A DNA stretch of 63,141 bases, the filler included. It is 8 parts of 8 records of this genome, joined end to end, with 100 filler letters (N's around TTAATTAATTAA, not from the genome) between each part and the next. Parts side by side here need not be neighbours in the genome. Positions count along the whole stretch, not along the records: positions 18,709 to 27,411 come from DRR723986_8857; 7 more parts are not named here. One strand, written 5' to 3'. Positions 1-63,141 of the stretch are shown in pieces. The number at the start of each line of letters is the position of its first letter. Within the stretch, counting starts at the first letter, position 1. The position numbers and the translations under genes are program-made. The notes below the pieces were generated by a model that saw nothing but the letters and a program-made list of their open reading frames with translations, did not search any database and had not been told where the DNA came from.

Positions 1-1
1 C

Positions 2-616
2 ATCGACAATTCCGAACGCATCCTGACCATCGAGGACACCGCCGAATTACAGCTGCAGCAGCTGCATGTGGGGCGCATGGAAAGCCGCCCCGCCAACGTG
101 GAGGGGCGCGGCGCTGTCACCCAGCGCGACTGCCTGCGCAACGCCCTTCGTATGCGCCCCGATCGCATCATCGTGGGGGAAACCCGCGGCGAAGAGGTGA
201 TCGACATGCTACAGGCCATGAACACCGGCCATGACGGATCAATGACGACAATCCACGCCAACAACGCCCGCGATGGGGTAAGCCGGCTTGAAAACATGGT
301 GGCGATGGCCGGTATCGAGATGCCGATCAAGGCCATTCGCAGCCAGATCGCCAGCGCCGTGAATGTCATTGTGCAGGCCAGCCGCCTGCAAGATGGCAGC
401 CGCCGCATGACCTCGATCACCGAAATCACCGGGATGGAGGGCGATGTGATTGCCATGCAAGAGGTGTTTCGCTTTCAACGCACCGGCATTGGCGAGAATA
501 ACAAGATCATCGGCCATTTCACCGCCAACGGCGTGCGCAGCCATTATTCCGAACGCTTCCGCCTGTGGGGCTATGACCTGCCCCATTCCATCTATGACCC
601 AGCAAAGCCAGAGTAA
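2..616 (+). CDS. cpaF: Tad pilus assembly ATPase CpaF/TadA (5'-truncated)
   Basis: Frame is open from nt 2 ([18 protein letters not shown]...). It has the motifs [16 protein letters not shown] and [16 protein letters not shown] and lies upstream of tadB/tadC. Confidence 0.93.
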
Positions 617-621
617 CGCCC

Positions 622-1590
622 ATGAATGTCAGCGCTGAACCCCTGATTTATGCCCTCATCTTTATCGGCGTGCTGGTCTTGGTCGAGGGGATATACCTAA
701 CCGTTTTTGGCCGCTCGATCAGCCTGAACAACCGCGTCAACCGCCGGCTTGAAATGCTGGAACAGGGCGCGCGCCGCGAAGAGGTGATGGAAACGCTGCG
801 CAAGGAAATGCAGCAGCACATGAAGGCCCGCGGCGTGCCGCTTTATTCGATATTGGCCGATAAGGCACAAAAAGGCGCCATCGCCTTTAGCCCGGCGCAA
901 TTGCTGATGCTGATGGGCGTGGTATCGGGGCTGGCGTTTGTGGGCCTAAGCATTGGCACGCAAACAGGCTTTGCCGCCCGCATTTTGATTGCCGCGATGA
1001 TGGGCTTTGGCGGCATTTACATGTGGATCAGCCACAAGGCCAAAAAACGCATGGCCCTGATCGAGGAACAATTGCCCGATGCGATCGAATTGATGGTGCG
1101 CAGCCTGCGCGTGGGGCACCCGTTTTCATCCACCTTGCAGATCGTCGCCAAAGAGGTGGCCGACCCGCTAGCCACCGAGCTGGGCATCATTTCCGACGAA
1201 ACCGCCTATGGCCGCGATATGGGCGAGGCGCTGAAAGATCTGGCCGAGCGGCTGGATATGCAAGACATGCGCTTTTTGGCGGTGGCCGTCACCATCCAGC
1301 AGCAATCAGGCGGCAATCTGGCCGAAATTCTGGCAGGTTTGGCCGCCGTCATCCGCTCGCGGTTTCGGCTGTTTCGCCGGGTCAAGGCGATCACCGCCGA
1401 GGCACAATGGTCGGGTAAATTTCTATCCGCCTTTCCCTTGATTGCGCTTGTCGCAATCAATGTGATGGATCCGCATTATTACGACGAGGTGATGACCCAC
1501 CCAATGTTTGTGCCGGCCTGTTTGGCGGTCGCGGGCTTTTTGGTGGCCAATATGCTGGTGATGCGCGTCTTGGTGAATATCAAGGTATAA
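622..1590 (+). CDS. tadB: Tad pilus inner-membrane protein TadB (T2SS F family)
   Basis: EQLPDAIELMVRSLRVGHP and IQQQSGGNLAEIL motifs, several TM segments, operon position. Confidence 0.9.
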   Translation: MNVSAEPLIYALIFIGVLVLVEGIYLTVFGRSISLNNRVNRRLEMLEQGARREEVMETLRKEMQQHMKARGVPLYSILADKAQKGAIAFSPAQLLMLMGVVSGLAFVGLSIGTQTGFAARILIAAMMGFGGIYMWISHKAKKRMALIEEQLPDAIELMVRSLRVGHPFSSTLQIVAKEVADPLATELGIISDETAYGRDMGEALKDLAERLDMQDMRFLAVAVTIQQQSGGNLAEILAGLAAVIRSRFRLFRRVKAITAEAQWSGKFLSAFPLIALVAINVMDPHYYDEVMTHPMFVPACLAVAGFLVANMLVMRVLVNIKV

Positions 1591-1597
1591 GGGGGCA

Positions 1598-2596
1598 ATG
1601 ATGGGCCAGGGAAGCACAATGATTTTTGGCATGCCGGCGCCATTGGCGGGGATGCTGTTTGCGGGCCTCTTTGGGCTGGGGTTGATCCTGGCGGCGCTCC
1701 TTATGCTGATGCGTCGCAAGGCCGACCCGCTAGAGCGGCTGAATGCCGCCCGCCCAACACCCAGCACCAGCGCGGCCACAGCCGCCACCGCCGCCGCCGG
1801 GGGCCAACCAGGCCGGCTGCGCCAGGGGCGTGGCAATGACAAGCTGCACAAATATGCCACGTTTTTGGAACCCAAAGACGCGCAGCAAATGTCAGAAATT
1901 CGCACCAAGCTGCTGCAAGCCGGCTATCGCAGCCGCGCCGCGGTGCGGTATTTCAACTTTGCGCAATTTGTGTTGGGCCTTGCGGGCCTGGCCTTGGGCG
2001 CAGGCTATTACCTGCTGGCCGCGGCCAAGGGCGCCGAAATGGGCATGCAAGAAACCTTGCTATATATTCTGGGCCCCGGGGGCATGGGCTATTTGACCCC
2101 GCGCTATTGGGTGACCAAGCGCCAGCAAGAGCGCCAGAAAGAAATACAATCAGGCTTTCCCGATGCGCTGGATATGATGCTGGTCTGCATCGAGGCGGGC
2201 CAATCCATCGATCAGGCGGTGCTGCGCGTGGCGCGGGAATTGCGCGCCTCTTACCCATCGTTGGCGGATGAGTTTGAAATTGTCAGCCACGAGGTAAAGG
2301 CCGGCAAAGACAAGCCCGCCGTGCTGCGCGATATGGCCGAGCGCTGCGGCGTGCCGGATATTTCCAGCTTTGTCACGGTGCTGATCCAGTCCAGCAGCTT
2401 TGGCACCTCGATCGCCGATGCGCTGCGCGTCTATGCCAGTGAAATGCGCGACAAGCGCGTGATGCGTGCCGAAGAGGCCGCAAACAAGCTGCCCACCAAG
2501 ATGACGCTGGTTACCATGACACTGACCGTGCCACCGCTGTTGATAATTCTGGTTGCGCCCTCGCTGCACAATATTACAACAATGGGCGGTCAATAA
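1598..2596 (+). CDS. tadC: Tad pilus protein TadC (T2SS F family)
   Basis: GFPDALDMMLVCIEAG, FGTSIADALRVYASEMR and AEEAANKLPTKM motifs. Confidence 0.9.
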   Translation: MMGQGSTMIFGMPAPLAGMLFAGLFGLGLILAALLMLMRRKADPLERLNAARPTPSTSAATAATAAAGGQPGRLRQGRGNDKLHKYATFLEPKDAQQMSEIRTKLLQAGYRSRAAVRYFNFAQFVLGLAGLALGAGYYLLAAAKGAEMGMQETLLYILGPGGMGYLTPRYWVTKRQQERQKEIQSGFPDALDMMLVCIEAGQSIDQAVLRVARELRASYPSLADEFEIVSHEVKAGKDKPAVLRDMAERCGVPDISSFVTVLIQSSSFGTSIADALRVYASEMRDKRVMRAEEAANKLPTKMTLVTMTLTVPPLLIILVAPSLHNITTMGGQ

Positions 2597-2618
2597 GTTT
2601 TCATGTTTTCAGTGCCCC

Positions 2619-3224
2619 ATGCCCCTGCCACGCCCCCTTGCCCACCCCAGATGTGCCGCGGCCGCCCTTGCGGCGCTGCTCTTGATGGGCTGTCAGGCGG
2701 GCATCGGCACGCCCGGCATATCCGGCGCACCCGGGGCGCAAGGCCCCTTTGCCCCGGGCATTAACCCCAACGAACAGGCGGTGGATGGGCTGGTTGTGGG
2801 CCATCGCCTGATGGATGCGGGCGAATACGAGCTGGCGCTGCAGGCCTTTGCCCGGGCGGCAGGCCAGCAGGGCGGGCAGCTAAACCTCGAGGTGTTGCTG
2901 GGCATGGGCAGCGCCAATCTGGGGCTGGGCCGGCTGGGGCAGGCCGAGGCGCTGCTGCGCCAGGCCATTGCCAAAGATGGCCAGCAGCCCACAGCCTGGA
3001 ACAACCTGGGCGTTGTGTTGAACGAGCAGGGCAAATACGCCGAAGCGGCAGAAACCTTTAAACGGGCCTACGCGCTGGATAATGGCGCCAGTGACGCAAT
3101 CCGCGATAATTTGCGCAAAGCCATGGAAAAATTAGACGATCCCGGTTATACAGAGGATAATGCGCCCGAATACAGTTTGGTGCGCGGGGGCCGCGACAGC
3201 TATCTGATCCGCCGCGCCATGTGA
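2619..3224 (+). CDS. TPR lipoprotein of the Tad locus (TadD-like)
   Basis: Lipobox-like LLLMGC and TPR motifs (AWNNLGVVLNEQGKYAEA). Start placed at the ATG after the tadC stop. Confidence 0.75.
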   Translation: MPLPRPLAHPRCAAAALAALLLMGCQAGIGTPGISGAPGAQGPFAPGINPNEQAVDGLVVGHRLMDAGEYELALQAFARAAGQQGGQLNLEVLLGMGSANLGLGRLGQAEALLRQAIAKDGQQPTAWNNLGVVLNEQGKYAEAAETFKRAYALDNGASDAIRDNLRKAMEKLDDPGYTEDNAPEYSLVRGGRDSYLIRRAM

Positions 3225-3251
3225 GGTATAGAGTATCAAAAGGACGCAAAA

Positions 3252-4103
3252 ATGCGCCAACTATTGTTTTATACGCTCTGCCTGCCCGGGGCGTTGCTGA
3301 CAGCAGCCTGCCAACCAGGCTTGGGCAATGGCCAGGTTGATCGTAGTTTCCAGGCGGTCAATGTGATCGACGAGAACAATCTTAACGATATCATGCTGAC
3401 AGTCGCCGACCCGAACGAAGCGGTGGCTTATTTTCAGCGCGCGCTGGAAGATGACCCCAAACGCATCGATATGCAGCGCGGCCTCGCGCAATCGCTGATC
3501 CGGGCCCAACGCACCACCGAAGCCGAGGCCGCATGGGCCCGCGTTGCCGCCCACCCCGAGGCGCGCAACGAAGATCGCGTGGATTACGCCGATGCGCTGA
3601 TCCGGCAGGGCCAGTGGGAAAAGGCACGCGCCGTGCTGGATAAAGTGCCCCCCACCCATGAAACATTCAAACGCTACCGGCTCGAGGCGATGGCGGCAGA
3701 TGCCCGCCAAGATTGGCCGCGCGCCGATAGTTTCTACGAGGTAGCCGCAGGCCTGACAACACGGCCCGCAGGCGTGCTGAACAACTGGGGCTATTCCAAA
3801 CTGACCCGCGGCGATTTTTCCGCAGCCGAGCAATTGTTCACTGACGCGCTGCGCAACGACAGCACGCTGTTCACCGCCAAAAACAACCTTGTTCTGGCCC
3901 GCGGCGCGCAGCGCAAATACACCCTGCCCGTTCTGCCGCTGACCCAGATCGAACGGGCGCAATTGCTGCACACGCTGGGCCTGACCGCCGTGCGGCAAGG
4001 CGATGTGGATATCGCCAAATCGCTGCTGCGCGATGCCATTGAAACCCACCCGCAGCATTTCGACGAAGCCGTGCGCGCGCTGAGCGCGCTAGAGGCGGGC
4101 TAA
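3252..4103 (+). CDS. TPR lipoprotein, TadD/CpaO-like
   Basis: Lipobox LLTAAC, multiple TPRs (VLNNWGYSKLTRGD), Tad operon context. Confidence 0.8.
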   Translation: MRQLLFYTLCLPGALLTAACQPGLGNGQVDRSFQAVNVIDENNLNDIMLTVADPNEAVAYFQRALEDDPKRIDMQRGLAQSLIRAQRTTEAEAAWARVAAHPEARNEDRVDYADALIRQGQWEKARAVLDKVPPTHETFKRYRLEAMAADARQDWPRADSFYEVAAGLTTRPAGVLNNWGYSKLTRGDFSAAEQLFTDALRNDSTLFTAKNNLVLARGAQRKYTLPVLPLTQIERAQLLHTLGLTAVRQGDVDIAKSLLRDAIETHPQHFDEAVRALSALEAG

Positions 4104-4628
4104 ATGGCCGCTTTGGGGCTGGGTCAGGGGCTAGCCGATATGGCCATGCTGCCCCCACAGGCGGCGCGACTGTTTTTGCTGGCGCTGGCGCCGGTGTGCC
4201 TGTGGGTGGCGCTCAGCGATCTGCGGGCCATGATCATTCCCAACCGCGCGGTTGTGGCCACATTTGCGCTGTTTGTGCTGCTGGGGCCTTGGGTGTTGCC
4301 ATGGGGCCAATTTGGCTGGCAATTGCTGGCCATGCCTGTTTTTCTGGCTTTGGGCATGCTGGCCAATGCCATGGGCCTTTTTGGCGCGGGCGATGCCAAA
4401 TTTATTGCCGCCGCCGCCCCCTTTGTTTGGGCCACTGACGCCCGGCTGATGGGCATGATCTTTATGGCCAATCTGCTGGCCGCCTATCTGGCCCATCGCC
4501 TGGCCAAACACAGCCCCCTGCGGGCATTGGCGCCCGAATGGGCCAGTTGGGATGCGGGCGCGAAATTTCCCATGGGCCTGCCCTTGGCCTCTAGCCTGAT
4601 GATCTATCTGGCCATCGCCAGCCTTTAG
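4104..4628 (+). CDS. cpaA: Prepilin peptidase CpaA/TadV (A24 family)
   Basis: SDLRAMIIPN and GAGDAK aspartyl peptidase motifs, hydrophobic, C-terminal FPMG. Confidence 0.88.
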   Translation: MAALGLGQGLADMAMLPPQAARLFLLALAPVCLWVALSDLRAMIIPNRAVVATFALFVLLGPWVLPWGQFGWQLLAMPVFLALGMLANAMGLFGAGDAKFIAAAAPFVWATDARLMGMIFMANLLAAYLAHRLAKHSPLRALAPEWASWDAGAKFPMGLPLASSLMIYLAIASL

Positions 4629-4685
4629 GCTGGCGCGCGCGCCTTTGCATTTCCCTGCGCACCGCGATGCGCTAGATCCACCGGC

Positions 4686-7166
4686 ATGAGCACCTACCCA
4701 CAGGCCATCGACGATTGGTTTCACAGCCGCGGCTGGCAGATGCACCCGCATCAGCGCCAAATGCTGGCCTGTGCCCATGCCCCGGCCACCCTGCTGATCG
4801 CACCCACGGGCGGCGGCAAAACCATGGCCGGTTTCTTGCCGACGCTTGCAGAATTGGCGGCAGGAAAACATACGGGCCTGCACACGGGCCAACATACGGG
4901 CCTGCACACAATTTATGTCAGCCCGCTCAAGGCCTTGGCCAGTGATATTGCCCGCAACCTGGCGCAGCCCGTGGCAGATATGGCCCTTCCCATCCGCATC
5001 GAGGATCGCACCGGCGACACCCCCCAAACGCGCAAACGCCGCCAACGCGCCGACCCGCCCCATATTTTGCTGACCACGCCTGAATCTTTGGCACTGCTGG
5101 TCAGCTACCCCGATGCGCCAAAAATCTTTGCCAATCTGCAGCGCATCGTGATCGATGAAATCCACGCCCTGGCGATAAGCAAGCGCGGCGCCCAGCTGTT
5201 TCTGGCGCTCTCGCGGCTGCAGGCGCTGGCCCCCGGGCTGCGCCGGGTTGGCCTGTCGGCCACGGTCGAACACCCGGCAACAATTGCCGCCATGATGGCC
5301 GCCCACCCCCATAGCTGCACCATCCTGAATGCCGATCCAGGCCCCGCCCCCGATATTGCCATGCTGCCCACCGCCGAGGCCCCGCCTTGGGCGGGCGGCG
5401 GCGCGGCCTATGCTATCGAGGCGGTGATGCAGGAAATCAAGCGCCACAAAACCACGCTGATCTTTCACAACACCCGCGCCCAGGCCGAGCTGTTTTTTCA
5501 TCGCCTGTGGATGGCCAATGACACAGCCCTGCCGATTGGCATTCATCATGGCAGCCTGGCGCGCGCCCAGCGCGAAAAGGTAGAAACCGCCATGGCGCAG
5601 GGCCAGTTGCGCGCGGTTGTGTGCACCGGCAGCCTGGATCTGGGGATCGATTGGGGCGATGTGGATTTGGTGCTGCAAATCGGGGCGCCCAAAAATGTAA
5701 AGCGGCTGATCCAGCGCATTGGCCGCGCCAATCACCGCTATAATGCCCCCTCAAAGGCGCGGCTGGTGCCGGCCAACCGCTTTGAGGTGGTAGAATGCAT
5801 CGCCGCCCTGCAAGCCGCGCGCGCGGGCCAGCTGGATGATGATCCGCCCCCCACAGCCGCGCTGGATGTGCTATGCCAGCATATCCTGATCTGCGCCTGC
5901 GCAGGCCCGTTTTGCGCCGATGCGCTGTATCACGAAATACGCAGCGCCGGCGCCTATCAGGCCCTGCCCCGCGCCAGTTTCGATGCCTGCCTCGATTTTT
6001 GTGCCACCGGCGGCTATGCGCTGCGCGCCTATGACCGCTGGCAACGCCTGCAACAGCGCCCCGATGGGCTGTGGCAGCTGCGCGACCTGCGCAGCGCTGC
6101 GCTGATCCGGCAAAACATTGGCACGATCCAGGATATCGATACGCTGAAAGTGCGTATGAAGGGCCGCGGTGGCGCGCCCTTGGGCGAGGTCGAGGAAAGC
6201 TTTGCCGCCACGCTCACGCAGGGCGATACGTTTTTGATGGCAGGCCAAATCGTGCGCTACGAAGGCCTGCGCGAGATGACAGTCGAGGTTAGCCGCGCGC
6301 CCGGGCGCCAGCCCAAGGTGGCGGTGTTCAACGGCACGAAATTTGCCACCTCAACCCAGCTGTCACAGCGCATCTTGCAGATTTTTGCGCAAGAAGACTG
6401 GCGCGATCTGCCCGCCCACACGCGCCAATGGCTAGAGCTGCAAAAAACTGTCTCGGCCTTGCCTGTTGCGGGGGAATTGCTGATCGAAAGCTTTCCGCTA
6501 GAGGGGCGGGAATACCTGTGTTTTTACGGGTTTGCCGGGCGCAATGCCCAACAAACGCTGGGGCTGATCCTGACCAAACGCATGGAAGAGGCCGGGCACG
6601 AGCCGCTGGGCTTTGTGGCCACCGATTATGCCACCCTGATCTGGGGCTTGCAGCGGGTGGAAAACCCCGGCGCGTTGCTAGAGGGCGCGGCGTTGCGCGC
6701 CGGCCTTGATGGCTGGCTACAGGGAAATGCGGTGATGAAACGCACCTTTCGCGCCAGCGCCACCATTGCCGGGCTGATCCAGCGCAGCCATCAGGGCCTG
6801 CGCAAATCGGGGCGGCAGGCCACGTTTTCCAGCGATATTTTATATGACACGCTGGTGAAATTTGACCCCGAACATCTGCTGCTGAACATCACCCGCACCG
6901 AGGCCATGCGCGGCCTGGTCGATTTTGGGCGCATCGAACATATGCTGGAAAGCCTGGGCCAAAACATCACCCTGCGCCGCCTGGCGCGGGTGTCGCCCCT
7001 GGCGGCGCCGCTGCTGCTAGAGCCGGGGCGCGTGCCCGTCAAAGGCGCCGCGCAAGAGCGGCTTTTGCAAGAAGAAACCGCCCGGCTATTGGCCGAAAGC
7101 GGGCTTGCCAGCCTTTCCCAAACCCCCAGCCCGGCCCCCACGCCCCCAGCCAAGGCCCCAGCATGA
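4686..7166 (+). CDS. Lhr-core DEXH helicase (ligase-associated DNA damage response)
   Basis: APTGGGKT, YVSPLKALASDI, TTPESL, IDEIH, HHGSL, LDLGIDWG and QRIGRANH motifs; coupled to a metallophosphoesterase. Confidence 0.92.
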   Translation: MSTYPQAIDDWFHSRGWQMHPHQRQMLACAHAPATLLIAPTGGGKTMAGFLPTLAELAAGKHTGLHTGQHTGLHTIYVSPLKALASDIARNLAQPVADMALPIRIEDRTGDTPQTRKRRQRADPPHILLTTPESLALLVSYPDAPKIFANLQRIVIDEIHALAISKRGAQLFLALSRLQALAPGLRRVGLSATVEHPATIAAMMAAHPHSCTILNADPGPAPDIAMLPTAEAPPWAGGGAAYAIEAVMQEIKRHKTTLIFHNTRAQAELFFHRLWMANDTALPIGIHHGSLARAQREKVETAMAQGQLRAVVCTGSLDLGIDWGDVDLVLQIGAPKNVKRLIQRIGRANHRYNAPSKARLVPANRFEVVECIAALQAARAGQLDDDPPPTAALDVLCQHILICACAGPFCADALYHEIRSAGAYQALPRASFDACLDFCATGGYALRAYDRWQRLQQRPDGLWQLRDLRSAALIRQNIGTIQDIDTLKVRMKGRGGAPLGEVEESFAATLTQGDTFLMAGQIVRYEGLREMTVEVSRAPGRQPKVAVFNGTKFATSTQLSQRILQIFAQEDWRDLPAHTRQWLELQKTVSALPVAGELLIESFPLEGREYLCFYGFAGRNAQQTLGLILTKRMEEAGHEPLGFVATDYATLIWGLQRVENPGALLEGAALRAGLDGWLQGNAVMKRTFRASATIAGLIQRSHQGLRKSGRQATFSSDILYDTLVKFDPEHLLLNITRTEAMRGLVDFGRIEHMLESLGQNITLRRLARVSPLAAPLLLEPGRVPVKGAAQERLLQEETARLLAESGLASLSQTPSPAPTPPAKAPA

Positions 7167-7837
7167 CCGCCAGCGACATGCATTTTTCCTTTACCCTGCA
7201 AGGTGGTGCACTGCAGGCCCGCGCCAGCGGCATCTTATGGTGGGCCGATCAGCGCGCGCTGTGTGTCTCGGATTTGCATCTGGGCAAATCCTTGCGCGCG
7301 GCCAAACACGGCGGCGCAGCCCTGCCCCCCTTCGAGACCATCGACACCCTGCAGCGCCTCGGCGCCGAGATCGCCGCCCTAAACCCCGAAACCGTGATAT
7401 GCCTTGGCGACAGTTTCGACGATGCCACCGCCAGCGCCGATCTGCCCTGCGATGTGCAAACCCAGCTGCGCCGCCTGCAAGATGGGCGCCGCTGGATCTG
7501 GATCGAGGGCAATCACGACCCAGGCCCAGTGGCCCTGCCCGGCCAGCATATGCACAGCCTGGCTTTGGGACCGCTGGTCTTTCGCCATATTGCTACGCCC
7601 CCCGGCAGGGGCGAGGTATCGGGGCATTACCACCCAAAGGCCACCGTGCCCACGCGCGCGCGCGCCATCACGCGCCCCTGTTTTCTGCTCGATCACGCGC
7701 GGGTGATCCTGCCCGCTTTTGGCACCTATACCGGCGGTCTGGCCAGCAGCCACCCGGCCCTGGCAGGGCTGATGGGCCCCGGGGCGCTGGCTGTGCTGAC
7801 AGGCCCGCGTGCCCTGGCCCTGCCCATGCCACGCTAA
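7163..7837 (+). CDS. pdeM: Ligase-associated DNA damage response metallophosphoesterase/endonuclease PdeM
   Basis: SDLHLGK, LGDSF, GNHD, GHYHP and LPAFGTYTGG motifs; ATGA overlap with the helicase. Confidence 0.9.
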   Translation: MTASDMHFSFTLQGGALQARASGILWWADQRALCVSDLHLGKSLRAAKHGGAALPPFETIDTLQRLGAEIAALNPETVICLGDSFDDATASADLPCDVQTQLRRLQDGRRWIWIEGNHDPGPVALPGQHMHSLALGPLVFRHIATPPGRGEVSGHYHPKATVPTRARAITRPCFLLDHARVILPAFGTYTGGLASSHPALAGLMGPGALAVLTGPRALALPMPR

Positions 7838-8634
7838 TCCAGCCCCAAGTCCCGCAGCGCGGCGCGGTTTGCCCGGCTTACCGGCACTTCGGCGCCATCG
7901 CGCATCAGTAAAAACTGCCGCCCCTCCTTGCGCAGCAGCTGCGCCACACCCGCCTGCGCCACCCAATGCGAACGATGCACGCGTGCGCCTGCCACCTCGG
8001 ACAATTCCGCCACCGCATCACCAAACCGCATCAAAACCAAGGCACTGCCCGCATCCGTGACCACATTCAGGTAATGGTCTTGCGCCTCGATCCTGATCAA
8101 ACTGCCGCGCATGGCGGCGGGCACATGGCGCAAGAAACCGGGGTTTTGCTGTTGGGGCACGGCCACGGGGCCGGGGCCTGTGGGGCTATCATCCTGCGGC
8201 GCCTCTGGGCTGGGGTCTTGGTTCGGGGCCAAAACCAGCCTGTGGCCCAGCTCCACCACCGCCGCCACCAACCAGACCACCCCGGCCAAATAGGCAAAAT
8301 CAGCCCAACCAGACCAGCCATCAAACACCAGCAAATTGATCCCATGCACCAGCGCTGCCAGGGCCAGGGCAAAGCCAACCCGCTCGATCAGGCGCTGGGG
8401 CAGCGTTTGGCCCGCCATCATACGCCGAAAGAGGTGATCCAAACCAATCGACACGCCCACCACCACGGCCCAAAACCCAAACCGCGGCAGCGGCGCCAAT
8501 AAGCGATAGGTGTCAAATGGCCCCGCCACCGCAAGCAGCGCGCTTAAGCCCGCCCACAGCGCCAACGGCACGCGCCATTCACGCAGCGCCAAGTGCAACT
8601 TTTGCCCCAAATCACCCATTTCACGTATTTCCAC
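7834..8634 (-). CDS. Membrane-anchored LytTR DNA-binding regulator
   Basis: About 4 N-terminal TM helices and a C-terminal LytTR domain (IEAQDHYLNVVT, RVHRSHWVA, VPVSRA). Start uncertain (8634 or 8619). Confidence 0.85.
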   Translation of the reverse strand: MEIREMGDLGQKLHLALREWRVPLALWAGLSALLAVAGPFDTYRLLAPLPRFGFWAVVVGVSIGLDHLFRRMMAGQTLPQRLIERVGFALALAALVHGINLLVFDGWSGWADFAYLAGVVWLVAAVVELGHRLVLAPNQDPSPEAPQDDSPTGPGPVAVPQQQNPGFLRHVPAAMRGSLIRIEAQDHYLNVVTDAGSALVLMRFGDAVAELSEVAGARVHRSHWVAQAGVAQLLRKEGRQFLLMRDGAEVPVSRANRAALRDLGLD

Positions 8635-8716
8635 ACACCATTTACGCAGCCAGGCTTGTGCCCTTATCGCCAGTTTTGCATCCCAAAAGCGAAAAACAAC
8701 AGACCCAAGGTGTGAT

Positions 8717-9118
8717 ATGAGCTTTCAACCCCTTCTTGCAGCGCCATTCGCCGTGATCATGCACGCGTTTGCAGCGCTATCCCTGATCCCGCTGACCGCG
8801 CTTATTTTCACCATAAAACGCGGCAGCCTATGGCATAAACGGCTGGGCTGGGCATGGGTGCTGGGCATGGCGGTGGTGGCGATCAGCAGCTTTTGGGTGC
8901 AAGAGCTGCGTATTTTTGGGCCATTTAGCCCCATTCATGGGCTCTCACTGTTCACTTTGGGCAGCCTGGTCTATGCCATCTGGCGCATCCGCGCGGGCGA
9001 CAGGCGCCGCCACCGCCGCGCCATGCTATTGTTGGTGTGGGGGGCATTGGCGGGCGCAGGGGCCTTCACCCTGCTGCCCGGCCGAATTATGCACACTGTG
9101 GTGTTTGGCGCGGCGTAA
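8717..9118 (+). CDS. DUF2306-like membrane protein
   Basis: KRGSLWHKRLGWAW, GPFSPIHGLS and AFTLLPGRIM motifs; 4 TM; ATG 8717; divergent from the LytTR gene. Confidence 0.82.
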   Translation: MSFQPLLAAPFAVIMHAFAALSLIPLTALIFTIKRGSLWHKRLGWAWVLGMAVVAISSFWVQELRIFGPFSPIHGLSLFTLGSLVYAIWRIRAGDRRRHRRAMLLLVWGALAGAGAFTLLPGRIMHTVVFGAA

Positions 9119-9128
9119 GGCGCGCCGC

Positions 9129-10019
9129 TCAGGCCGTCAGGCCCTGCGGCTCGTCCAGCCCATTGGCGCGCGCGCATGCGGTCAGCGTATTGGCCAAAAG
9201 GCAGGCAATGGTCATCGGCCCCACGCCACCAGGCACCGGGGTGATGGCGCCTGCCACAGCGGCACAGCTGGCAAAATCGCAATCCCCCACCAACACAGCC
9301 TTGCCATCGCGCTCGATCCGGTTGATGCCCACATCAATCACCGTGGCACCAGGCTTGATCCAGTCGCCAGGCACCATTTCCGCCCGCCCAACCGCCGCCA
9401 CCACGATATCGGCACCGCGCACAACATCGGCAATATCTTTGGTGCGGCTATGGGCCACCGTCACGGTGCAACTGTCGCGCAACAATAGCTGCGCCATGGG
9501 CTTGCCCACGATATTGCTGCGCCCGATCACCACCGCATTCAGCCCCGACAGGCTGCCGTGATGGTCGCGCAGCATCATCAAACAGCCCAAAGGCGTGCAA
9601 GGCACCATGGCCTTTTGCCCCGTGGCCAACAGGCCCACATTCGAGATGTGAAACCCATCGACATCTTTTTCAGGGGCAATCGCATTGATCACCAGATCCT
9701 CGTTCAGATGGCCGGGCAAGGGCAGCTGCACCAAAATCCCATGCACCGCGGGATCGGCATTCAACTGCGCAATCAACGCCAGCAAATCAGCCTCGGATGT
9801 GGCCGCGTCCAGCTTGTGCTCGAACGAGTTCATGCCCACCTCGACCGTCTGCTTGCCCTTCGAGCGCACATAGACCTGGCTTGCCGGATCTTCCCCCACC
9901 AAAACAACAGCCAGCCCCGGGGTAATACCATGGGCCGCTTTCATCTGGGCCACATGCTGGGCCACCTCGGCACGCACTTTGGCGGCAAAGGCCTTGCCAT
10001 CAATGATCTGGGCAGTCAT
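9129..10019 (-). CDS. folD: Bifunctional methylene-THF dehydrogenase/cyclohydrolase
   Basis: [36 protein letters not shown] and [11 protein letters not shown] motifs; GGAGA RBS before ATG 10019. Confidence 0.96.
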
Positions 10020-10032
10020 CGTTCTTCTCTCC

Positions 10033-10164
10033 TTAGACACCTGGCCGGGAATAGTTTTCCCGGTAATGTTGCATCTGCATACGCGTGGCCAGCACCGCGT
10101 TATGCATCAAAGTTGCCACTGTGACAGGGCCAACGCCGCCCGGCACCGGGGTGATCCAGCCCGC
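10033..10164 (-). CDS. C-terminal fragment of a second FolD paralogue (5'-truncated by contig end)
   Basis: Manual translation gives [43 protein letters not shown], which carries the FolD C-terminal signature. It is not in the ORF track. Confidence 0.85.
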
Positions 10165-10165
10165 C

Positions 10166-10265
10166 NNNNNNNNNNNNNNNNNNNNNNNNNNNNNNNNNNN
10201 NNNNNNNNNTTAATTAATTAANNNNNNNNNNNNNNNNNNNNNNNNNNNNNNNNNNNNNNNNNNNN
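10166..10265. other. Artificial contig spacer
   Basis: N44-TTAATTAATTAA-N44 (stops in six frames). Confidence 0.98.
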
Positions 10266-10266
10266 C

Positions 10267-10530
10267 GGCAAGGAATACCAGATGCTGGAGCTTCTGAGCC
10301 TGCGCAAGGGCACGACCCTGACGAAGGAGATGTTCCTCAATCACCTCTACGGCGGCATGGACGAACCGGAGCTGAAGATCATCGACGTGTTCATCTGCAA
10401 GCTGCGGAAGAAGCTCTCCGAAGCCACCGGCGACGACAACTACATCGAGACGGTCTGGGGCCGCGGCTATGTGCTGCGCGACCCGGATCCGGCCAAGGAA
10501 GAACCGAAGGCGCTGGCCGCCAACGGCTGA
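10267..10530 (+). CDS. ctrA: Cell-cycle response regulator CtrA (C-terminal part)
   Basis: [50 protein letters not shown]...IETVWGRGY; ctrA-ligA-recG synteny. Confidence 0.96.
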
Positions 10531-10574
10531 TATGGACCTCGGACCTTCGCGCGCCTATCACTTGGCCAAGGTGA

Positions 10575-14929
<4,355 letters not shown>

Positions 14930-14956
14930 GCCGCCACTGCCGGTTTGTTCTCAAAT

Positions 14957-14971
14957 GTTCTCAAAAAGTTC
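14957..14971 (+). promoter_or_regulatory. Alphaproteobacterial LexA (SOS) box
   Basis: GTTC-tcaaaaa-GTTC is a perfect GTTC-N7-GTTC. There is an extra GTTC at 14947 and a second, degenerate box GAAC-aaataga-CAAC at 14995-15009. Confidence 0.8.
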
Positions 14972-15034
14972 TTTACAGGTGGTTAATCATGTGAGAACAA
15001 ATAGACAACAAAGACGCTTACCGGAGAGACCGCC

Positions 15035-15157
15035 ATGTTCCAGATCGTCAAAACCGCATTGACCCGTGACCACGACGGTCTGTGGCAGGATGCCCTTGGC
15101 GGGCTTTCCCTGATCGTCATTCTCGTCTGCGCCCTGCATCTGCCGGTGCTTCTGTAA
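15035..15157 (+). CDS. 40-aa single-TM small protein, putatively SOS-induced
   Basis: GGAGA RBS at 15023-15027; translates MFQIVKTALTRDHDGLWQDALGGLSLIVILVCALHLPVLL*; below the ORF-track cutoff. Confidence 0.75.
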   Translation: MFQIVKTALTRDHDGLWQDALGGLSLIVILVCALHLPVLL

Positions 15158-15282
15158 CCCTTTCTGCCTGCGTGTTCCTGTCCCGGATCCTGGCACCCGT
15201 CTGTCCCAAGACAGTGCCTGCCTGTCCCCAACCTCGGTTTCACTGCCTGTGACCGACCCGATCCGGCGCCCGACGCGCCCTT

Positions 15283-15318
15283 CCGCCGCCTCCATCCCCG
15301 GAGCGCGGCGGTTTTTTT
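15283..15318 (+). terminator. Intrinsic terminator
   Basis: CCGCCGC...GCGGCGG stem followed by T7. Confidence 0.8.
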
Positions 15319-15419
15319 GTCTGGCTTGGCGTATTGTCAGGGTGGAGCGGGCCGCGCCCCGGAGCGGCCGCAGATGCGCCGCGCCGGATGACCCTGCGCA
15401 TGTCCGCTGGGACGGAGGA

Positions 15420-15872
15420 TCAGGCGGTCTGGTTGATCCGCGCGATCTCGACCGCCTCGGCGGCCGCGTCGAGGGCCAGCAGGATGGAGGCATGGCGGTT
15501 CTTGTAGGCCTGCGCGGGGCGCAGCACCTCCAGCCCCTCGAACGGAGAGGCCGGGGTGGGCCCGTCCTCCTTCAGCATCGCGCGCAATGAGTCCCGCGCC
15601 TGCACGATCTGGTCGGGCGTGCAGCCCACGATCGCAGCGCCCACGACAGAAGCCGCGGCCTGACCCAGCGCGCAGGCTTTGACGTCCTGTCCGTAGTCGG
15701 CAACCCTGCCGTCGCGCATGACGAGGTCCACCGTCACGGTGGATCCGCACAGCGGAGAGCGCTTCTTGACGGTCGCATCGGGCGCCTCGAGCCGTCCCAG
15801 CCGCGGGATGTCGGCGGCCAGTTCGAGGATGCGCCCGGAGTAGAGCTTTATGAGGTCGGTTTCGCCGGACAT
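15420..15872 (-). CDS. IscU/NifU-N-like Fe-S scaffold protein
   Basis: SPLCGS, VKACALGQA and NRHASILL motifs. Confidence 0.88.
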   Translation of the reverse strand: MSGETDLIKLYSGRILELAADIPRLGRLEAPDATVKKRSPLCGSTVTVDLVMRDGRVADYGQDVKACALGQAAASVVGAAIVGCTPDQIVQARDSLRAMLKEDGPTPASPFEGLEVLRPAQAYKNRHASILLALDAAAEAVEIARINQTA

Positions 15873-15949
15873 GGGTCTTTCGCGGTTTTCCTTTGCCCCT
15901 TGGCCTCATACATAGGGAACGCTCAGCGACAAGCAAAAGGTTTTTGCCC

Positions 15950-16306
15950 ATGCCCTTCGATCCTGCGACCTTGGTCTATGACACGCGCGGCCTGATCCCC
16001 TGCATCGCGCAGGCGGAAGGAAGCGGCGAGGTGCTGATGATGGCATGGATGAACGCCGAGGCGGTCGCAAAGACTCTCGAAACCGGGCGCGTCACCTATT
16101 GGTCCCGCTCCCGGCAAGCCTTCTGGGTGAAGGGCGAGACATCGGGCCACACGCAGGAGTTGGTGGATCTGCGGGTCGACTGCGACCGCGACTGCCTTTT
16201 GGCGGTGGTCCGGCAAGAGGGGCCGGCCTGCCACACCAACCGGCGGTCGTGCTTCTACACCTCTGTCGTCGGCGAGGAGACGGAGCTCATGGCGCCCATG
16301 GTCTGA
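15950..16306 (+). CDS. hisI: Phosphoribosyl-AMP cyclohydrolase
   Basis: YWSRSR, KGETSG, DCDRD and ACHT..RSCF motifs; start at MPFDP. Confidence 0.93.
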   Translation: MPFDPATLVYDTRGLIPCIAQAEGSGEVLMMAWMNAEAVAKTLETGRVTYWSRSRQAFWVKGETSGHTQELVDLRVDCDRDCLLAVVRQEGPACHTNRRSCFYTSVVGEETELMAPMV

Positions 16307-16409
16307 GGGCCGACTGCGGGGCGGCTGCGGCTTTTCGGTATTTGGGCCAAGAAGAAGCACCAGAGGACGGCGCCCCTTCGGCGGCATGGGGTGCGCTGGG
16401 GCACGCGGC

Positions 16410-17255
16410 TTAGAGCCCGACCATGGCACGGATGTCTTTCGGCGTGGCGCCCTCGGCCCGGTAGGTGGCGATGGCGCGGGCGTCGTCGCGTTTGGCGAGG
16501 CGTTTGCCCTGATCGTCGCGGATCAGGCGGTGGTGGTGGTAGATCGGTGTGGCGAGGCCCAGCAGGCCCTGTAGGACGACGTGGATCTGCGTGGCGTCGA
16601 AGAGGTCTTCGCCCCGAACGACGTGGGTGATGTCCTGCGCCGCGTCGTCGAGGACGACCGACAGGTGGTAGGAGCCGGGAACGTCGCGGCGCGAGAGGAC
16701 GATGTCGCCGACCGTGTCGACCAGCGCGCGGGCGGCGATCCGGGGGGGGGGCCGGTGCCCGGTTTCAGTGAAGGTGACTTCAGGTAGGGAGAGGGTGTTC
16801 AGGGCGAGGGCCATGTCGAGGCGGAGCGCGCCGTCGGGGAGCGGGCCGCTGCGGGGTTTGCTGCGACAGGTCCCGGGATAGACCGGGCCGTCGGGGCCGA
16901 TCATGGGCGCGCCTTCCTGCGGGGCCGAGGCCGCCTCGGCGATGTCGCGGCGGGTGCAGGTGCAGGGGTAGAGAAGCCCCTTGTCCCAAAGGGTTTCAAG
17001 GGCTGCGCGGTAGGCTGGTAGCCGATCGGATTGCCTCAGGACCGGTTCGGGCCAGTGGAGCCCCAGCCAACTCAGGTCATCGTATATCCGATGCTCCCAA
17101 GCGGTTCGGGATCGGGTGCTGTCGATGTCCTCGATCCGTAGAAGGAAGGTGCCGCCCGCGCGCTTGGCCATGTCGTAGGCGGTCAGTGCGGAGAACGCAT
17201 GGCCAAGGTGCAGGGGGCCGGTCGGGCTGGGGGCGAAGCGTGTGCGGAAGGTCAC
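16410..17255 (-). CDS. gluQ: Glutamyl-Q tRNA(Asp) synthetase
   Basis: [32 protein letters not shown] and RLAKR motifs; short, with no anticodon domain. Confidence 0.92.
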
Positions 17256-18607
17256 GCGTTCTCAGGGGGTTGCGCGGCAGAGTTCACCTGTTGAGCGAGC
17301 CAGTCGGACCATTCTGCCTTGGCCCGGTCGGTGTAGCCCTTGTAGCGGTCACGGCGGCCCCGGCGCCCGCCTTTCAGACCTTCGAGCGGGCGGAACAGGC
17401 CGAAGTTCACGTTCATCGGCTGGAAGGTCTTGGCCTCGGCGCCGCCGGTGATGTGGTGGATCAGCGCCCCGTGGGCGGTGTCCTGCGGGACGGTCGGAAG
17501 GGGGTGGCCGAGGATTTCGGCGGCGGCCATGCGGCCCGCGAGAAGCCCCATGGCGGCGGATTCGACATAGCCCTCGACCCCCGTCACCTGACCGGCGAAG
17601 CGGATATTGAGGCGCGAGCGCAGGCGCATCTGCGCGTCCAGCAGCGTCGGGGAGTTGAGGAAGGTGTTGCGGTGGATGCCGCCGAGTCGAGCGAAAGTGG
17701 CCTCTTCAAGACCGGGTATCGTTTTGAAAACAGCGGTTTGCGCGCCGTACTTCATCTTCGTCTGGAAACCGACGATGTTGTAGAGCGTCCCCAGCGCATT
17801 GTCGCGGCGCAGTTGCACCACGGCATAGGGCTTTTCCTCGGGCTTGTGGGCATTGGTCAGGCCCACGGGCTTCATGGGGCCGTGGCGCAGGGTCTCGCGT
17901 CCGCGCTCTGCCATGACCTCGATGGGCAGGCAGCCGTCGAAATATTTCGCCGTCTCGCCCTCGTGGAACTCGGTCTTGTCGGCGGCCAGAAGCGCGTCGA
18001 TGAACACCTCGTACTGGTCCTTCGTCATCGGGCAGTTGAGGTAGGCCTTCTGCTCGGCCTCGGTCTCGCCCTTGTCGTAGCGGGACTGGCGCCAGACCAC
18101 GTCCATGTCGATGCTGTCCGCATAGACGATGGGGGCGATGGCGTCGAAGAAGGCAAGGCGGTCGGCGCCGGTCTCTCGCTGGATCGCGGCCCCCAGAGCC
18201 TCTGACGTCAACGGGCCGGTGGCGAAGATCCAGCGGCCGTCCGTGGGAAGGTCGGTGATTTCCTCATGGGTGATCGCGATGTTCGGATGCGCGGTCAGGG
18301 CGGCGGTGATGCTTTCGGCGAAGGCCTCGCGGTCGACGGCCAGCGCACCGCCCGCGGGCAGGCGGTGCTTGTGCGCGGTCTCGATGATCAGACCGCCGGC
18401 CTGACGCATCTCCCAATGCAGCAGGCCCACCGCGTTCTGTTCGTCGTCATCCGAGCGGAAGGAATTGGAGCAGACCATTTCCCCAAGGTTTTCCGTCTGA
18501 TGCGCGAAGGTCTTCACCTTCGGGCGCATCTCGTGAAGCACGACCTTCACGCCCGAGTTCGCGGCCTGCCAGGCGGCTTCGGACCCGGCCATGCCGCCGC
18601 CCACGAT
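17252..18607 (-). CDS. trmFO: Folate/FAD-dependent tRNA U54 methyltransferase TrmFO (few N-terminal residues missing)
   Basis: [36 protein letters not shown] and [15 protein letters not shown] motifs. Confidence 0.96.
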
Positions 18608-18608
18608 A

Positions 18609-18708
18609 NNNNNNNNNNNNNNNNNNNNNNNNNNNNNNNNNNNNNNNNNNNNTTAATTAATTAANNNNNNNNNNNNNNNNNNNNNNNNNNNNNNNNNNNN
18701 NNNNNNNN
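18609..18708. other. Artificial contig spacer
   Basis: N44-TTAATTAATTAA-N44; sharp GC drop across it. Confidence 0.98.
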
Positions 18709-18799
18709 ATTCAATTGAATGTTTATTAACACTAAAATAAGTTTTGAAGTAAATAATCTGGTTTTGAATAGATTAAAATAGTTGAAGAAAGTAACAGTT

Positions 18800-20917
18800 T
18801 TATTCAATTACCAATTTCTTCAGGTACCTTTTATCCTGAGTTGATAATTCAAGATAATAGTTGCCCGACTCATATGAAGATATATCTATGTTAATTGAAT
18901 GTACGTTTAATTCTGATTCAGTATAAACTACACTTCCTTGTAAATTAAAAATACGAACCGAGTTTATTGATTCTGTTAAACTACTGATTGACAATTGATG
19001 TGATGCAGGATTAGGGAATACGCTTATATCCGCATCATTCATCTCTCCCAAACCCATACCCGTCTGTGCTTCAACAAATACACAGGCAGTTGTGTCTTTA
19101 CAAGATCCTATGGTGATTTCACAGGCATAGTTTCCATCTGCGGTTGGAATATAATCTTGATCAATTTCACCAGGTATAGCAGCATAACCATTATCGCAAT
19201 CTAACCATTGATAATTACCTCCGGCTTGAACCACAAATGCTACACCCTGAGTTTCAAAAATGTTCATATTCAAATTGGTAAGGATATGTAAATCAATGTG
19301 AATGATACTGTCAACACCCGGGCAAAGATTGCTGCCTATGGTATCTGTGAATACGTAATCACCAGGATTGGTATAAATATTTCCTGCTGGAGATGTGTAA
19401 TCATCACACGTGTAAACTGTTAAAGAATCTTCAGGATCTGAGATGGTGAGGTGAATAGTTAATAAACTGTCACAACCTGGGCAATTGGTACTTGGCAACA
19501 CATCTACAAAATCATAAACACCTTGACCCGTATAAAAACTTCCTCCAGGAGAAGTGTAATCACCACAAGTTTCTACGGCAATTGAATCTGTTAAATCTTG
19601 AGTCGTGTTCCATTCCCATAATTCGCCTCCGGCGACCATATCGTCTGCCATAAAAAATACAGAAGTTCCCATACCTACCATGTCAGAAGGTGCAGAACTT
19701 CCCGTGCCTGGGACAATGTCTCTGCCAAGCATCACCGTGTTGCCATCATATCTCCATAATTCTTTTCCTGCAACGCCATCATCAGCCACAAAATAAAGTT
19801 CATCACCAACGGTTGCAAACTTATCCGTGCCACCTCCAAAAATTGATTCAGTTGCTCCTGGATAAATGTCCCCACAGAAAGAAGTTGTTGTGCCGTCATA
19901 TTTCCACAATTCATTTCCAGTGGTTCCGTCATTGGCAGCAAAGTATAACACGTTGGTACCAGCAGTGATGTGGTTTGGATGTGCATTTCCTCCTCCAGCA
20001 AATATATCGTCTATCATCACGGCAGTTGTACCGTCATAGCTCCATAATTCATAGCCTGTGGCTGCATTGAATCCTCTAAAATAAACTGCCGAACCAAATT
20101 TGGTGAACTCCCAAGGTGTGAAATCACCTGTGCCTGTAGTATTGACATCTAAACAAGTAGCCGAAGTGCCATCATGCACCCACAATTCGTAGCCTTGAGT
20201 TCCGTTGGTTGCCCTAAAGCAAATTTTGGATCCAACTGCGGTTAATTCTCCCAAATCAGAACCATTAGATCCTGGGTATAAATCTTCTACAACGGCAGTT
20301 GTACCGTCATATTTCCACAATTCAAATCCTAATGTAGGATGAATTCCAGTAAAGTAAACGTAACCTCCAGCACCCGCATATTCGTCAGTGTTTGAACTGG
20401 CCGATCCTGGATTTAGATCTGCCACTAAAGAGGCGGTAGTTCCATCATATTTCCAGGGTTCATAACCTGAAACGCCATCATCTGCTGTAAAATAAAGTTC
20501 AGATCCTATCGCAGTCAAATAACTCAAAGATGATCCAAATGTTCCTGGATAAATATCTGCCACCAAAGAAACAGAAGTACCATCAAATTTGAACAATTCC
20601 ATCCCGGTTGCCGCCGTAAATGCTGTGAAATAAAGGTCAGACCCCATCACTGTAAAGTTGTTTGGCATTGAACCTCCTGCTCCCGGATTAATATCTGCCA
20701 CCAATGACGATACGCCATTTTCATACTTCCAAAGTTCAGGACCTGCAGAACTTCCTGTACATCTGAAGTAAAGAGCTCCGTTAAATTCAACCATGTTTAC
20801 AGGTAGTGAACCGTAAGAGCCTGGATATACATCACTCGCTAAATAGACGCAGTGTGGTTGTGCGTGGCCAATCGATCCCAATAAAAGTAAAACGATCAAG
20901 ACTGTGTTTCTCATCAT
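18800..20917 (-). CDS. ELWxxDGT-repeat beta-propeller protein with T9SS C-terminal sorting domain
   Basis: Signal peptide, about 9 ELW(K/S/R/V)YDG-type repeats, and a C-terminal VFPNPAS...SGNYYLEL...KKLVIE T9SS signal. Confidence 0.9.
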   Translation of the reverse strand: MMRNTVLIVLLLLGSIGHAQPHCVYLASDVYPGSYGSLPVNMVEFNGALYFRCTGSSAGPELWKYENGVSSLVADINPGAGGSMPNNFTVMGSDLYFTAFTAATGMELFKFDGTSVSLVADIYPGTFGSSLSYLTAIGSELYFTADDGVSGYEPWKYDGTTASLVADLNPGSASSNTDEYAGAGGYVYFTGIHPTLGFELWKYDGTTAVVEDLYPGSNGSDLGELTAVGSKICFRATNGTQGYELWVHDGTSATCLDVNTTGTGDFTPWEFTKFGSAVYFRGFNAATGYELWSYDGTTAVMIDDIFAGGGNAHPNHITAGTNVLYFAANDGTTGNELWKYDGTTTSFCGDIYPGATESIFGGGTDKFATVGDELYFVADDGVAGKELWRYDGNTVMLGRDIVPGTGSSAPSDMVGMGTSVFFMADDMVAGGELWEWNTTQDLTDSIAVETCGDYTSPGGSFYTGQGVYDFVDVLPSTNCPGCDSLLTIHLTISDPEDSLTVYTCDDYTSPAGNIYTNPGDYVFTDTIGSNLCPGVDSIIHIDLHILTNLNMNIFETQGVAFVVQAGGNYQWLDCDNGYAAIPGEIDQDYIPTADGNYACEITIGSCKDTTACVFVEAQTGMGLGEMNDADISVFPNPASHQLSISSLTESINSVRIFNLQGSVVYTESELNVHSINIDISSYESGNYYLELSTQDKRYLKKLVIE

Positions 20918-21055
20918 TTCTATTAAAGTCGCTTTTTTACGACAGAGTAGTTTTGTTAATTTCAGTTACAAATTACGGAAAAATAAGGCAATTGAGCCAA
21001 ATTTTAACAGTTGAATTATCACAGGGCTTTGGTGAAAAGTGATGAAAAAGCAACA

Positions 21056-21517
21056 TTAAAAATGCATTTTCATGCCTTCGTGACTGGCTTTAAAACCTAA
21101 ATCTTCATAGAATTTTATGGCTTCGGGTCGTTGTTTGTCAGTGGTCAATTGCAGTACATGGGCATTTCTTTCTTTGGCTCTTGAAATTGCCCATTCGAAA
21201 AGTTGTTTCCCAATTCCTTGGCCTCTGTAACTGTCTTTTATTCTTACCGCTTCAATTTGTGCTCTTATGCCGCCTTGATAGGTTAAGTATTGGATGAATG
21301 AAAGTTGCAATGTTCCAATCACTTCTTGATCATCATTTTCAACTACCATCAATTCTTGATTCGGATCAGCAGTAATGTTTTTAAAGGCCTTAATATATTC
21401 TGACGGCAGCGGGTCTTGAAAATTTTCGCGTTGAGCGCCCAGCTTGTCATTGGCAATCATCTCAATAATCGCTGGGACATCTTGTTCGGTTGCTTTTCTG
21501 AAATTGATCATGTTCAA
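21056..21517 (-). CDS. GNAT N-acetyltransferase
   Basis: RAQIEAVRI..YRGQGIG, LQLTTDKQR and FYEDLGF motifs. Confidence 0.9.
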   Translation of the reverse strand: MNMINFRKATEQDVPAIIEMIANDKLGAQRENFQDPLPSEYIKAFKNITADPNQELMVVENDDQEVIGTLQLSFIQYLTYQGGIRAQIEAVRIKDSYRGQGIGKQLFEWAISRAKERNAHVLQLTTDKQRPEAIKFYEDLGFKASHEGMKMHF

Positions 21518-21620
21518 AGAATTAAGTGTGAATTAACTTTCAGATTTAAATTGAAATTCAGGTGAGTGACCAAGTTCAAAACACCCTCAAATCGGCTTAT
21601 CTTAGTATTGTTGTTTATAG

Positions 21621-22331
21621 TTATTTTTTCCAAATGTGATAGAAGAATTCCATTGAGTCAACTGAATAGCCTAACTTCTCATATAATTTGCAAGCCGGGA
21701 TATTATCTCCTTGCGTAACAATCTGAATTTCTTCATATCCTTGGTCAAATGACCATTTTTCAGCGTTTTCAAAAAGTATTTTTCCAATGCCTTTTCCCCT
21801 ATAGTTTGAATCTACGGCTCCCATTCCTAGATCAGCTCTATTGTTTTTTTCTCCTATCGTAAGGTACCCGGCGATATCATCATTGTGATTATAGACAATT
21901 ACTTCATCTGCCATTTCTCTTTTAACAGATTTAATTATCCAAAGTTTATACAGTTCTTCATATTTATCGCGACCTATTTTTTTGTCTACATTGAATCTGG
22001 AGTAAACACCGCTTTGTATTGCCAGGTTGATTACTTTAGAACTTGGGAAATCATTGATATATGAACTAATTTGTGGGTGAGATTTTAACTCTGGATTAAT
22101 TTTTTTTACAAACGTAGTTTTCTTATCCACCATAGTAATTTCTAAGGTGTCAATGTCATCAATTTTTAATTCTTCAGCCGAAGAGTAGTAGGCAAGTTTA
22201 AATTTACCCTCATTCATTTTTAAGTCAACTGCTCTCAAATCTTCATTATTCTCAATTAATCCTTGAATTCTACATATATTGAAATCAAAAAAATCTGAGT
22301 CCCAATCGAGTTTTAATAAAGTCTGCTTCAT
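21621..22331 (-). CDS. WecD/RffC-like dTDP-4-amino-4,6-dideoxygalactose acetyltransferase (GNAT)
   Basis: LDWDSDFF, SGVYSRF..D, YRGKGIG and VTQGDNIPACKLYEKLGY motifs. Confidence 0.8.
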   Translation of the reverse strand: MKQTLLKLDWDSDFFDFNICRIQGLIENNEDLRAVDLKMNEGKFKLAYYSSAEELKIDDIDTLEITMVDKKTTFVKKINPELKSHPQISSYINDFPSSKVINLAIQSGVYSRFNVDKKIGRDKYEELYKLWIIKSVKREMADEVIVYNHNDDIAGYLTIGEKNNRADLGMGAVDSNYRGKGIGKILFENAEKWSFDQGYEEIQIVTQGDNIPACKLYEKLGYSVDSMEFFYHIWKK

Positions 22332-22419
22332 TTTCTACTATACTTTCTATTCTTAGTTCTGACTGGCTTAAATTTATCATTTTCCCTCACATTTTTATAT
22401 GTGGGGACTTACTCGCGTG

Positions 22420-22584
22420 GTTTGTGTAAAGTTAATCATTCGAGCGTAGCACATTTTTCTTATTCTTCACCAAAGACGAAACGGAGTGGAGTCGTGTTTT
22501 TGGATTGGCTTTTTAGCTAATCGTAAAACTTGAATCTGGACAAAGGAAGGGACGTGAGCTTTGCTTACTATGTTATGTGTAGTT
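22420..22584. mobile_element. attC-like element 1 (one outer core degraded)
   Basis: Left arm GTTTGTGTAAAGTT (22420-22433) and right arm CTTTGCTTACTATGTTATGTGTAGTT (to 22584) match the arms of element 2; internal hairpins present. Confidence 0.55.
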
Positions 22585-22589
22585 TTTCA

Positions 22590-23198
22590 CTACTCTAGAA
22601 CGACTATTCGGTGAACTTTTGGGTAAATTTTATTCTCTTCGGAGTATGTGTTGTCTTGCATCCATACGAAATGTTCGAAATCCTCTTTGTTGTAATCGAG
22701 CATGGTTCCGAAAGATTTGACATCAGGCCTTTCCTCTGAAATATCTAAGTTTCCTACTTTATTGAATGTTGAAAGGAATTCCTGTTTGTTTTCTTCACAC
22801 CAAACATGCATTCCCTCAACATATTTGTTTTTACCGATTCCAACCATTCTAATTGTTCCATTTATGAAAGATTCCAAACCACTTTGGTTTGTGTCAAGAT
22901 GCACTGGGGCCATTGCACAAGTAGAGGTGCCGAGCATCATGTAACACATGAAGCCATACTCAGGGAAAGAATCGAGAACAAAACAATCTCCAATAAAGAG
23001 AGTTCCTGCTGAGTCTTGTGTTGTTTCATTGTCTGCAAGATCTTCGAAAATAAGTGTGTCCTTATTCGTGAATTCAGGAGCAGAAACGTCTTCAATATAA
23101 CCTTCAATAAGGTCATTCAGATTTTGTTCCTTTTGCTCTGTCTGGCAAGAACTTATTAGAACCACTGCGAGTGAAAATATGTAGTAAATTTGCTTCAA
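22590..23198 (-). CDS. Hypothetical lipoprotein (cassette gene)
   Basis: A TTG start at 23198 gives MKQIYYIFSLAVVLISSC (signal peptide with lipobox). The ORF fills the space between two attC-like sites. Confidence 0.72.
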   Translation of the reverse strand: MKQIYYIFSLAVVLISSCQTEQKEQNLNDLIEGYIEDVSAPEFTNKDTLIFEDLADNETTQDSAGTLFIGDCFVLDSFPEYGFMCYMMLGTSTCAMAPVHLDTNQSGLESFINGTIRMVGIGKNKYVEGMHVWCEENKQEFLSTFNKVGNLDISEERPDVKSFGTMLDYNKEDFEHFVWMQDNTYSEENKIYPKVHRIVVLE

Positions 23199-23201
23199 GC
23201 T

Positions 23202-23286
23202 AATTGTGCATAACGTTTGAGTAAAGTTAGTGCTTGAGCACGAACCGCGCAAGCGGTAAACTTTACTTATTATGTTGTAGCCAGTT
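23202..23286. mobile_element. attC-like element 2 (complete)
   Basis: Imperfect inverted repeat CATAAC-GTTTGAGTAAAGTT ... AACTTTACTTATTAT-GTTGTAG enclosing two small hairpins (GTGCT-tg-AGCAC; ACCGC-gcaa-GCGGT). Confidence 0.72.
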
Positions 23287-23332
23287 TTTTCTTGATCAAT
23301 TTATAATGGTAGCATTGTGCTTAAATACTATT

Positions 23333-23406
23333 TGACAAAAAAATATTTGTCAAAAACTTTAACAAATAAAAATTTGTCAGTATATTTGACAAAAAAATAT
23401 TTGTTA
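23333..23406 (+). promoter_or_regulatory. Three tandem palindromic operators (TRACAAA-N6-TTTGTYA, 27-bp period) overlapping a Bacteroidota -7 promoter element
   Basis: Copies start at 23333, 23360 and 23387; TATATTTG at 23381-23388 matches TAnnTTTG. Confidence 0.75.
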
Positions 23407-23409
23407 GGC

Positions 23410-24600
23410 ATGAAAAATATAATTGGCCAAGTTGCACGGGGAAATGATTTTTTTCCAAGAGAGAGAGAAATAAAACGAATAGAAAAAACTATTAGGTCAG
23501 GTAGTCATATGCAATTGTCTGCTCCTAGAAGAGTTGGAAAAACATCTATTCTATACCACTTTTACGATAACGGCCTAGAGGGGTATGAATTCGTTTTTCT
23601 AAATACAGAAGCAGTGTATAAGGAAGAAGACTTCTTTAAAAGAATAGTTCAAGAGGTAATTAAATGCGAATGTATAGGTGGCAACAAAAAGGTTTCCTTA
23701 CAACTTAAAGAGAAAGGGAATGGATTGTTAAAACTGTTGAAGGCAGTAGATGTAGGTGGAGGAGGAGTTCAGCTAAATGATATTGAAGGAGTAGATTACT
23801 TTAAGGAGTTTCAAAATTTAATTAAGGGCTTACAAGTTGAAAAGAAAATCATCATCATGATAGATGAGTTCCCACACACACTTCTTAATATTTTAGGGAA
23901 GGATAATGAAGGTAAAGAAGATGTTATTAAGTTTTTACATTCAAATAGGGCTTTGCGACTGGACAAGGATATTTTAGGTAAGGTACAGTTTATTTACACC
24001 GGATCAATTGGGTTAAACACAACAGTTGCTGAGATTGATGCTACTCATTTGATAAATGATGTTCCACCGGTTCCGGTGAAACCCTTGTTGCCAGGAGAAG
24101 CAAAGGAGTTGATTGCTGAAATATTATTGGATATGGAAATTAACATTTCTGATGAAGTTCAAGAGTATATTTTTGAGAAGGTTGAATGGTTAATTCCTTT
24201 TTATATCAAATTAGTAATTAAAGAAATTGATGACTTAATGGACGAGCTTGTGGGCACAAATGACGTCACTCATGAGATTGTAGATAGAGCTGTCAATGAA
24301 GTCTTAGATTATAGAAACAACAACTATTTTGAGCATTATCATGGTAGGCTAAAAATGTATTACAGCGGTGATAAGTTACAAGCCGTTATTCAAATTTTGA
24401 ATTACATAGCACAGAATCAGGATACTGCGAAGGCTCCTTTATATGAAATGGTATTGAAGTTTGGTCAAGAAAATGAGTTCAAAAACATCATGCAAACACT
24501 AGAGTATGATGGTTATATCTACACAGATGAAACCGGAGGTGAAATTAATTTCAATTCACCAATTTTAAGGATGTGGTGGATAAAAAATATTTGTATTTAA
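23410..24600 (+). CDS. P-loop ATPase (archaeal-ATPase/AAA, STAND-like)
   Basis: DFFPRERE N-terminal motif, Walker A APRRVGKTS, Walker B IIIMIDEF, FIYTGS, and a C-terminal wHTH-like segment ending FNSPILRMWW. ATG 23410 preferred as start. Confidence 0.85.
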   Translation: MKNIIGQVARGNDFFPREREIKRIEKTIRSGSHMQLSAPRRVGKTSILYHFYDNGLEGYEFVFLNTEAVYKEEDFFKRIVQEVIKCECIGGNKKVSLQLKEKGNGLLKLLKAVDVGGGGVQLNDIEGVDYFKEFQNLIKGLQVEKKIIIMIDEFPHTLLNILGKDNEGKEDVIKFLHSNRALRLDKDILGKVQFIYTGSIGLNTTVAEIDATHLINDVPPVPVKPLLPGEAKELIAEILLDMEINISDEVQEYIFEKVEWLIPFYIKLVIKEIDDLMDELVGTNDVTHEIVDRAVNEVLDYRNNNYFEHYHGRLKMYYSGDKLQAVIQILNYIAQNQDTAKAPLYEMVLKFGQENEFKNIMQTLEYDGYIYTDETGGEINFNSPILRMWWIKNICI

Positions 24601-24613
24601 GATACTAGAAACA

Positions 24614-27310
24614 ATGAGTTTAAATTTATATAATCCAGCGAATAAGCGAAAGGACTCTCTAATAGAGGAGTTTGTAATCCGGAAAAAGGAATTCGCGACA
24701 ATTTCAAAGGACCTTAAAACTTTTGAGGGTAAATATCCTCCCCAACATTATTTGATAATCGGGCAACGGGGTGCAGGAAAGACCACCCTCATACAAAGAC
24801 TGATTTACTATATAGAGGATGATAAGAATCTATTTGAACATTTTCTACCTGTTACTCTTGATGAAGAACAGTATGGAATTAGTGAGCTCGCCAATTTATG
24901 GGAAAGAATTTCGGAGATTCTCGAGGATTATTATTCCATTGGAGATGTCTATTCTGAGGTCACTAGGGATATTGCAAAAAAGAACTATGAAGAGAAAGCA
25001 TTCAATGCTTTGCTAAGTCGGTTAAATAAAGAAGACAAGCACATAGTGTTATTCATAGATAACTTTGGAGATATCTTGGATAAATTTAATGAGAAGGAAA
25101 TAAAGCGTCTAAGAGAAATTCTGATGACTTGCCCGCGAATAAGGTTAATAGCCGCAACGCCGGTTCTGTTAGATCAAGTTTTAGATTATAAAAGCCCTTT
25201 ATTTGAGTTCTTTACTACAGTTCATTTAAAAGGATTAGATAATGAAGAGATTAAGACGCTATTATTGAAACTTTCGGAGTTGAATGGCTCAGAAAATAAA
25301 ATAAAGGCAATTCTAAAAAATCAATTTGATAGAATTGAAATATTACGGCAGTTCACAGGGGGGGTTACAAGAACTGTTGTACTACTTTATAATATATTTA
25401 TGGATAGCACAAATGGCAATGCCATTTCCGATCTGCAGTCAACACTAGATGCTCTTACTCCATTGTACAAACACAAAATGGACGATTTGAAAAAGCATCA
25501 ACAAAAAATACTGGATGTTGTAGCAAAAAGTTGGGATGCTGTGAGTGTTAAAGAAATTTCGGCTAGGACAAGGATTGAAAGTAAGATAATTTCTGCCCAG
25601 TTGCGGCAATTAGAGAAGAATCAGATTATTGAGAAGATTTCTACCTCCAAGAAAAATCATTTGTATCAAATAAAAGAACGCTTCTTTAACATTTGGTATT
25701 TAATGAGGTACGGACGTAGAAATGACAGAAACCGTGTAATTTGGCTAGTTAGATTCCTTGAGTCTTGGTATAATAAGGAAGAGTTGGAATTCAGAGTGGA
25801 ATCTTATGTGTCTGCGCTTGAAGCGGGTAAGTTTGAAATAGATTCAGTTGAGATTCTTGGAGAGGCTTATTTATCCTGTCATCACGTCTCATTATCACTA
25901 AAAAGCGAATTAATCAAACGAACGGCGATTCAATTTCCTAAATCAAATCTAGACGCTCGCAAAACGGTTTATGTTGAACTTTATAATAAGGCCGTAGATA
26001 GTCTAGAGAAGAATAATTTTAACGAAGCAATATCTTTTTTGAAACAAATACCGTTAAGAGACAAGGAAGATGACGTCAGGGTTTTTCTTGTAGAATTGTA
26101 TCAAGCAACCGAGGATTATGATAATTGTTTGGAGGAAGGGCTGGCTCTAGTTGATCAAGGGAATAATGATTCAACTATTTTATACGCTATTGGACGATCA
26201 TATTATTTTTTGCAGAATTATAAAGACGCGATTAAATACCTAAAAAGTGCTACAAAAGAAGGTGCTGTTAGAGCATTTGTTGATTTGGGAAATATTTATT
26301 CGACAACTGGACAGTTTTCCAAGGCGGAAAAGTTTTATTTAGAAGGTCTAAAATATGATGATTCAAAAGGTGGTGCCGCTCATTTTTTAGCACATCTATA
26401 TGAAAGAAAAGGAGATTTTCAAAAGTCAGAAAAATATCATTTGTTGGCTCTTGAATTAGGTGAGAAAAGGGTCAACTTGTGTCTGGCTTCATTATATCAT
26501 GACAACGGAGAGCTGGAACAAGCCGCTAAGTATTATGAAGAAGCAGTAAAAACTGAAGAGGATTCATTGATTGGATATGGTATTTTAAAAATTGAAATCG
26601 GAGAAGAAATGGAAGGTAGGGCGCTATTGACGAAAGCTGCAAAGTCTAATGATAATGAGATTATATTTGAATTAGCTCGAGCTTATGATTTTGCTCTCAA
26701 TGAGCCTAAAAATGCGATTAAGTATTACAAGAAATTACGAAAAGAATATATTGATATTGCTGAGCACAGAATTGCTCACATGTATGAGCGATTATCTGAC
26801 TTTCATAACGCAGAAAAATATTTTTTAAGAAGCTTTAAAAAGGTAGAAGATTATAACGTTTTGTTCTGCTTGGTATCACTTTACAAAGATTATAATGTAA
26901 AAAAGAAAGAGGCTTTGGAGTTAATAAATCTTGCAAAACAGAATATTGAATTTGAACCGCAAGATATCGTACTTTATTCAGAAGTATTAGCTTGGAATGG
27001 AGACCTTGAAACTTCGCATAAATGCATTGAAGATTTGATCTCAGAGTCTACTGAGTCTGAGTTGTCAAATGATCGAAATATGATAACTACTTTAACTTCT
27101 TACTTTGTTAGGCTTATTTCACTTGAATATTATCAAACAGCATCAAAGCTACTTGAACAAAAACAACTAAAAGAGATATTAAAACCAGTTTATTTTGCAC
27201 TTATGAAATACATGATGGAAGATTTTCCAGATGAGTATTTGAAAATGGGTAGTGAGTTAAAAGAAATTGTAGAAGATATTGTTTCGGAAATTGAGAACTT
27301 AAAGAAGTAA
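24614..27310 (+). CDS. P-loop ATPase-winged-HTH-TPR/SEL1 repeat protein (STAND-like)
   Basis: Walker A GQRGAGKTT, Walker B VLFIDNF, wHTH (QQKILDVVA...VKEISARTRIESKIISAQLRQLEK), and many TPR-like repeats in the C-terminal half. Confidence 0.85.
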   Translation: MSLNLYNPANKRKDSLIEEFVIRKKEFATISKDLKTFEGKYPPQHYLIIGQRGAGKTTLIQRLIYYIEDDKNLFEHFLPVTLDEEQYGISELANLWERISEILEDYYSIGDVYSEVTRDIAKKNYEEKAFNALLSRLNKEDKHIVLFIDNFGDILDKFNEKEIKRLREILMTCPRIRLIAATPVLLDQVLDYKSPLFEFFTTVHLKGLDNEEIKTLLLKLSELNGSENKIKAILKNQFDRIEILRQFTGGVTRTVVLLYNIFMDSTNGNAISDLQSTLDALTPLYKHKMDDLKKHQQKILDVVAKSWDAVSVKEISARTRIESKIISAQLRQLEKNQIIEKISTSKKNHLYQIKERFFNIWYLMRYGRRNDRNRVIWLVRFLESWYNKEELEFRVESYVSALEAGKFEIDSVEILGEAYLSCHHVSLSLKSELIKRTAIQFPKSNLDARKTVYVELYNKAVDSLEKNNFNEAISFLKQIPLRDKEDDVRVFLVELYQATEDYDNCLEEGLALVDQGNNDSTILYAIGRSYYFLQNYKDAIKYLKSATKEGAVRAFVDLGNIYSTTGQFSKAEKFYLEGLKYDDSKGGAAHFLAHLYERKGDFQKSEKYHLLALELGEKRVNLCLASLYHDNGELEQAAKYYEEAVKTEEDSLIGYGILKIEIGEEMEGRALLTKAAKSNDNEIIFELARAYDFALNEPKNAIKYYKKLRKEYIDIAEHRIAHMYERLSDFHNAEKYFLRSFKKVEDYNVLFCLVSLYKDYNVKKKEALELINLAKQNIEFEPQDIVLYSEVLAWNGDLETSHKCIEDLISESTESELSNDRNMITTLTSYFVRLISLEYYQTASKLLEQKQLKEILKPVYFALMKYMMEDFPDEYLKMGSELKEIVEDIVSEIENLKK

Positions 27311-27317
27311 ACCATGT

Positions 27318-27411
27318 AATTGGCTACAACGTTCGAGTAAATATAATGCTTTCGCTGAAGCTTCATCACAGGCGCTAGGTGTTTTTAGATGCCGCCGCGA
27401 GTGCGTTGGCC
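27318..27411. mobile_element. attC-like element 3 (truncated by contig end)
   Basis: AATTGGCTACAAC-GTTCGAGTAAA. The arm matches element 2, and the core is the reverse complement of 23274-23286. Confidence 0.68.
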
Positions 27412-27511
27412 NNNNNNNNNNNNNNNNNNNNNNNNNNNNNNNNNNNNNNNNNNNNTTAATTAATTAANNNNNNNNNNNNNNNNNNNNNNNNNNNNNNNNN
27501 NNNNNNNNNNN
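27412..27511. other. Artificial contig spacer
   Basis: N44-TTAATTAATTAA-N44. Confidence 0.98.
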
Positions 27512-27512
27512 C

Positions 27513-30215
27513 CGCTATGTCGAAAGCCTGTCGGCCTATGCCCGGCAGTTTTTGGATATGATGGGCAAGCCCGATGTTGACCATATCAGCGGCCTGTCGC
27601 CTGCCATTTCGATCGAGCAGAAAACAACCTCGAAAAACCCGCGCTCGACCGTGGGCACAGTGACCGAGATTTACGATTATATGCGCCTGCTGTTTGCGCG
27701 CGTTGGCACGCCCTATTCGCCCGCAACAGGCCTGCCGATCGAGGCGATGCAGGTGCAAGACATGGTCGATGCCATCATGGCCCGTGACGAGGGCGAACGC
27801 GCCTATCTGCTGGCGCCCATCGTGCGCGACCGCAAGGGCGAATATCGCAAAGAATTTGCCGAATTGCGCAAACAGGGCTTTCAGCGTGTCAAGGTCGATG
27901 GCGCCTTTCACGATCTTGATACGCCCCCCACGCTGGATAAGAAGTTTCGCCACGATATCGATGTGGTGGTCGACCGGATTGTGATCAAAGACGGGCTGCA
28001 AACCCGGCTGGCAGATAGCTTGCGCACAGCGCTGGATTTGGCGCAGGGCATTGCCATTTTGGAAACCGCCCCGCGCGAGGGCGAGGCCGAGCGCATTACG
28101 TTTTCGGAAAATTTTGCCTGCCCTGTGTCTGGCTTTACCATCCCCGAAATCGAACCGCGGCTGTTTTCGTTCAACGCCCCCTTTGGCGCCTGCCCGCACT
28201 GCGACGGGCTGGGGATGGAGCTGTTTTTCGACGAGCGTTTGGTGGTGCCCGATGCCGATCTGAAAATCAGCGATGGCGCCCTGGCGCCCTGGCGCAAGGG
28301 CAAATCGCCCTATTTCCTGCAAACGATCGAGGCGATTGCACGCCATTACGAATTCAAGGCCAGCGCCAAATGGAAAGATCTGCCTGCCCATGTGCAACAG
28401 GTGTTTTTGTATGGCTCGGGCGACGAGGAAATTCAGTTTCGCTACGACGAAGGTGGGCGCGTTTATCAGGTAGCCCGTGTGTTCGAGGGGGTTATCCCCA
28501 ATATGGAGCGGCGCTATCGCGAGACCGACAGCAACTGGATCCGCGAAGAATTCGAGCGCTTTCAAAACAACCGCCCCTGCGGCAGCTGCCATGGCTATCG
28601 CCTGCGCGACGAGGCGCTGGCGGTGAAAATTGCAGGCCTGCATGTGGGCCAAATTGTTGAAATGTCGATCAAAGAGGCGCTGGCCTGGGTTGAAACCGTG
28701 CCTGCGGCGCTCAGCGCACAGAAAAACGAAATTGCCCGCGCGATTTTGAAAGAAATCCGCGAGCGTTTGGGCTTTTTGAACAATGTGGGCCTTGATTACC
28801 TAACCTTGGCGCGCGCGGCGGGCACGCTGTCGGGGGGCGAAAGCCAGCGTATCCGCCTGGCCAGCCAGATCGGCTCGGGGTTGACGGGCGTTCTTTATGT
28901 GCTCGACGAGCCATCGATCGGCCTGCATCAGCGCGACAACAGCCGCCTGTTGGAAACCCTGAAAAACCTGCGCGATCAGGGCAACACGGTGCTGGTGGTC
29001 GAGCATGACGAAGAGGCCATCCGCGAGGCGGATTATGTGTTCGATATTGGCCCGGGTGCCGGTGTGCACGGGGGGCGTGTGGTCAGCCATGGCACCCCGG
29101 CTGTGGTGGCCGCAGACCCTGCCAGCCTAACCGGGCAATACCTGTCGGGCGCGCGGCAAATCGGCGTGCCCCAGACCCGCCGCAAGGGCAACAAGAAAAA
29201 GCTGACGGTGGTCAAGGCCACTGGCAACAACCTGAAAAATGTCACGGCCGAATTTCCCTTGGGCACGTTTTTATGTGTGACGGGCGTGTCAGGCGGTGGC
29301 AAATCAACCCTGACGATCGAGACGCTGTTCAAAACCGCCTCGATGCGGCTGAATGGTGCCCGCCAAACACCCGCGCCCTGCGAAACGATCAAGGGGTTAG
29401 AGTATTTGGACAAGGTGATAGACATTGATCAGCGCCCCATCGGGCGCACGCCGCGGTCTAACCCTGCCACCTATACAGGTGCCTTTACCCCCATTCGCGA
29501 TTGGTTTGCCGGCCTGCCCGAGGCCAAAACCCGCGGCTACAAACCGGGGCGGTTCAGTTTCAACGTCAAGGGTGGGCGCTGCGAGGCCTGCCAGGGCGAC
29601 GGGGTGATCAAGATCGAGATGCATTTTTTGCCCGATGTCTACGTGACCTGCGAAACCTGCCACGGCAAACGCTATAACCGTGAAACGCTGGAGGTGACGT
29701 TCAAGGGCAAATCCATCGCTGATGTGCTGGATATGACGGTGGAGGACGCGCAAGAGTTTTTCAAGGCGGTGCCCTCGATCCGCGAAAAGATGGATGCGCT
29801 GATGCGTGTGGGCCTGGGCTATATCAAGGTGGGCCAGCAGGCCACCACCCTATCGGGCGGCGAGGCGCAGCGGGTGAAACTGTCGAAAGAGCTGAGCAAA
29901 CGCTCGACCGGGCGCACGCTGTATATTTTAGACGAGCCCACCACGGGGCTGCATTTCGAAGATGTGAAAAAGCTGCTCGAAGTGCTGCATGAACTGGTGG
30001 ATCAGGGCAATTCGGTGGTGGTGATCGAACATAATTTGGATGTGATCAAAACCGCCGACTGGATCATCGATATCGGCCCCGAGGGGGGCGATGGCGGCGG
30101 CCAGATCGTGGCGGTGGGCACGCCCGAGGCGGTGGCCTTGGTGCCTGAAAGCCACACGGGGCGCTATTTGGCGCCCATGTTGAAACCGGGCGCTGCCGGG
30201 CAAGCGGCCGAATAG
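27513..30215 (+). CDS. uvrA: Excinuclease ABC subunit UvrA (5'-truncated)
   Basis: [23 protein letters not shown], two LSGGE signatures, GVSGGGKST, zinc fingers. Confidence 0.98.
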
Positions 30216-30221
30216 GGCGGC

Positions 30222-30258
30222 AAAAAGGGCCGCGCGCCAATAGTGGCGCGCGCGGCCC
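30222..30258 (-). terminator. Terminator hairpin between convergent uvrA and DUF2892 genes
   Basis: GGGCCGCGCGCCA/TGGCGCGCGCGGCCC stem with an A5 tract on the left (U tract on the minus strand). Confidence 0.65.
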
Positions 30259-30267
30259 CAAACCTCG

Positions 30268-30465
30268 TTATTTTTTTGCGCAGGTGTTGATGCCCAGCAT
30301 CGCATAAGGCGGGCACCAGCCAATCACACCAGTGGCCAGGGGCACGATACCCAGCAGGTAAAGCCAGCTGTAGGCGCCTTCGCCATTGGCAAAATAGCCC
30401 GCAATCAGCGCCAGCCCTACAACCACACGCAAGACACGCTCGAAACCGCCGATATTTTTCGTCAT
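30268..30465 (-). CDS. DUF2892 (YgaP-like) small membrane protein
   Basis: [17 protein letters not shown]...[22 protein letters not shown]. Confidence 0.88.
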
Positions 30466-30521
30466 CTCAGATCTCCTTTTGCCGACGATGGGCCCAGTAT
30501 AGCGCATCTGCCCCGGCCTGT

Positions 30522-30538
30522 CTGTGACTTGGTCACAG
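30522..30538. promoter_or_regulatory. Palindromic operator CTGTGAC-N3-GTCACAG
   Basis: Perfect 7-bp arms between the Crp/Fnr gene and the DUF2892 gene. Confidence 0.7.
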
Positions 30539-30554
30539 GGCGGGGGCGCAGGGG

Positions 30555-31208
30555 CTAGATTGCATCGGCGATGGCTTGCAGGGCGGGGCGGTTGCACAGC
30601 TCGATCTGGCCACGCGCGGTGCGCACCAGCCCGCGTTGCGCCCAGTTTTCCAGCCGGCGTGAAACCACCTCGCGGGCGGTGCCCACTTGTGCGGCCAGTT
30701 CGCCTTGGGTCAGCTGCACGGGGCCGGGGCCTGTTGCCAGGGCCAGCAGCCGTTCGGCAATACGGCATTCTACCCGCGCAAAGGCCACTTTTTCCAGCAG
30801 TTCCATCATCGTGCCCATACGCCCGGCAAAGGCGGAAAACACCATGGCGCGAAAGCTGGGGGTGGTGTCCATCAACCGGGTGAAAAGGGGCCGCGGCACC
30901 ATGACCAATTGGGTCGGGCAGGCGGTTTGTGCGCCGGCGCTATAGCTGGCCTCGCCCAACAGGCCCATCGTGGTTTGAATGCAGCTTTGCCCCGGCACCA
31001 CCGAATAGAGCAAAATCTCGCGCCCTGATGCCGCGCTTAGCGTGACATCGACCTGCCCTGAAAGAATGATGGCATAGCCCGCAACCGGCTGGCCGGGCTG
31101 AAACAGCACAGCCCCTTGCGGCAAAGACAGCACTTTGAGCTGCGATAGCGCCTGCGCATCTTGGGGGGCAAGCCCGTTTAGCCCGGCCTTGCTTGGGGAC
31201 CATTCCAT
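30555..31208 (-). CDS. Crp/Fnr family transcriptional regulator
   Basis: cNMP-like domain (GREILLY..PGQSC) and HTH TQGELAAQVGTAREVVSRRL. Confidence 0.92.
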   Translation of the reverse strand: MEWSPSKAGLNGLAPQDAQALSQLKVLSLPQGAVLFQPGQPVAGYAIILSGQVDVTLSAASGREILLYSVVPGQSCIQTTMGLLGEASYSAGAQTACPTQLVMVPRPLFTRLMDTTPSFRAMVFSAFAGRMGTMMELLEKVAFARVECRIAERLLALATGPGPVQLTQGELAAQVGTAREVVSRRLENWAQRGLVRTARGQIELCNRPALQAIADAI

Positions 31209-31232
31209 TGCCTTTGCCTGTGTTGGTTTCGC

Positions 31233-32918
31233 CTAATCGCTGGTTTTGCGGGCGATCAGCCCGTATTTCAGCATCCAAGCGAAGCTGCGCTCGCAGGTCA
31301 ACACCGAAAGCCCGGCCAGTTTTGCCACCTCTTGCGCATCGGCGCCATGCGCGCCTGTGCTGTGCAGCGCCTCTAAGATGCGCAGCAAGGTTTCAAGCGT
31401 TTCGAAACTGGGGTTTAGGTTTTCATAGCGGCGCAACCCATAGAGCTGGCGCAGCCTGCCTGCATCGGCCTGCGCCACGCATTGGGCCACGCCTGGGGGC
31501 AAGATCTGGCTGGGGTAGGCTGCGAAAAACCCCATGGGGTTGGGCGCAATGGGCAATTCCCGCGGCAGGGTTTGCGCGGGCTTTAGGGCCGTGCTGGGCG
31601 CATCTTTGGCGCGGCGCGCATTCAGTTCAGCCCAAAAATGCTGCATATGTGGGATAACTGTCGCCCAATCATACAGGCTGCGCGCCCGCGCCTGGCCCGC
31701 CACCCCCATTTTTTGGCGCAAGCCCGGATTGCGGGCCAAGGCCAAGATGGCCTGCACCAAGGCGCCCAAATCCAGTTTGGTCAGGGCAGACAGGGTGTTT
31801 GTGTATTTGTGATAGGGCAGAAATTCAAAGGCATAGGCCACCCCCTCGCCATAGCTGTGGCGCGCGCTTAGGCTGCGGCTGGGCACGGCGATGCCCACAT
31901 CACGGGTGACGGTATCGCGCATGCCATCCCAGTCAGAGACAATCACCGGCAGGCCCGCGGCCATTGCCTCGATCGGGGCAAGGCCAAAGGTTTCTTGCAC
32001 GTTATCAATGGGAAAGGCGAAAACATCGGCCCCCGAAAGCGCCTGATGGCGCAGGGTTGCATCGCTGCCATCCAGGTGGTGATAGGCCACATTGGGCATC
32101 AGGCTGGCGGCACCCGTTTCAAAAACCGTTTGGGAATGCTCATCCAGGTAAATGCCGCATGTCAGGTAATGCAGGCGTTGGCCTGTGCCCAGCTGTTTCT
32201 GTGCCTCTTGCAGCGCCAAAAACAGCGGATAGGGGTCGAATTTGCCGTATGGGGCAAGGCGCGACAGGGTCAGCACCAAAACGTCGTTTGGGCCCAACCC
32301 CAGCTTGGCCCGCAGCCTGTGGCGCGCAGCTTTGCTGGGGGTGAAGGCGGCGCAATCGATGCCCAATGGGATCACCGGCATTTGCGGGCGCGCGGGCGCC
32401 TTGCCAAAGCGCGCCTTTGCATAGTCATCGATCAATGACATCTGATGCTGCATCGAGGCCTGCACCGCCCTAGATGTGCAAATAAGCCCATCCCATGGCT
32501 GCAAAGGGGCTGTGCACAAATCGAAGATGCCGCCCATCACCGCTTTTGTGGCGGTGGTATGGGTAATGCCGCACAGGCTGTAGCGCGCATCGCCCAGCGG
32601 GTAGCGGCGCCACAGCTCGGGGGCAAAATTGGGCGAGGGGAAATTGACCACGCCCGCCGCACCCAGCCGCTGGGTATTGGCGCGGTTGATCAGCTCGACC
32701 GGGGTATCGGGCGCATTTTCTGCCGCCGTTTGTTTGAACGCCTGCCCACCGGTTTTGTTTTGGACGATGGCATAAAACCTGTCTGCCTTGGCATGGCGCA
32801 AAAACCCTTGCAAAAACGAGGCGCCAGCCACGCGGCGCCCGTTGATGCCGTGGGTGCTGGGGCTGTAGCCATCTTCGGCATACCAGATGGCGGCATTGGC
32901 CGGATCAAGTGCTGGCAT
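31233..32918 (-). CDS. Glycosyltransferase family 4
   Basis: DNVQETFGLAPIEAMAAGLPVIVSDWDG motif; start MPALDPA at 32918, overlapping the upstream stop. Confidence 0.88.
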   Translation of the reverse strand: MPALDPANAAIWYAEDGYSPSTHGINGRRVAGASFLQGFLRHAKADRFYAIVQNKTGGQAFKQTAAENAPDTPVELINRANTQRLGAAGVVNFPSPNFAPELWRRYPLGDARYSLCGITHTTATKAVMGGIFDLCTAPLQPWDGLICTSRAVQASMQHQMSLIDDYAKARFGKAPARPQMPVIPLGIDCAAFTPSKAARHRLRAKLGLGPNDVLVLTLSRLAPYGKFDPYPLFLALQEAQKQLGTGQRLHYLTCGIYLDEHSQTVFETGAASLMPNVAYHHLDGSDATLRHQALSGADVFAFPIDNVQETFGLAPIEAMAAGLPVIVSDWDGMRDTVTRDVGIAVPSRSLSARHSYGEGVAYAFEFLPYHKYTNTLSALTKLDLGALVQAILALARNPGLRQKMGVAGQARARSLYDWATVIPHMQHFWAELNARRAKDAPSTALKPAQTLPRELPIAPNPMGFFAAYPSQILPPGVAQCVAQADAGRLRQLYGLRRYENLNPSFETLETLLRILEALHSTGAHGADAQEVAKLAGLSVLTCERSFAWMLKYGLIARKTSD

Positions 32919-33717
32919 GGGCTTGCATCCATAGCCATGGGGTGGGGCTGCTGCGCCATTCCCAAAGCGCCAGCAACCGGTCAAGATCAGGCAGGCTGTC
33001 CATCCAATCGGGCAGGGCCTGTGGCTGCAAATCACGCCCGATCTGGGTGATGGTGTGGCTGCTGGCAAACCGCTTGCGCAGCGCTGCGCTGACGCCTGGC
33101 TGCAGGCCGTCATGGGTTTCAACCAAAATATCGGTATGGCGCAGGGCAGGTGCCAGATCGGGGGCCAAAAGCGCGCCTTCGGCCCCTTCGATATCGACAA
33201 TCAGCACGGTTTTTTGCTGCGCGCACACGGCCAGGCCCGCATGATCCAGCAGCCCCCCCACCTGCACACGCCCTGCCACGTCATTGGCCTGGGCCAGGGC
33301 GCGGGTGCTGGCCTGTGCGTTGGGGTCGATGTCAAAAGCCAAGATCGTGCTGTTTGGCATGCGCCGCGCCAAGCCCACGGCGTAATAGCCTTCAGCGCAG
33401 CCCACATCCACAACCTGCGGATAGGCGCGCGCGATGATGGTTTCGATCACCGGCTGCAGGCTGGCCTCTTAGCAGCCCAAAAGCCGGGGCAGGGCCGCGC
33501 CTTCGGTGGCGGCAGTGGCATAGACCATGCCGGCAAAGGGGCCGCTGGCCACGATATTGCCTTGTTGGGCCAGAGTGGTGTTTTGCACCAGCCGCGCGCG
33601 CCATTTTGCCAGTAGCCGCAAGGCGCTGTTTAGCTGCGCGGGGCTGGCGGGGGCGGCCAGAATTTTCCGTAGGTCTTGGCTTACTTTTACCGTAAGCGGT
33701 GAGGCAGACTGCGCCAT
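32905..33717 (-). pseudogene. Class I SAM methyltransferase interrupted by an in-frame TAA (33469-33471)
   Basis: Two in-frame ORFs join as ...PRLLGC*EASLQPVIETII...VVDVGCAEGYYA; start MAQSA at 33717. Confidence 0.8.
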
Positions 33718-33797
33718 CGCTTGTTCCTTGTTACACGGACCCAGTTGTGCAGGTCCGTGCCCCAAGGTGCAAGCAAAAGCTGAAATGGGTGCCTAAA

Positions 33798-34676
33798 TTA
33801 GCCGCTGGTGCGTGTGCGTTTTTCAAACCTTGGCAGCATGGCCGAAAAATCCATGCCGCGCCCGTCTTCTTCCTCGACAAAGCGGCGATACAGCTCTAGC
33901 GCGGCCTGGCCCATGGGGGTGTCGGCATCGGCCGCGGCGGCGGCTTGCTGGCTGAGGCCCAGATCTTTCAGCATCAGATCGGCGGCAAAGCCTGGCTTAT
34001 AGCCATTATCCGCAGGCGATTGCGGGCCCACGCCCGGCGCCGGGCAATAGGCATTCATTGTCCAGCTATAGCCCGACGAGGTGCTGACCACGTCAAACAT
34101 CTTTTGCCGGTCCAGCCCCAGCTTATCGGCCAGGGCAAAGGCCTCGCAGGTGGCGATCATTGTGACGCCCAAAATCATGTTGTTACAAATCTTGGCCGCT
34201 TGGCCCGCCCCGGCATCGCCGCAATGCACGGCCTTTTGGCCCATGATATCAAACAGCGGCTTTGCCATCTCAAAGGCCGCCTGGCTGCCCCCGGCCATAA
34301 AGGTCAACGTGCCGGCGGTAGCCCCGCCCACGCCGCCTGAAACGGGGGCGTCAACGGGCAAAAGGCCGGCGGCGCTGGCCATTTCGGCCACGGCGCGGGC
34401 GCTTTCCACATCGACGGTCGAGCAATCGATCAGCGCAGCGCCCGGGCGCATATGTGCGATGATATCGCCCGCCACCGCGCGCAGGATCTGGCCATTGGGC
34501 AGCATGGTGATCACCGCATCGGCGCCCGCCACAGCCTGGGCCGCGGTGGCGGCGATGCTGATATTTTCAAGCGTGACCGCGGCGGTATCAAAGCCCGTTA
34601 CCTGATGGCCCGCATTGGCCAAATTGGCAGCCATGGGCGCGCCCATATTTCCAAGGCCGATAAATCCGATTTTCAT
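33798..34676 (-). CDS. mmsB: 3-hydroxyisobutyrate dehydrogenase
   Basis: FIGLGNMG, DAPVSGG, KICNNM, YCPAPG and LMLKDL motifs. Confidence 0.95.
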   Translation of the reverse strand: MKIGFIGLGNMGAPMAANLANAGHQVTGFDTAAVTLENISIAATAAQAVAGADAVITMLPNGQILRAVAGDIIAHMRPGAALIDCSTVDVESARAVAEMASAAGLLPVDAPVSGGVGGATAGTLTFMAGGSQAAFEMAKPLFDIMGQKAVHCGDAGAGQAAKICNNMILGVTMIATCEAFALADKLGLDRQKMFDVVSTSSGYSWTMNAYCPAPGVGPQSPADNGYKPGFAADLMLKDLGLSQQAAAAADADTPMGQAALELYRRFVEEEDGRGMDFSAMLPRFEKRTRTSG

Positions 34677-34679
34677 GGT

Positions 34680-35720
34680 TTACTCCTGTTCAAATGTCAG
34701 CGCCTGCGCACCCAGCGGGGCCAGCATGGCCTGCACATCTGCCGTCATATCTTGGTGCAGGTCATGGCGCCATCTGGGGCTGCGATCTTTGTCGATAATG
34801 GCGGCGCGAATGCCTTCTAGAAAATCGCTATGCTCCATCGCGCGGAAAGTATAGCGGTATTCCAATTCTAGCGCTGTGCGAATGTTGGCACCCAGATCTT
34901 GCAAGCGCTGCACCATTTCCAGCGCAGATGCCACCGCCAAAGGCGAATTGCGCCCAAGCGATTTCAGCGTTTTTTGGGCAAAATCGCTGTCATCTGCGGC
35001 CAGATGGGCCAAAACATCGGGCAGGTTGGGGCTGGCAAAGGCTGCGTTGATCTGCGCCTCTAGCGCCCTTAGCGGGGCCTCTGGCGGGGGGGCTTTGGCG
35101 GCCTCTAGCGGGGCCAGATCGGGGCTGGTGCATAGTGCCTCGATCAGCTGGGGCCAAGCCGCCTCGGGCACGAAATGATCGGCAAAGCCTGCAAAAATGG
35201 CATCACCCGCCCCCATGCGGCTGGCGGTGGTGCCCAGATAGGCGCCCAGCTTTCCCGGCGCGCGCGCCAATAGCCCCGAGCCACCGACATCGGGCACAAG
35301 GCCGATGCCCACCTCGGGCATGGCGATCTGGCTGCTGTGGCCCACAACGCGGTGGTGCACATGGCAGCCCACGCCCACACCGCCGCCCATGGTAAAGCCT
35401 TGCATAAAGCTGATCACCGGCTTGGCAAAGCCCGCCAAACGCGCGTTCATGCGGTATTCATCGCGCCAAAAGGTGCGGCCATAGGTGAAATCGCCCGCGC
35501 GCCCGGTGCTGTACAGCTGGGCAATATCACCGCCTGCGCAAAATGCTTTATCGCCCGCGGCATCGATGATCACCCGCGTGATCTGCGGGTCATGTTCCCA
35601 GCCACGCAAGGCCGCATCGATTTGCATCGCCATCTCGTAGGTAAGCGCGTTCAGCGCCTGGGGGCGGTTCAGCGTGATGCGGCCTGCCTGGCCAGTGGTG
35701 CGGATCAAGATATCGCTCAT
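34680..35720 (-). CDS. 3-hydroxyisobutyryl-CoA hydrolase (crotonase family)
   Basis: AFCAGGDI, MGGGVG, AMPEVGIGLVPDVG and DFLEGIRAAIIDKDRSPRW motifs. Confidence 0.9.
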   Translation of the reverse strand: MSDILIRTTGQAGRITLNRPQALNALTYEMAMQIDAALRGWEHDPQITRVIIDAAGDKAFCAGGDIAQLYSTGRAGDFTYGRTFWRDEYRMNARLAGFAKPVISFMQGFTMGGGVGVGCHVHHRVVGHSSQIAMPEVGIGLVPDVGGSGLLARAPGKLGAYLGTTASRMGAGDAIFAGFADHFVPEAAWPQLIEALCTSPDLAPLEAAKAPPPEAPLRALEAQINAAFASPNLPDVLAHLAADDSDFAQKTLKSLGRNSPLAVASALEMVQRLQDLGANIRTALELEYRYTFRAMEHSDFLEGIRAAIIDKDRSPRWRHDLHQDMTADVQAMLAPLGAQALTFEQE

Positions 35721-35743
35721 CGCGGGCCTATATGTGCTGTGTG

Positions 35744-36625
35744 CTAGCCACGATCGGCCAGCATCTGGCGGCTGATGATCAGGCGCATGATTTCGTTTGT
35801 GCCTTCCAAAATCTGGTGCACGCGCAGATCGCGCACGATTTTTTCTACGCCATAATCGGCCAGATACCCATAGCCCCCATGCATTTGCAGGCAGCCATTG
35901 GCCACCTCAAAGGCGTTATCGGTGACCATCAGCTTAGCCATGGCGCAGAATTTCGTGGCGTCGGCGGCTTTGGTATCAAGCTTCCATGCCGCTTGGCGCA
36001 GCATGATGCGGGCCGATTGCAGCTTTGTCTCGAATTCGGCCAATTTGAATTGCAAGGCCTGAAACTGATCGATGGTTTTGCCAAAGGCGCGGCGCTGGCC
36101 CATATAGGTTAGGGTGATATCCAGCGCGTTTTGCGCAGCCCCCAGCGCCGAGGCGGCGATATTCAGCCGCCCGCCATCCAGCCCCGCCATTGCATAGGAA
36201 AACCCATGCCCCTCGTGGCCAATCAAATTGTCCAGGGGCACAAGGCAATCGTCGAATTGCACCTGTGCCGTGGGTTGGCTGCGCCAGCCCATCTTGTCTT
36301 CTAGCCCGCCATAAGACAGGCCATCTGTGCCTGCCTCGACCACAACGGTGGAAATGCCCTTTGGCCCGTCATCGCCCGTGCGCACCATCGTGACATAGGC
36401 ATCGGAATAGCCGCCGCCCGAGATAAACGCCTTTGTGCCGTTCAGCCGATAGCCTGTGTTGGTTTTTTCCGCCCGCGTGCGCAATGCGGCCGCATCGCTG
36501 CCGCTGCCCGGTTCGGTCAGGCAGTAAGAGAACACTTTGTTCATGGCGCAAAGATCGGGTAGCCATTTTTCCTTGGTCTCGGTGCTGCCAAACTTATCGA
36601 TCATGCCGCCGCACATGTTGTGGAT
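35744..36625 (-). CDS. Isobutyryl-CoA/acyl-CoA dehydrogenase (5'-truncated)
   Basis: YCLTEPGSGSDA, GLDGGRLNIA, HGGYGYL and RDLRVHQILEGTNEIMR motifs; valine catabolism cluster. Confidence 0.9.
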   Translation of the reverse strand: MHNMCGGMIDKFGSTETKEKWLPDLCAMNKVFSYCLTEPGSGSDAAALRTRAEKTNTGYRLNGTKAFISGGGYSDAYVTMVRTGDDGPKGISTVVVEAGTDGLSYGGLEDKMGWRSQPTAQVQFDDCLVPLDNLIGHEGHGFSYAMAGLDGGRLNIAASALGAAQNALDITLTYMGQRRAFGKTIDQFQALQFKLAEFETKLQSARIMLRQAAWKLDTKAADATKFCAMAKLMVTDNAFEVANGCLQMHGGYGYLADYGVEKIVRDLRVHQILEGTNEIMRLIISRQMLADRG

Positions 36626-36626
36626 C

Positions 36627-36726
36627 NNNNNNNNNNNNNNNNNNNNNNNNNNNNNNNNNNNNNNNNNNNNTTAATTAATTAANNNNNNNNNNNNNNNNNN
36701 NNNNNNNNNNNNNNNNNNNNNNNNNN
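36627..36726. other. Artificial contig spacer
   Basis: N44-TTAATTAATTAA-N44. Confidence 0.98.
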
Positions 36727-36777
36727 AGCAGTTACACAAATCTATTTACAGTCTCACCATTTTCAAATATCTGAAAA

Positions 36778-36822
36778 ATCCCCACCAGCTGTGAACCACA
36801 GTACCTCACAGCTGGTGGGGAT
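36778..36822. repeat. Perfect 17-bp inverted repeat (hairpin)
   Basis: ATCCCCACCAGCTGTGA-N11-TCACAGCTGGTGGGGAT. Confidence 0.85.
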
Positions 36823-36851
36823 AAATCAATCTTCAATCCCAACCCAAAACC

Positions 36852-36886
36852 AAAAAACCCGATGCCGGCAAGCCGCATCGGGTTTT
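36852..36886 (-). terminator. Intrinsic terminator of the PKD/T9SS gene
   Basis: AAAACCCGATGC...GCATCGGGTTTT stem with a U tract on the minus strand. Confidence 0.75.
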
Positions 36887-36974
36887 CAGTTTATCCATCA
36901 GCCTGCTGCAAATGTCCCGCAGCCGACCGCTGAATCCTAAAGTCAATCAGCAACAAGAAATTTCACAGTGAAAA

Positions 36975-38585
36975 TCAATTGTTAACAAAAAGGCGTTTAG
37001 TCAGAACCTCAGAACCACGCTCCATGCGAATGAAGTACACCCCGCTGTTCAGATCCTGCGTCGAAACCACCAGCTCATGACGGCCCACAGAACCAGATGT
37101 CGCAGGCAGCAGATCCTGCACCAAGCGGCCCTGTGTATCGTAGAGCTTCAGCGAAACATTAACATCCGCATCCACCTGAACATATCGCAGAGTCGTCTGA
37201 TTGCTGCTGGGGTTGGGGTACAACTCCATCGCGTTGGCTTCACTGAAATCATCTGGATTATGCATTGTTTGACGGCCAAGCTCACTTTCCGGCAGATACT
37301 CTACCGGTTCGTCATCGTCAGGTACAATAAACAATTCCGGCAGATCATAGTATTGAATGAAGTCCTCACAGATTACTTCCTGGCAGCATTCGCCGGTACG
37401 TTCGTCAATGCCGTAAACTGTAGCGCAAACAGTAAACTGCCCTGGACGATACCTGTGCGCCACGTGCACGCCGTGCCCACTTGTACCATCGCCAAAGTCC
37501 CAATCAGCTGTAATAATTTTCGTGTGCCCGCTGTTGGGGGCCTGCAGCGTAAAGAAGAACTCGCCTTTTTCACCAAGTGCCGGAAAAAAGTGCGTCACCG
37601 CGCTAAAGTCACACTCACATTGCTCAATACACAGCGTCGTGGTTTCTGTGACGTCACACCCACAGCTGGAGAGCTTGGAGATCTCGATTTCATAGCAGTC
37701 ATTTGGCGTAAAGGATGGATTAGTTGGTGCAAAGTTCAGTGTTTTAATGTCGATGCCCGTCGTAATCAGTTGATCTCCTTCAGTTTGTGTTAAAGTACTC
37801 GTTCCCAGGAGCGTACCATTATTCAGAACTGAAACGGTGTACTGCTCGGCCTCACACTTTGAAGAATGGTTAACCACCTGAACAAAGATTTCGTCGGTCT
37901 GCGGCCCATCGCACAAGTTGGTTGCTGCGGTATATTTACCGTCGATTATAATATCGAAGGTGTTTTCTACCAACTTGACGTTGTCGATCTTGACCATAGA
38001 AGTTGCCCCGCCGGAACCTGGATAGACCCCATAGAACCAGAGCTGCTCGAAACTGGCAGCGCCGGTTGTAAAACACATAGCGGTGGATTGATAAGTAGTC
38101 GAGCTCGTCTGATGTGAGACAATCGCCAGACGCGTAGTTGGAATCGGCAGAGGCTCCTGGCACAGATTCGGATTGTTTTGTGGCACAAGACCTGTTGTCG
38201 CTTCAACCGTCACGTAACCAGGTGACCAGGCAGTTGATGTTGCGACGTCAAATGTTAATATGTAGCTCGTATTGGCTTTGATTTCAACACAAGTAAATGC
38301 ACCTTCGGTATTAATTCCATTGTCCTCACTGAGCAGTGCAATTCCCTGGCCAGTGCTACCGGCGCCAAGCGCTGTCATCGGTGTTCCCGCAGCCACGTGC
38401 CAACCACCACTTGACAGGCCGACCAAAGTATTACATGCCCCCGAAGTAAAAACACAGTTCTCAAAGTGGCCTTCAACTAAATTGCTTGGCAGTGGGTTGC
38501 AGACCTGTGCGATAGTGGTGGCCACACCAGTAAGCAGCATACAAACTGCAAAACACAACATTCGCGACATTCTCAAAAAATCCAT
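36975..38585 (-). CDS. Secreted Cys-rich protein with PKD domain and T9SS sorting domain
   Basis: Signal peptide, WDFGDGT PKD motif, C-terminal LYPNPS...SGVYFIRM...KRLFV. Confidence 0.88.
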   Translation of the reverse strand: MDFLRMSRMLCFAVCMLLTGVATTIAQVCNPLPSNLVEGHFENCVFTSGACNTLVGLSSGGWHVAAGTPMTALGAGSTGQGIALLSEDNGINTEGAFTCVEIKANTSYILTFDVATSTAWSPGYVTVEATTGLVPQNNPNLCQEPLPIPTTRLAIVSHQTSSTTYQSTAMCFTTGAASFEQLWFYGVYPGSGGATSMVKIDNVKLVENTFDIIIDGKYTAATNLCDGPQTDEIFVQVVNHSSKCEAEQYTVSVLNNGTLLGTSTLTQTEGDQLITTGIDIKTLNFAPTNPSFTPNDCYEIEISKLSSCGCDVTETTTLCIEQCECDFSAVTHFFPALGEKGEFFFTLQAPNSGHTKIITADWDFGDGTSGHGVHVAHRYRPGQFTVCATVYGIDERTGECCQEVICEDFIQYYDLPELFIVPDDDEPVEYLPESELGRQTMHNPDDFSEANAMELYPNPSSNQTTLRYVQVDADVNVSLKLYDTQGRLVQDLLPATSGSVGRHELVVSTQDLNSGVYFIRMERGSEVLTKRLFVNN

Positions 38586-39258
38586 AGTAACCTCGTTGTT
38601 GTTGCATGTGAATGATAGTGACTCGAAACTCGGTCAATTAAACAGCATGCAGATATAAACATCCTGTGAATGGCGGACAATGTAGAATGGCACTACACTT
38701 AAACAAAGCGGTGTTTGGCGAACGTGCCCTTTCAGCCGTTGAAAGTGGCTTTCGGCTTCGTTTAGCGGACCGATCAGAATGTTAACAGGACGACTGACAC
38801 CAGTATTCATGCAGTGTTAAATTGGTAGCCATAAAATTCGATTCAGAAAACAGAAAACCAACAAACTCTGCATTTGATTTTGCAGAACTTGCCGGTGATC
38901 AAAAAAACTTAACATTTACGCGTCAATACAAACACGCTACATTGCGCTAACGGGCAGCAACGGGACAAAAACAAACAATTTAAAGCACTCGCTGACCTGA
39001 AAACTGCGTTTCCCTATCCTGGGACAAAAAAACAGGTGGCAGTCAGGCTCAGGTGCGTATACCGGCGTCTTAACGATCGTGGCAGTGGCCGAACAGACGC
39101 AGGGTATACGAACATTCACATTAACGCTGTTGGGCACCATTGCGGGGCCGTGATAACATGAATCGCAACAAACATCACGCAAGCGCGCAACAATTCAAAG
39201 CGCCTTTGGGTGAAAACAACGTTTGAGTACGTGAACGCAGCGTTTGGCCCGCTAATCG

Positions 39259-40020
39259 TTAACTGAACCGCGCAATTTGCTCCAGCTCATGCAGCAGTTC
39301 ATCGCGGCGGCGAACTGACACTTCCAGCGTAGAGCCGTCCAGCATCACAAGGTATCCCGGCTTGCCTTTAACATAAGATTGAACAAAATTGAGGTTTACC
39401 AGGTGTTTGCGGTGCACCCGGAAAAACTGAAGGTCGGCCAGCAATTTCTCATATTGATTTATGGGCCGCGAAACCAGGAGTGGCCCGCGTTCAGTCAAAA
39501 TGAAATTGGTATAGTTATCGCTGGCTTCGCAGCGTAGAATATTGTCAATCACGACCATTTCAAAACCATTGCGATTGGGCAAGGCCAGACATTTACTCGG
39601 GCTCTGCAAATTATGCTCCAGCGTGCGGACTTGTGCCTCAGCAGGCTTCTGCTTGCCATTACGGGGCTGCAAGCGCGCAATGGCTTCGTCCAAATCACGC
39701 GAATCGATAGGCTTCAACAAATAGTGTAGCGCGGAGTACTCAAAAGCACGCGCGCCGAACTCACCATGCGCCGTTGTGAAAATTACTTGAGTCTTACGCC
39801 AGTCGATTTGCTCCAGGAGCTGAAATCCAGTTCCATCAGGCATCAGAATATCAAGAAATACAACGTCAGGTTGCTGTTCCCTTACAAGTGCGACACCAGA
39901 CTGCATCGAATTGGCCGTTCCGACAATTTCAAGAGTGTCAGCATATGGCAGTAGCAGAATGCGCAGAAGCTCCAGAGCATCCGGTTCGTCATCAATTAAG
40001 ACCGCTCTTAATCCGCTCAT
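39259..40020 (-). CDS. LytR/AlgR family response regulator
   Basis: REC domain (IDDE, FLDILMP, YLLKP) plus LytTR domain (CEASDNYT, FFRVHRKHLVN). Confidence 0.93.
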   Translation of the reverse strand: MSGLRAVLIDDEPDALELLRILLLPYADTLEIVGTANSMQSGVALVREQQPDVVFLDILMPDGTGFQLLEQIDWRKTQVIFTTAHGEFGARAFEYSALHYLLKPIDSRDLDEAIARLQPRNGKQKPAEAQVRTLEHNLQSPSKCLALPNRNGFEMVVIDNILRCEASDNYTNFILTERGPLLVSRPINQYEKLLADLQFFRVHRKHLVNLNFVQSYVKGKPGYLVMLDGSTLEVSVRRRDELLHELEQIARFS

Positions 40021-40032
40021 TTTTCATTCCTT

Positions 40033-43000
40033 TCAATTGCGATATTCAACGGTGATTGTTGCTTTGGTTCCGGCAGCAAGGCCAAACTCGTCATACAAAT
40101 CTTCAAGGCTCAGATTATAGCGCGTGCTGCCAAGCGCATTGGCCAAACTAATGCGTTCAGCAATGTTGCTAAGCGCAGTTGAAGGCCGCAGAGGGTCGTT
40201 CGCCTTTTTGAGTTCGCGCGCGCGCACGCGCCCAATTCCATTGTCCTGCACTACACAGGCAAAACCCTGGCTCTGCGGAATCACACTGAGGCTTACCACT
40301 CCAGGCGTATCGCGCGGCATGATACCGTGCAGCACCGCATTCTCAAGTAGCGGCTGCAGCAGCATGGGGGCAATGTAAAGCTCGCCGGAGTTAAGCTCTT
40401 CCGAGACATGCACGGCGTAATCCAGCTTACCCTTAAAGCGCAATTTTTCCAGCGCCATGTAATAGTTCACACTCTTTATCTCGGCTTCCAGGAACACCGT
40501 ACGCCGTTTGGAATGATCCAGAATAGTGCGGATCAGACGCGAGAACTGCGTTAGATAAACACCGGCATCATGAGTTTTGCGCGTCACAATCAAATACTGC
40601 ACAGAATTCAGCGCGTTAAACAAAAAGTGCGGGTTCATCTGCAGGCGCAATGAGCGATACTCCACATCCACCATGTGCCGCCGGCTCGCTTCAATTTTTT
40701 GCTGCCTGCGCATAAACGCAAAAACAGCCAATGCCAGGAGTGTTCCCAGCCCCAATGTGCCCAGTACCCGAAACCAGACTTCCTCAGTGAAATGACGCTC
40801 TACAGATATGTTAAGTTTCGCGGGCGCCATGCCCCACACCCCGCGTTCATTCGAAGCCGCCAGCTCAAACGTATAATCGCCCGCAGGCAAATCCGTGTAA
40901 CGCACAGAACGGTTAAGCGTCTGAATCTCCCCGGCATCGTAGCCGTGCAGCCGGTAGCGATAAGTCGGCCCCGACTCGCGCCTGAATGAATGCGCCGTGA
41001 AGTTAATCTCCAGGTCATTACTGTCGGCAGTCAAAACATAGGATTCATGCTGTCTGGGAAGCACCTTGCCGCTTTGACGCAAATTGTCGATCCGCGTTAT
41101 GGGGGCGCAAATATTACCCAGCATCTGGTGCGGGTCAAAGTAATAGACGCCTTTGCGGCTTACAACAAACAGTTTGCCGTCTACAAGCACCATATCGACA
41201 ATCTGACCGCGCGGCAGTCCATCGGCTCCACTAAACCTCTCAATCTCAAATTCGCCAGGATCCATTGCACCGTCTGGTGCAGCTGAATCGCTGTGCGGCT
41301 TGGCACGCAGGCAGCTGAGTCCTCCGCTACCGGCCACCCAGACATCCTGCGTGCTCTCGTCGATTAATATCGATGAACACAGGTCGCTGTGTAAGCCGTC
41401 GGCAACCGTAAAACTTTGGAAAGTGCCGTCTGTAGCCATACTGATTACTCCACCACCCTTGCTTGCCAACCACAGTGTCCCATCAGCTGCCTCAGCGATA
41501 TCATTGACTCGCGTCTGCAGCAGACTATCCTGCATCTTCGGCAGAATCAGTTGACCATTGATGTGCTGTAGCAGACCTTTATGTGTGCCGGCATGCACGC
41601 GCCCCTGCCTATCGCCGTGAATGCACAAGGTACGCTCACTAAATCCCATTTCTGACGAAACGAAGTGAAACTCACCCTGGGCCTTGCGCAGGATTCCATG
41701 CCCACAATACAGATGCTCACCGTTGGCGGCTACGGCTGCATTCAGCGGCCAGTGACCATTTAACTTTGAGTTTTCTCTTTTAACTTTGCGTGTGTCCAAC
41801 TCCAGGTAACTCAACCCTGTGTGTATTACATTGTCTAGAAAAGCAACAAATGGCGGAGTACTTTTAATTGTTCTGTTAAAGACATCCAGATTAAAAATTT
41901 CCGGCTCAATATCTGCTGAGTCCCGTATCGGTAGTATCGCGATCTTATTTTTTGTATTCGCCAGAACCAGTGTGTCATTGCGACCAGTACAGGCCACGAC
42001 TTCCCCATCATAAAATGGCGACTGTAACTGAAGAACGTTGCGCGTAGCGATCATCAACAAGCCATTGCGCAGCGTCGTTAACCAGATATTGCCTTCATGA
42101 TCGCGGCACATACCCGTAATCACATGATTTTTTAAGTAGCGCTTGTGTGGCACGGAAAAATCCATGCCTTTAAACTCAACTACTCCCGCAAATGTCGATA
42201 TCCACGTAAACGCATCCCCCAGCTCCAATACGCCGCTTACGACTTCGGGAAAGCTATACATGGCCTTAACAGTATCGCCACTAATGTGTGCGGCGGAGTT
42301 GGCATCGAACCAAAGAATGTCACTGTTAAACATTTTCTGGGCAAAGTTAAAGCTGGCCCTGGACCACGACTTTGCCACCCAGCCATAATCCGTGCGCTCT
42401 ATCTGTGGTTTGCGCGTTGGGTCATCAAATACATCGTTGCTCATGATCGAAAGTAATCCGCCAAACTCAAGCTCCACCAGCTCTGTCTGCGTAGGGCTTT
42501 CCCGCTTAACAATTTCAATTTGTTCAAGTGTGGCACTGCGCAAATCCAATTTGAAGACTCGTCCATCCTTGATTGCCAGCCAGATATTCGTCAAACCATC
42601 CAACTTCACGCCTGAGATATAGGAGTCGCCCAAGCGTTCACGAAGCTCTGAATTTGCTGGTGCCTCGCGCAATATCCCGTCGCGGTAGTAGCATAGGCCA
42701 CCTGAGAATGTTGTTAACCAAAGTCCCCCCAATTCATCCGGTTCTATCCAGAATATCGTATTGTCGCTCAGCCCATCACTTGTTGTATATGTCTTGAAAT
42801 TATATCCATCGTAGGCACACAGACCATGATCGCTTGCCAGCCAGATAACCCCGTCATCGGCCTGTACCACACAGTGTAGCTCATCCGATGGCAGGCCGTC
42901 GCTGCTCGTAAACTGACGGTACGATAGTTCGGAATTCAGTGGCATACTGTATGCAGCCGGCAGCAAAGTACTTGTTAACACACACACCAAAATATATGTA

Positions 43001-43053
43001 CGAAAACGGCAATGTATAGCCATCGGCTGAAATAGCTTAGTTACGATTTTCAT
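40033..43053 (-). CDS. LytS-type sensor histidine kinase with periplasmic beta-propeller and Y_Y_Y domain
   Basis: DGL-type propeller repeats, YRYRLHG..YTDLPAGDYTF, a TM helix, then LQMNPHFLFNALNS, LQPLLENAVLHG and DNGIG motifs. Confidence 0.92.
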   Translation of the reverse strand: MKIVTKLFQPMAIHCRFRTYILVCVLTSTLLPAAYSMPLNSELSYRQFTSSDGLPSDELHCVVQADDGVIWLASDHGLCAYDGYNFKTYTTSDGLSDNTIFWIEPDELGGLWLTTFSGGLCYYRDGILREAPANSELRERLGDSYISGVKLDGLTNIWLAIKDGRVFKLDLRSATLEQIEIVKRESPTQTELVELEFGGLLSIMSNDVFDDPTRKPQIERTDYGWVAKSWSRASFNFAQKMFNSDILWFDANSAAHISGDTVKAMYSFPEVVSGVLELGDAFTWISTFAGVVEFKGMDFSVPHKRYLKNHVITGMCRDHEGNIWLTTLRNGLLMIATRNVLQLQSPFYDGEVVACTGRNDTLVLANTKNKIAILPIRDSADIEPEIFNLDVFNRTIKSTPPFVAFLDNVIHTGLSYLELDTRKVKRENSKLNGHWPLNAAVAANGEHLYCGHGILRKAQGEFHFVSSEMGFSERTLCIHGDRQGRVHAGTHKGLLQHINGQLILPKMQDSLLQTRVNDIAEAADGTLWLASKGGGVISMATDGTFQSFTVADGLHSDLCSSILIDESTQDVWVAGSGGLSCLRAKPHSDSAAPDGAMDPGEFEIERFSGADGLPRGQIVDMVLVDGKLFVVSRKGVYYFDPHQMLGNICAPITRIDNLRQSGKVLPRQHESYVLTADSNDLEINFTAHSFRRESGPTYRYRLHGYDAGEIQTLNRSVRYTDLPAGDYTFELAASNERGVWGMAPAKLNISVERHFTEEVWFRVLGTLGLGTLLALAVFAFMRRQQKIEASRRHMVDVEYRSLRLQMNPHFLFNALNSVQYLIVTRKTHDAGVYLTQFSRLIRTILDHSKRRTVFLEAEIKSVNYYMALEKLRFKGKLDYAVHVSEELNSGELYIAPMLLQPLLENAVLHGIMPRDTPGVVSLSVIPQSQGFACVVQDNGIGRVRARELKKANDPLRPSTALSNIAERISLANALGSTRYNLSLEDLYDEFGLAAGTKATITVEYRN

Positions 43054-43499
43054 AATGTCTAAATATCAAGTTCAGCTAAGCAGCGATCTCGGGGCCGTTG
43101 TGTGCCCTGGACTCAAAAATGACAGGGGTTCATAACATTGAGGGCAATAGCTAATGGTGATGTTACACAATTTTTAATTACCGGCAATGCCTCCCATCGA
43201 TTTTACCCGCAGATATTAACGCGGGGTGTTCCAAATTGTTACACGGCAAAAAAATGACTGTGAAAGCTGGATGTTGTGAATTCTCACCTTTTCTGAGCAC
43301 TTCGCCCCCTGCGTTGCACTTGTTGGCTTGTTTATTTTCCTTTTGTTAGTTGTGCAGTCTCCAGCCTCAAGATTGCCGGCAGGCTTGCAGATTTTGAGTA
43401 TTGTGCCTCAATGCCTTTCGGTGTGCCGGCCGGCGCTGCTAATCCCGAATGAATCATTTGTTTAACTGCTCAGAGCAGCAGTTGTTAACATTTGAACCT

Positions 43500-43544
43500 G
43501 CGGTCTCAGCGGTCTCAGCGGTCTCAGCGCTCTCAGCGGCCTCA
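43500..43544. repeat. 9-bp tandem repeat (GCGGTCTCA)x5, last two degenerate
   Basis: Read directly from the sequence. Confidence 0.85.
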
Positions 43545-43633
43545 CTATTTGCTCAGTTGCTGCTGGAGTGTGCGGGTGACTCTTTGATTTCCAGCTTACA
43601 TGCCTACGGCTCACAGCACTTAGGGCTGTGAGC

Positions 43634-43733
43634 NNNNNNNNNNNNNNNNNNNNNNNNNNNNNNNNNNNNNNNNNNNNTTAATTAATTAANNNNNNNNNNN
43701 NNNNNNNNNNNNNNNNNNNNNNNNNNNNNNNNN
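43634..43733. other. Artificial contig spacer
   Basis: N44-TTAATTAATTAA-N44. Confidence 0.98.
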
Positions 43734-43762
43734 TGGAAGTTCGAGTCTTCTCGGCCGCACCA
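43734..43762 (+). tRNA. 3' fragment of a tRNA (probably tRNA-Leu)
   Basis: T arm GGAAG-TTCGAGT-CTTCT, 3' acceptor strand CGGCCGC, discriminator A, CCA. The anticodon is not in the window. Confidence 0.8.
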
Positions 43763-43839
43763 TTTGCCTACACCCCATGCAAATACCACACGGGAATCGG
43801 CGTTGTCGTGCGTTGCAATCGCCCTTGGTTACATAGCCC

Positions 43840-44010
43840 TCAAATATCCATCGCCGCCAATAGCGATAGCGTCAGGCCCGCCAGCAGCATGGGGGGCAGG
43901 GCGGCATTGCGGTTCCAAAACGGGGCATCGTAATAACAAAACGAACACCGTTTACAGCCAAATCGGTTTTTGTGTTTGCACGCCCAGCACCGCCATATTC
44001 TGATGGTCAT
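43840..44010 (-). CDS. 56-aa protein with RanBP2-type zinc finger and C-terminal hydrophobic helix
   Basis: GGGAGG RBS; WRCWACKHKNRFGCKRCSFC fits W-x-C-x2-C-x3-N-x6-C-x2-C. Confidence 0.65.
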   Translation of the reverse strand: MTIRIWRCWACKHKNRFGCKRCSFCYYDAPFWNRNAALPPMLLAGLTLSLLAAMDI

Positions 44011-44255
44011 CACAGCCTCCCTGTTCGCAAGGCCGATCATAGATGCGGGCAAGCGGCCCCGCTTCGGACCAAGGTTTGCGGCGATTGCGGCCCATGGTCG
44101 GGGCAGGCCGGGCTGTGGGCCGCCTTTTGCGCTGCGTTTGGGCGGCTGTGACGCGCCGTCGCTTGGCTTGGTTCTTTCCTTCTGCGCGCGCTCGTGCTGA
44201 TATGATGCGGAACGATGTTTCGCATATTGGAAGAAGTCGAGGGAGGATTGACCGT

Positions 44256-45491
44256 ATGGATATGAATTTTGGCATGCGCGCGGAAAACCGCAAGCTGCTG
44301 GCGCGGGTGGCCGACATGGTGCGCAACGAGATCATGCCGCTGGAAGAAGAATATGAAAAAGAGGTCAATACCGGCGATCGCTGGCAATACACTGACCGCC
44401 AGACAGAAATTCTGGAAGGTCTGAAAAACAAAGCGAAATCCGAAGGTTTGTGGAACTTTTGGCTGACTGACAGCGACAAGGGCTTTGGCCTGAGCACGGT
44501 GGAATACGCCTATTTCGCCGAGGAAATGGGCCGCACGCCGCTGGGGGCCGAGGTGTTTAACTGCTCGGCGCCCGATACCGGCAATATGGAAGTGTTCGAG
44601 CGCTACGGCACCGAGGGCATGAAGCAAGAATGGCTGGCGCCGCTGCTCGAGGGCAAGATCCGTTCGGCCTATTTGATGACCGAACCAGATGTTGCCAGCT
44701 CGGACGCCACCAACATTTCAATGTCTTGCGTGCGCGATGGCGATCATTATGTGCTGAACGGCGAAAAATGGTGGTCATCAGGGGCGGGCGACCCGCGGTG
44801 TAAAGTTTATATCGTGATGGTCAAAACCGGCAGCGACGATATGCCAAAGCACCAGCGCCATTCGATGATTGTGGTGCCTGCGGGGGCCGAAGGCATCGAG
44901 GTGCTGCGCCCGATGCTGGTCTATGGGGCCGATGATGCGCCGCATGGGCATATGCATATCCGCTTTACCAATGTGCGCGTGCCGGCAGAAAACCTGCTGC
45001 TGGGCGAGGGGCGTGGGTTTGAAATTTCCCAAGGCCGCTTGGGGCCTGGCCGTATTCACCACTGCATGCGTGCCATTGGGCAGGCAGAATCGGCGCTAGA
45101 GCTGATGTGCAAGCGCAGCCTAGAACGCGAGGCCTTTGGCAAGCCGCTGGCGCAGCTGGGGGCGAATTTTGACATCATCGCTGAATGCCGCATGGAAATT
45201 GAGCAGGCCCGTTTGCTGTGTCTGAAGGCGGCTTGGTATATGGATCAGGGCGATGCCCGGGCGGCGGCGCCGTGGATCTCGATGATCAAAACTGTTGCGC
45301 CGCGCATGGCGCTAAAGGTGATCGACGAGGCGGCGCAGATGTTTGGCGCGCAAGGCATCAGCCAAGATACGCCCCTGGCCAACAAATGGACCCATGTGCG
45401 CACCCTGCGCCTGGCCGATGGCCCGGATGCTGTGCACCGCCGCCAGATCGCGCGGGCCGAGCTGAAGAAATACACCCAGATGAAGCTGTAA
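44256..45491 (+). CDS. Acyl-CoA dehydrogenase (ACAD10/11-like)
   Basis: FNCSAPDTGNMEV, MTEPDVASSDATN, QGRLGPGRIHHCMR and RLADGPDAVH motifs; GGAGG RBS. Confidence 0.92.
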   Translation: MDMNFGMRAENRKLLARVADMVRNEIMPLEEEYEKEVNTGDRWQYTDRQTEILEGLKNKAKSEGLWNFWLTDSDKGFGLSTVEYAYFAEEMGRTPLGAEVFNCSAPDTGNMEVFERYGTEGMKQEWLAPLLEGKIRSAYLMTEPDVASSDATNISMSCVRDGDHYVLNGEKWWSSGAGDPRCKVYIVMVKTGSDDMPKHQRHSMIVVPAGAEGIEVLRPMLVYGADDAPHGHMHIRFTNVRVPAENLLLGEGRGFEISQGRLGPGRIHHCMRAIGQAESALELMCKRSLEREAFGKPLAQLGANFDIIAECRMEIEQARLLCLKAAWYMDQGDARAAAPWISMIKTVAPRMALKVIDEAAQMFGAQGISQDTPLANKWTHVRTLRLADGPDAVHRRQIARAELKKYTQMKL

Positions 45492-45512
45492 CGCGGTTAT
45501 CTGCCAACATGC

Positions 45513-45542
45513 AAAAGGGGGGCGCCGGCGCCCCCCTTTTTT
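45513..45542. terminator. Bidirectional terminator
   Basis: AAAAGGGGGGCGCCGGCGCCCCCCTTTTTT palindrome between convergent genes. Confidence 0.8.
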
Positions 45543-45557
45543 GTGCCAAACCGCCCT

Positions 45558-46616
45558 TTATTCTGCGGGCTGAAACCCCTCGATCAATTGCCGCAGGCCA
45601 AGGGCCGCGCCTGCAAAAATCGCGGCAAAGACCAGGGGGGCCGAATAGGCCAGCATGGAAAAGGCCGATAAACCCTGCCCGATGGTGCAACCCAGCGCCA
45701 ATACGGCGCCTGCGCCCATCAACACCGCGCCCAGAATTTGGCGGCGCAATTCGCGGGGGTCTTCGCAGGCCTCCCAGCGAAAGTGCCCCTTGATCAGCGA
45801 GCCGATAAAGGCCCCCAGCGCCACACCCGCGACCGAGCCCACACCAAAGCTAAGCGCGCGCGCAGATCCGGTCATGGCGTATAGCAGCGCCTCGCCCACG
45901 GGGGCGGAAAAGCTGTGCGATACCATGGGCATGGGGGTAAAGCTTTGCGATGCCACCCAATAGCTGCCCGCCCAGCCCGAAGTGATGGCAAGGCCCACCA
46001 CGACCGACCAGAAGATCTCTTTGCGTGCAGATAGCATCGCCCCCGATGCCAAGGCCCCCAGCGCCACCAAAGCGCCAATGCCAATGCCCAGCCCCGCCAC
46101 CGGCAGGCCTGTCCAGCTGTGCAAAAGATGGGCAAAGCCCGGTGGGGTGGTGTTGATCACCTCGGCCTGTGGAAAGGCCTGCACCCGCAAAAAGGCCAGC
46201 GGCCCTGATAGCACGGCATAGGCGGAAACCCCCATGATCACCACGATCACAAAGGCGCGGAAATCGCCGCCGCCCAGCCGGGCGATGCTGCCAAAGCCGC
46301 AATTGCCCGCCAAGGCCATGCCATAGCCAAACATCAGCCCGCCCAGGGCCATCGCCAGCGGCATCCATTCAATAGACAGGTAATACGAGCGCTCTAGCTC
46401 GATCACACCCAGCCCCGACAGGCCAAAGGTGCCCATGATCGCCACGCCAATGGCCAGCACCCACATGCGCATGCGCACCGACGAGCCGCCATAAAGCAGA
46501 TCTTCAATCGCACCCATGGTGCAAAACCGGCCCAAACGGGCGGCAAGGCCCAGCAATACGCCGCCACCAAGCCCGACCAGCGCCACCAGCGTCTCGTCGG
46601 AAATCCAGTCAAACAT
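45558..46616 (-). CDS. soxT: YeeE/YedE sulfur transporter SoxT
   Basis: RFCTMGA, GNCGFG and LGCTIGQG motifs; multi-TM; next to soxR. Confidence 0.85.
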   Translation of the reverse strand: MFDWISDETLVALVGLGGGVLLGLAARLGRFCTMGAIEDLLYGGSSVRMRMWVLAIGVAIMGTFGLSGLGVIELERSYYLSIEWMPLAMALGGLMFGYGMALAGNCGFGSIARLGGGDFRAFVIVVIMGVSAYAVLSGPLAFLRVQAFPQAEVINTTPPGFAHLLHSWTGLPVAGLGIGIGALVALGALASGAMLSARKEIFWSVVVGLAITSGWAGSYWVASQSFTPMPMVSHSFSAPVGEALLYAMTGSARALSFGVGSVAGVALGAFIGSLIKGHFRWEACEDPRELRRQILGAVLMGAGAVLALGCTIGQGLSAFSMLAYSAPLVFAAIFAGAALGLRQLIEGFQPAE

Positions 46617-46656
46617 GTTTTCCCTCCTGGCAGCCGTCTTGCGCGGCTTTCAGTGC

Positions 46657-46992
46657 CTATTCACAGAACAGGTCATAAACCAGCTCGAGTATACGTTTTG
46701 GCCGATCATCTGCCAAACGGTAATAAATCGCCTTGCCATCGCGGCGGGGAATAACCAGCCCTTCGAGGCGCAAGCGCGATAATTGCTGGCTGACAGCAGC
46801 CTGGCGGGCGGCAAGCAATTCCTCAAGCTCGGTCACGGATTTCTCACCTGACACCAGATGGCACAAGATCATCAGCCGGCCCTCGTGGCTGACAGCTTTC
46901 AGAAAATTCGAGGCCGTCGTCGCGTTATCGACGATACGCTCCATCTCGGTGTCTGAGATGCCTTTGTCGAATACTGGAAGTGTCACTGGCAC
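46657..46992 (-). CDS. soxR: ArsR-family sox regulator SoxR
   Basis: FLKAVSHEGRLMILCHL, VSQQLSRLR and C-terminal LFC (BigR/SqrR-type Cys pair). Confidence 0.88.
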   Translation of the reverse strand: MPVTLPVFDKGISDTEMERIVDNATTASNFLKAVSHEGRLMILCHLVSGEKSVTELEELLAARQAAVSQQLSRLRLEGLVIPRRDGKAIYYRLADDRPKRILELVYDLFCE

Positions 46993-47095
46993 ATTCCCCC
47001 ACTTTGCACCCCTTTTTAAGGGGGTTGCGGCGCCAAGAGCAACTCGTTCGTGGCAGTCTTGCTGCGAAAGAGAGCGGATGTGCCGCGATTGGGCC

Positions 47096-47464
47096 TTACC
47101 CTTGGCCGTTGTAACCTGCGCGTTCGCGCAGCAGTTGTTCTAACATGCCCCAGAAAAAATGATCGCCCGGGTGCCCCTCGATACGGCCAATTTCGCGCCC
47201 CTCTGACACCAGCACGAACGTGGGTGTAAACAGAATGCGGCCGTCAAACTGGATATCGCCGCCCAGGGTATCTTTGATATCGACCATCCGCAGCGGCGCA
47301 AATTGCCCCATTTCGGTGTTTGGATAGGCGGGGCCAATCGTTTCCTTCCACGCCACGCAATAGCTGCAGCCTTGGCGTTCTACCATCACCAGCTCGAGCG
47401 CCTCGGCGCGCCCGGCCAATACCCCCAGCCCGATCAGGGCAATGAAAAAAAAGCGCCGCAGCAT
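47096..47464 (-). CDS. soxS: Periplasmic thioredoxin SoxS
   Basis: Signal peptide, CSYC, TPTFVL and GRIEG..GDHFFW motifs. Confidence 0.88.
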   Translation of the reverse strand: MLRRFFFIALIGLGVLAGRAEALELVMVERQGCSYCVAWKETIGPAYPNTEMGQFAPLRMVDIKDTLGGDIQFDGRILFTPTFVLVSEGREIGRIEGHPGDHFFWGMLEQLLRERAGYNGQG

Positions 47465-47539
47465 GAAACACCCGATTGACGACTATCGTATACAAAACAT
47501 AATCTGAATATGTGAATTGATCAAGGAGTGCCGCGCGCT

Positions 47540-48274
47540 ATGGATGTTACTTTCGCCGGGGCTGCCTTTGCGGGTTTTCTAGCCTTCTTTACGCCCTGCA
47601 TCCTGCCGATGGTGCCTTTTTACCTTAGCTATATGGCTGGGCTTTCGATGGCCGAGCTGCGCGGCGAGGGGCAGATCGGGCCGGGGGCGCAGCGGCGTTT
47701 GGCGCTGTCTTCGGTGGCATTTGCGCTGGGGGTGACAACCATTTTCATGCTGATGGGCATGGGCGCAACGGCTTTGGGGCAGGTGTTTCGCGATTGGTTC
47801 GATGTGTTGCGCTACGCAGCCGCGGCGCTGATTTTCGTCTTTGGCCTGCATTTTCTGGGGCTTATTCGCATCGGCCTGTTTTACCGCGAGGCCAAGCTGC
47901 AATCAAACCTCGATCCCAGCTCGGTGGTTGGCGCCTATGTGATGGGGCTTGCCTTTGGCTTTGGCTGGAGCGCCTGCGTGGGCCCGGTTTTGGCAACGAT
48001 TTTGATGATCGCCAGCGGCATGGGCGATATTTGGCGCGGTGGGCTGTTGCTGGCGCTGTTTGGCCTGGGCATGACCGCGCCTTTCGTGGTGGCGGCGCTG
48101 TTTGCGCGCCCGTTTCTGGGCTGGATGCAGCGCAATCGCAAATATCAACCTTATGTTGAAAAAGCGCTGGGCGTGATGATGATTGTCTTTGCGCTGCTCA
48201 TAGCCACGGGCACCGTAAACGAATTGGCAAATTGGATGATCGAAACATTCCCCATCTTTGCGCAACTGGGTTAG
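47540..48274 (+). CDS. soxV: CcdA-like membrane protein SoxV
   Basis: FFTPCILPMVPFY and FGWSACVGP motifs; about 6 TM. Confidence 0.88.
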   Translation: MDVTFAGAAFAGFLAFFTPCILPMVPFYLSYMAGLSMAELRGEGQIGPGAQRRLALSSVAFALGVTTIFMLMGMGATALGQVFRDWFDVLRYAAAALIFVFGLHFLGLIRIGLFYREAKLQSNLDPSSVVGAYVMGLAFGFGWSACVGPVLATILMIASGMGDIWRGGLLLALFGLGMTAPFVVAALFARPFLGWMQRNRKYQPYVEKALGVMMIVFALLIATGTVNELANWMIETFPIFAQLG

Positions 48275-48299
48275 GGCAAAGCGGGGCAGGGAGGATGTT

Positions 48300-48878
48300 A
48301 TGAAACACTGGATTATGGGATTGGCCGCAGCCGTATTGGCATTTCCGCTATGGGCGGCCGAGGTGGATGGCGATGGCCTGCATATCGAGCCATGGATTCG
48401 CGACACGTTCAAAGACCTGCAAGAAGATTTGGCCGAAGCCCGCGCCGAGGGCAAAAGACTGGCGATTTTTGTCGAGCAAAAGGGCTGCATCTACTGCACC
48501 AAGATGCATACCGAGGTTTATTCGAACGAATCCATTGCCGAGTATATCGAGCAGAATTTTTTTGTGGTGCGGCTGAATTTGCACGGCGCGACCGAGGCCA
48601 CCGATACCGATGGCCAGGCCATGACGGAAAAGGATTTGGCCCGCAAATGGGGCATTTTGTTCACCCCAACCGTGGTTTTCCTGCCCGAAGAGGTGGCCGA
48701 TGACACGCCAGCCATTCGTGCCGCAGTTGCGGTGATGCCGGGCGCCTTTGGCAAACAGACCACGCTGGATATGTACACTTGGGTGAACGAAAAGCGCTAT
48801 GCGCTTGATAATGGTGAGGATTTCCAGCGCTATCACGCCCGCCGCATTGCCGAACGCCAGGCGGCTGGCGGCAATTGA
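48300..48878 (+). CDS. soxW: Periplasmic thioredoxin SoxW
   Basis: Signal peptide, EQKGCIYC and FTPTVVF motifs. Confidence 0.88.
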   Translation: MKHWIMGLAAAVLAFPLWAAEVDGDGLHIEPWIRDTFKDLQEDLAEARAEGKRLAIFVEQKGCIYCTKMHTEVYSNESIAEYIEQNFFVVRLNLHGATEATDTDGQAMTEKDLARKWGILFTPTVVFLPEEVADDTPAIRAAVAVMPGAFGKQTTLDMYTWVNEKRYALDNGEDFQRYHARRIAERQAAGGN

Positions 48879-48900
48879 GGCAAATTTGACCAAATCAATA

Positions 48901-48916
48901 ATTCACAATTGTGAAT
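48901..48916. promoter_or_regulatory. Putative SoxR operator upstream of soxX
   Basis: Perfect palindrome ATTCACAATTGTGAAT (ATTC-N8-GAAT). Confidence 0.7.
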
Positions 48917-48998
48917 TTGATGTTGCCAGACGGGGCATTCGTGCTCTACGGTATACCGAGCGAACTCGGTCACGAGAACTGAAGCCATGGGAGGAATC

Positions 48999-49469
48999 AT
49001 GAAGGTTTATGCACTGACACTGGCGGCAACGCTGACAGCTGGCGCAGCGTTTGCAGGCGAGGTGGCACCCGCCGATGTGGTATTCAACGAAGACGGCGCT
49101 ATCGTCGCCTCGTTGTCTGGCGTCGCGGGCAACCCTGCCGAAGGCGCCAAGGTGATGACGAATCGCGGGCTGGGTAACTGCGTGGCCTGCCACGAAGTAA
49201 GCGCGCTAAGCGATGCACCGTTCCACGGCAATGTGGGCCCGTCGCTGGATGGCGTGGGCGATCGCTGGAGCGCGGCCGAGCTGCGCAGCATCATCGTAAA
49301 CGCAAAGGTTATGTACGAGGGCACAGTTATGCCGTCGTTCTACCGCGTCAGCGGCTTCACCCGCCCGGGTGATGGCTATACCGGCAAAGCCGCAACCGAA
49401 ATCGCACCGCTGCTGACTGCGCAGCAGGTGGAAGATGTTGTCGCGTTTTTGGGCACTCTGAAAGAGTGA
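48999..49469 (+). CDS. soxX: Sulfur oxidation c-type cytochrome SoxX
   Basis: GNCVACH heme motif, GNVGPSL, TVMPSFY; GGAGG RBS. Confidence 0.93.
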   Translation: MKVYALTLAATLTAGAAFAGEVAPADVVFNEDGAIVASLSGVAGNPAEGAKVMTNRGLGNCVACHEVSALSDAPFHGNVGPSLDGVGDRWSAAELRSIIVNAKVMYEGTVMPSFYRVSGFTRPGDGYTGKAATEIAPLLTAQQVEDVVAFLGTLKE

Positions 49470-49502
49470 TCAAGGCGCAGCAGGGTAACTAAGGAGATAG
49501 AA

Positions 49503-49916
49503 ATGGATTTCACAAGACGTGAGACGCTTGCGCTGGGTGCTGGTGCTGTTGCTCTGACAGTGCTGCCGTTCCGCGTGAACGCAGCGGCAGAGGATGCAAT
49601 CGCCGCATTCACCGGTGGGGCAGCTGTTGCCGATGGCGGCGTTAACCTTACCGCCCCGGAAATTGCAGAGAACGGGAACACCGTGCCGATCAGCGTATCG
49701 GCCGAAGGTGCCACCGCGATCATGCTGCTGGCCGCTGGCAACCCCACCCCCGGTGTGGCCACTTATACATTTGGCGAATTGGCGGGCAGCGCTTCGGCAT
49801 CGACCCGTATTCGTTTGGCTGGCACCCAAGACGTGGTTGCCGTTGCAAAAATGGCAGACGGCTCGTTCGCACAGGCCCGCTCGACGGTGAAAGTCACCAT
49901 CGGCGGCTGCGGCGGC
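49503..49916 (+). CDS. soxY: Sulfur carrier SoxY (stop codon cut off)
   Basis: Tat signal TRRETL, APEIAENG, C-terminal VTIGGCGG. Confidence 0.96.
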
Positions 49917-50016
49917 NNNNNNNNNNNNNNNNNNNNNNNNNNNNNNNNNNNNNNNNNNNNTTAATTAATTAANNNNNNNNNNNNNNNNNNNNNNNNNNNN
50001 NNNNNNNNNNNNNNNN
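49917..50016. other. Artificial contig spacer
   Basis: N44-TTAATTAATTAA-N44. Confidence 0.98.
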
Positions 50017-50803
50017 TATTCACCAGATTGCGCGCCTCGGGGCGGTCTTTCAGCCCTTCGGCCTCGCTGGGCAGGGCCTCGGGGTCGGTTTTGGCTTTGC
50101 GGATCTTTTGGGCAATCGTGTCGGCATCGTCGGTCATGTTGATGCGCGAGGCATCCGATGGGTCAGATTTCGACATTTTCTTGCTGCCATCGCGCAGGCT
50201 CATCACCCGGGTGGCGGCGCCTTCGATCACTGGTTCGGACAGCGGGAAAAAATCGACGCCATAGTCATGGTTGAACTTGGCGGCGATATCGCGGGTCAAT
50301 TCAACATGCTGTTTTTGGTCTTCGCCCACGGGCACATGCGTGGCGTGATACACCAAGATATCTGCCGCCATCAGCGAGGGGTAGGCAAACAGCCCCAGCG
50401 AGGCTTTTTCGGCATTCTTGCCAGCCTTGTCTTTCCACTGCGTCATGCGGTTCATCCAGCCCATGCGGGCCACGCAGTTGAATATCCAGCCCAATTCGGC
50501 ATGCTGGCTGACCTGGCTTTGATTAAACAAGATCGATCGCGCCGGATCCAGCCCCGCGGCCAAATAGCCCGCCGCCAATTCGCGCGTTTGCCGGCGCAGG
50601 GCGGCCGGGTCTTGCCAGACGGTGATGGCATGCATATCGACCACGCAATAAAGCGTTTCAATGCCGTTTTCCTGCATATCAACAAAGCGCTTGATCGCGC
50701 CCAGGTAGTTGCCAAGCGTCAGCCCCCCCGAGGGCTGGATGCCCGAGAAAACCCGCTGTTTGAACTCGGTGGGCGTGGATTGCGTTTGGACCGCATCCGT
50801 CAT
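50017..50803 (-). CDS. trpS: Tryptophan-tRNA ligase (3'-truncated)
   Basis: [22 protein letters not shown] and KMSKS motifs. Confidence 0.96.
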
Positions 50804-50880
50804 GGCCTATTTCTCCGTCTGGATTTATGGGTGTGGCTGGCTTACCCATGCCGCAAACCCCCGTCAAGCCGAGGCCCAAA

Positions 50881-51576
50881 GTGCAAAACCCCAGTGACAG
50901 CCCCGTAAACCCGATGCCGCCCGTTGTGGTGGCGCTGTTTTTTGTGATTATCGGCGTTGAGGCGCTGTTTAGCCTGGGGGCGGCGGGCATGCTGGGCGGC
51001 GCACAGGCGCTGGGCTGGCGCATTGGCGCCTTGCAAGATTACGGGTTTTCCGCGGAAATTTTCCAATGGATGTGGGCCAATAACCGCTGGCCGGCTGAAC
51101 ATGTGATGCGCTTTGTTACTTATGGGTTTGTGCATGGCAGCTTTACGCATGCGCTGTTTGTCAGCGTCATGTTGCTGGCCATGGGCAAATTTGTGGGGCA
51201 GGTGATATCGCAGCTGGGCACTTTGGTGCTGTTTCTGGCCGGGCTTGTTGCGGGGGCTTTGGCGCATGGGGCCATGCATGGGCTGCTGGGCTGGGGCAAC
51301 CCTTGGCTGGTGGGGGGCTTTGCGGGCGTTTATGCCTTGATCGGTGGGTTCACCTATCTGATCTGGGTGCGGTTGGTGGCCACCGGCAGCAGCGGCGCGC
51401 GGGCCTTTGGGCTGATTGGCGCGCTGATGGCCATTCGGCTGGTCTTTGGCCTGCTTTTTGGCAGTGATGGCACCTGGTTGGCCGATTTGGTGGGCTTTGG
51501 CGTGGGCTTTGGCCTGAGCATTTTGCTGGTGCCGGGGGGCTTGGCGCGGTTGCGCCAGCGCCTGCGCCGCGATTAA
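50881..51576 (+). CDS. Rhomboid-family intramembrane protease-like protein
   Basis: SPVNPMPPVV and RFVTYGFVHGSFTH motifs; multi-TM; trpS-rhomboid-murJ context. Start uncertain. Confidence 0.8.
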   Translation: MQNPSDSPVNPMPPVVVALFFVIIGVEALFSLGAAGMLGGAQALGWRIGALQDYGFSAEIFQWMWANNRWPAEHVMRFVTYGFVHGSFTHALFVSVMLLAMGKFVGQVISQLGTLVLFLAGLVAGALAHGAMHGLLGWGNPWLVGGFAGVYALIGGFTYLIWVRLVATGSSGARAFGLIGALMAIRLVFGLLFGSDGTWLADLVGFGVGFGLSILLVPGGLARLRQRLRRD

Positions 51577-53120
51577 CCGCGCCTGCGCCGCAGGCTGGCG
51601 CGCAAATCGCCCAGGCTGAGCGCGCCCAAGGCCTGCGCCAGCGCAAAATAGCCCGCGATACCCACAGCGATCAGCACAGCCAGCGCCCCATAGCGCCATG
51701 TTGGCATGGCCAAAAACGGCGCCAACAGCTGCATCGCCGCCCACATCACCCCACCCGACAGGCCCGCCGCGGCGATGATACGCCACAGTTTTTGGGTAAA
51801 GCGGGCGTCAAACCGGGCGGTTTCGCCCATGGGGCGCCGGCCTGCTGCCAATAGCGCCACCTGCACCCAAGCCGCCAGCGTTGTGGCCACGGCCGAGGCC
51901 AGCCAGCCGATATAAAAGGCCAGCCCAATGGCCACGGCGGCATTAACCACCATCGACACCACCGCATAGCGCAGGGGCGTGCGGGTGTCTTCGCGGGCAA
52001 AATAGAGCGGCTGCAGCACTTTTTGCAGCACAAAGGCGGGCAGGCCTGCGCCATAGATCATCACCGCCAGTGCGATGGCTTGGGTATCTGACGGGCCGGT
52101 TTGGCCCCGTTCGAACAGAACCATGACCAGCGGCACAGGGATCACCACCAGCGCCACTGCGGCGGGCAGTGTCAGGGCCAAAGCCGCCTCGCCCGCGCGC
52201 GACAGCGCGGATTGCGCCGCGCTGTGATCGCCGGCCTTCAAACTGCGCGACAGGCTGGGCAGCAGCACGATACCGATGGCAATGCCCACCACGCCCAGGG
52301 GCAGCTGATACAGCCGGTCTGCCGCATAAAGCCAGCTCAGCGCGTTTTCTGTGCCCGAGGCCACCAATTGCCCCACCAACAGGTTGATCTGCAACACCCC
52401 GCTAGACAGGGCGGCAGGCAGGGCAATCACCAGCATGGCGCGCATATCTGGGCTCCAGCGGGGGCGGCCCGGGCGCAGGCGGATGCCCGCCCGCCCGGCG
52501 GCGCGCCAAACCAGCGCCAGCTGTGCCACACCGGCCAGCGGGATTGACCAAAGCAACCAATCGATCACCTGTTGGCCCAGCAGATTGGCCATCACCATGG
52601 CAAGCACCACAAAGATATTCAGCAAAACCGGCGCTGCCGCTGCGGCGGCAAAGTGGCCCGTGGCGTTTAACACGCCCGAAAACAGCGCTGCCAGCGACAT
52701 GAACACAATATAGGGAAACAAGATGCGCCCGTAGCCCACAGTCAGATCAAAGCGCGCATCGCCCGAAAACCCCTCGGCGGTGGCCCAGACAAAGGCCGGC
52801 ATAAACAGCATGGCCAGCGCGGTCAGCGCCAAAACCACCAGCGCCAGCCCATTCAGCGCATCGCGGGCAAAGCCGGTGGCATCTTCGCCGCCCTCGTATT
52901 TTTTGGAAAACATCGGCACGAAAGCCGCGTTAAACGCTCCTTCGGCAAAAAAGCGGCGAAACATATTGGGCAGGCGAAAGGCTGCCACAAACGCATCCAT
53001 CACCGGGCCGGGGCCGATATAGGCCAAGATCAAGATCTCGCGCACAAAGCCCAAAACCCGGCTGGCCAATGTCCAAAAGCCGACGGTCAGAAAACCGCTG
53101 ATCAGGCGAATGGGTTTCAC
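51573..53120 (-). CDS. murJ: Lipid II flippase MurJ
   Basis: SRVLGFVRE, AFRLPNMFRRFFAEGAF and YAADRLYQLPLG motifs. Confidence 0.96.
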   Translation of the reverse strand: MKPIRLISGFLTVGFWTLASRVLGFVREILILAYIGPGPVMDAFVAAFRLPNMFRRFFAEGAFNAAFVPMFSKKYEGGEDATGFARDALNGLALVVLALTALAMLFMPAFVWATAEGFSGDARFDLTVGYGRILFPYIVFMSLAALFSGVLNATGHFAAAAAAPVLLNIFVVLAMVMANLLGQQVIDWLLWSIPLAGVAQLALVWRAAGRAGIRLRPGRPRWSPDMRAMLVIALPAALSSGVLQINLLVGQLVASGTENALSWLYAADRLYQLPLGVVGIAIGIVLLPSLSRSLKAGDHSAAQSALSRAGEAALALTLPAAVALVVIPVPLVMVLFERGQTGPSDTQAIALAVMIYGAGLPAFVLQKVLQPLYFAREDTRTPLRYAVVSMVVNAAVAIGLAFYIGWLASAVATTLAAWVQVALLAAGRRPMGETARFDARFTQKLWRIIAAAGLSGGVMWAAMQLLAPFLAMPTWRYGALAVLIAVGIAGYFALAQALGALSLGDLRASLRRRRG

Positions 53121-53205
53121 GGCGCATCTGTCCTTTGTGGTGTTTGGCCCTAGATAGCCCAGCCAGTGCCCGTGTGACAGAAGAAAACTTGCGATGCCGT
53201 GGGGC

Positions 53206-54540
53206 CTAGCCTGCCAAGCTGCGCGCGATGGCGTTTTGGCGTTCTATCACGCGGGGCATATCCACTGTGGCGATCTGGCCATCGCGCACCACTTGGCGGC
53301 CTTCGACAAACAAATGCCGCACCCGCGTGGGGCCCGCCAGCACCAGCGCCGCCGGATCCCAGCTGCCAGCGCTATCGATGCCGGTGATATCCCACAGCGC
53401 AATATCGGCGCGTTTGCCCACCGCCAGGCGCCCGCAATCGGGGCGGCCCAGCACATCGGCCCCGCCGCGCGTGGCAATTTCCAGCGCTTCCCGCGCGCTC
53501 ATGGCATCGGCGCCAAGCGCCACGCGCTGCAGCAGCATGGCTTGGCGGGCCTCTAGCATCAGGTTGCCCATGTCATTGCTGGCCGAGCCATCCACCCCCA
53601 GCCCCACAGGCACGCCGCTGTCGCGCATCTGGCGCAGCGGTGCGATGCCCGAGCCAAGCCGACAGTTCGAGCAGGGGCAATGAGCCACCCCCGTGCGGCT
53701 GCGCGCAAAAAGGCCAATTTCGGCGCTGTCCAGTTTCACGCAATGGGCATGCCACACATCAGGGCCCGTCCAGCCCAGCTCTTCGGCATATTGGCCGGGG
53801 CGCATGCCGAAAGTGGCCAGGCTATAGCTGATATCTTCGTCGTTTTCCGCCAGGTGGGTGTGCAGCATCACGCCTTTGTCGCGGGCCAAAAGGGCGGCAT
53901 CGCGCATCAGCTCGCGGCTGACGGAAAAGGGCGAGCAGGGGGCAATGCCCACGCGCACCATCGCGCCTTCGGCTGGGTTGTGAAAGGCATCCACAACGCG
54001 GATGCAATCATCGAGGATATCAGCCTCGCGTTCCACCAAACTGTCGGGGGGCAGGCCGCCATCTGATTCGCCAATGCTCATCGCGCCGCGGGTGGGGTGA
54101 AAGCGCAGGCCAATTTCGTGGGCTGCGTGAATGGTATCTTCCAGCCTTGCGCCATTGGGGTACAGATACAGGTGATCTGACGTCAGCGTGCAGCCCGACA
54201 GCGCCAATTCCGCCAAGCCCACCTGCGCCGAGATGAAAAACGCCTCGGGGGTAAAGCGCGACCAGATCGGATAAAGGGTTTGCAGCCAGCCAAACAGCAA
54301 GGCGTCCTGCCCCCCGGGCACCGCACGCGTCAGCGTTTGATACAGGTGATGGTGGGTGTTTACCAAGCCCGGGGTCAGCACGCAGCCCTTGGCCGACAGG
54401 GTTTCACCGCGGCTGGTCAGGTTTTCACCGATGGCGGCAATCACCCCATCGCGCAGCAAAATATCCGCGCCCCGCAATTCGCGGCGTTGATCATCCATCG
54501 TCAGGATGTGGTCGGCGTTTTTTAGCAGAATTTCGGGCAT
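53206..54540 (-). CDS. 8-oxoguanine deaminase (amidohydrolase)
   Basis: NTHHHLYQTLTR, APCSPFSV, HTHLAE, CPCSNCRLGSG and GVDGSASND motifs; start MPEILL. Confidence 0.88.
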   Translation of the reverse strand: MPEILLKNADHILTMDDQRRELRGADILLRDGVIAAIGENLTSRGETLSAKGCVLTPGLVNTHHHLYQTLTRAVPGGQDALLFGWLQTLYPIWSRFTPEAFFISAQVGLAELALSGCTLTSDHLYLYPNGARLEDTIHAAHEIGLRFHPTRGAMSIGESDGGLPPDSLVEREADILDDCIRVVDAFHNPAEGAMVRVGIAPCSPFSVSRELMRDAALLARDKGVMLHTHLAENDEDISYSLATFGMRPGQYAEELGWTGPDVWHAHCVKLDSAEIGLFARSRTGVAHCPCSNCRLGSGIAPLRQMRDSGVPVGLGVDGSASNDMGNLMLEARQAMLLQRVALGADAMSAREALEIATRGGADVLGRPDCGRLAVGKRADIALWDITGIDSAGSWDPAALVLAGPTRVRHLFVEGRQVVRDGQIATVDMPRVIERQNAIARSLAG

Positions 54541-54646
54541 GGGCACCTCGTTGCCAAGATGCCCCCTCGGTCTAAGGTGGGCGCGCATCGGAAAGGGGCA
54601 AGAAATGCGCGCGTGGCCATAGCCTAGTGGATAAGCCGCCCCCAGA

Positions 54647-55465
54647 TCAAGCGGCAGGGCCGGTATTGGCCATGCTGGCCTGTAAAATGGCCAAGGCCGC
54701 GGCATGCTGCTGGGCATTGGCCGCGGCCAGCACCTGCCCACCCTCATGCGCGGGCCCGCCCTGCCAATTGCTTACAATGCCGCCTGCGGCCTGAATAACC
54801 GCAAGAGGCGCTTGAATGTCATAGTTTGACAGCCCCGCTTCGATCACCAGGTCGATATGGCCCGCGGCCAGCAAGGCATAGGCGTAGCAATCCATCCCGT
54901 AGCGCACCAGCCGCACCTGCCCCGCGACCGCGTGAAAGGCGGCCGCCTCGGCCGGGCTGCCGACCTCGGGGAAGGTGGTGAAAAGCAGCGCCTGATCCAG
55001 CCCGCGCGCCCCCCGCGTGGCCAGCGGGCGGGCGCCATGGGGGCCTTGCATCTGGGCCTGGCCAAACCCGCCCCAAAAGCGTTCGCCGATATAGGGCTGA
55101 TCGATCATGCCAAAGGCCGGCACGCCATCGATGGCTGCGGCCAGCAACACACCCCATGTGGGCGTGCCTGCCAAAAAGCCGCGGGTGCCATCGATTGGGT
55201 CTAGCACCCAAGTGATGTTGGATTGGCCTGCGCTGGCGCCGTATTCTTCGCCGATGATGCCATCGTTGGGCCGGCGCTGGGCCAATACCGCGCGCATGGC
55301 GCGTTCGGCTGCGCGGTCGCCCTCTGTTACCGGGTCAAAGCCGCCTTGCTGTTTGTTATCTGCGCTCAGATCTGGGCTGCGGAAATAAGGCAAGACCGCG
55401 CTGCGCGCGGCATCGGCCATGGCATGGGCGGTTGCGATGATGTCTTGGGTGTCTGGGTGCTGCAT
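54647..55465 (-). CDS. hisN: Histidinol-phosphatase (inositol monophosphatase family)
   Basis: FDPVTEGD, GEE, WVLDPIDGT, DCYAY and YDI motifs. Confidence 0.88.
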   Translation of the reverse strand: MQHPDTQDIIATAHAMADAARSAVLPYFRSPDLSADNKQQGGFDPVTEGDRAAERAMRAVLAQRRPNDGIIGEEYGASAGQSNITWVLDPIDGTRGFLAGTPTWGVLLAAAIDGVPAFGMIDQPYIGERFWGGFGQAQMQGPHGARPLATRGARGLDQALLFTTFPEVGSPAEAAAFHAVAGQVRLVRYGMDCYAYALLAAGHIDLVIEAGLSNYDIQAPLAVIQAAGGIVSNWQGGPAHEGGQVLAAANAQQHAAALAILQASMANTGPAA

Positions 55466-55515
55466 TGGGGGCGCTCCGGCTGATGGGCCAGCCCTAGCGC
55501 AGCGCCCCCGCTAGC

Positions 55516-55881
55516 TCAAGCCACGTCTGAAAGAACGCGTGCCAGTTCAAACAGGCGACGGCGCTGGTTTTCTGGAATCGCGTAATACGAGCGCACCAGA
55601 TCCATGGCTTCTTTGTCGCCAATCAGGTCTTTTGGCAGGGCGCTTTCCCCTTCAGGGGTGGCGCTGTTGAGACCTTCGAAGAAAAAACTTACCTGCACTT
55701 CCAAAACCTCGGCAATATCCCATAGCCGAGATGCGCTGACGCGGTTGGCGCCAGTTTCATATTTCTGGATTTGCTGAAACTTGATACCCACTCGTTCGGC
55801 CAGCTGTTGCTGGGTCATGCCGATTAACCAACGGCGCTGACGAATACGCTTACCAACATGTACATCCACTGGATGTGGCAT
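55516..55881 (-). CDS. XRE-family HTH regulator (PhrR/PraR-like)
   Basis: HPVDVHVGKRIR...FQQIQKYETGANRVSASRL. Confidence 0.9.
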   Translation of the reverse strand: MPHPVDVHVGKRIRQRRWLIGMTQQQLAERVGIKFQQIQKYETGANRVSASRLWDIAEVLEVQVSFFFEGLNSATPEGESALPKDLIGDKEAMDLVRSYYAIPENQRRRLFELARVLSDVA

Positions 55882-56140
55882 ATCTCTCTCCTGTTTTCAC
55901 CAGTCTTTGCGTGAAACAGTCAGGTTTTCCCGACTATGCGGCGCGGGGCCGATTTCCCATCCCCTGGGAAGTTCGGGCAATCTGAACTGGTTGGGCCGGG
56001 TTGCATACCCCAATTCAGCGACCCTATACGTTTGAGACACAATCTAGACGCGATTAGACCCGTTCTTGACCATTTGACCCCGCGTTGACAGGCCGGGTTG
56101 CGCTGGCCATTGTGCAACCGCAGCAAATCAGGAGGCTAAG

Positions 56141-57097
56141 ATGCGCGTGTTTCAGGTGTCGCAGGTGGGGCAGGCCGCCGATCTGGTATCAGCGGATATG
56201 CCAGAACCAGGCCCAGGGCAATTGCGCCTGAAAATTCAGGCCTGCGGGTTGAACTTTGCCGATCTTTTGATGGAGCAGGGCAAATACCAAGACACCCCGC
56301 AACCGCCCTTTGTGCTGGGCATGGAGGTGGCCGGCGTGGTCGATGCCTTGGGCCCCGATGTGGCAGGCCCGGCCATCGGCACCCGTGTCGCGGTGTTTGG
56401 GGGCCAGGGCGGGCTGGCCGATTATGGCTGTTTTCCCGCCGCACGCGCGGTGCCCTTGCCCGACGCCATGAGCGCGATCGACGCGGCCGCGTTTCAAATC
56501 GCCTATGGCACCAGCCACGTGGCCCTGGCCCATCGCGCCGCGTTGCAACCGGGGGAAACCCTGTTGGTGCTGGGGGCTGCGGGCGGTGTGGGGCTGACAG
56601 CCGTCGAGGTGGGCAAGCTGATGGGCGCGCGGGTGATCGCCGTGGCGCGCGGTGCCGACAAGCTGCAGGTTGCCGCCCGGGCTGGTGCCGATCATCTGAT
56701 TGATGCCAGCGACGACATCCGCGCCAAGGTAAAGGCGCTTGGCGGGGCAGATGTGGTGTACGACCCCGTGGGCGGCGATCAATGGCAGGCCGCGTTTCGC
56801 GCCTGCAACCCCGAGGCCAGATTGCTGCCCATCGGCTTTGCCGCGGGTGAGGTGCCGCAAATACCGGCCAACCATCTTTTGGTTAAAAACCTAAGCGTTT
56901 TGGGTGTCTATTGGGGGGGCTATCTAAAGTTTCGCCCCGACGTGGTGACAAACAGCCTGAAAGAGCTGTTTCACTGGTATGAACAGGGGCGTTTGAAACC
57001 CCATGTCAGCCATGTTTTGCCGCTGGATCAGGCGCGCGAGGCGCTGGAATTGCTACGCGCGCGCAAATCTACGGGCAAGGTGGTGGTTACGCCTTAG
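56141..57097 (+). CDS. NADPH:quinone oxidoreductase (MDR family)
   Basis: GLNFAD, GMEVAG, GAAGGVG, YDPVGG and GKVV motifs. Confidence 0.92.
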   Translation: MRVFQVSQVGQAADLVSADMPEPGPGQLRLKIQACGLNFADLLMEQGKYQDTPQPPFVLGMEVAGVVDALGPDVAGPAIGTRVAVFGGQGGLADYGCFPAARAVPLPDAMSAIDAAAFQIAYGTSHVALAHRAALQPGETLLVLGAAGGVGLTAVEVGKLMGARVIAVARGADKLQVAARAGADHLIDASDDIRAKVKALGGADVVYDPVGGDQWQAAFRACNPEARLLPIGFAAGEVPQIPANHLLVKNLSVLGVYWGGYLKFRPDVVTNSLKELFHWYEQGRLKPHVSHVLPLDQAREALELLRARKSTGKVVVTP

Positions 57098-57263
57098 CGC
57101 CAAAAGTGCCATGCCGGGCGCGGGCAGGGTGGACTTGCGGCAAAATACACCAGCCAAGATATACCTTTTTCGCGTGCAGCCCCCTTGAAACGTGTGCGCC
57201 GCTTTCCGATATTTGCGACAAGGCCCATGCGTCGGGCCACAGCGTTTCGCATCGGAGGTAAAG

Positions 57264-57932
57264 ATGGCAGAATATCAAACGATCCGGACAGCGGCTGGCA
57301 GCCGCGCCGCCCAGATTGACGAGGGCCTGCGCGCCCATATGAACAAGGTCTATGGCACCATGTCTGTTGGCATGTTGCTGACATTTGCAGTGGCATGGGC
57401 CGTCGGCACCAGCCCCGCATTGCTGAGCGTGTTCCGCGACCCCATCACCCTAAGCCCGAATATTCTGGGCTGGATCGTGATGTTTGCGCCCTTGGCCATG
57501 GTGTTTGGCTTTGGTGCCGCCATCAACCGCCTGTCGGCGGCGGGCGCCCAGCTGTTTTTCTACGCCTTTGCCTCGGTCATGGGGCTTAGCCTGGCGTGGA
57601 TTTTCAAGGCCTTCACCGGCATGTCGATTGCGCAGGTGTTTCTTGTCACCTCGATCTCGTTTGCTGGCCTCAGCCTGTGGGGCTACACCACCAAGAAAGA
57701 CATTTCTGGCTGGGGGTCGTTCCTGATCATGGGCGTGATCGGCCTGGTTGTGGCATCGATCATCAACATTTTCCTGGGCTCGCCCGCGATTCACTTTGCC
57801 GTGTCGATTTTGGGCCTGCTGATCTTTGCTGGCCTGACCGCCTATGACACGCAGAACATCAAAAACACCTACCTGCAGCATGCCCATTCGGGCGATGGCG
57901 AATGGCTGGGCAAGGCCGCCATCATGGGCGCG
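57264..57932 (+). CDS. Bax inhibitor-1/YccA family membrane protein (3'-truncated)
   Basis: IDEGLRAHMNKVY, GYTTKKD and LTAYDTQ motifs; GGAGG RBS. Confidence 0.92.
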
Positions 57933-58032
57933 NNNNNNNNNNNNNNNNNNNNNNNNNNNNNNNNNNNNNNNNNNNNTTAATTAATTAANNNNNNNNNNNN
58001 NNNNNNNNNNNNNNNNNNNNNNNNNNNNNNNN
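57933..58032. other. Artificial contig spacer
   Basis: N44-TTAATTAATTAA-N44. Confidence 0.98.
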
Positions 58033-58092
58033 GGGGGGGGCCCCGGGGGGGGGGGGGGGGCAGCCCCCCCAAACCCCGGTCGCCAAGGGCGG

Positions 58093-59436
58093 TCAGGCCA
58101 CCGCCTGCACCTCTGCGACGATACCGTCCACGACCTGCACCAGCAGGCCCTCGTCCTCGCATTCCGCCATGACGCGGATCAGCGGCTCGGTTCCGGACTT
58201 CCGTATCAGCAAGCGGCCCTTGCCGGTCAGGCTGGCCTCAGCCTCGGCGATCGCGGCCTGAACGCGGGCCTCTTCCAGCGGCAGCACACCCGCGCCATAG
58301 CGCACGTTCTTCAGAAGCTGCGGCACCGGGGCAAAGCTGTGGGTCAGTTCCGAAGCGGTCCGGTTGGTGCGCACCATCTCGCAGAGAAACTGCAGACCCG
58401 CCATCAGCCCGTCGCCGGTGGTGGCGTAATCCGTCATCACGATATGGCCGGACTGCTCGCCGCCAAGGTTCCATCCGCCCTTGCGCATCGCCTCGACCAC
58501 ATAGCGGTCGCCGACCTGCGTGCGCTCCAGCCGCAGGCCCTTGCCCTGCAGGAATCGCTCGAGCCCGAGGTTCGACATCACGGTGGCCACCAGCGTCCCG
58601 TCGCGAAGCCGCTCTTCCTCCGCCCAGCGGGCGGCCATCAGCGCCATGATCTGGTCGCCGTCGGCGATCTCTCCGTTTTCGTCGATGAGGATGATCCGAT
58701 CGGCATCGCCGTCCAGACAAAGCCCGACGTCGGCGCCATGGGCCACCACCGCCTCGGCGGCACGCTGCGGGCTGGTAGAGCCGCAGTCGGCGTTGATGTT
58801 CAGCCCGTTCGGAGAGACGCCCACGGGGATCACATCGGCGCCCAGTTCCCAAAGGACCTCGGGGGCGGTCTTGTAGGCGGCGCCATTGGCGCAATCCACC
58901 ACGACTTTCACGCCGTCCAGCCGCAGCCCGTGGGGCAGGGTGGATTTCACCCGCTCCTGATAGCGGAAGCGGCCGTCGTCGATGCGCTTGGCGCGGCCGA
59001 TGTTCTCGGGGACGGCGGGGCGGACACCGGTATCGACCAAAGCCTCGATCTCGGCCTCGACCGCATCCGAAAGCTTGAAGCCATCGGGACCGAAGAACTT
59101 GATGCCATTGTCCGCGGCGGGGTTGTGCGAGGCAGAGATCATGATCCCCAGATCGGCCCGCATCGAGGGCGTCAGCAAGCCCACGGCCGGCGTCGGCACC
59201 GGCCCCAGCAACAGCACGTTCATGCCCGTGGAGGTCAGCCCGGCGGTCAGCGCATTCTCGAACATGTAGCCCGACAGGCGCGTGTCCTTGCCGATCACCA
59301 CGCGGTGCACGCCGCCGTGTTCGTTGCGGAAATGCCGGCCCACGGCGGCGCCCAGCATCATCGCCATCTCGACGGTCATCGGGAAGGTGTTGGCGGTGCC
59401 GCGCACGCCATCGGTGCCGAAGAGTTTCCTGCTCAT
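58093..59436 (-). CDS. glmM: Phosphoglucosamine mutase
   Basis: [26 protein letters not shown] and RKSGTEP motifs. Confidence 0.97.
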
Positions 59437-59437
59437 C

Positions 59438-60448
59438 TCATGCCTCTCCTAGTTCTATCGCGCGCCAGACCTTCAGCGCCTGCACGGTTTCGGCCACATC
59501 GTGGACCCGGACGATCTGCACCCCCTGAGCGGCGGCGGCCAGCGCTGCCGCAACCGATCCGGCCATGCGTTCGGAAGCGGGGTTGGCGCCGGAAAGCCTG
59601 CCGATGAAGCCCTTGCGCGAGGCGCCCACCAGCACCGCGCAGCCCAGCCCGTGAAAGAGCGAGACGGCGTGCAGCAGTGTCAGGTTGTGCGCCATGGTCT
59701 TGCCGAAGCCGATGCCCGGATCGACCACGATCCGGTCGCGCGGGATGCCGGTCTCTTCCAGCGCTGAAACCTGCCCGGCGAGGAAGTCGTAGACGTCCAG
59801 CAGCACGTCGTCGTACCGCGGGTCGTCCTGCATGGTTTCCGGGTCACCCAGCGCGTGCATGACGCAGACCGGCAGCGCGCGCGACTGGCAGAAGCGGCCC
59901 AGCATCGGGTCGTAGGTAAAGCCCGAGACATCGTTGACCAGCATCGCACCCGCATCGACCGCGGCTTCGGCGACGCTGGATTTGCGGGTGTCGATCGAAA
60001 TCGGGACCGGCGTGTCGTGGATGATGGCGCGGATCACCGGCTCCACCCGGGCGATCTCGGCCTCGGGCGGGACGGTGACGGCGCCGGGACGGGTGCTTTC
60101 GCCGCCGACGTCGATCATGTCGGCCCCGGCGTCGACCATGGCCCGCGCGCGACACAGGGCGGCGTTCGCGGTCTGATGATTGCCACCGTCGGAGAAACTG
60201 TCGGGGGTGACGTTCAGGATGCCCATCACGTTGGGGCGGCTCATGTCCAGCCCGGCCACGGGCGGGCGGGCGGCGGTCAGACGGGCGCGCCAGTCCTCTG
60301 GCAACGCGCTGGCGGGCAGGGTGCGGGGAAGGCTGCCGCGCTGGCGGTGCTGGACCTGTGCAAACCAGCCGGGGCCGCCTGCCAGCGGCAGGGCGTCCTC
60401 GGGACGGTCGGCACCGAAGCGGACGATGGGCCTGAAGTAATCGGTCAT
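59438..60448 (-). CDS. folP: Dihydropteroate synthase
   Basis: [33 protein letters not shown] and RVHDV motifs; start MTDYFRP. Confidence 0.95.
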
Positions 60449-60692
60449 GGGCGAAGTGACTGACCGATCGGGCAGGGCTTGGCAAGGGAATGGGTCGGAT
60501 GCGCCGCAAGAGGCTGGCAGACAGTCGCCGAAAGGACTCACGGCGTGTTACAGGTCGACTCTCAGCGCAGGGCGTTGCGCCACCCGCAGGCGCAGCGGGA
60601 CCGGGCCGGGCAGGGGGACAGTCCCCCGGGTTTGACAGTTCGAACCAGTGTCAGGAGCGGCGCGGGTCAGGCTGCCTTGCGGGCCGAACCCG

Positions 60693-61631
60693 TCAGAGCG
60701 TTGCCTCGTTCAGCCCCACCGAGCGGGCAGAGACCTCGACCCCCTCTGGCGCCTCTGCACCCAGCACGACGAGTTCGCGGGCCTCCATCTCGGAGGCGAA
60801 CCACGCGGCGAGGGCGACAGGTTCCGAGGGTCCGACCTTTGGACCCTGCGTCGCGTCCAGCACGATCTTCGACGGCGCCCAAACGCAGATCTGGCCGTTC
60901 TTCATCGCCCAGTCGAGCTCTGTCCGCGTGGCCACCACCTTGCAGCGCATATCCCGCGCGGCCAGCGCCCATGCGTTCTGCTCGATCGCCAGAAGATCTA
61001 TGCGCCGCTGGGTCATCTTGTGCCCGGTGGCTGGCGCAGGCAGGTCGGGGCGGCCCACGCACAGGACCAGCGGTTCGGGGCGCGCAGCCAGCGCGTCGAG
61101 CCAGCCCGAGAGGCGCGGGTCCGCCATGGCGGCATTCGACAGGTAGACCACGCGCGGATGCGGTCGCTCCTGCGCGACCTCCTGCGCCAGCGCGTCGCGA
61201 TGCGCCGCCACATCCTGCCGGGCGCGCACGATCTCGACCCCCAGAGCGCCGGGGCCTCTGTCCAGCTTCTCGATGCGCACGAAGCTGCGCAGCGCCTGCG
61301 GCTCAAGCAGGATGCGCTCCGCGATCCGTTCGGCGAGCGTCTCGAGCAGGTTCACCCGCTCGGCGGCAAGCTCGTGCGCGATGGCCTCCGTCACCCGGTC
61401 GTAGGACAGGATACGGTCCACGTCGTCGTCCAGAGGCCCGGTGAAGGGCACCACTTCGACCACCACGTTGAATCGCACGCGCTGGCGGGTGCCGCGCTCT
61501 GCCTGAAAGGCGCCGATCTCGACCTCGACGATATGGTCGCGCAGGCTGATGCGATCGCGCAGGGTGTCTTCGGCCGTGGCGATGGCGCGCTCGGCGGGAT
61601 GCGCGAAGGCAAGGCGGGTTTCGTTGACCAT
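60693..61631 (-). CDS. folB: Dihydroneopterin aldolase with C-terminal extra domain
   Basis: IGAFQAERGTRQRVRFN, SYD and NLLETLAE FolB motifs; upstream of folP. Confidence 0.85.
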   Translation of the reverse strand: MVNETRLAFAHPAERAIATAEDTLRDRISLRDHIVEVEIGAFQAERGTRQRVRFNVVVEVVPFTGPLDDDVDRILSYDRVTEAIAHELAAERVNLLETLAERIAERILLEPQALRSFVRIEKLDRGPGALGVEIVRARQDVAAHRDALAQEVAQERPHPRVVYLSNAAMADPRLSGWLDALAARPEPLVLCVGRPDLPAPATGHKMTQRRIDLLAIEQNAWALAARDMRCKVVATRTELDWAMKNGQICVWAPSKIVLDATQGPKVGPSEPVALAAWFASEMEARELVVLGAEAPEGVEVSARSVGLNEATL

Positions 61632-61833
61632 GACGTCTCTCCGGGTTCCGGCTTTGCGCCCTTATGCACGCGGCAAAACCGGAAGGCGAGGGCACGAGCG
61701 ACACCCGGCGGCCCGTGGACGACCGCGCGGGGGCAGGGATTCCCGCCGGCGGTGCCAAGCTTGATTGATCTTCGCATCCCGAGGCGATAAGCCGTTTTTC
61801 CAGGCACGACCCCAGAACGAGGCTTCGACCCCC

Positions 61834-62397
61834 ATGTCCGACGACTTCATGCTCGACACCGACGACCTGACCCGCCGCATGGATGGCGCCATGGCCAATC
61901 TGCGCACGGAATTCGCCTCGCTGCGGACCGGACGCGCCTCGGGCTCCATGCTGGAACCGATCCAGGTCGACGCCTATGGCTCCATGACGCCGATCAACCA
62001 GGTCGGCACCGTGAACGTCCCCGAGCCGCGCATGGTCACCATCAACGTCTGGGACAAGGGTCTTGTGGGCAAGGTGGAAAAGGCGATCCGCGAGTCGGGT
62101 CTCGGCATCAACCCGCAGCTCAACGGCACCATCATCATGCTGCCGATCCCCGAGCTGAACGAGGAGCGCCGCAAGGAGCTGACCAAGGTCGCCGCGCAAT
62201 ACGCCGAGCACGCCCGCGTCTCGATCCGAAACGTGCGCCGCGACGGCATGGACCAGATCAAGAAGGCCAAGGCCGACGGCCTGTCCGAGGACGACCAGAA
62301 GCTTTGGGAATCCGAGGTGCAGGACCTGACCAACACCTACATCAAGAAGGTGGACGAGGCGCTGGCCGGCAAGCAGGAAGAGATCATGCAGGTCTGA
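61834..62397 (+). CDS. frr: Ribosome recycling factor
   Basis: [23 protein letters not shown] and IRNVRRD motifs. Confidence 0.96.
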
Positions 62398-62514
62398 GAC
62401 GGCCCGGGGGCGGCCCGCCGTCCCCGCGTTGACCACGTCGCCCGCAATCCGCTTTGGGTTGTCGGCCCGATAGGCTAAGAGGGGGCCAGACCAGTGACCT
62501 CAGGGAACAGTATC

Positions 62515-63141
62515 ATGTCCAGACCCCTCCGTGAGACCGACGGCCCGTGCCATGTGGCCATCATCATGGACGGCAACGGTCGCTGGGCCACGCAGAAGGG
62601 GCGGCCACGCCTTTTCGGCCACCACGCCGGTGCGCGGCGCGTCCGCGAGGTCGTCGAGGCCTGTCCCGATGCGGGGGTCAAGTATCTGACGATCTTCGCC
62701 TTCTCGACCGAGAATTGGAAGCGCACGCAGGTCGAGGTCGCGGGCCTCATGAGCCTCTTCCGGCGCTACATCATGAAAGAGATGCAGGCCTTCGTGAAGG
62801 AAAACGTCCGCGTCCGCTTCATCGGCGACCGGCCCCGGCTGGACGCCAAGCTGCGCGGGCTGATGGACGAGGCAGAGCGCATGACCTCGCATTGCACCGG
62901 CACCAACCTGACCATCGCGCTCAACTACGGCGGTCGGGACGAGGTGGCGCGCGCCACGCAGCGGCTGGCGCGGGACGTGGCCGACGGCAAGCTGCACCCG
63001 GACGAGGTCAACGAAGAGACGCTGCCGCGCTATCTCGACACCCATGTGCTGCCGGACCCCGATCTCGTCATCCGCACCAGCGGAGAGGCGCGGATCTCGA
63101 ACTTCCTGCTCTGGCAATCGGCCTATGCCGAATATGAATTC
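62515..63141 (+). CDS. uppS: Undecaprenyl diphosphate synthase (3'-truncated)
   Basis: Manual translation gives HVAIIMDGNGRWA, FAFSTENWKR, NYGGR and IRTSGEARISNFLLWQSAYAE. Confidence 0.95.
   Translation, partial: MSRPLRETDGPCHVAIIMDGNGRWATQKGRPRLFGHHAGARRVREVVEACPDAGVKYLTIFAFSTENWKRTQVEVAGLMSLFRRYIMKEMQAFVKENVRVRFIGDRPRLDAKLRGLMDEAERMTSHCTGTNLTIALNYGGRDEVARATQRLARDVADGKLHPDEVNEETLPRYLDTHVLPDPDLVIRTSGEARISNFLLWQSAYAEYEF

Follow-up and report, generated by a model that had tools for sequence, protein, structure and literature searches.

IntI and its extra domain define integrons, and it is this domain that genome surveys look for. In Treponema-type integrons, as in 'reverse' integrons, intI is co-oriented with the cassettes. 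The pdif (dif) modules of Acinetobacter are discrete gene modules bounded by Xer-type recombinase sites of ~28 bp in alternating orientation. In integrons, extrahelical bases on the R''-L'' arm of the recombination site set strand choice and are read by IntI (excerpt of PMC2727003), and archaeal attIs are placed directly downstream of intI (excerpt of PMC9668308). For complete integrons in the Bacteroidetes, the IntegronFinder 2.0 paper names only Salinibacter ruber (PMC9024848).

Here we analyze a window (the whole stretch of DNA studied, 63,141 nucleotides) that consists of eight short contigs with spacers (N/TTAATTAATTAA) between them. We conclude, with a probability of roughly 0.8, that positions 22417-27411 represent the distal end of an integron-like cassette array from a Crocinitomicaceae-type bacterium (Bacteroidota, Flavobacteriales), the cassettes of which would be mobile via hairpin sites and a dedicated tyrosine recombinase. 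The cassette array is real and integron-like in its working, yet two defining tests of integron membership came out against it. A literature search returned no prior description of such a system.

Methods

Sites were gathered from relatives using a regular expression on both arms, and the sample consequently leans towards conserved copies. Covariance model R1 was trained on 101 related sites of the same family. The limits of cassette A rest on a boundary rule inferred from relatives.

The array contig and its sites

The contig at 18709-27411 is the sole low-GC part of the window (GC 0.36, the other contigs ranging from 0.49 to 0.68). A Pfam scan of its six ORFs detected no recombinase, in agreement with the first-pass annotation, which had seen no integrase here and had marked three related elements (E1, E2, and E3; Table 1); their coordinates are reproduced in our analysis, and the arms they share are real. 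Read along the array top strand, which corresponds to the window minus strand, the order is truncated E3, cassette A with E2, cassette B with its inactivated terminal E1, and ordinary chromosome. As seen, the contig is a CALIN-like fragment without a recombinase. A CALIN comprises at least two attC with no integron integrase nearby, and the one intact, one truncated, and one decayed site of the contig are counted on the presupposition that such sites qualify as attC.

The T9SS and GNAT genes of the flank lie outside the array, a point that was invisible to the first-pass annotation. The covariance model recovers no attC-like sites between these genes (18800..22331) and none beyond E1 in the contig. 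In runs X1/X2, a relative's contig spans 21000-22421 and ends at E1.

Table 1. Features of the array contig, in window positions
Feature	Position	Strand	Description
Flank outside array, T9SS-sorted repeat protein	18800-20917	-	Pfam Por_Secre_tail 9e-14
Flank outside array, two GNAT acetyltransferases	21056-21517, 21621-22331	-	Pfam Acetyltransf_1 9.5e-20 and 2e-17
E1, array-terminal element	22417/22420..22584	-	Normal 5' half: AAC ATAGTA AGCAAAGCTCACGTCC
Cassette B, last of array	22419..23213	-	795 bp; cargo plus terminal E1
Cassette B cargo, no known family	22590..23196	-	~201 aa from TTG 23196-23194 (start read by eye); co-oriented with array
E2, intact short-class attC-like site	23202..23286	-	65 nt core to core (23212-23276) plus 10-nt R-box flanks each side
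Cassette A	23214..27329	-	4116 bp between G|TT crossover points; cargo plus downstream E2
AT-rich inverted and direct repeats (TTTGTCAAAAA-type)	23335..23404	.	Upstream of both cassette A genes; 33-nt inverted arms, 73% complementary; two direct-repeat families
Cassette A cargo, weak ATPase_2/AAA-like	23410..24600	+	396 aa from in-frame ATG 23410 (start read by eye)
Cassette A cargo, AAA_16/STAND-type NTPase with TPR repeats	24614..27310	+	898 aa; Pfam TPR E 1e-19 to 1e-15, AAA_16 1.2e-7
E3, long-class attC-like site	27318..27411	-	3' part only (~90 nt), cut by contig end

E2, with cores AAC (23212-23214) and GTT (23274-23276), scores 47.5 bits with covariance model R1 (E 3e-9 and 9e-11). It is an exact duplicate among the collected sites, and its ends match the first site past the recombinase of a related genome, G003 (L058:11133-11197). 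In its predicted fold, two small hairpins accompany an AAC/GTT stem and a 9-bp L stem; the folding energies are -15.2 kcal/mol on the + strand (z -2.7) and -13.0 on the - strand (z -1.9).

The other two elements keep the position that they had been given as related elements of the array, while their nature requires revision. E3 represents only the 3' part of a site of the long class: it aligns best with a long-class member of the family, with which it has GGCCA.CGCAC and the 3' arm in common, and its top strand (window minus) reads ...TTTACTCGAAC GTT GTAGCCA ATT, the R' core GTT being the complement of 27328-27330. Because the site is truncated, the covariance model yields only a trivial local match. 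E1, for which both position and arms hold, is not an ordinary site. Its interior is AT-richer, and its 3' arm TAACTTTACACAAAC is followed by CAC in place of GTT, so that its R' core is dead; the covariance model matches the 5' half alone (22.7 bits). E1 is homologous end to end to the last element of the main array of another related genome, G007 (69% identity over 173 nt; ~78% of aligned positions identical by an eye estimate from the alignment), and that element ends CAAAC CCA. By this homology, E1 is a conserved array-terminal element that has been inactivated.

Cassettes and cargo of the window

Cassette A is flanked by an exact 10-nt inverted repeat, GTTGTAGCCA (23274-23283) and its reverse complement TGGCTACAAC (27321-27330). 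At the ends of cassette B, the E2 R' flank and the E1 R'' flank form four Watson-Crick and three G.T pairs on the window + strand, and the longer segments GTTATGTGTAGTT (22572-22584) and AATTGTGCATAAC (23202-23214) likewise pair by Watson-Crick and G:T on that strand; on the opposite strand, three pairs of the E1/E2 flank pairing turn into A.C mismatches. Both of these long-range pairings had been pointed out in the first-pass annotation and are borne out by our reading of the sequence.

Cassette A exceeds all 73 cassettes measured in relatives (maximum cargo 2387 nt), and both of its cargo genes are antisense to the array. Its 898-aa NTPase has only weak matches in PADLOC (mad8 at 1.1e-7) and no homologue in G003, G007, G092, G002, or G034. 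The second gene, for which the mechanical ORF begins with GTG at 23317 (427 aa), matches Pfam ATPase_2 at 7.3e-7, under the curated cut-off, and has no PADLOC match. The AT-rich repeats are possibly the cassette's own promoter/operator. The cargo of cassette B has an N-terminus, KQIYYIFSLAVVLISSC, that resembles a lipoprotein signal (lipobox by eye), no Pfam or PADLOC match, and a homologue in none of the five related genomes. Looking for homologues of the enclosed genes in other neighbourhoods, as had been suggested, thus turned up none in the five related genomes searched, and since the window cargo has no homologues there, we infer its mobility from site logic alone.

The site family in relatives

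Scanning genome contigs for the elements gave 19 matches, of which two were true copies, both in Crocinitomicaceae MAGs. The wider site family comprises 105 sites from 20 sources, with main size classes of ~65, 160, and 183 nt; a lack of further copies in relatives, which would have counted against the original reading, is thereby removed as an objection. Each site is an imperfect palindrome: 7 nt precede AAC, which a 6-nt spacer separates from the first 9-bp L arm; past the variable interior come the matching second L arm, the 5-nt spacer CAAAC, and GTT with a further 7 nt. REP/BIME elements with RAYT were considered as a candidate and rejected, as the sites are 65-185 nt in length and form long same-strand arrays at few loci rather than short dispersed palindromes.

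In an alignment of 101 distinct sites, 95.5% of L-stem cells are paired, with five pairs changed on both sides, and covariation of the stem amounts to 137 double-sided changes versus 50 +/- 8 after shuffling (0/500 shuffles reach the observed value). The L''/L' boxes are therefore kept as structure and not as sequence, as in integrons. Likewise, the 3' arm CAAAC GTTA is identical to that of the aacA4 attC of a class 1 integron. Other properties deviate from integron sites, as the first-pass annotation anticipated in calling the sites atypical: no extrahelical base lies within the 9-bp L stem in ~99 of 101 sites (alignment read by eye), the aacA4 attC compared carrying one, and R' fits GTTRRRY in 13 of 104 sites, the consensus being GTT A (G/T) (G/C) N. 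In the central spacer, AYARTA (6 nt) faces CAAAC (5 nt).

The sites form arrays. In the 4.37-Mb contig of G007, at least 34 sites form an array that begins directly past a tyrosine recombinase gene, and genome-wide the covariance model gives 126 matches, arranged in a few same-strand clusters.

Cassette boundaries and mobility

The outer cores had been proposed to pair across cassettes and not within an element, and this is what the relatives display. The 7 nt that flank a GTT core on its outer side and their counterparts at the following AAC core are complementary at no fewer than six of seven positions in 31 of 37 neighbours (22 exactly), compared with 1/37 for the same comparison within one site and 6.4% for random pairs. 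Inverse cores with flanks that pair only after circularisation, an integron property, are thus present both in relatives and, over 10 nt, between E2 and E3 of the window. In G092, a 471-bp cassette occurs seven times with differing upstream sites and an always identical downstream site; each copy starts immediately behind the CAAACGTT of another site, and all seven have one and the same site at their end. The moving unit is cargo plus downstream site, with limits within ...CAAACG|TT; as in integrons, the crossover falls at G|TT of R', the exact base being located only to a shared 8-mer. Cross-cargo complementarity and a repeated cassette that keeps its downstream site together support the cassette logic, and with it the original proposal that the cassettes are mobile. 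The excised-circle junction suggested as a further check was not recovered, nor was an empty site, in the assembled contigs of the runs, whose share in the sampled words was 0.05-0.13.

Cassettes of relatives have a median cargo of 581 nt, and in 57 of 73 the longest ORF has the orientation of the array. Because the recombinase, the attI-like site, and these 57 ORFs lie on the strand that corresponds to window minus, the minus orientation originally assigned to the array is supported. The same applies to the choice of the + strand as the folded one: in 73/73 pairs, R-stem position 8 shows C.A on the top strand and G.T on the bottom strand, which favours folding of the window + strand.

Recombinase and attI-like site

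A recombinase gene is followed by an attI-like site and an array in G003, G007, G092, and G034; further loci comprise G102 with one cassette, and G156 and G158 with chains of three links. Read by eye, 25 of 27 orthologue loci have a hairpin plus GTT (attI-like) behind the stop codon, and two lack it. At 13 of the 27 the contig ends no more than 851 nt past the stop, and at 11 other orthologue loci, several with little downstream sequence, no chain with as many as three links was detected (G212, G032, G046, G243, G025, G084, G215, G247, G182, G068, and G020). The flank of the attI-like site pairs with the first cassette.

The recombinase matches Pfam Phage_integrase (2e-38) and possesses the RKHRH pentad and Tyr nucleophile, with R236, K261, H325, R328, and Y360 invariant among 42 sequences and H351 in at least 90% of them. 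Its top Foldseek matches are VchIntIA and XerA; it aligns end to end with XerA (4a8e, 5hxy) and scores 228.7 against the XerA-type NCBIfam cut-off of 220. The IntI-specific additional domain around patch III (intI_Cterm / I2) is absent: residues 279-300 (22 aa) stand opposite VchIntIA 178-242 (65 aa), and TIGR02249 gives 204 bits (cut-off 265) in two pieces that skip model positions ~180-240. No match to TIGR02249 exceeds the cut-off in G003, G002, G007, G102, G092, or G034, and the best or joint-best match in each of the six genomes is the array recombinase or its closest paralogue. The relatives thus possess their own recombinase, which is not an IntI, a point that the first-pass annotation could not see; its suggestion of a divergent Bacteroidota system is supported. 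The enzyme also bears an extra N-terminal domain of ~105 aa. Its best, albeit weak, fold matches are N-terminal domains that sense DNA structure, those of XPB and UvsW, and it may supply structure recognition.

Discussion

Covariation and wobble asymmetry suggest that the DNA folds as a single strand. The strand equal to window plus would fold, and in the hairpin of the excised circle the R stem would be 13 bp long, with an unpaired spacer between it and the L stem. This hairpin would then recombine with the hairpin attI-like site via the dedicated tyrosine recombinase, a probable kin of Xer and IntI that, on the pattern in relatives, would sit co-oriented at the head of the array.

Real cassettes could also recombine on double-stranded palindromic sites, of Xer/dif type or as in pdif modules, without single-strand folding. 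Such a process would suit an enzyme that aligns throughout with XerA and passes the XerA-type cut-off, and stems without extrahelical bases that mimic duplex DNA; we consider it unlikely, given that the L arms covary rather than hold one protein-read sequence, that the invariant mismatch at R stem position 8 forms a wobble on just one of the strands, and that all sites point in the same direction along the array. More improbable still is an ordinary integron remnant (CALIN), built by a canonical IntI now elsewhere or lost, with the Xer-like neighbour gene as a bystander. CALINs without integrase are common (PMC4889954 and PMC9024848, as excerpted), and the AAC/GTT cores, presumably unpaired spacer, cassette sizes, polarity of cargo plus downstream site, and class 1-type 3' arm are all integron-like. 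Against such a remnant stand TIGR02249 scores under the cut-off in six genomes, including single contigs of 4.37 Mb and 2.9 Mb, the succession of Xer-like gene and matching attI-like site with its flank pairing to the first cassette, and sites devoid of the extrahelical bases that IntI reads (PMC2727003, in part).

Intergenic repeats of REP/BIME, MITE, or terminator type, with an incidental cassette-like pattern, are the least credible source of the elements. These are intergenic, palindromic, and repeated, and E2 lies just 3' of a gene, but unique 7-nt flanks complement each other across each cargo, an identical cassette with its site has been copied to seven places, the same-strand clustered arrays start at one recombinase gene, and no T-run follows the stem. 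We therefore retain the reading of a hairpin-based cassette array with a dedicated recombinase.

A broader proposition, for which we see the chances as evenly balanced, is that the Flavobacteriales hold a second integron lineage with arrays up to superintegron size, an Xer-like recombinase that never had I2 or had it replaced, attC without extrahelical bases, and a hairpin attI. Its meaning rests on arrays of tens to >100 cassettes and a head recombinase without the IntI domain. If true, this lineage would be either a living Xer-to-integron intermediate, which Escudero et al. are said only to have imagined in 2016, or a case in which cassette capture was invented independently. Cassette-type recombination would then require neither the I2 domain nor extrahelical bases, one could test in a natural system, by simple recombination assays, whether integrons arose from Xer-like enzymes that act on folded DNA, and current screens would miss a large cassette reservoir in aquatic Flavobacteriales.

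Comparison with known systems

The arrays resemble Vibrio-type superintegrons (sedentary chromosomal integrons with VCR-like attC) in their long same-strand arrays of short cassettes with species-typical similar sites, in the AAC/GTT cores, presumably unpaired spacer, structure-conserved L stem, and large branched variable interior, and in cargo that moves with its downstream site, a G|TT crossover, and extra integrase-less clusters elsewhere in the genome. They differ in a recombinase that lacks the additional domain of IntI and has a new N-terminal domain, in sites without an extrahelical base and with only 13/104 fitting GTTRRRY, and in an attI-like site that is itself a hairpin right after the stop codon. 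Spacer asymmetry is 6/5 here, with the longer side on the other arm, versus 5/6 in the sole canonical site compared.

The order of recombinase, attI, and cassettes on one strand is shared with 'reverse' and archaeal integrons; according to the excerpt of PMC9668308 these keep the IntI-specific domain, which the array recombinase lacks. Similar to CTX-phi/IMEX (PMC4792948, in part), the system would combine an Xer-type enzyme without an I2-like domain and a folded single-stranded hairpin that, free of extrahelical bases, mimics duplex DNA. CTX-phi, however, borrows host XerCD to insert one phage genome into dif, whereas here a dedicated recombinase heads tens of cassettes. As with pdif modules, discrete gene modules would lie between sites for an Xer-type recombinase. 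Unlike those of pdif modules, the sites described here are hairpins of 65-185 nt in a single orientation, with cassette-specific flanks.

Elements and genes of the array-bearing contig

On the evidence of its sequence and of related genomes, we regard the array of attC-like elements on the contig at 18709-27411 as a real feature. The first-pass annotation had read it as a set of mobile, integron-like cassettes, and this overall interpretation is supported by both sequence logic and comparative evidence; on re-reading the sequence, the three elements (E1, E2, and E3), their common arms, and both pairings across the cargo were found exactly as it had described them. Features of the contig, and of the related loci discussed below, are summarized in the table. 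N/TTAATTAATTAA spacers separate the 8 short contigs of the 63-kb window, of which the array-bearing contig (8703 bp) has a GC content of 0.36 and the others 0.49-0.68. Given that GC spans 0.36-0.68 across its contigs, the source bin is probably mixed, with a low-GC Bacteroidota-type contig among high-GC contigs. The nearest genome compared with the window (G001) has 21% of sampled words in common with it.

Features of the array-bearing contig and of related loci (L110, L058, L059, and L133 are loci; G numbers are related genomes; positions of window features count along the window)
Source	Feature	Position	Strand	Remarks
Window	T9SS-sorted repeat protein gene	18800-20917	-	predicted outside array
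Window	~7 tandem 138-nt (46-codon) repeats	19600-20730		inside T9SS-sorted protein gene; repeat families D1-D4
Window	GNAT acetyltransferase gene	21056-21517	-	predicted outside array
Window	GNAT acetyltransferase gene	21621-22331	-	predicted outside array
Window	E1	22417-22584		terminal element with dead R' core
Window	Cassette B	22419-23213		includes E1
Window	ORF, 220 codons	between E1 and E2	-	cassette B cargo, no known family
Window	E2	23202-23286		site of cassette A
Window	Cassette A	23214-27329		includes E2
Window	ATPase_2-like protein gene	between E2 and E3	+	cassette A cargo
Window	AAA_16/STAND-TPR protein gene, 898 aa	between E2 and E3	+	cassette A cargo
Window	E3	27318-27411		reaches contig end
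G007	Terminal element of main array	L110 ~14113-14275		dead R' core
G002	Partial matches to terminal element	C48:413-455; C63:1908-1949
G092	Partial match to terminal element	C15:242479-242520
G007	Distant site clusters	C1 ~1.771-1.780 Mb; 2.144-2.158 Mb; 2.444-2.452 Mb; 0.925 Mb	+; -; +; 
G003	Cassette 2	L058 11227-12252		DUF4365 protein
G002	Closest relative of the recombinase	L059 2537-3370 (C35)		277 aa
Persicobacter sp. JZB09, plasmid 4	Full-length recombinase homologue	L133 12001-13128		includes N-terminal domain

Folded on its own, E2 forms an AAC/GTT stem and, beyond a spacer, a 9-bp stem plus two small hairpins, with the + strand (-15.2 kcal/mol) folding slightly better than the - strand (-13.0 kcal/mol). 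It is an exact duplicate of another collected site, and its printed ends agree with the first site of G003. E1 and E3, folded singly, gave no convincing structure, because their flanks pair across cassettes and because E1 appears inactivated and E3 is incomplete, the contig end leaving only the 3' portion of a site of the long class.

Along its full extent, E1 shows homology to the element that closes the main array of G007, with 69% identity across 173 nt (by estimate, ~78% of aligned positions). In both, the 5' half is normal, the interior is richer in AT, the L arms are mutually unmatched, and CAC or CCA stands in for GTT; the DNA beyond each is unrelated. A covariance model made from 101 related sites (R1) found no further site on the window contig past E1. 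Taken together, the homology with the G007 terminus, the dead cores, and the unrelated DNA beyond argue that E1 is a conserved, inactivated array terminus, which would place the GNAT and T9SS genes outside the array. The terminal element is conserved between genomes with recombinases of only ~68% identity.

The earlier remark that no integrase is visible on the contig holds, in that none of the six ORFs listed there is a recombinase. Cassette A is unusually large, and its two antisense genes are preceded by an AT-rich palindromic region; PADLOC returned only weak matches for its proteins and no convincing defence assignment. The cargo of cassette B, co-oriented with the array, is a probable lipoprotein. 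No homologues of the 898-aa cassette A protein or of the cassette B protein were found in five related genomes, and neither a cargo 30-mer nor an E2 30-mer had a match in the metagenome contigs scanned. Apparent joints between 22558-22591 and 27325-27382 in three sequencing runs (X1-X3) were rejected as circle junctions, as these were other sites with common arms (sides of 23-41 nt); the runs consisted of contigs rather than reads, contained 0.05-0.13 of sampled words, and gave no coverage of the cargo.

Site family in related genomes

A search with a degenerate two-arm pattern, using one genome per species, yielded 19 matches, approximately the chance number estimated by hand. Two were true copies, both in Crocinitomicaceae MAGs (L006 in G002 and L017 in G003), with interiors nearly identical to E2 and different outer core bases. 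The question raised in the first-pass annotation, whether relatives hold further copies, is answered by those in G002, G003, and more genomes; G003 carries dozens, in same-strand clusters and on many small contigs. Allowing at most one mismatch per arm, 52 sites from 16 sources were collected initially and 105 (102 distinct) from 20 sources later. Most fall into size classes of ~65, 160, and 183 nt, with some intermediate, and on the window minus strand, which is the top strand of the array, the layout is AAC AYARTA L'' ... L' CAAAC GTT, with 7 nt on either side.

Taking the nine L-stem and three core pairs over 101 distinct sites, 95.5% of cells are paired, and pairing fell to 38-65% when the partner was shifted by one column. 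Double-sided changes were seen in 137 cells, versus 50 +/- 8 in shuffles, a covariation that none of 500 shuffles reached and that was not built in, since the search pattern left the covarying positions free. R1 identified 126 sites in G007, 86 in G092, 64 in G003, and 14 in G002, and it barely reaches the diverged sites beside recombinases of 54-60% identity (one match each, at L117 and L128). The G007 sites comprise the main array plus a few more same-strand clusters without a recombinase; these clusters, far from the recombinase gene, are CALIN-like secondary arrays.

Cassette structure and polarity

Of 37 neighbouring pairs of sites, 31 show complementarity (at least 6/7 matches; 22 exact) between the 7 nt that follow GTT in one site and the 7 nt that precede AAC in the next, versus 1/37 for the same flanks within one site and 6.4% for random pairs. 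In a circularised cassette the stem would run ten positions past the core, as judged from 73 neighbours: position 8 of the R stem is C.A on the top strand and G.T on the other strand in all 73, position 9 is Watson-Crick in all 73, and position 10 in 65, positions that played no part in choosing the pairs. The window + strand would be the folded strand, as sequence and comparison suggest.

In G092, one 471-bp cassette is present seven times. Every copy opens immediately behind the ...CAAACGTT of a distinct upstream site, which in one case is the attI-like site and in the others carries one of three L' arms; all close with the same site, of the 97-nt type, and differ in the DNA beyond it. These seven copies, sharing both cassette and downstream site, argue that the moving unit is the cargo plus its downstream site, with exchange within CAAACG/TT. 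The reading of the cassettes as mobile and hairpin-bounded thus gains support from both the flank complementarity and the repeated G092 cassette. Over 73 cassettes, cargo length has a median of 581 nt (range 160-2387), and the longest ORF is co-oriented with the array in 57, points the opposite way in 14, and is absent in 2.

Array-adjacent recombinase and attI-like site

The best match of the integron-integrase model in G003 lies 1.8 kb from an E2-like site. This 379-aa recombinase gene is directly followed at its 3' side by a small hairpin and then by ...GAAC GTT GTGTGTA ATT, an attI-like site whose GTGTGTA flank pairs with TACACAC AAC at the first site. A PKD/T9SS protein is encoded by cassette 1; the DUF4365 protein of cassette 2 has a PADLOC match of Aga restriction-endonuclease type (6e-12), which suggests defence cargo. 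The order gene, attI-like site, array recurs in several genomes, with 34 or more sites in the 34 kb after the recombinase gene in G007 (on a 4.37-Mb contig), at least 24 in 16 kb in G092, two followed by the contig end in G034, one cassette in G102 (on a 2.9-Mb contig), and diverged shorter sites forming chains of three links in G156 and G158. By eye, a hairpin lies 3' of the stop codon in 25 of 27 orthologue loci, its stem varying with compensation, and is followed by 2-5 nt, GTT, 7 nt, and AT(T). At 13 of these loci the contig stops no more than 851 nt beyond the stop codon, which is what assemblies broken by repeats would give. The stem-based and chain finders detected no chain of at least three links in 11 more orthologue loci.

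Of 251 sampled genomes of the family, 35 contain a full-length orthologue (37 places in all, E 2e-115 or better), as do 38 of 401 genomes of the order. More than 7000 database relatives exist, most on very short contigs, under the names 'site-specific tyrosine recombinase/integron integrase' or 'XerD'. In G002, the relative nearest to the array recombinase is a paralogue (46% identity) without the N-terminal domain, which was rejected as an array head, as tRNA genes follow it; many matches in the family cover the catalytic part alone (query residues ~105 on), which suggests that short paralogues are common. A Persicobacter homologue (43% identity) was likewise rejected as an array head, no AAC/GTT chain being found downstream. 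The plasmid that carries it measures 395 kb and belongs to a Cytophagales strain, and the stop codon of the gene is followed by a hairpin.

Whether the protein is an IntI or Xer-like was assessed from domain models, alignments, and structure. All 42 family members compared have the catalytic R, K, H, R, and Y, and the AlphaFold model (pLDDT 84) matches the integron integrase VchIntIA (2a3v; E 9e-17, 28-29% identity) about as well as it does XerA (E 2e-16, 31-32% identity). The NCBIfam XerA-type model was passed (228.7 bits, cut-off 220) and the IntI model missed (204 bits in two pieces, cut-off 265). In the alignment to VchIntIA, residues 117-278 correspond to 15-177 and 301-375 to 243-317, such that the 65-residue stretch containing the IntI-specific region faces 22 residues; XerA structures align without that gap. 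A tblastn alignment to IntI1 spread 270 query residues over 313 codons. Six-frame searches of G002, G003, G007, G034, G092, and G102 gave no match passing the IntI cut-off, the best or joint-best match in each being the array recombinase or its closest paralogue. As judged from these comparisons, the array recombinase is not an IntI; it would be the candidate catalyst of cassette exchange. Its extra N-terminal domain (residues 6-78; beta-beta-alpha-beta-beta-alpha-beta) has no Pfam family. By fold it comes closest to two other N-terminal domains, those of UvsW (Z 7.0) and XPB (Z 6.4 and 6.2), with Foldseek placing XPB first (E 0.15-0.24); scores of this size are common, so the likeness is only a lead.

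Comparison with known integrons

By sequence, the array is integron-like in cassette structure and polarity, and probably also in folding as a single strand. It lacks two defining features of integrons, the IntI domain and extrahelical bases, and differs further in its extended core and attI. The class 1 integron site aacA4 attC reads GCCTAAC CCTTC CATCGAGGGG...CCCCTCATG TCAAAC GTTAAAC and has the 3' end CAAAC GTTA in common with the present sites; with this one canonical example, the spacers differ (5 nt opposite 6 in aacA4, 6 opposite 5 here), as does L'', which carries an extra base in aacA4 and none here. The sites had been called atypical, and they are: only 13 of 104 fit GTTRRRY, and the extra L'' base is missing. 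In Bouvier et al. 2009 (PMC2727003), the choice of strand is defined as depending mainly on extrahelical bases; the G described there marks the CAAAC/GTT end as R', in agreement with the cassette polarity found here.

In the main texts of the literature searched, attC-type arrays with a Xer-like recombinase are undescribed in Flavobacteriales. For Bacteroidetes, the relevant passage on IntegronFinder 2.0 (PMC9024848) gives only In0 in 2016, and the single complete integron named there is that of Salinibacter ruber. Cury et al. 2016 (PMC4889954), in the section concerned, report recombinases without intI_Cterm only beside fewer than 3 attC sites and conclude that these are not IntI. The additional domain is again given as defining in a passage of Ghaly et al. 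2022 (PMC9668308), which also places archaeal attIs just downstream of intI. According to a passage of Escudero et al. 2016 (PMC4792948), CTX-phi integration by XerCD is the only reaction like cassette recombination, and it proceeds without I2-like domains and without extrahelical bases; a Xer-like ancestor is a speculation put forward there.
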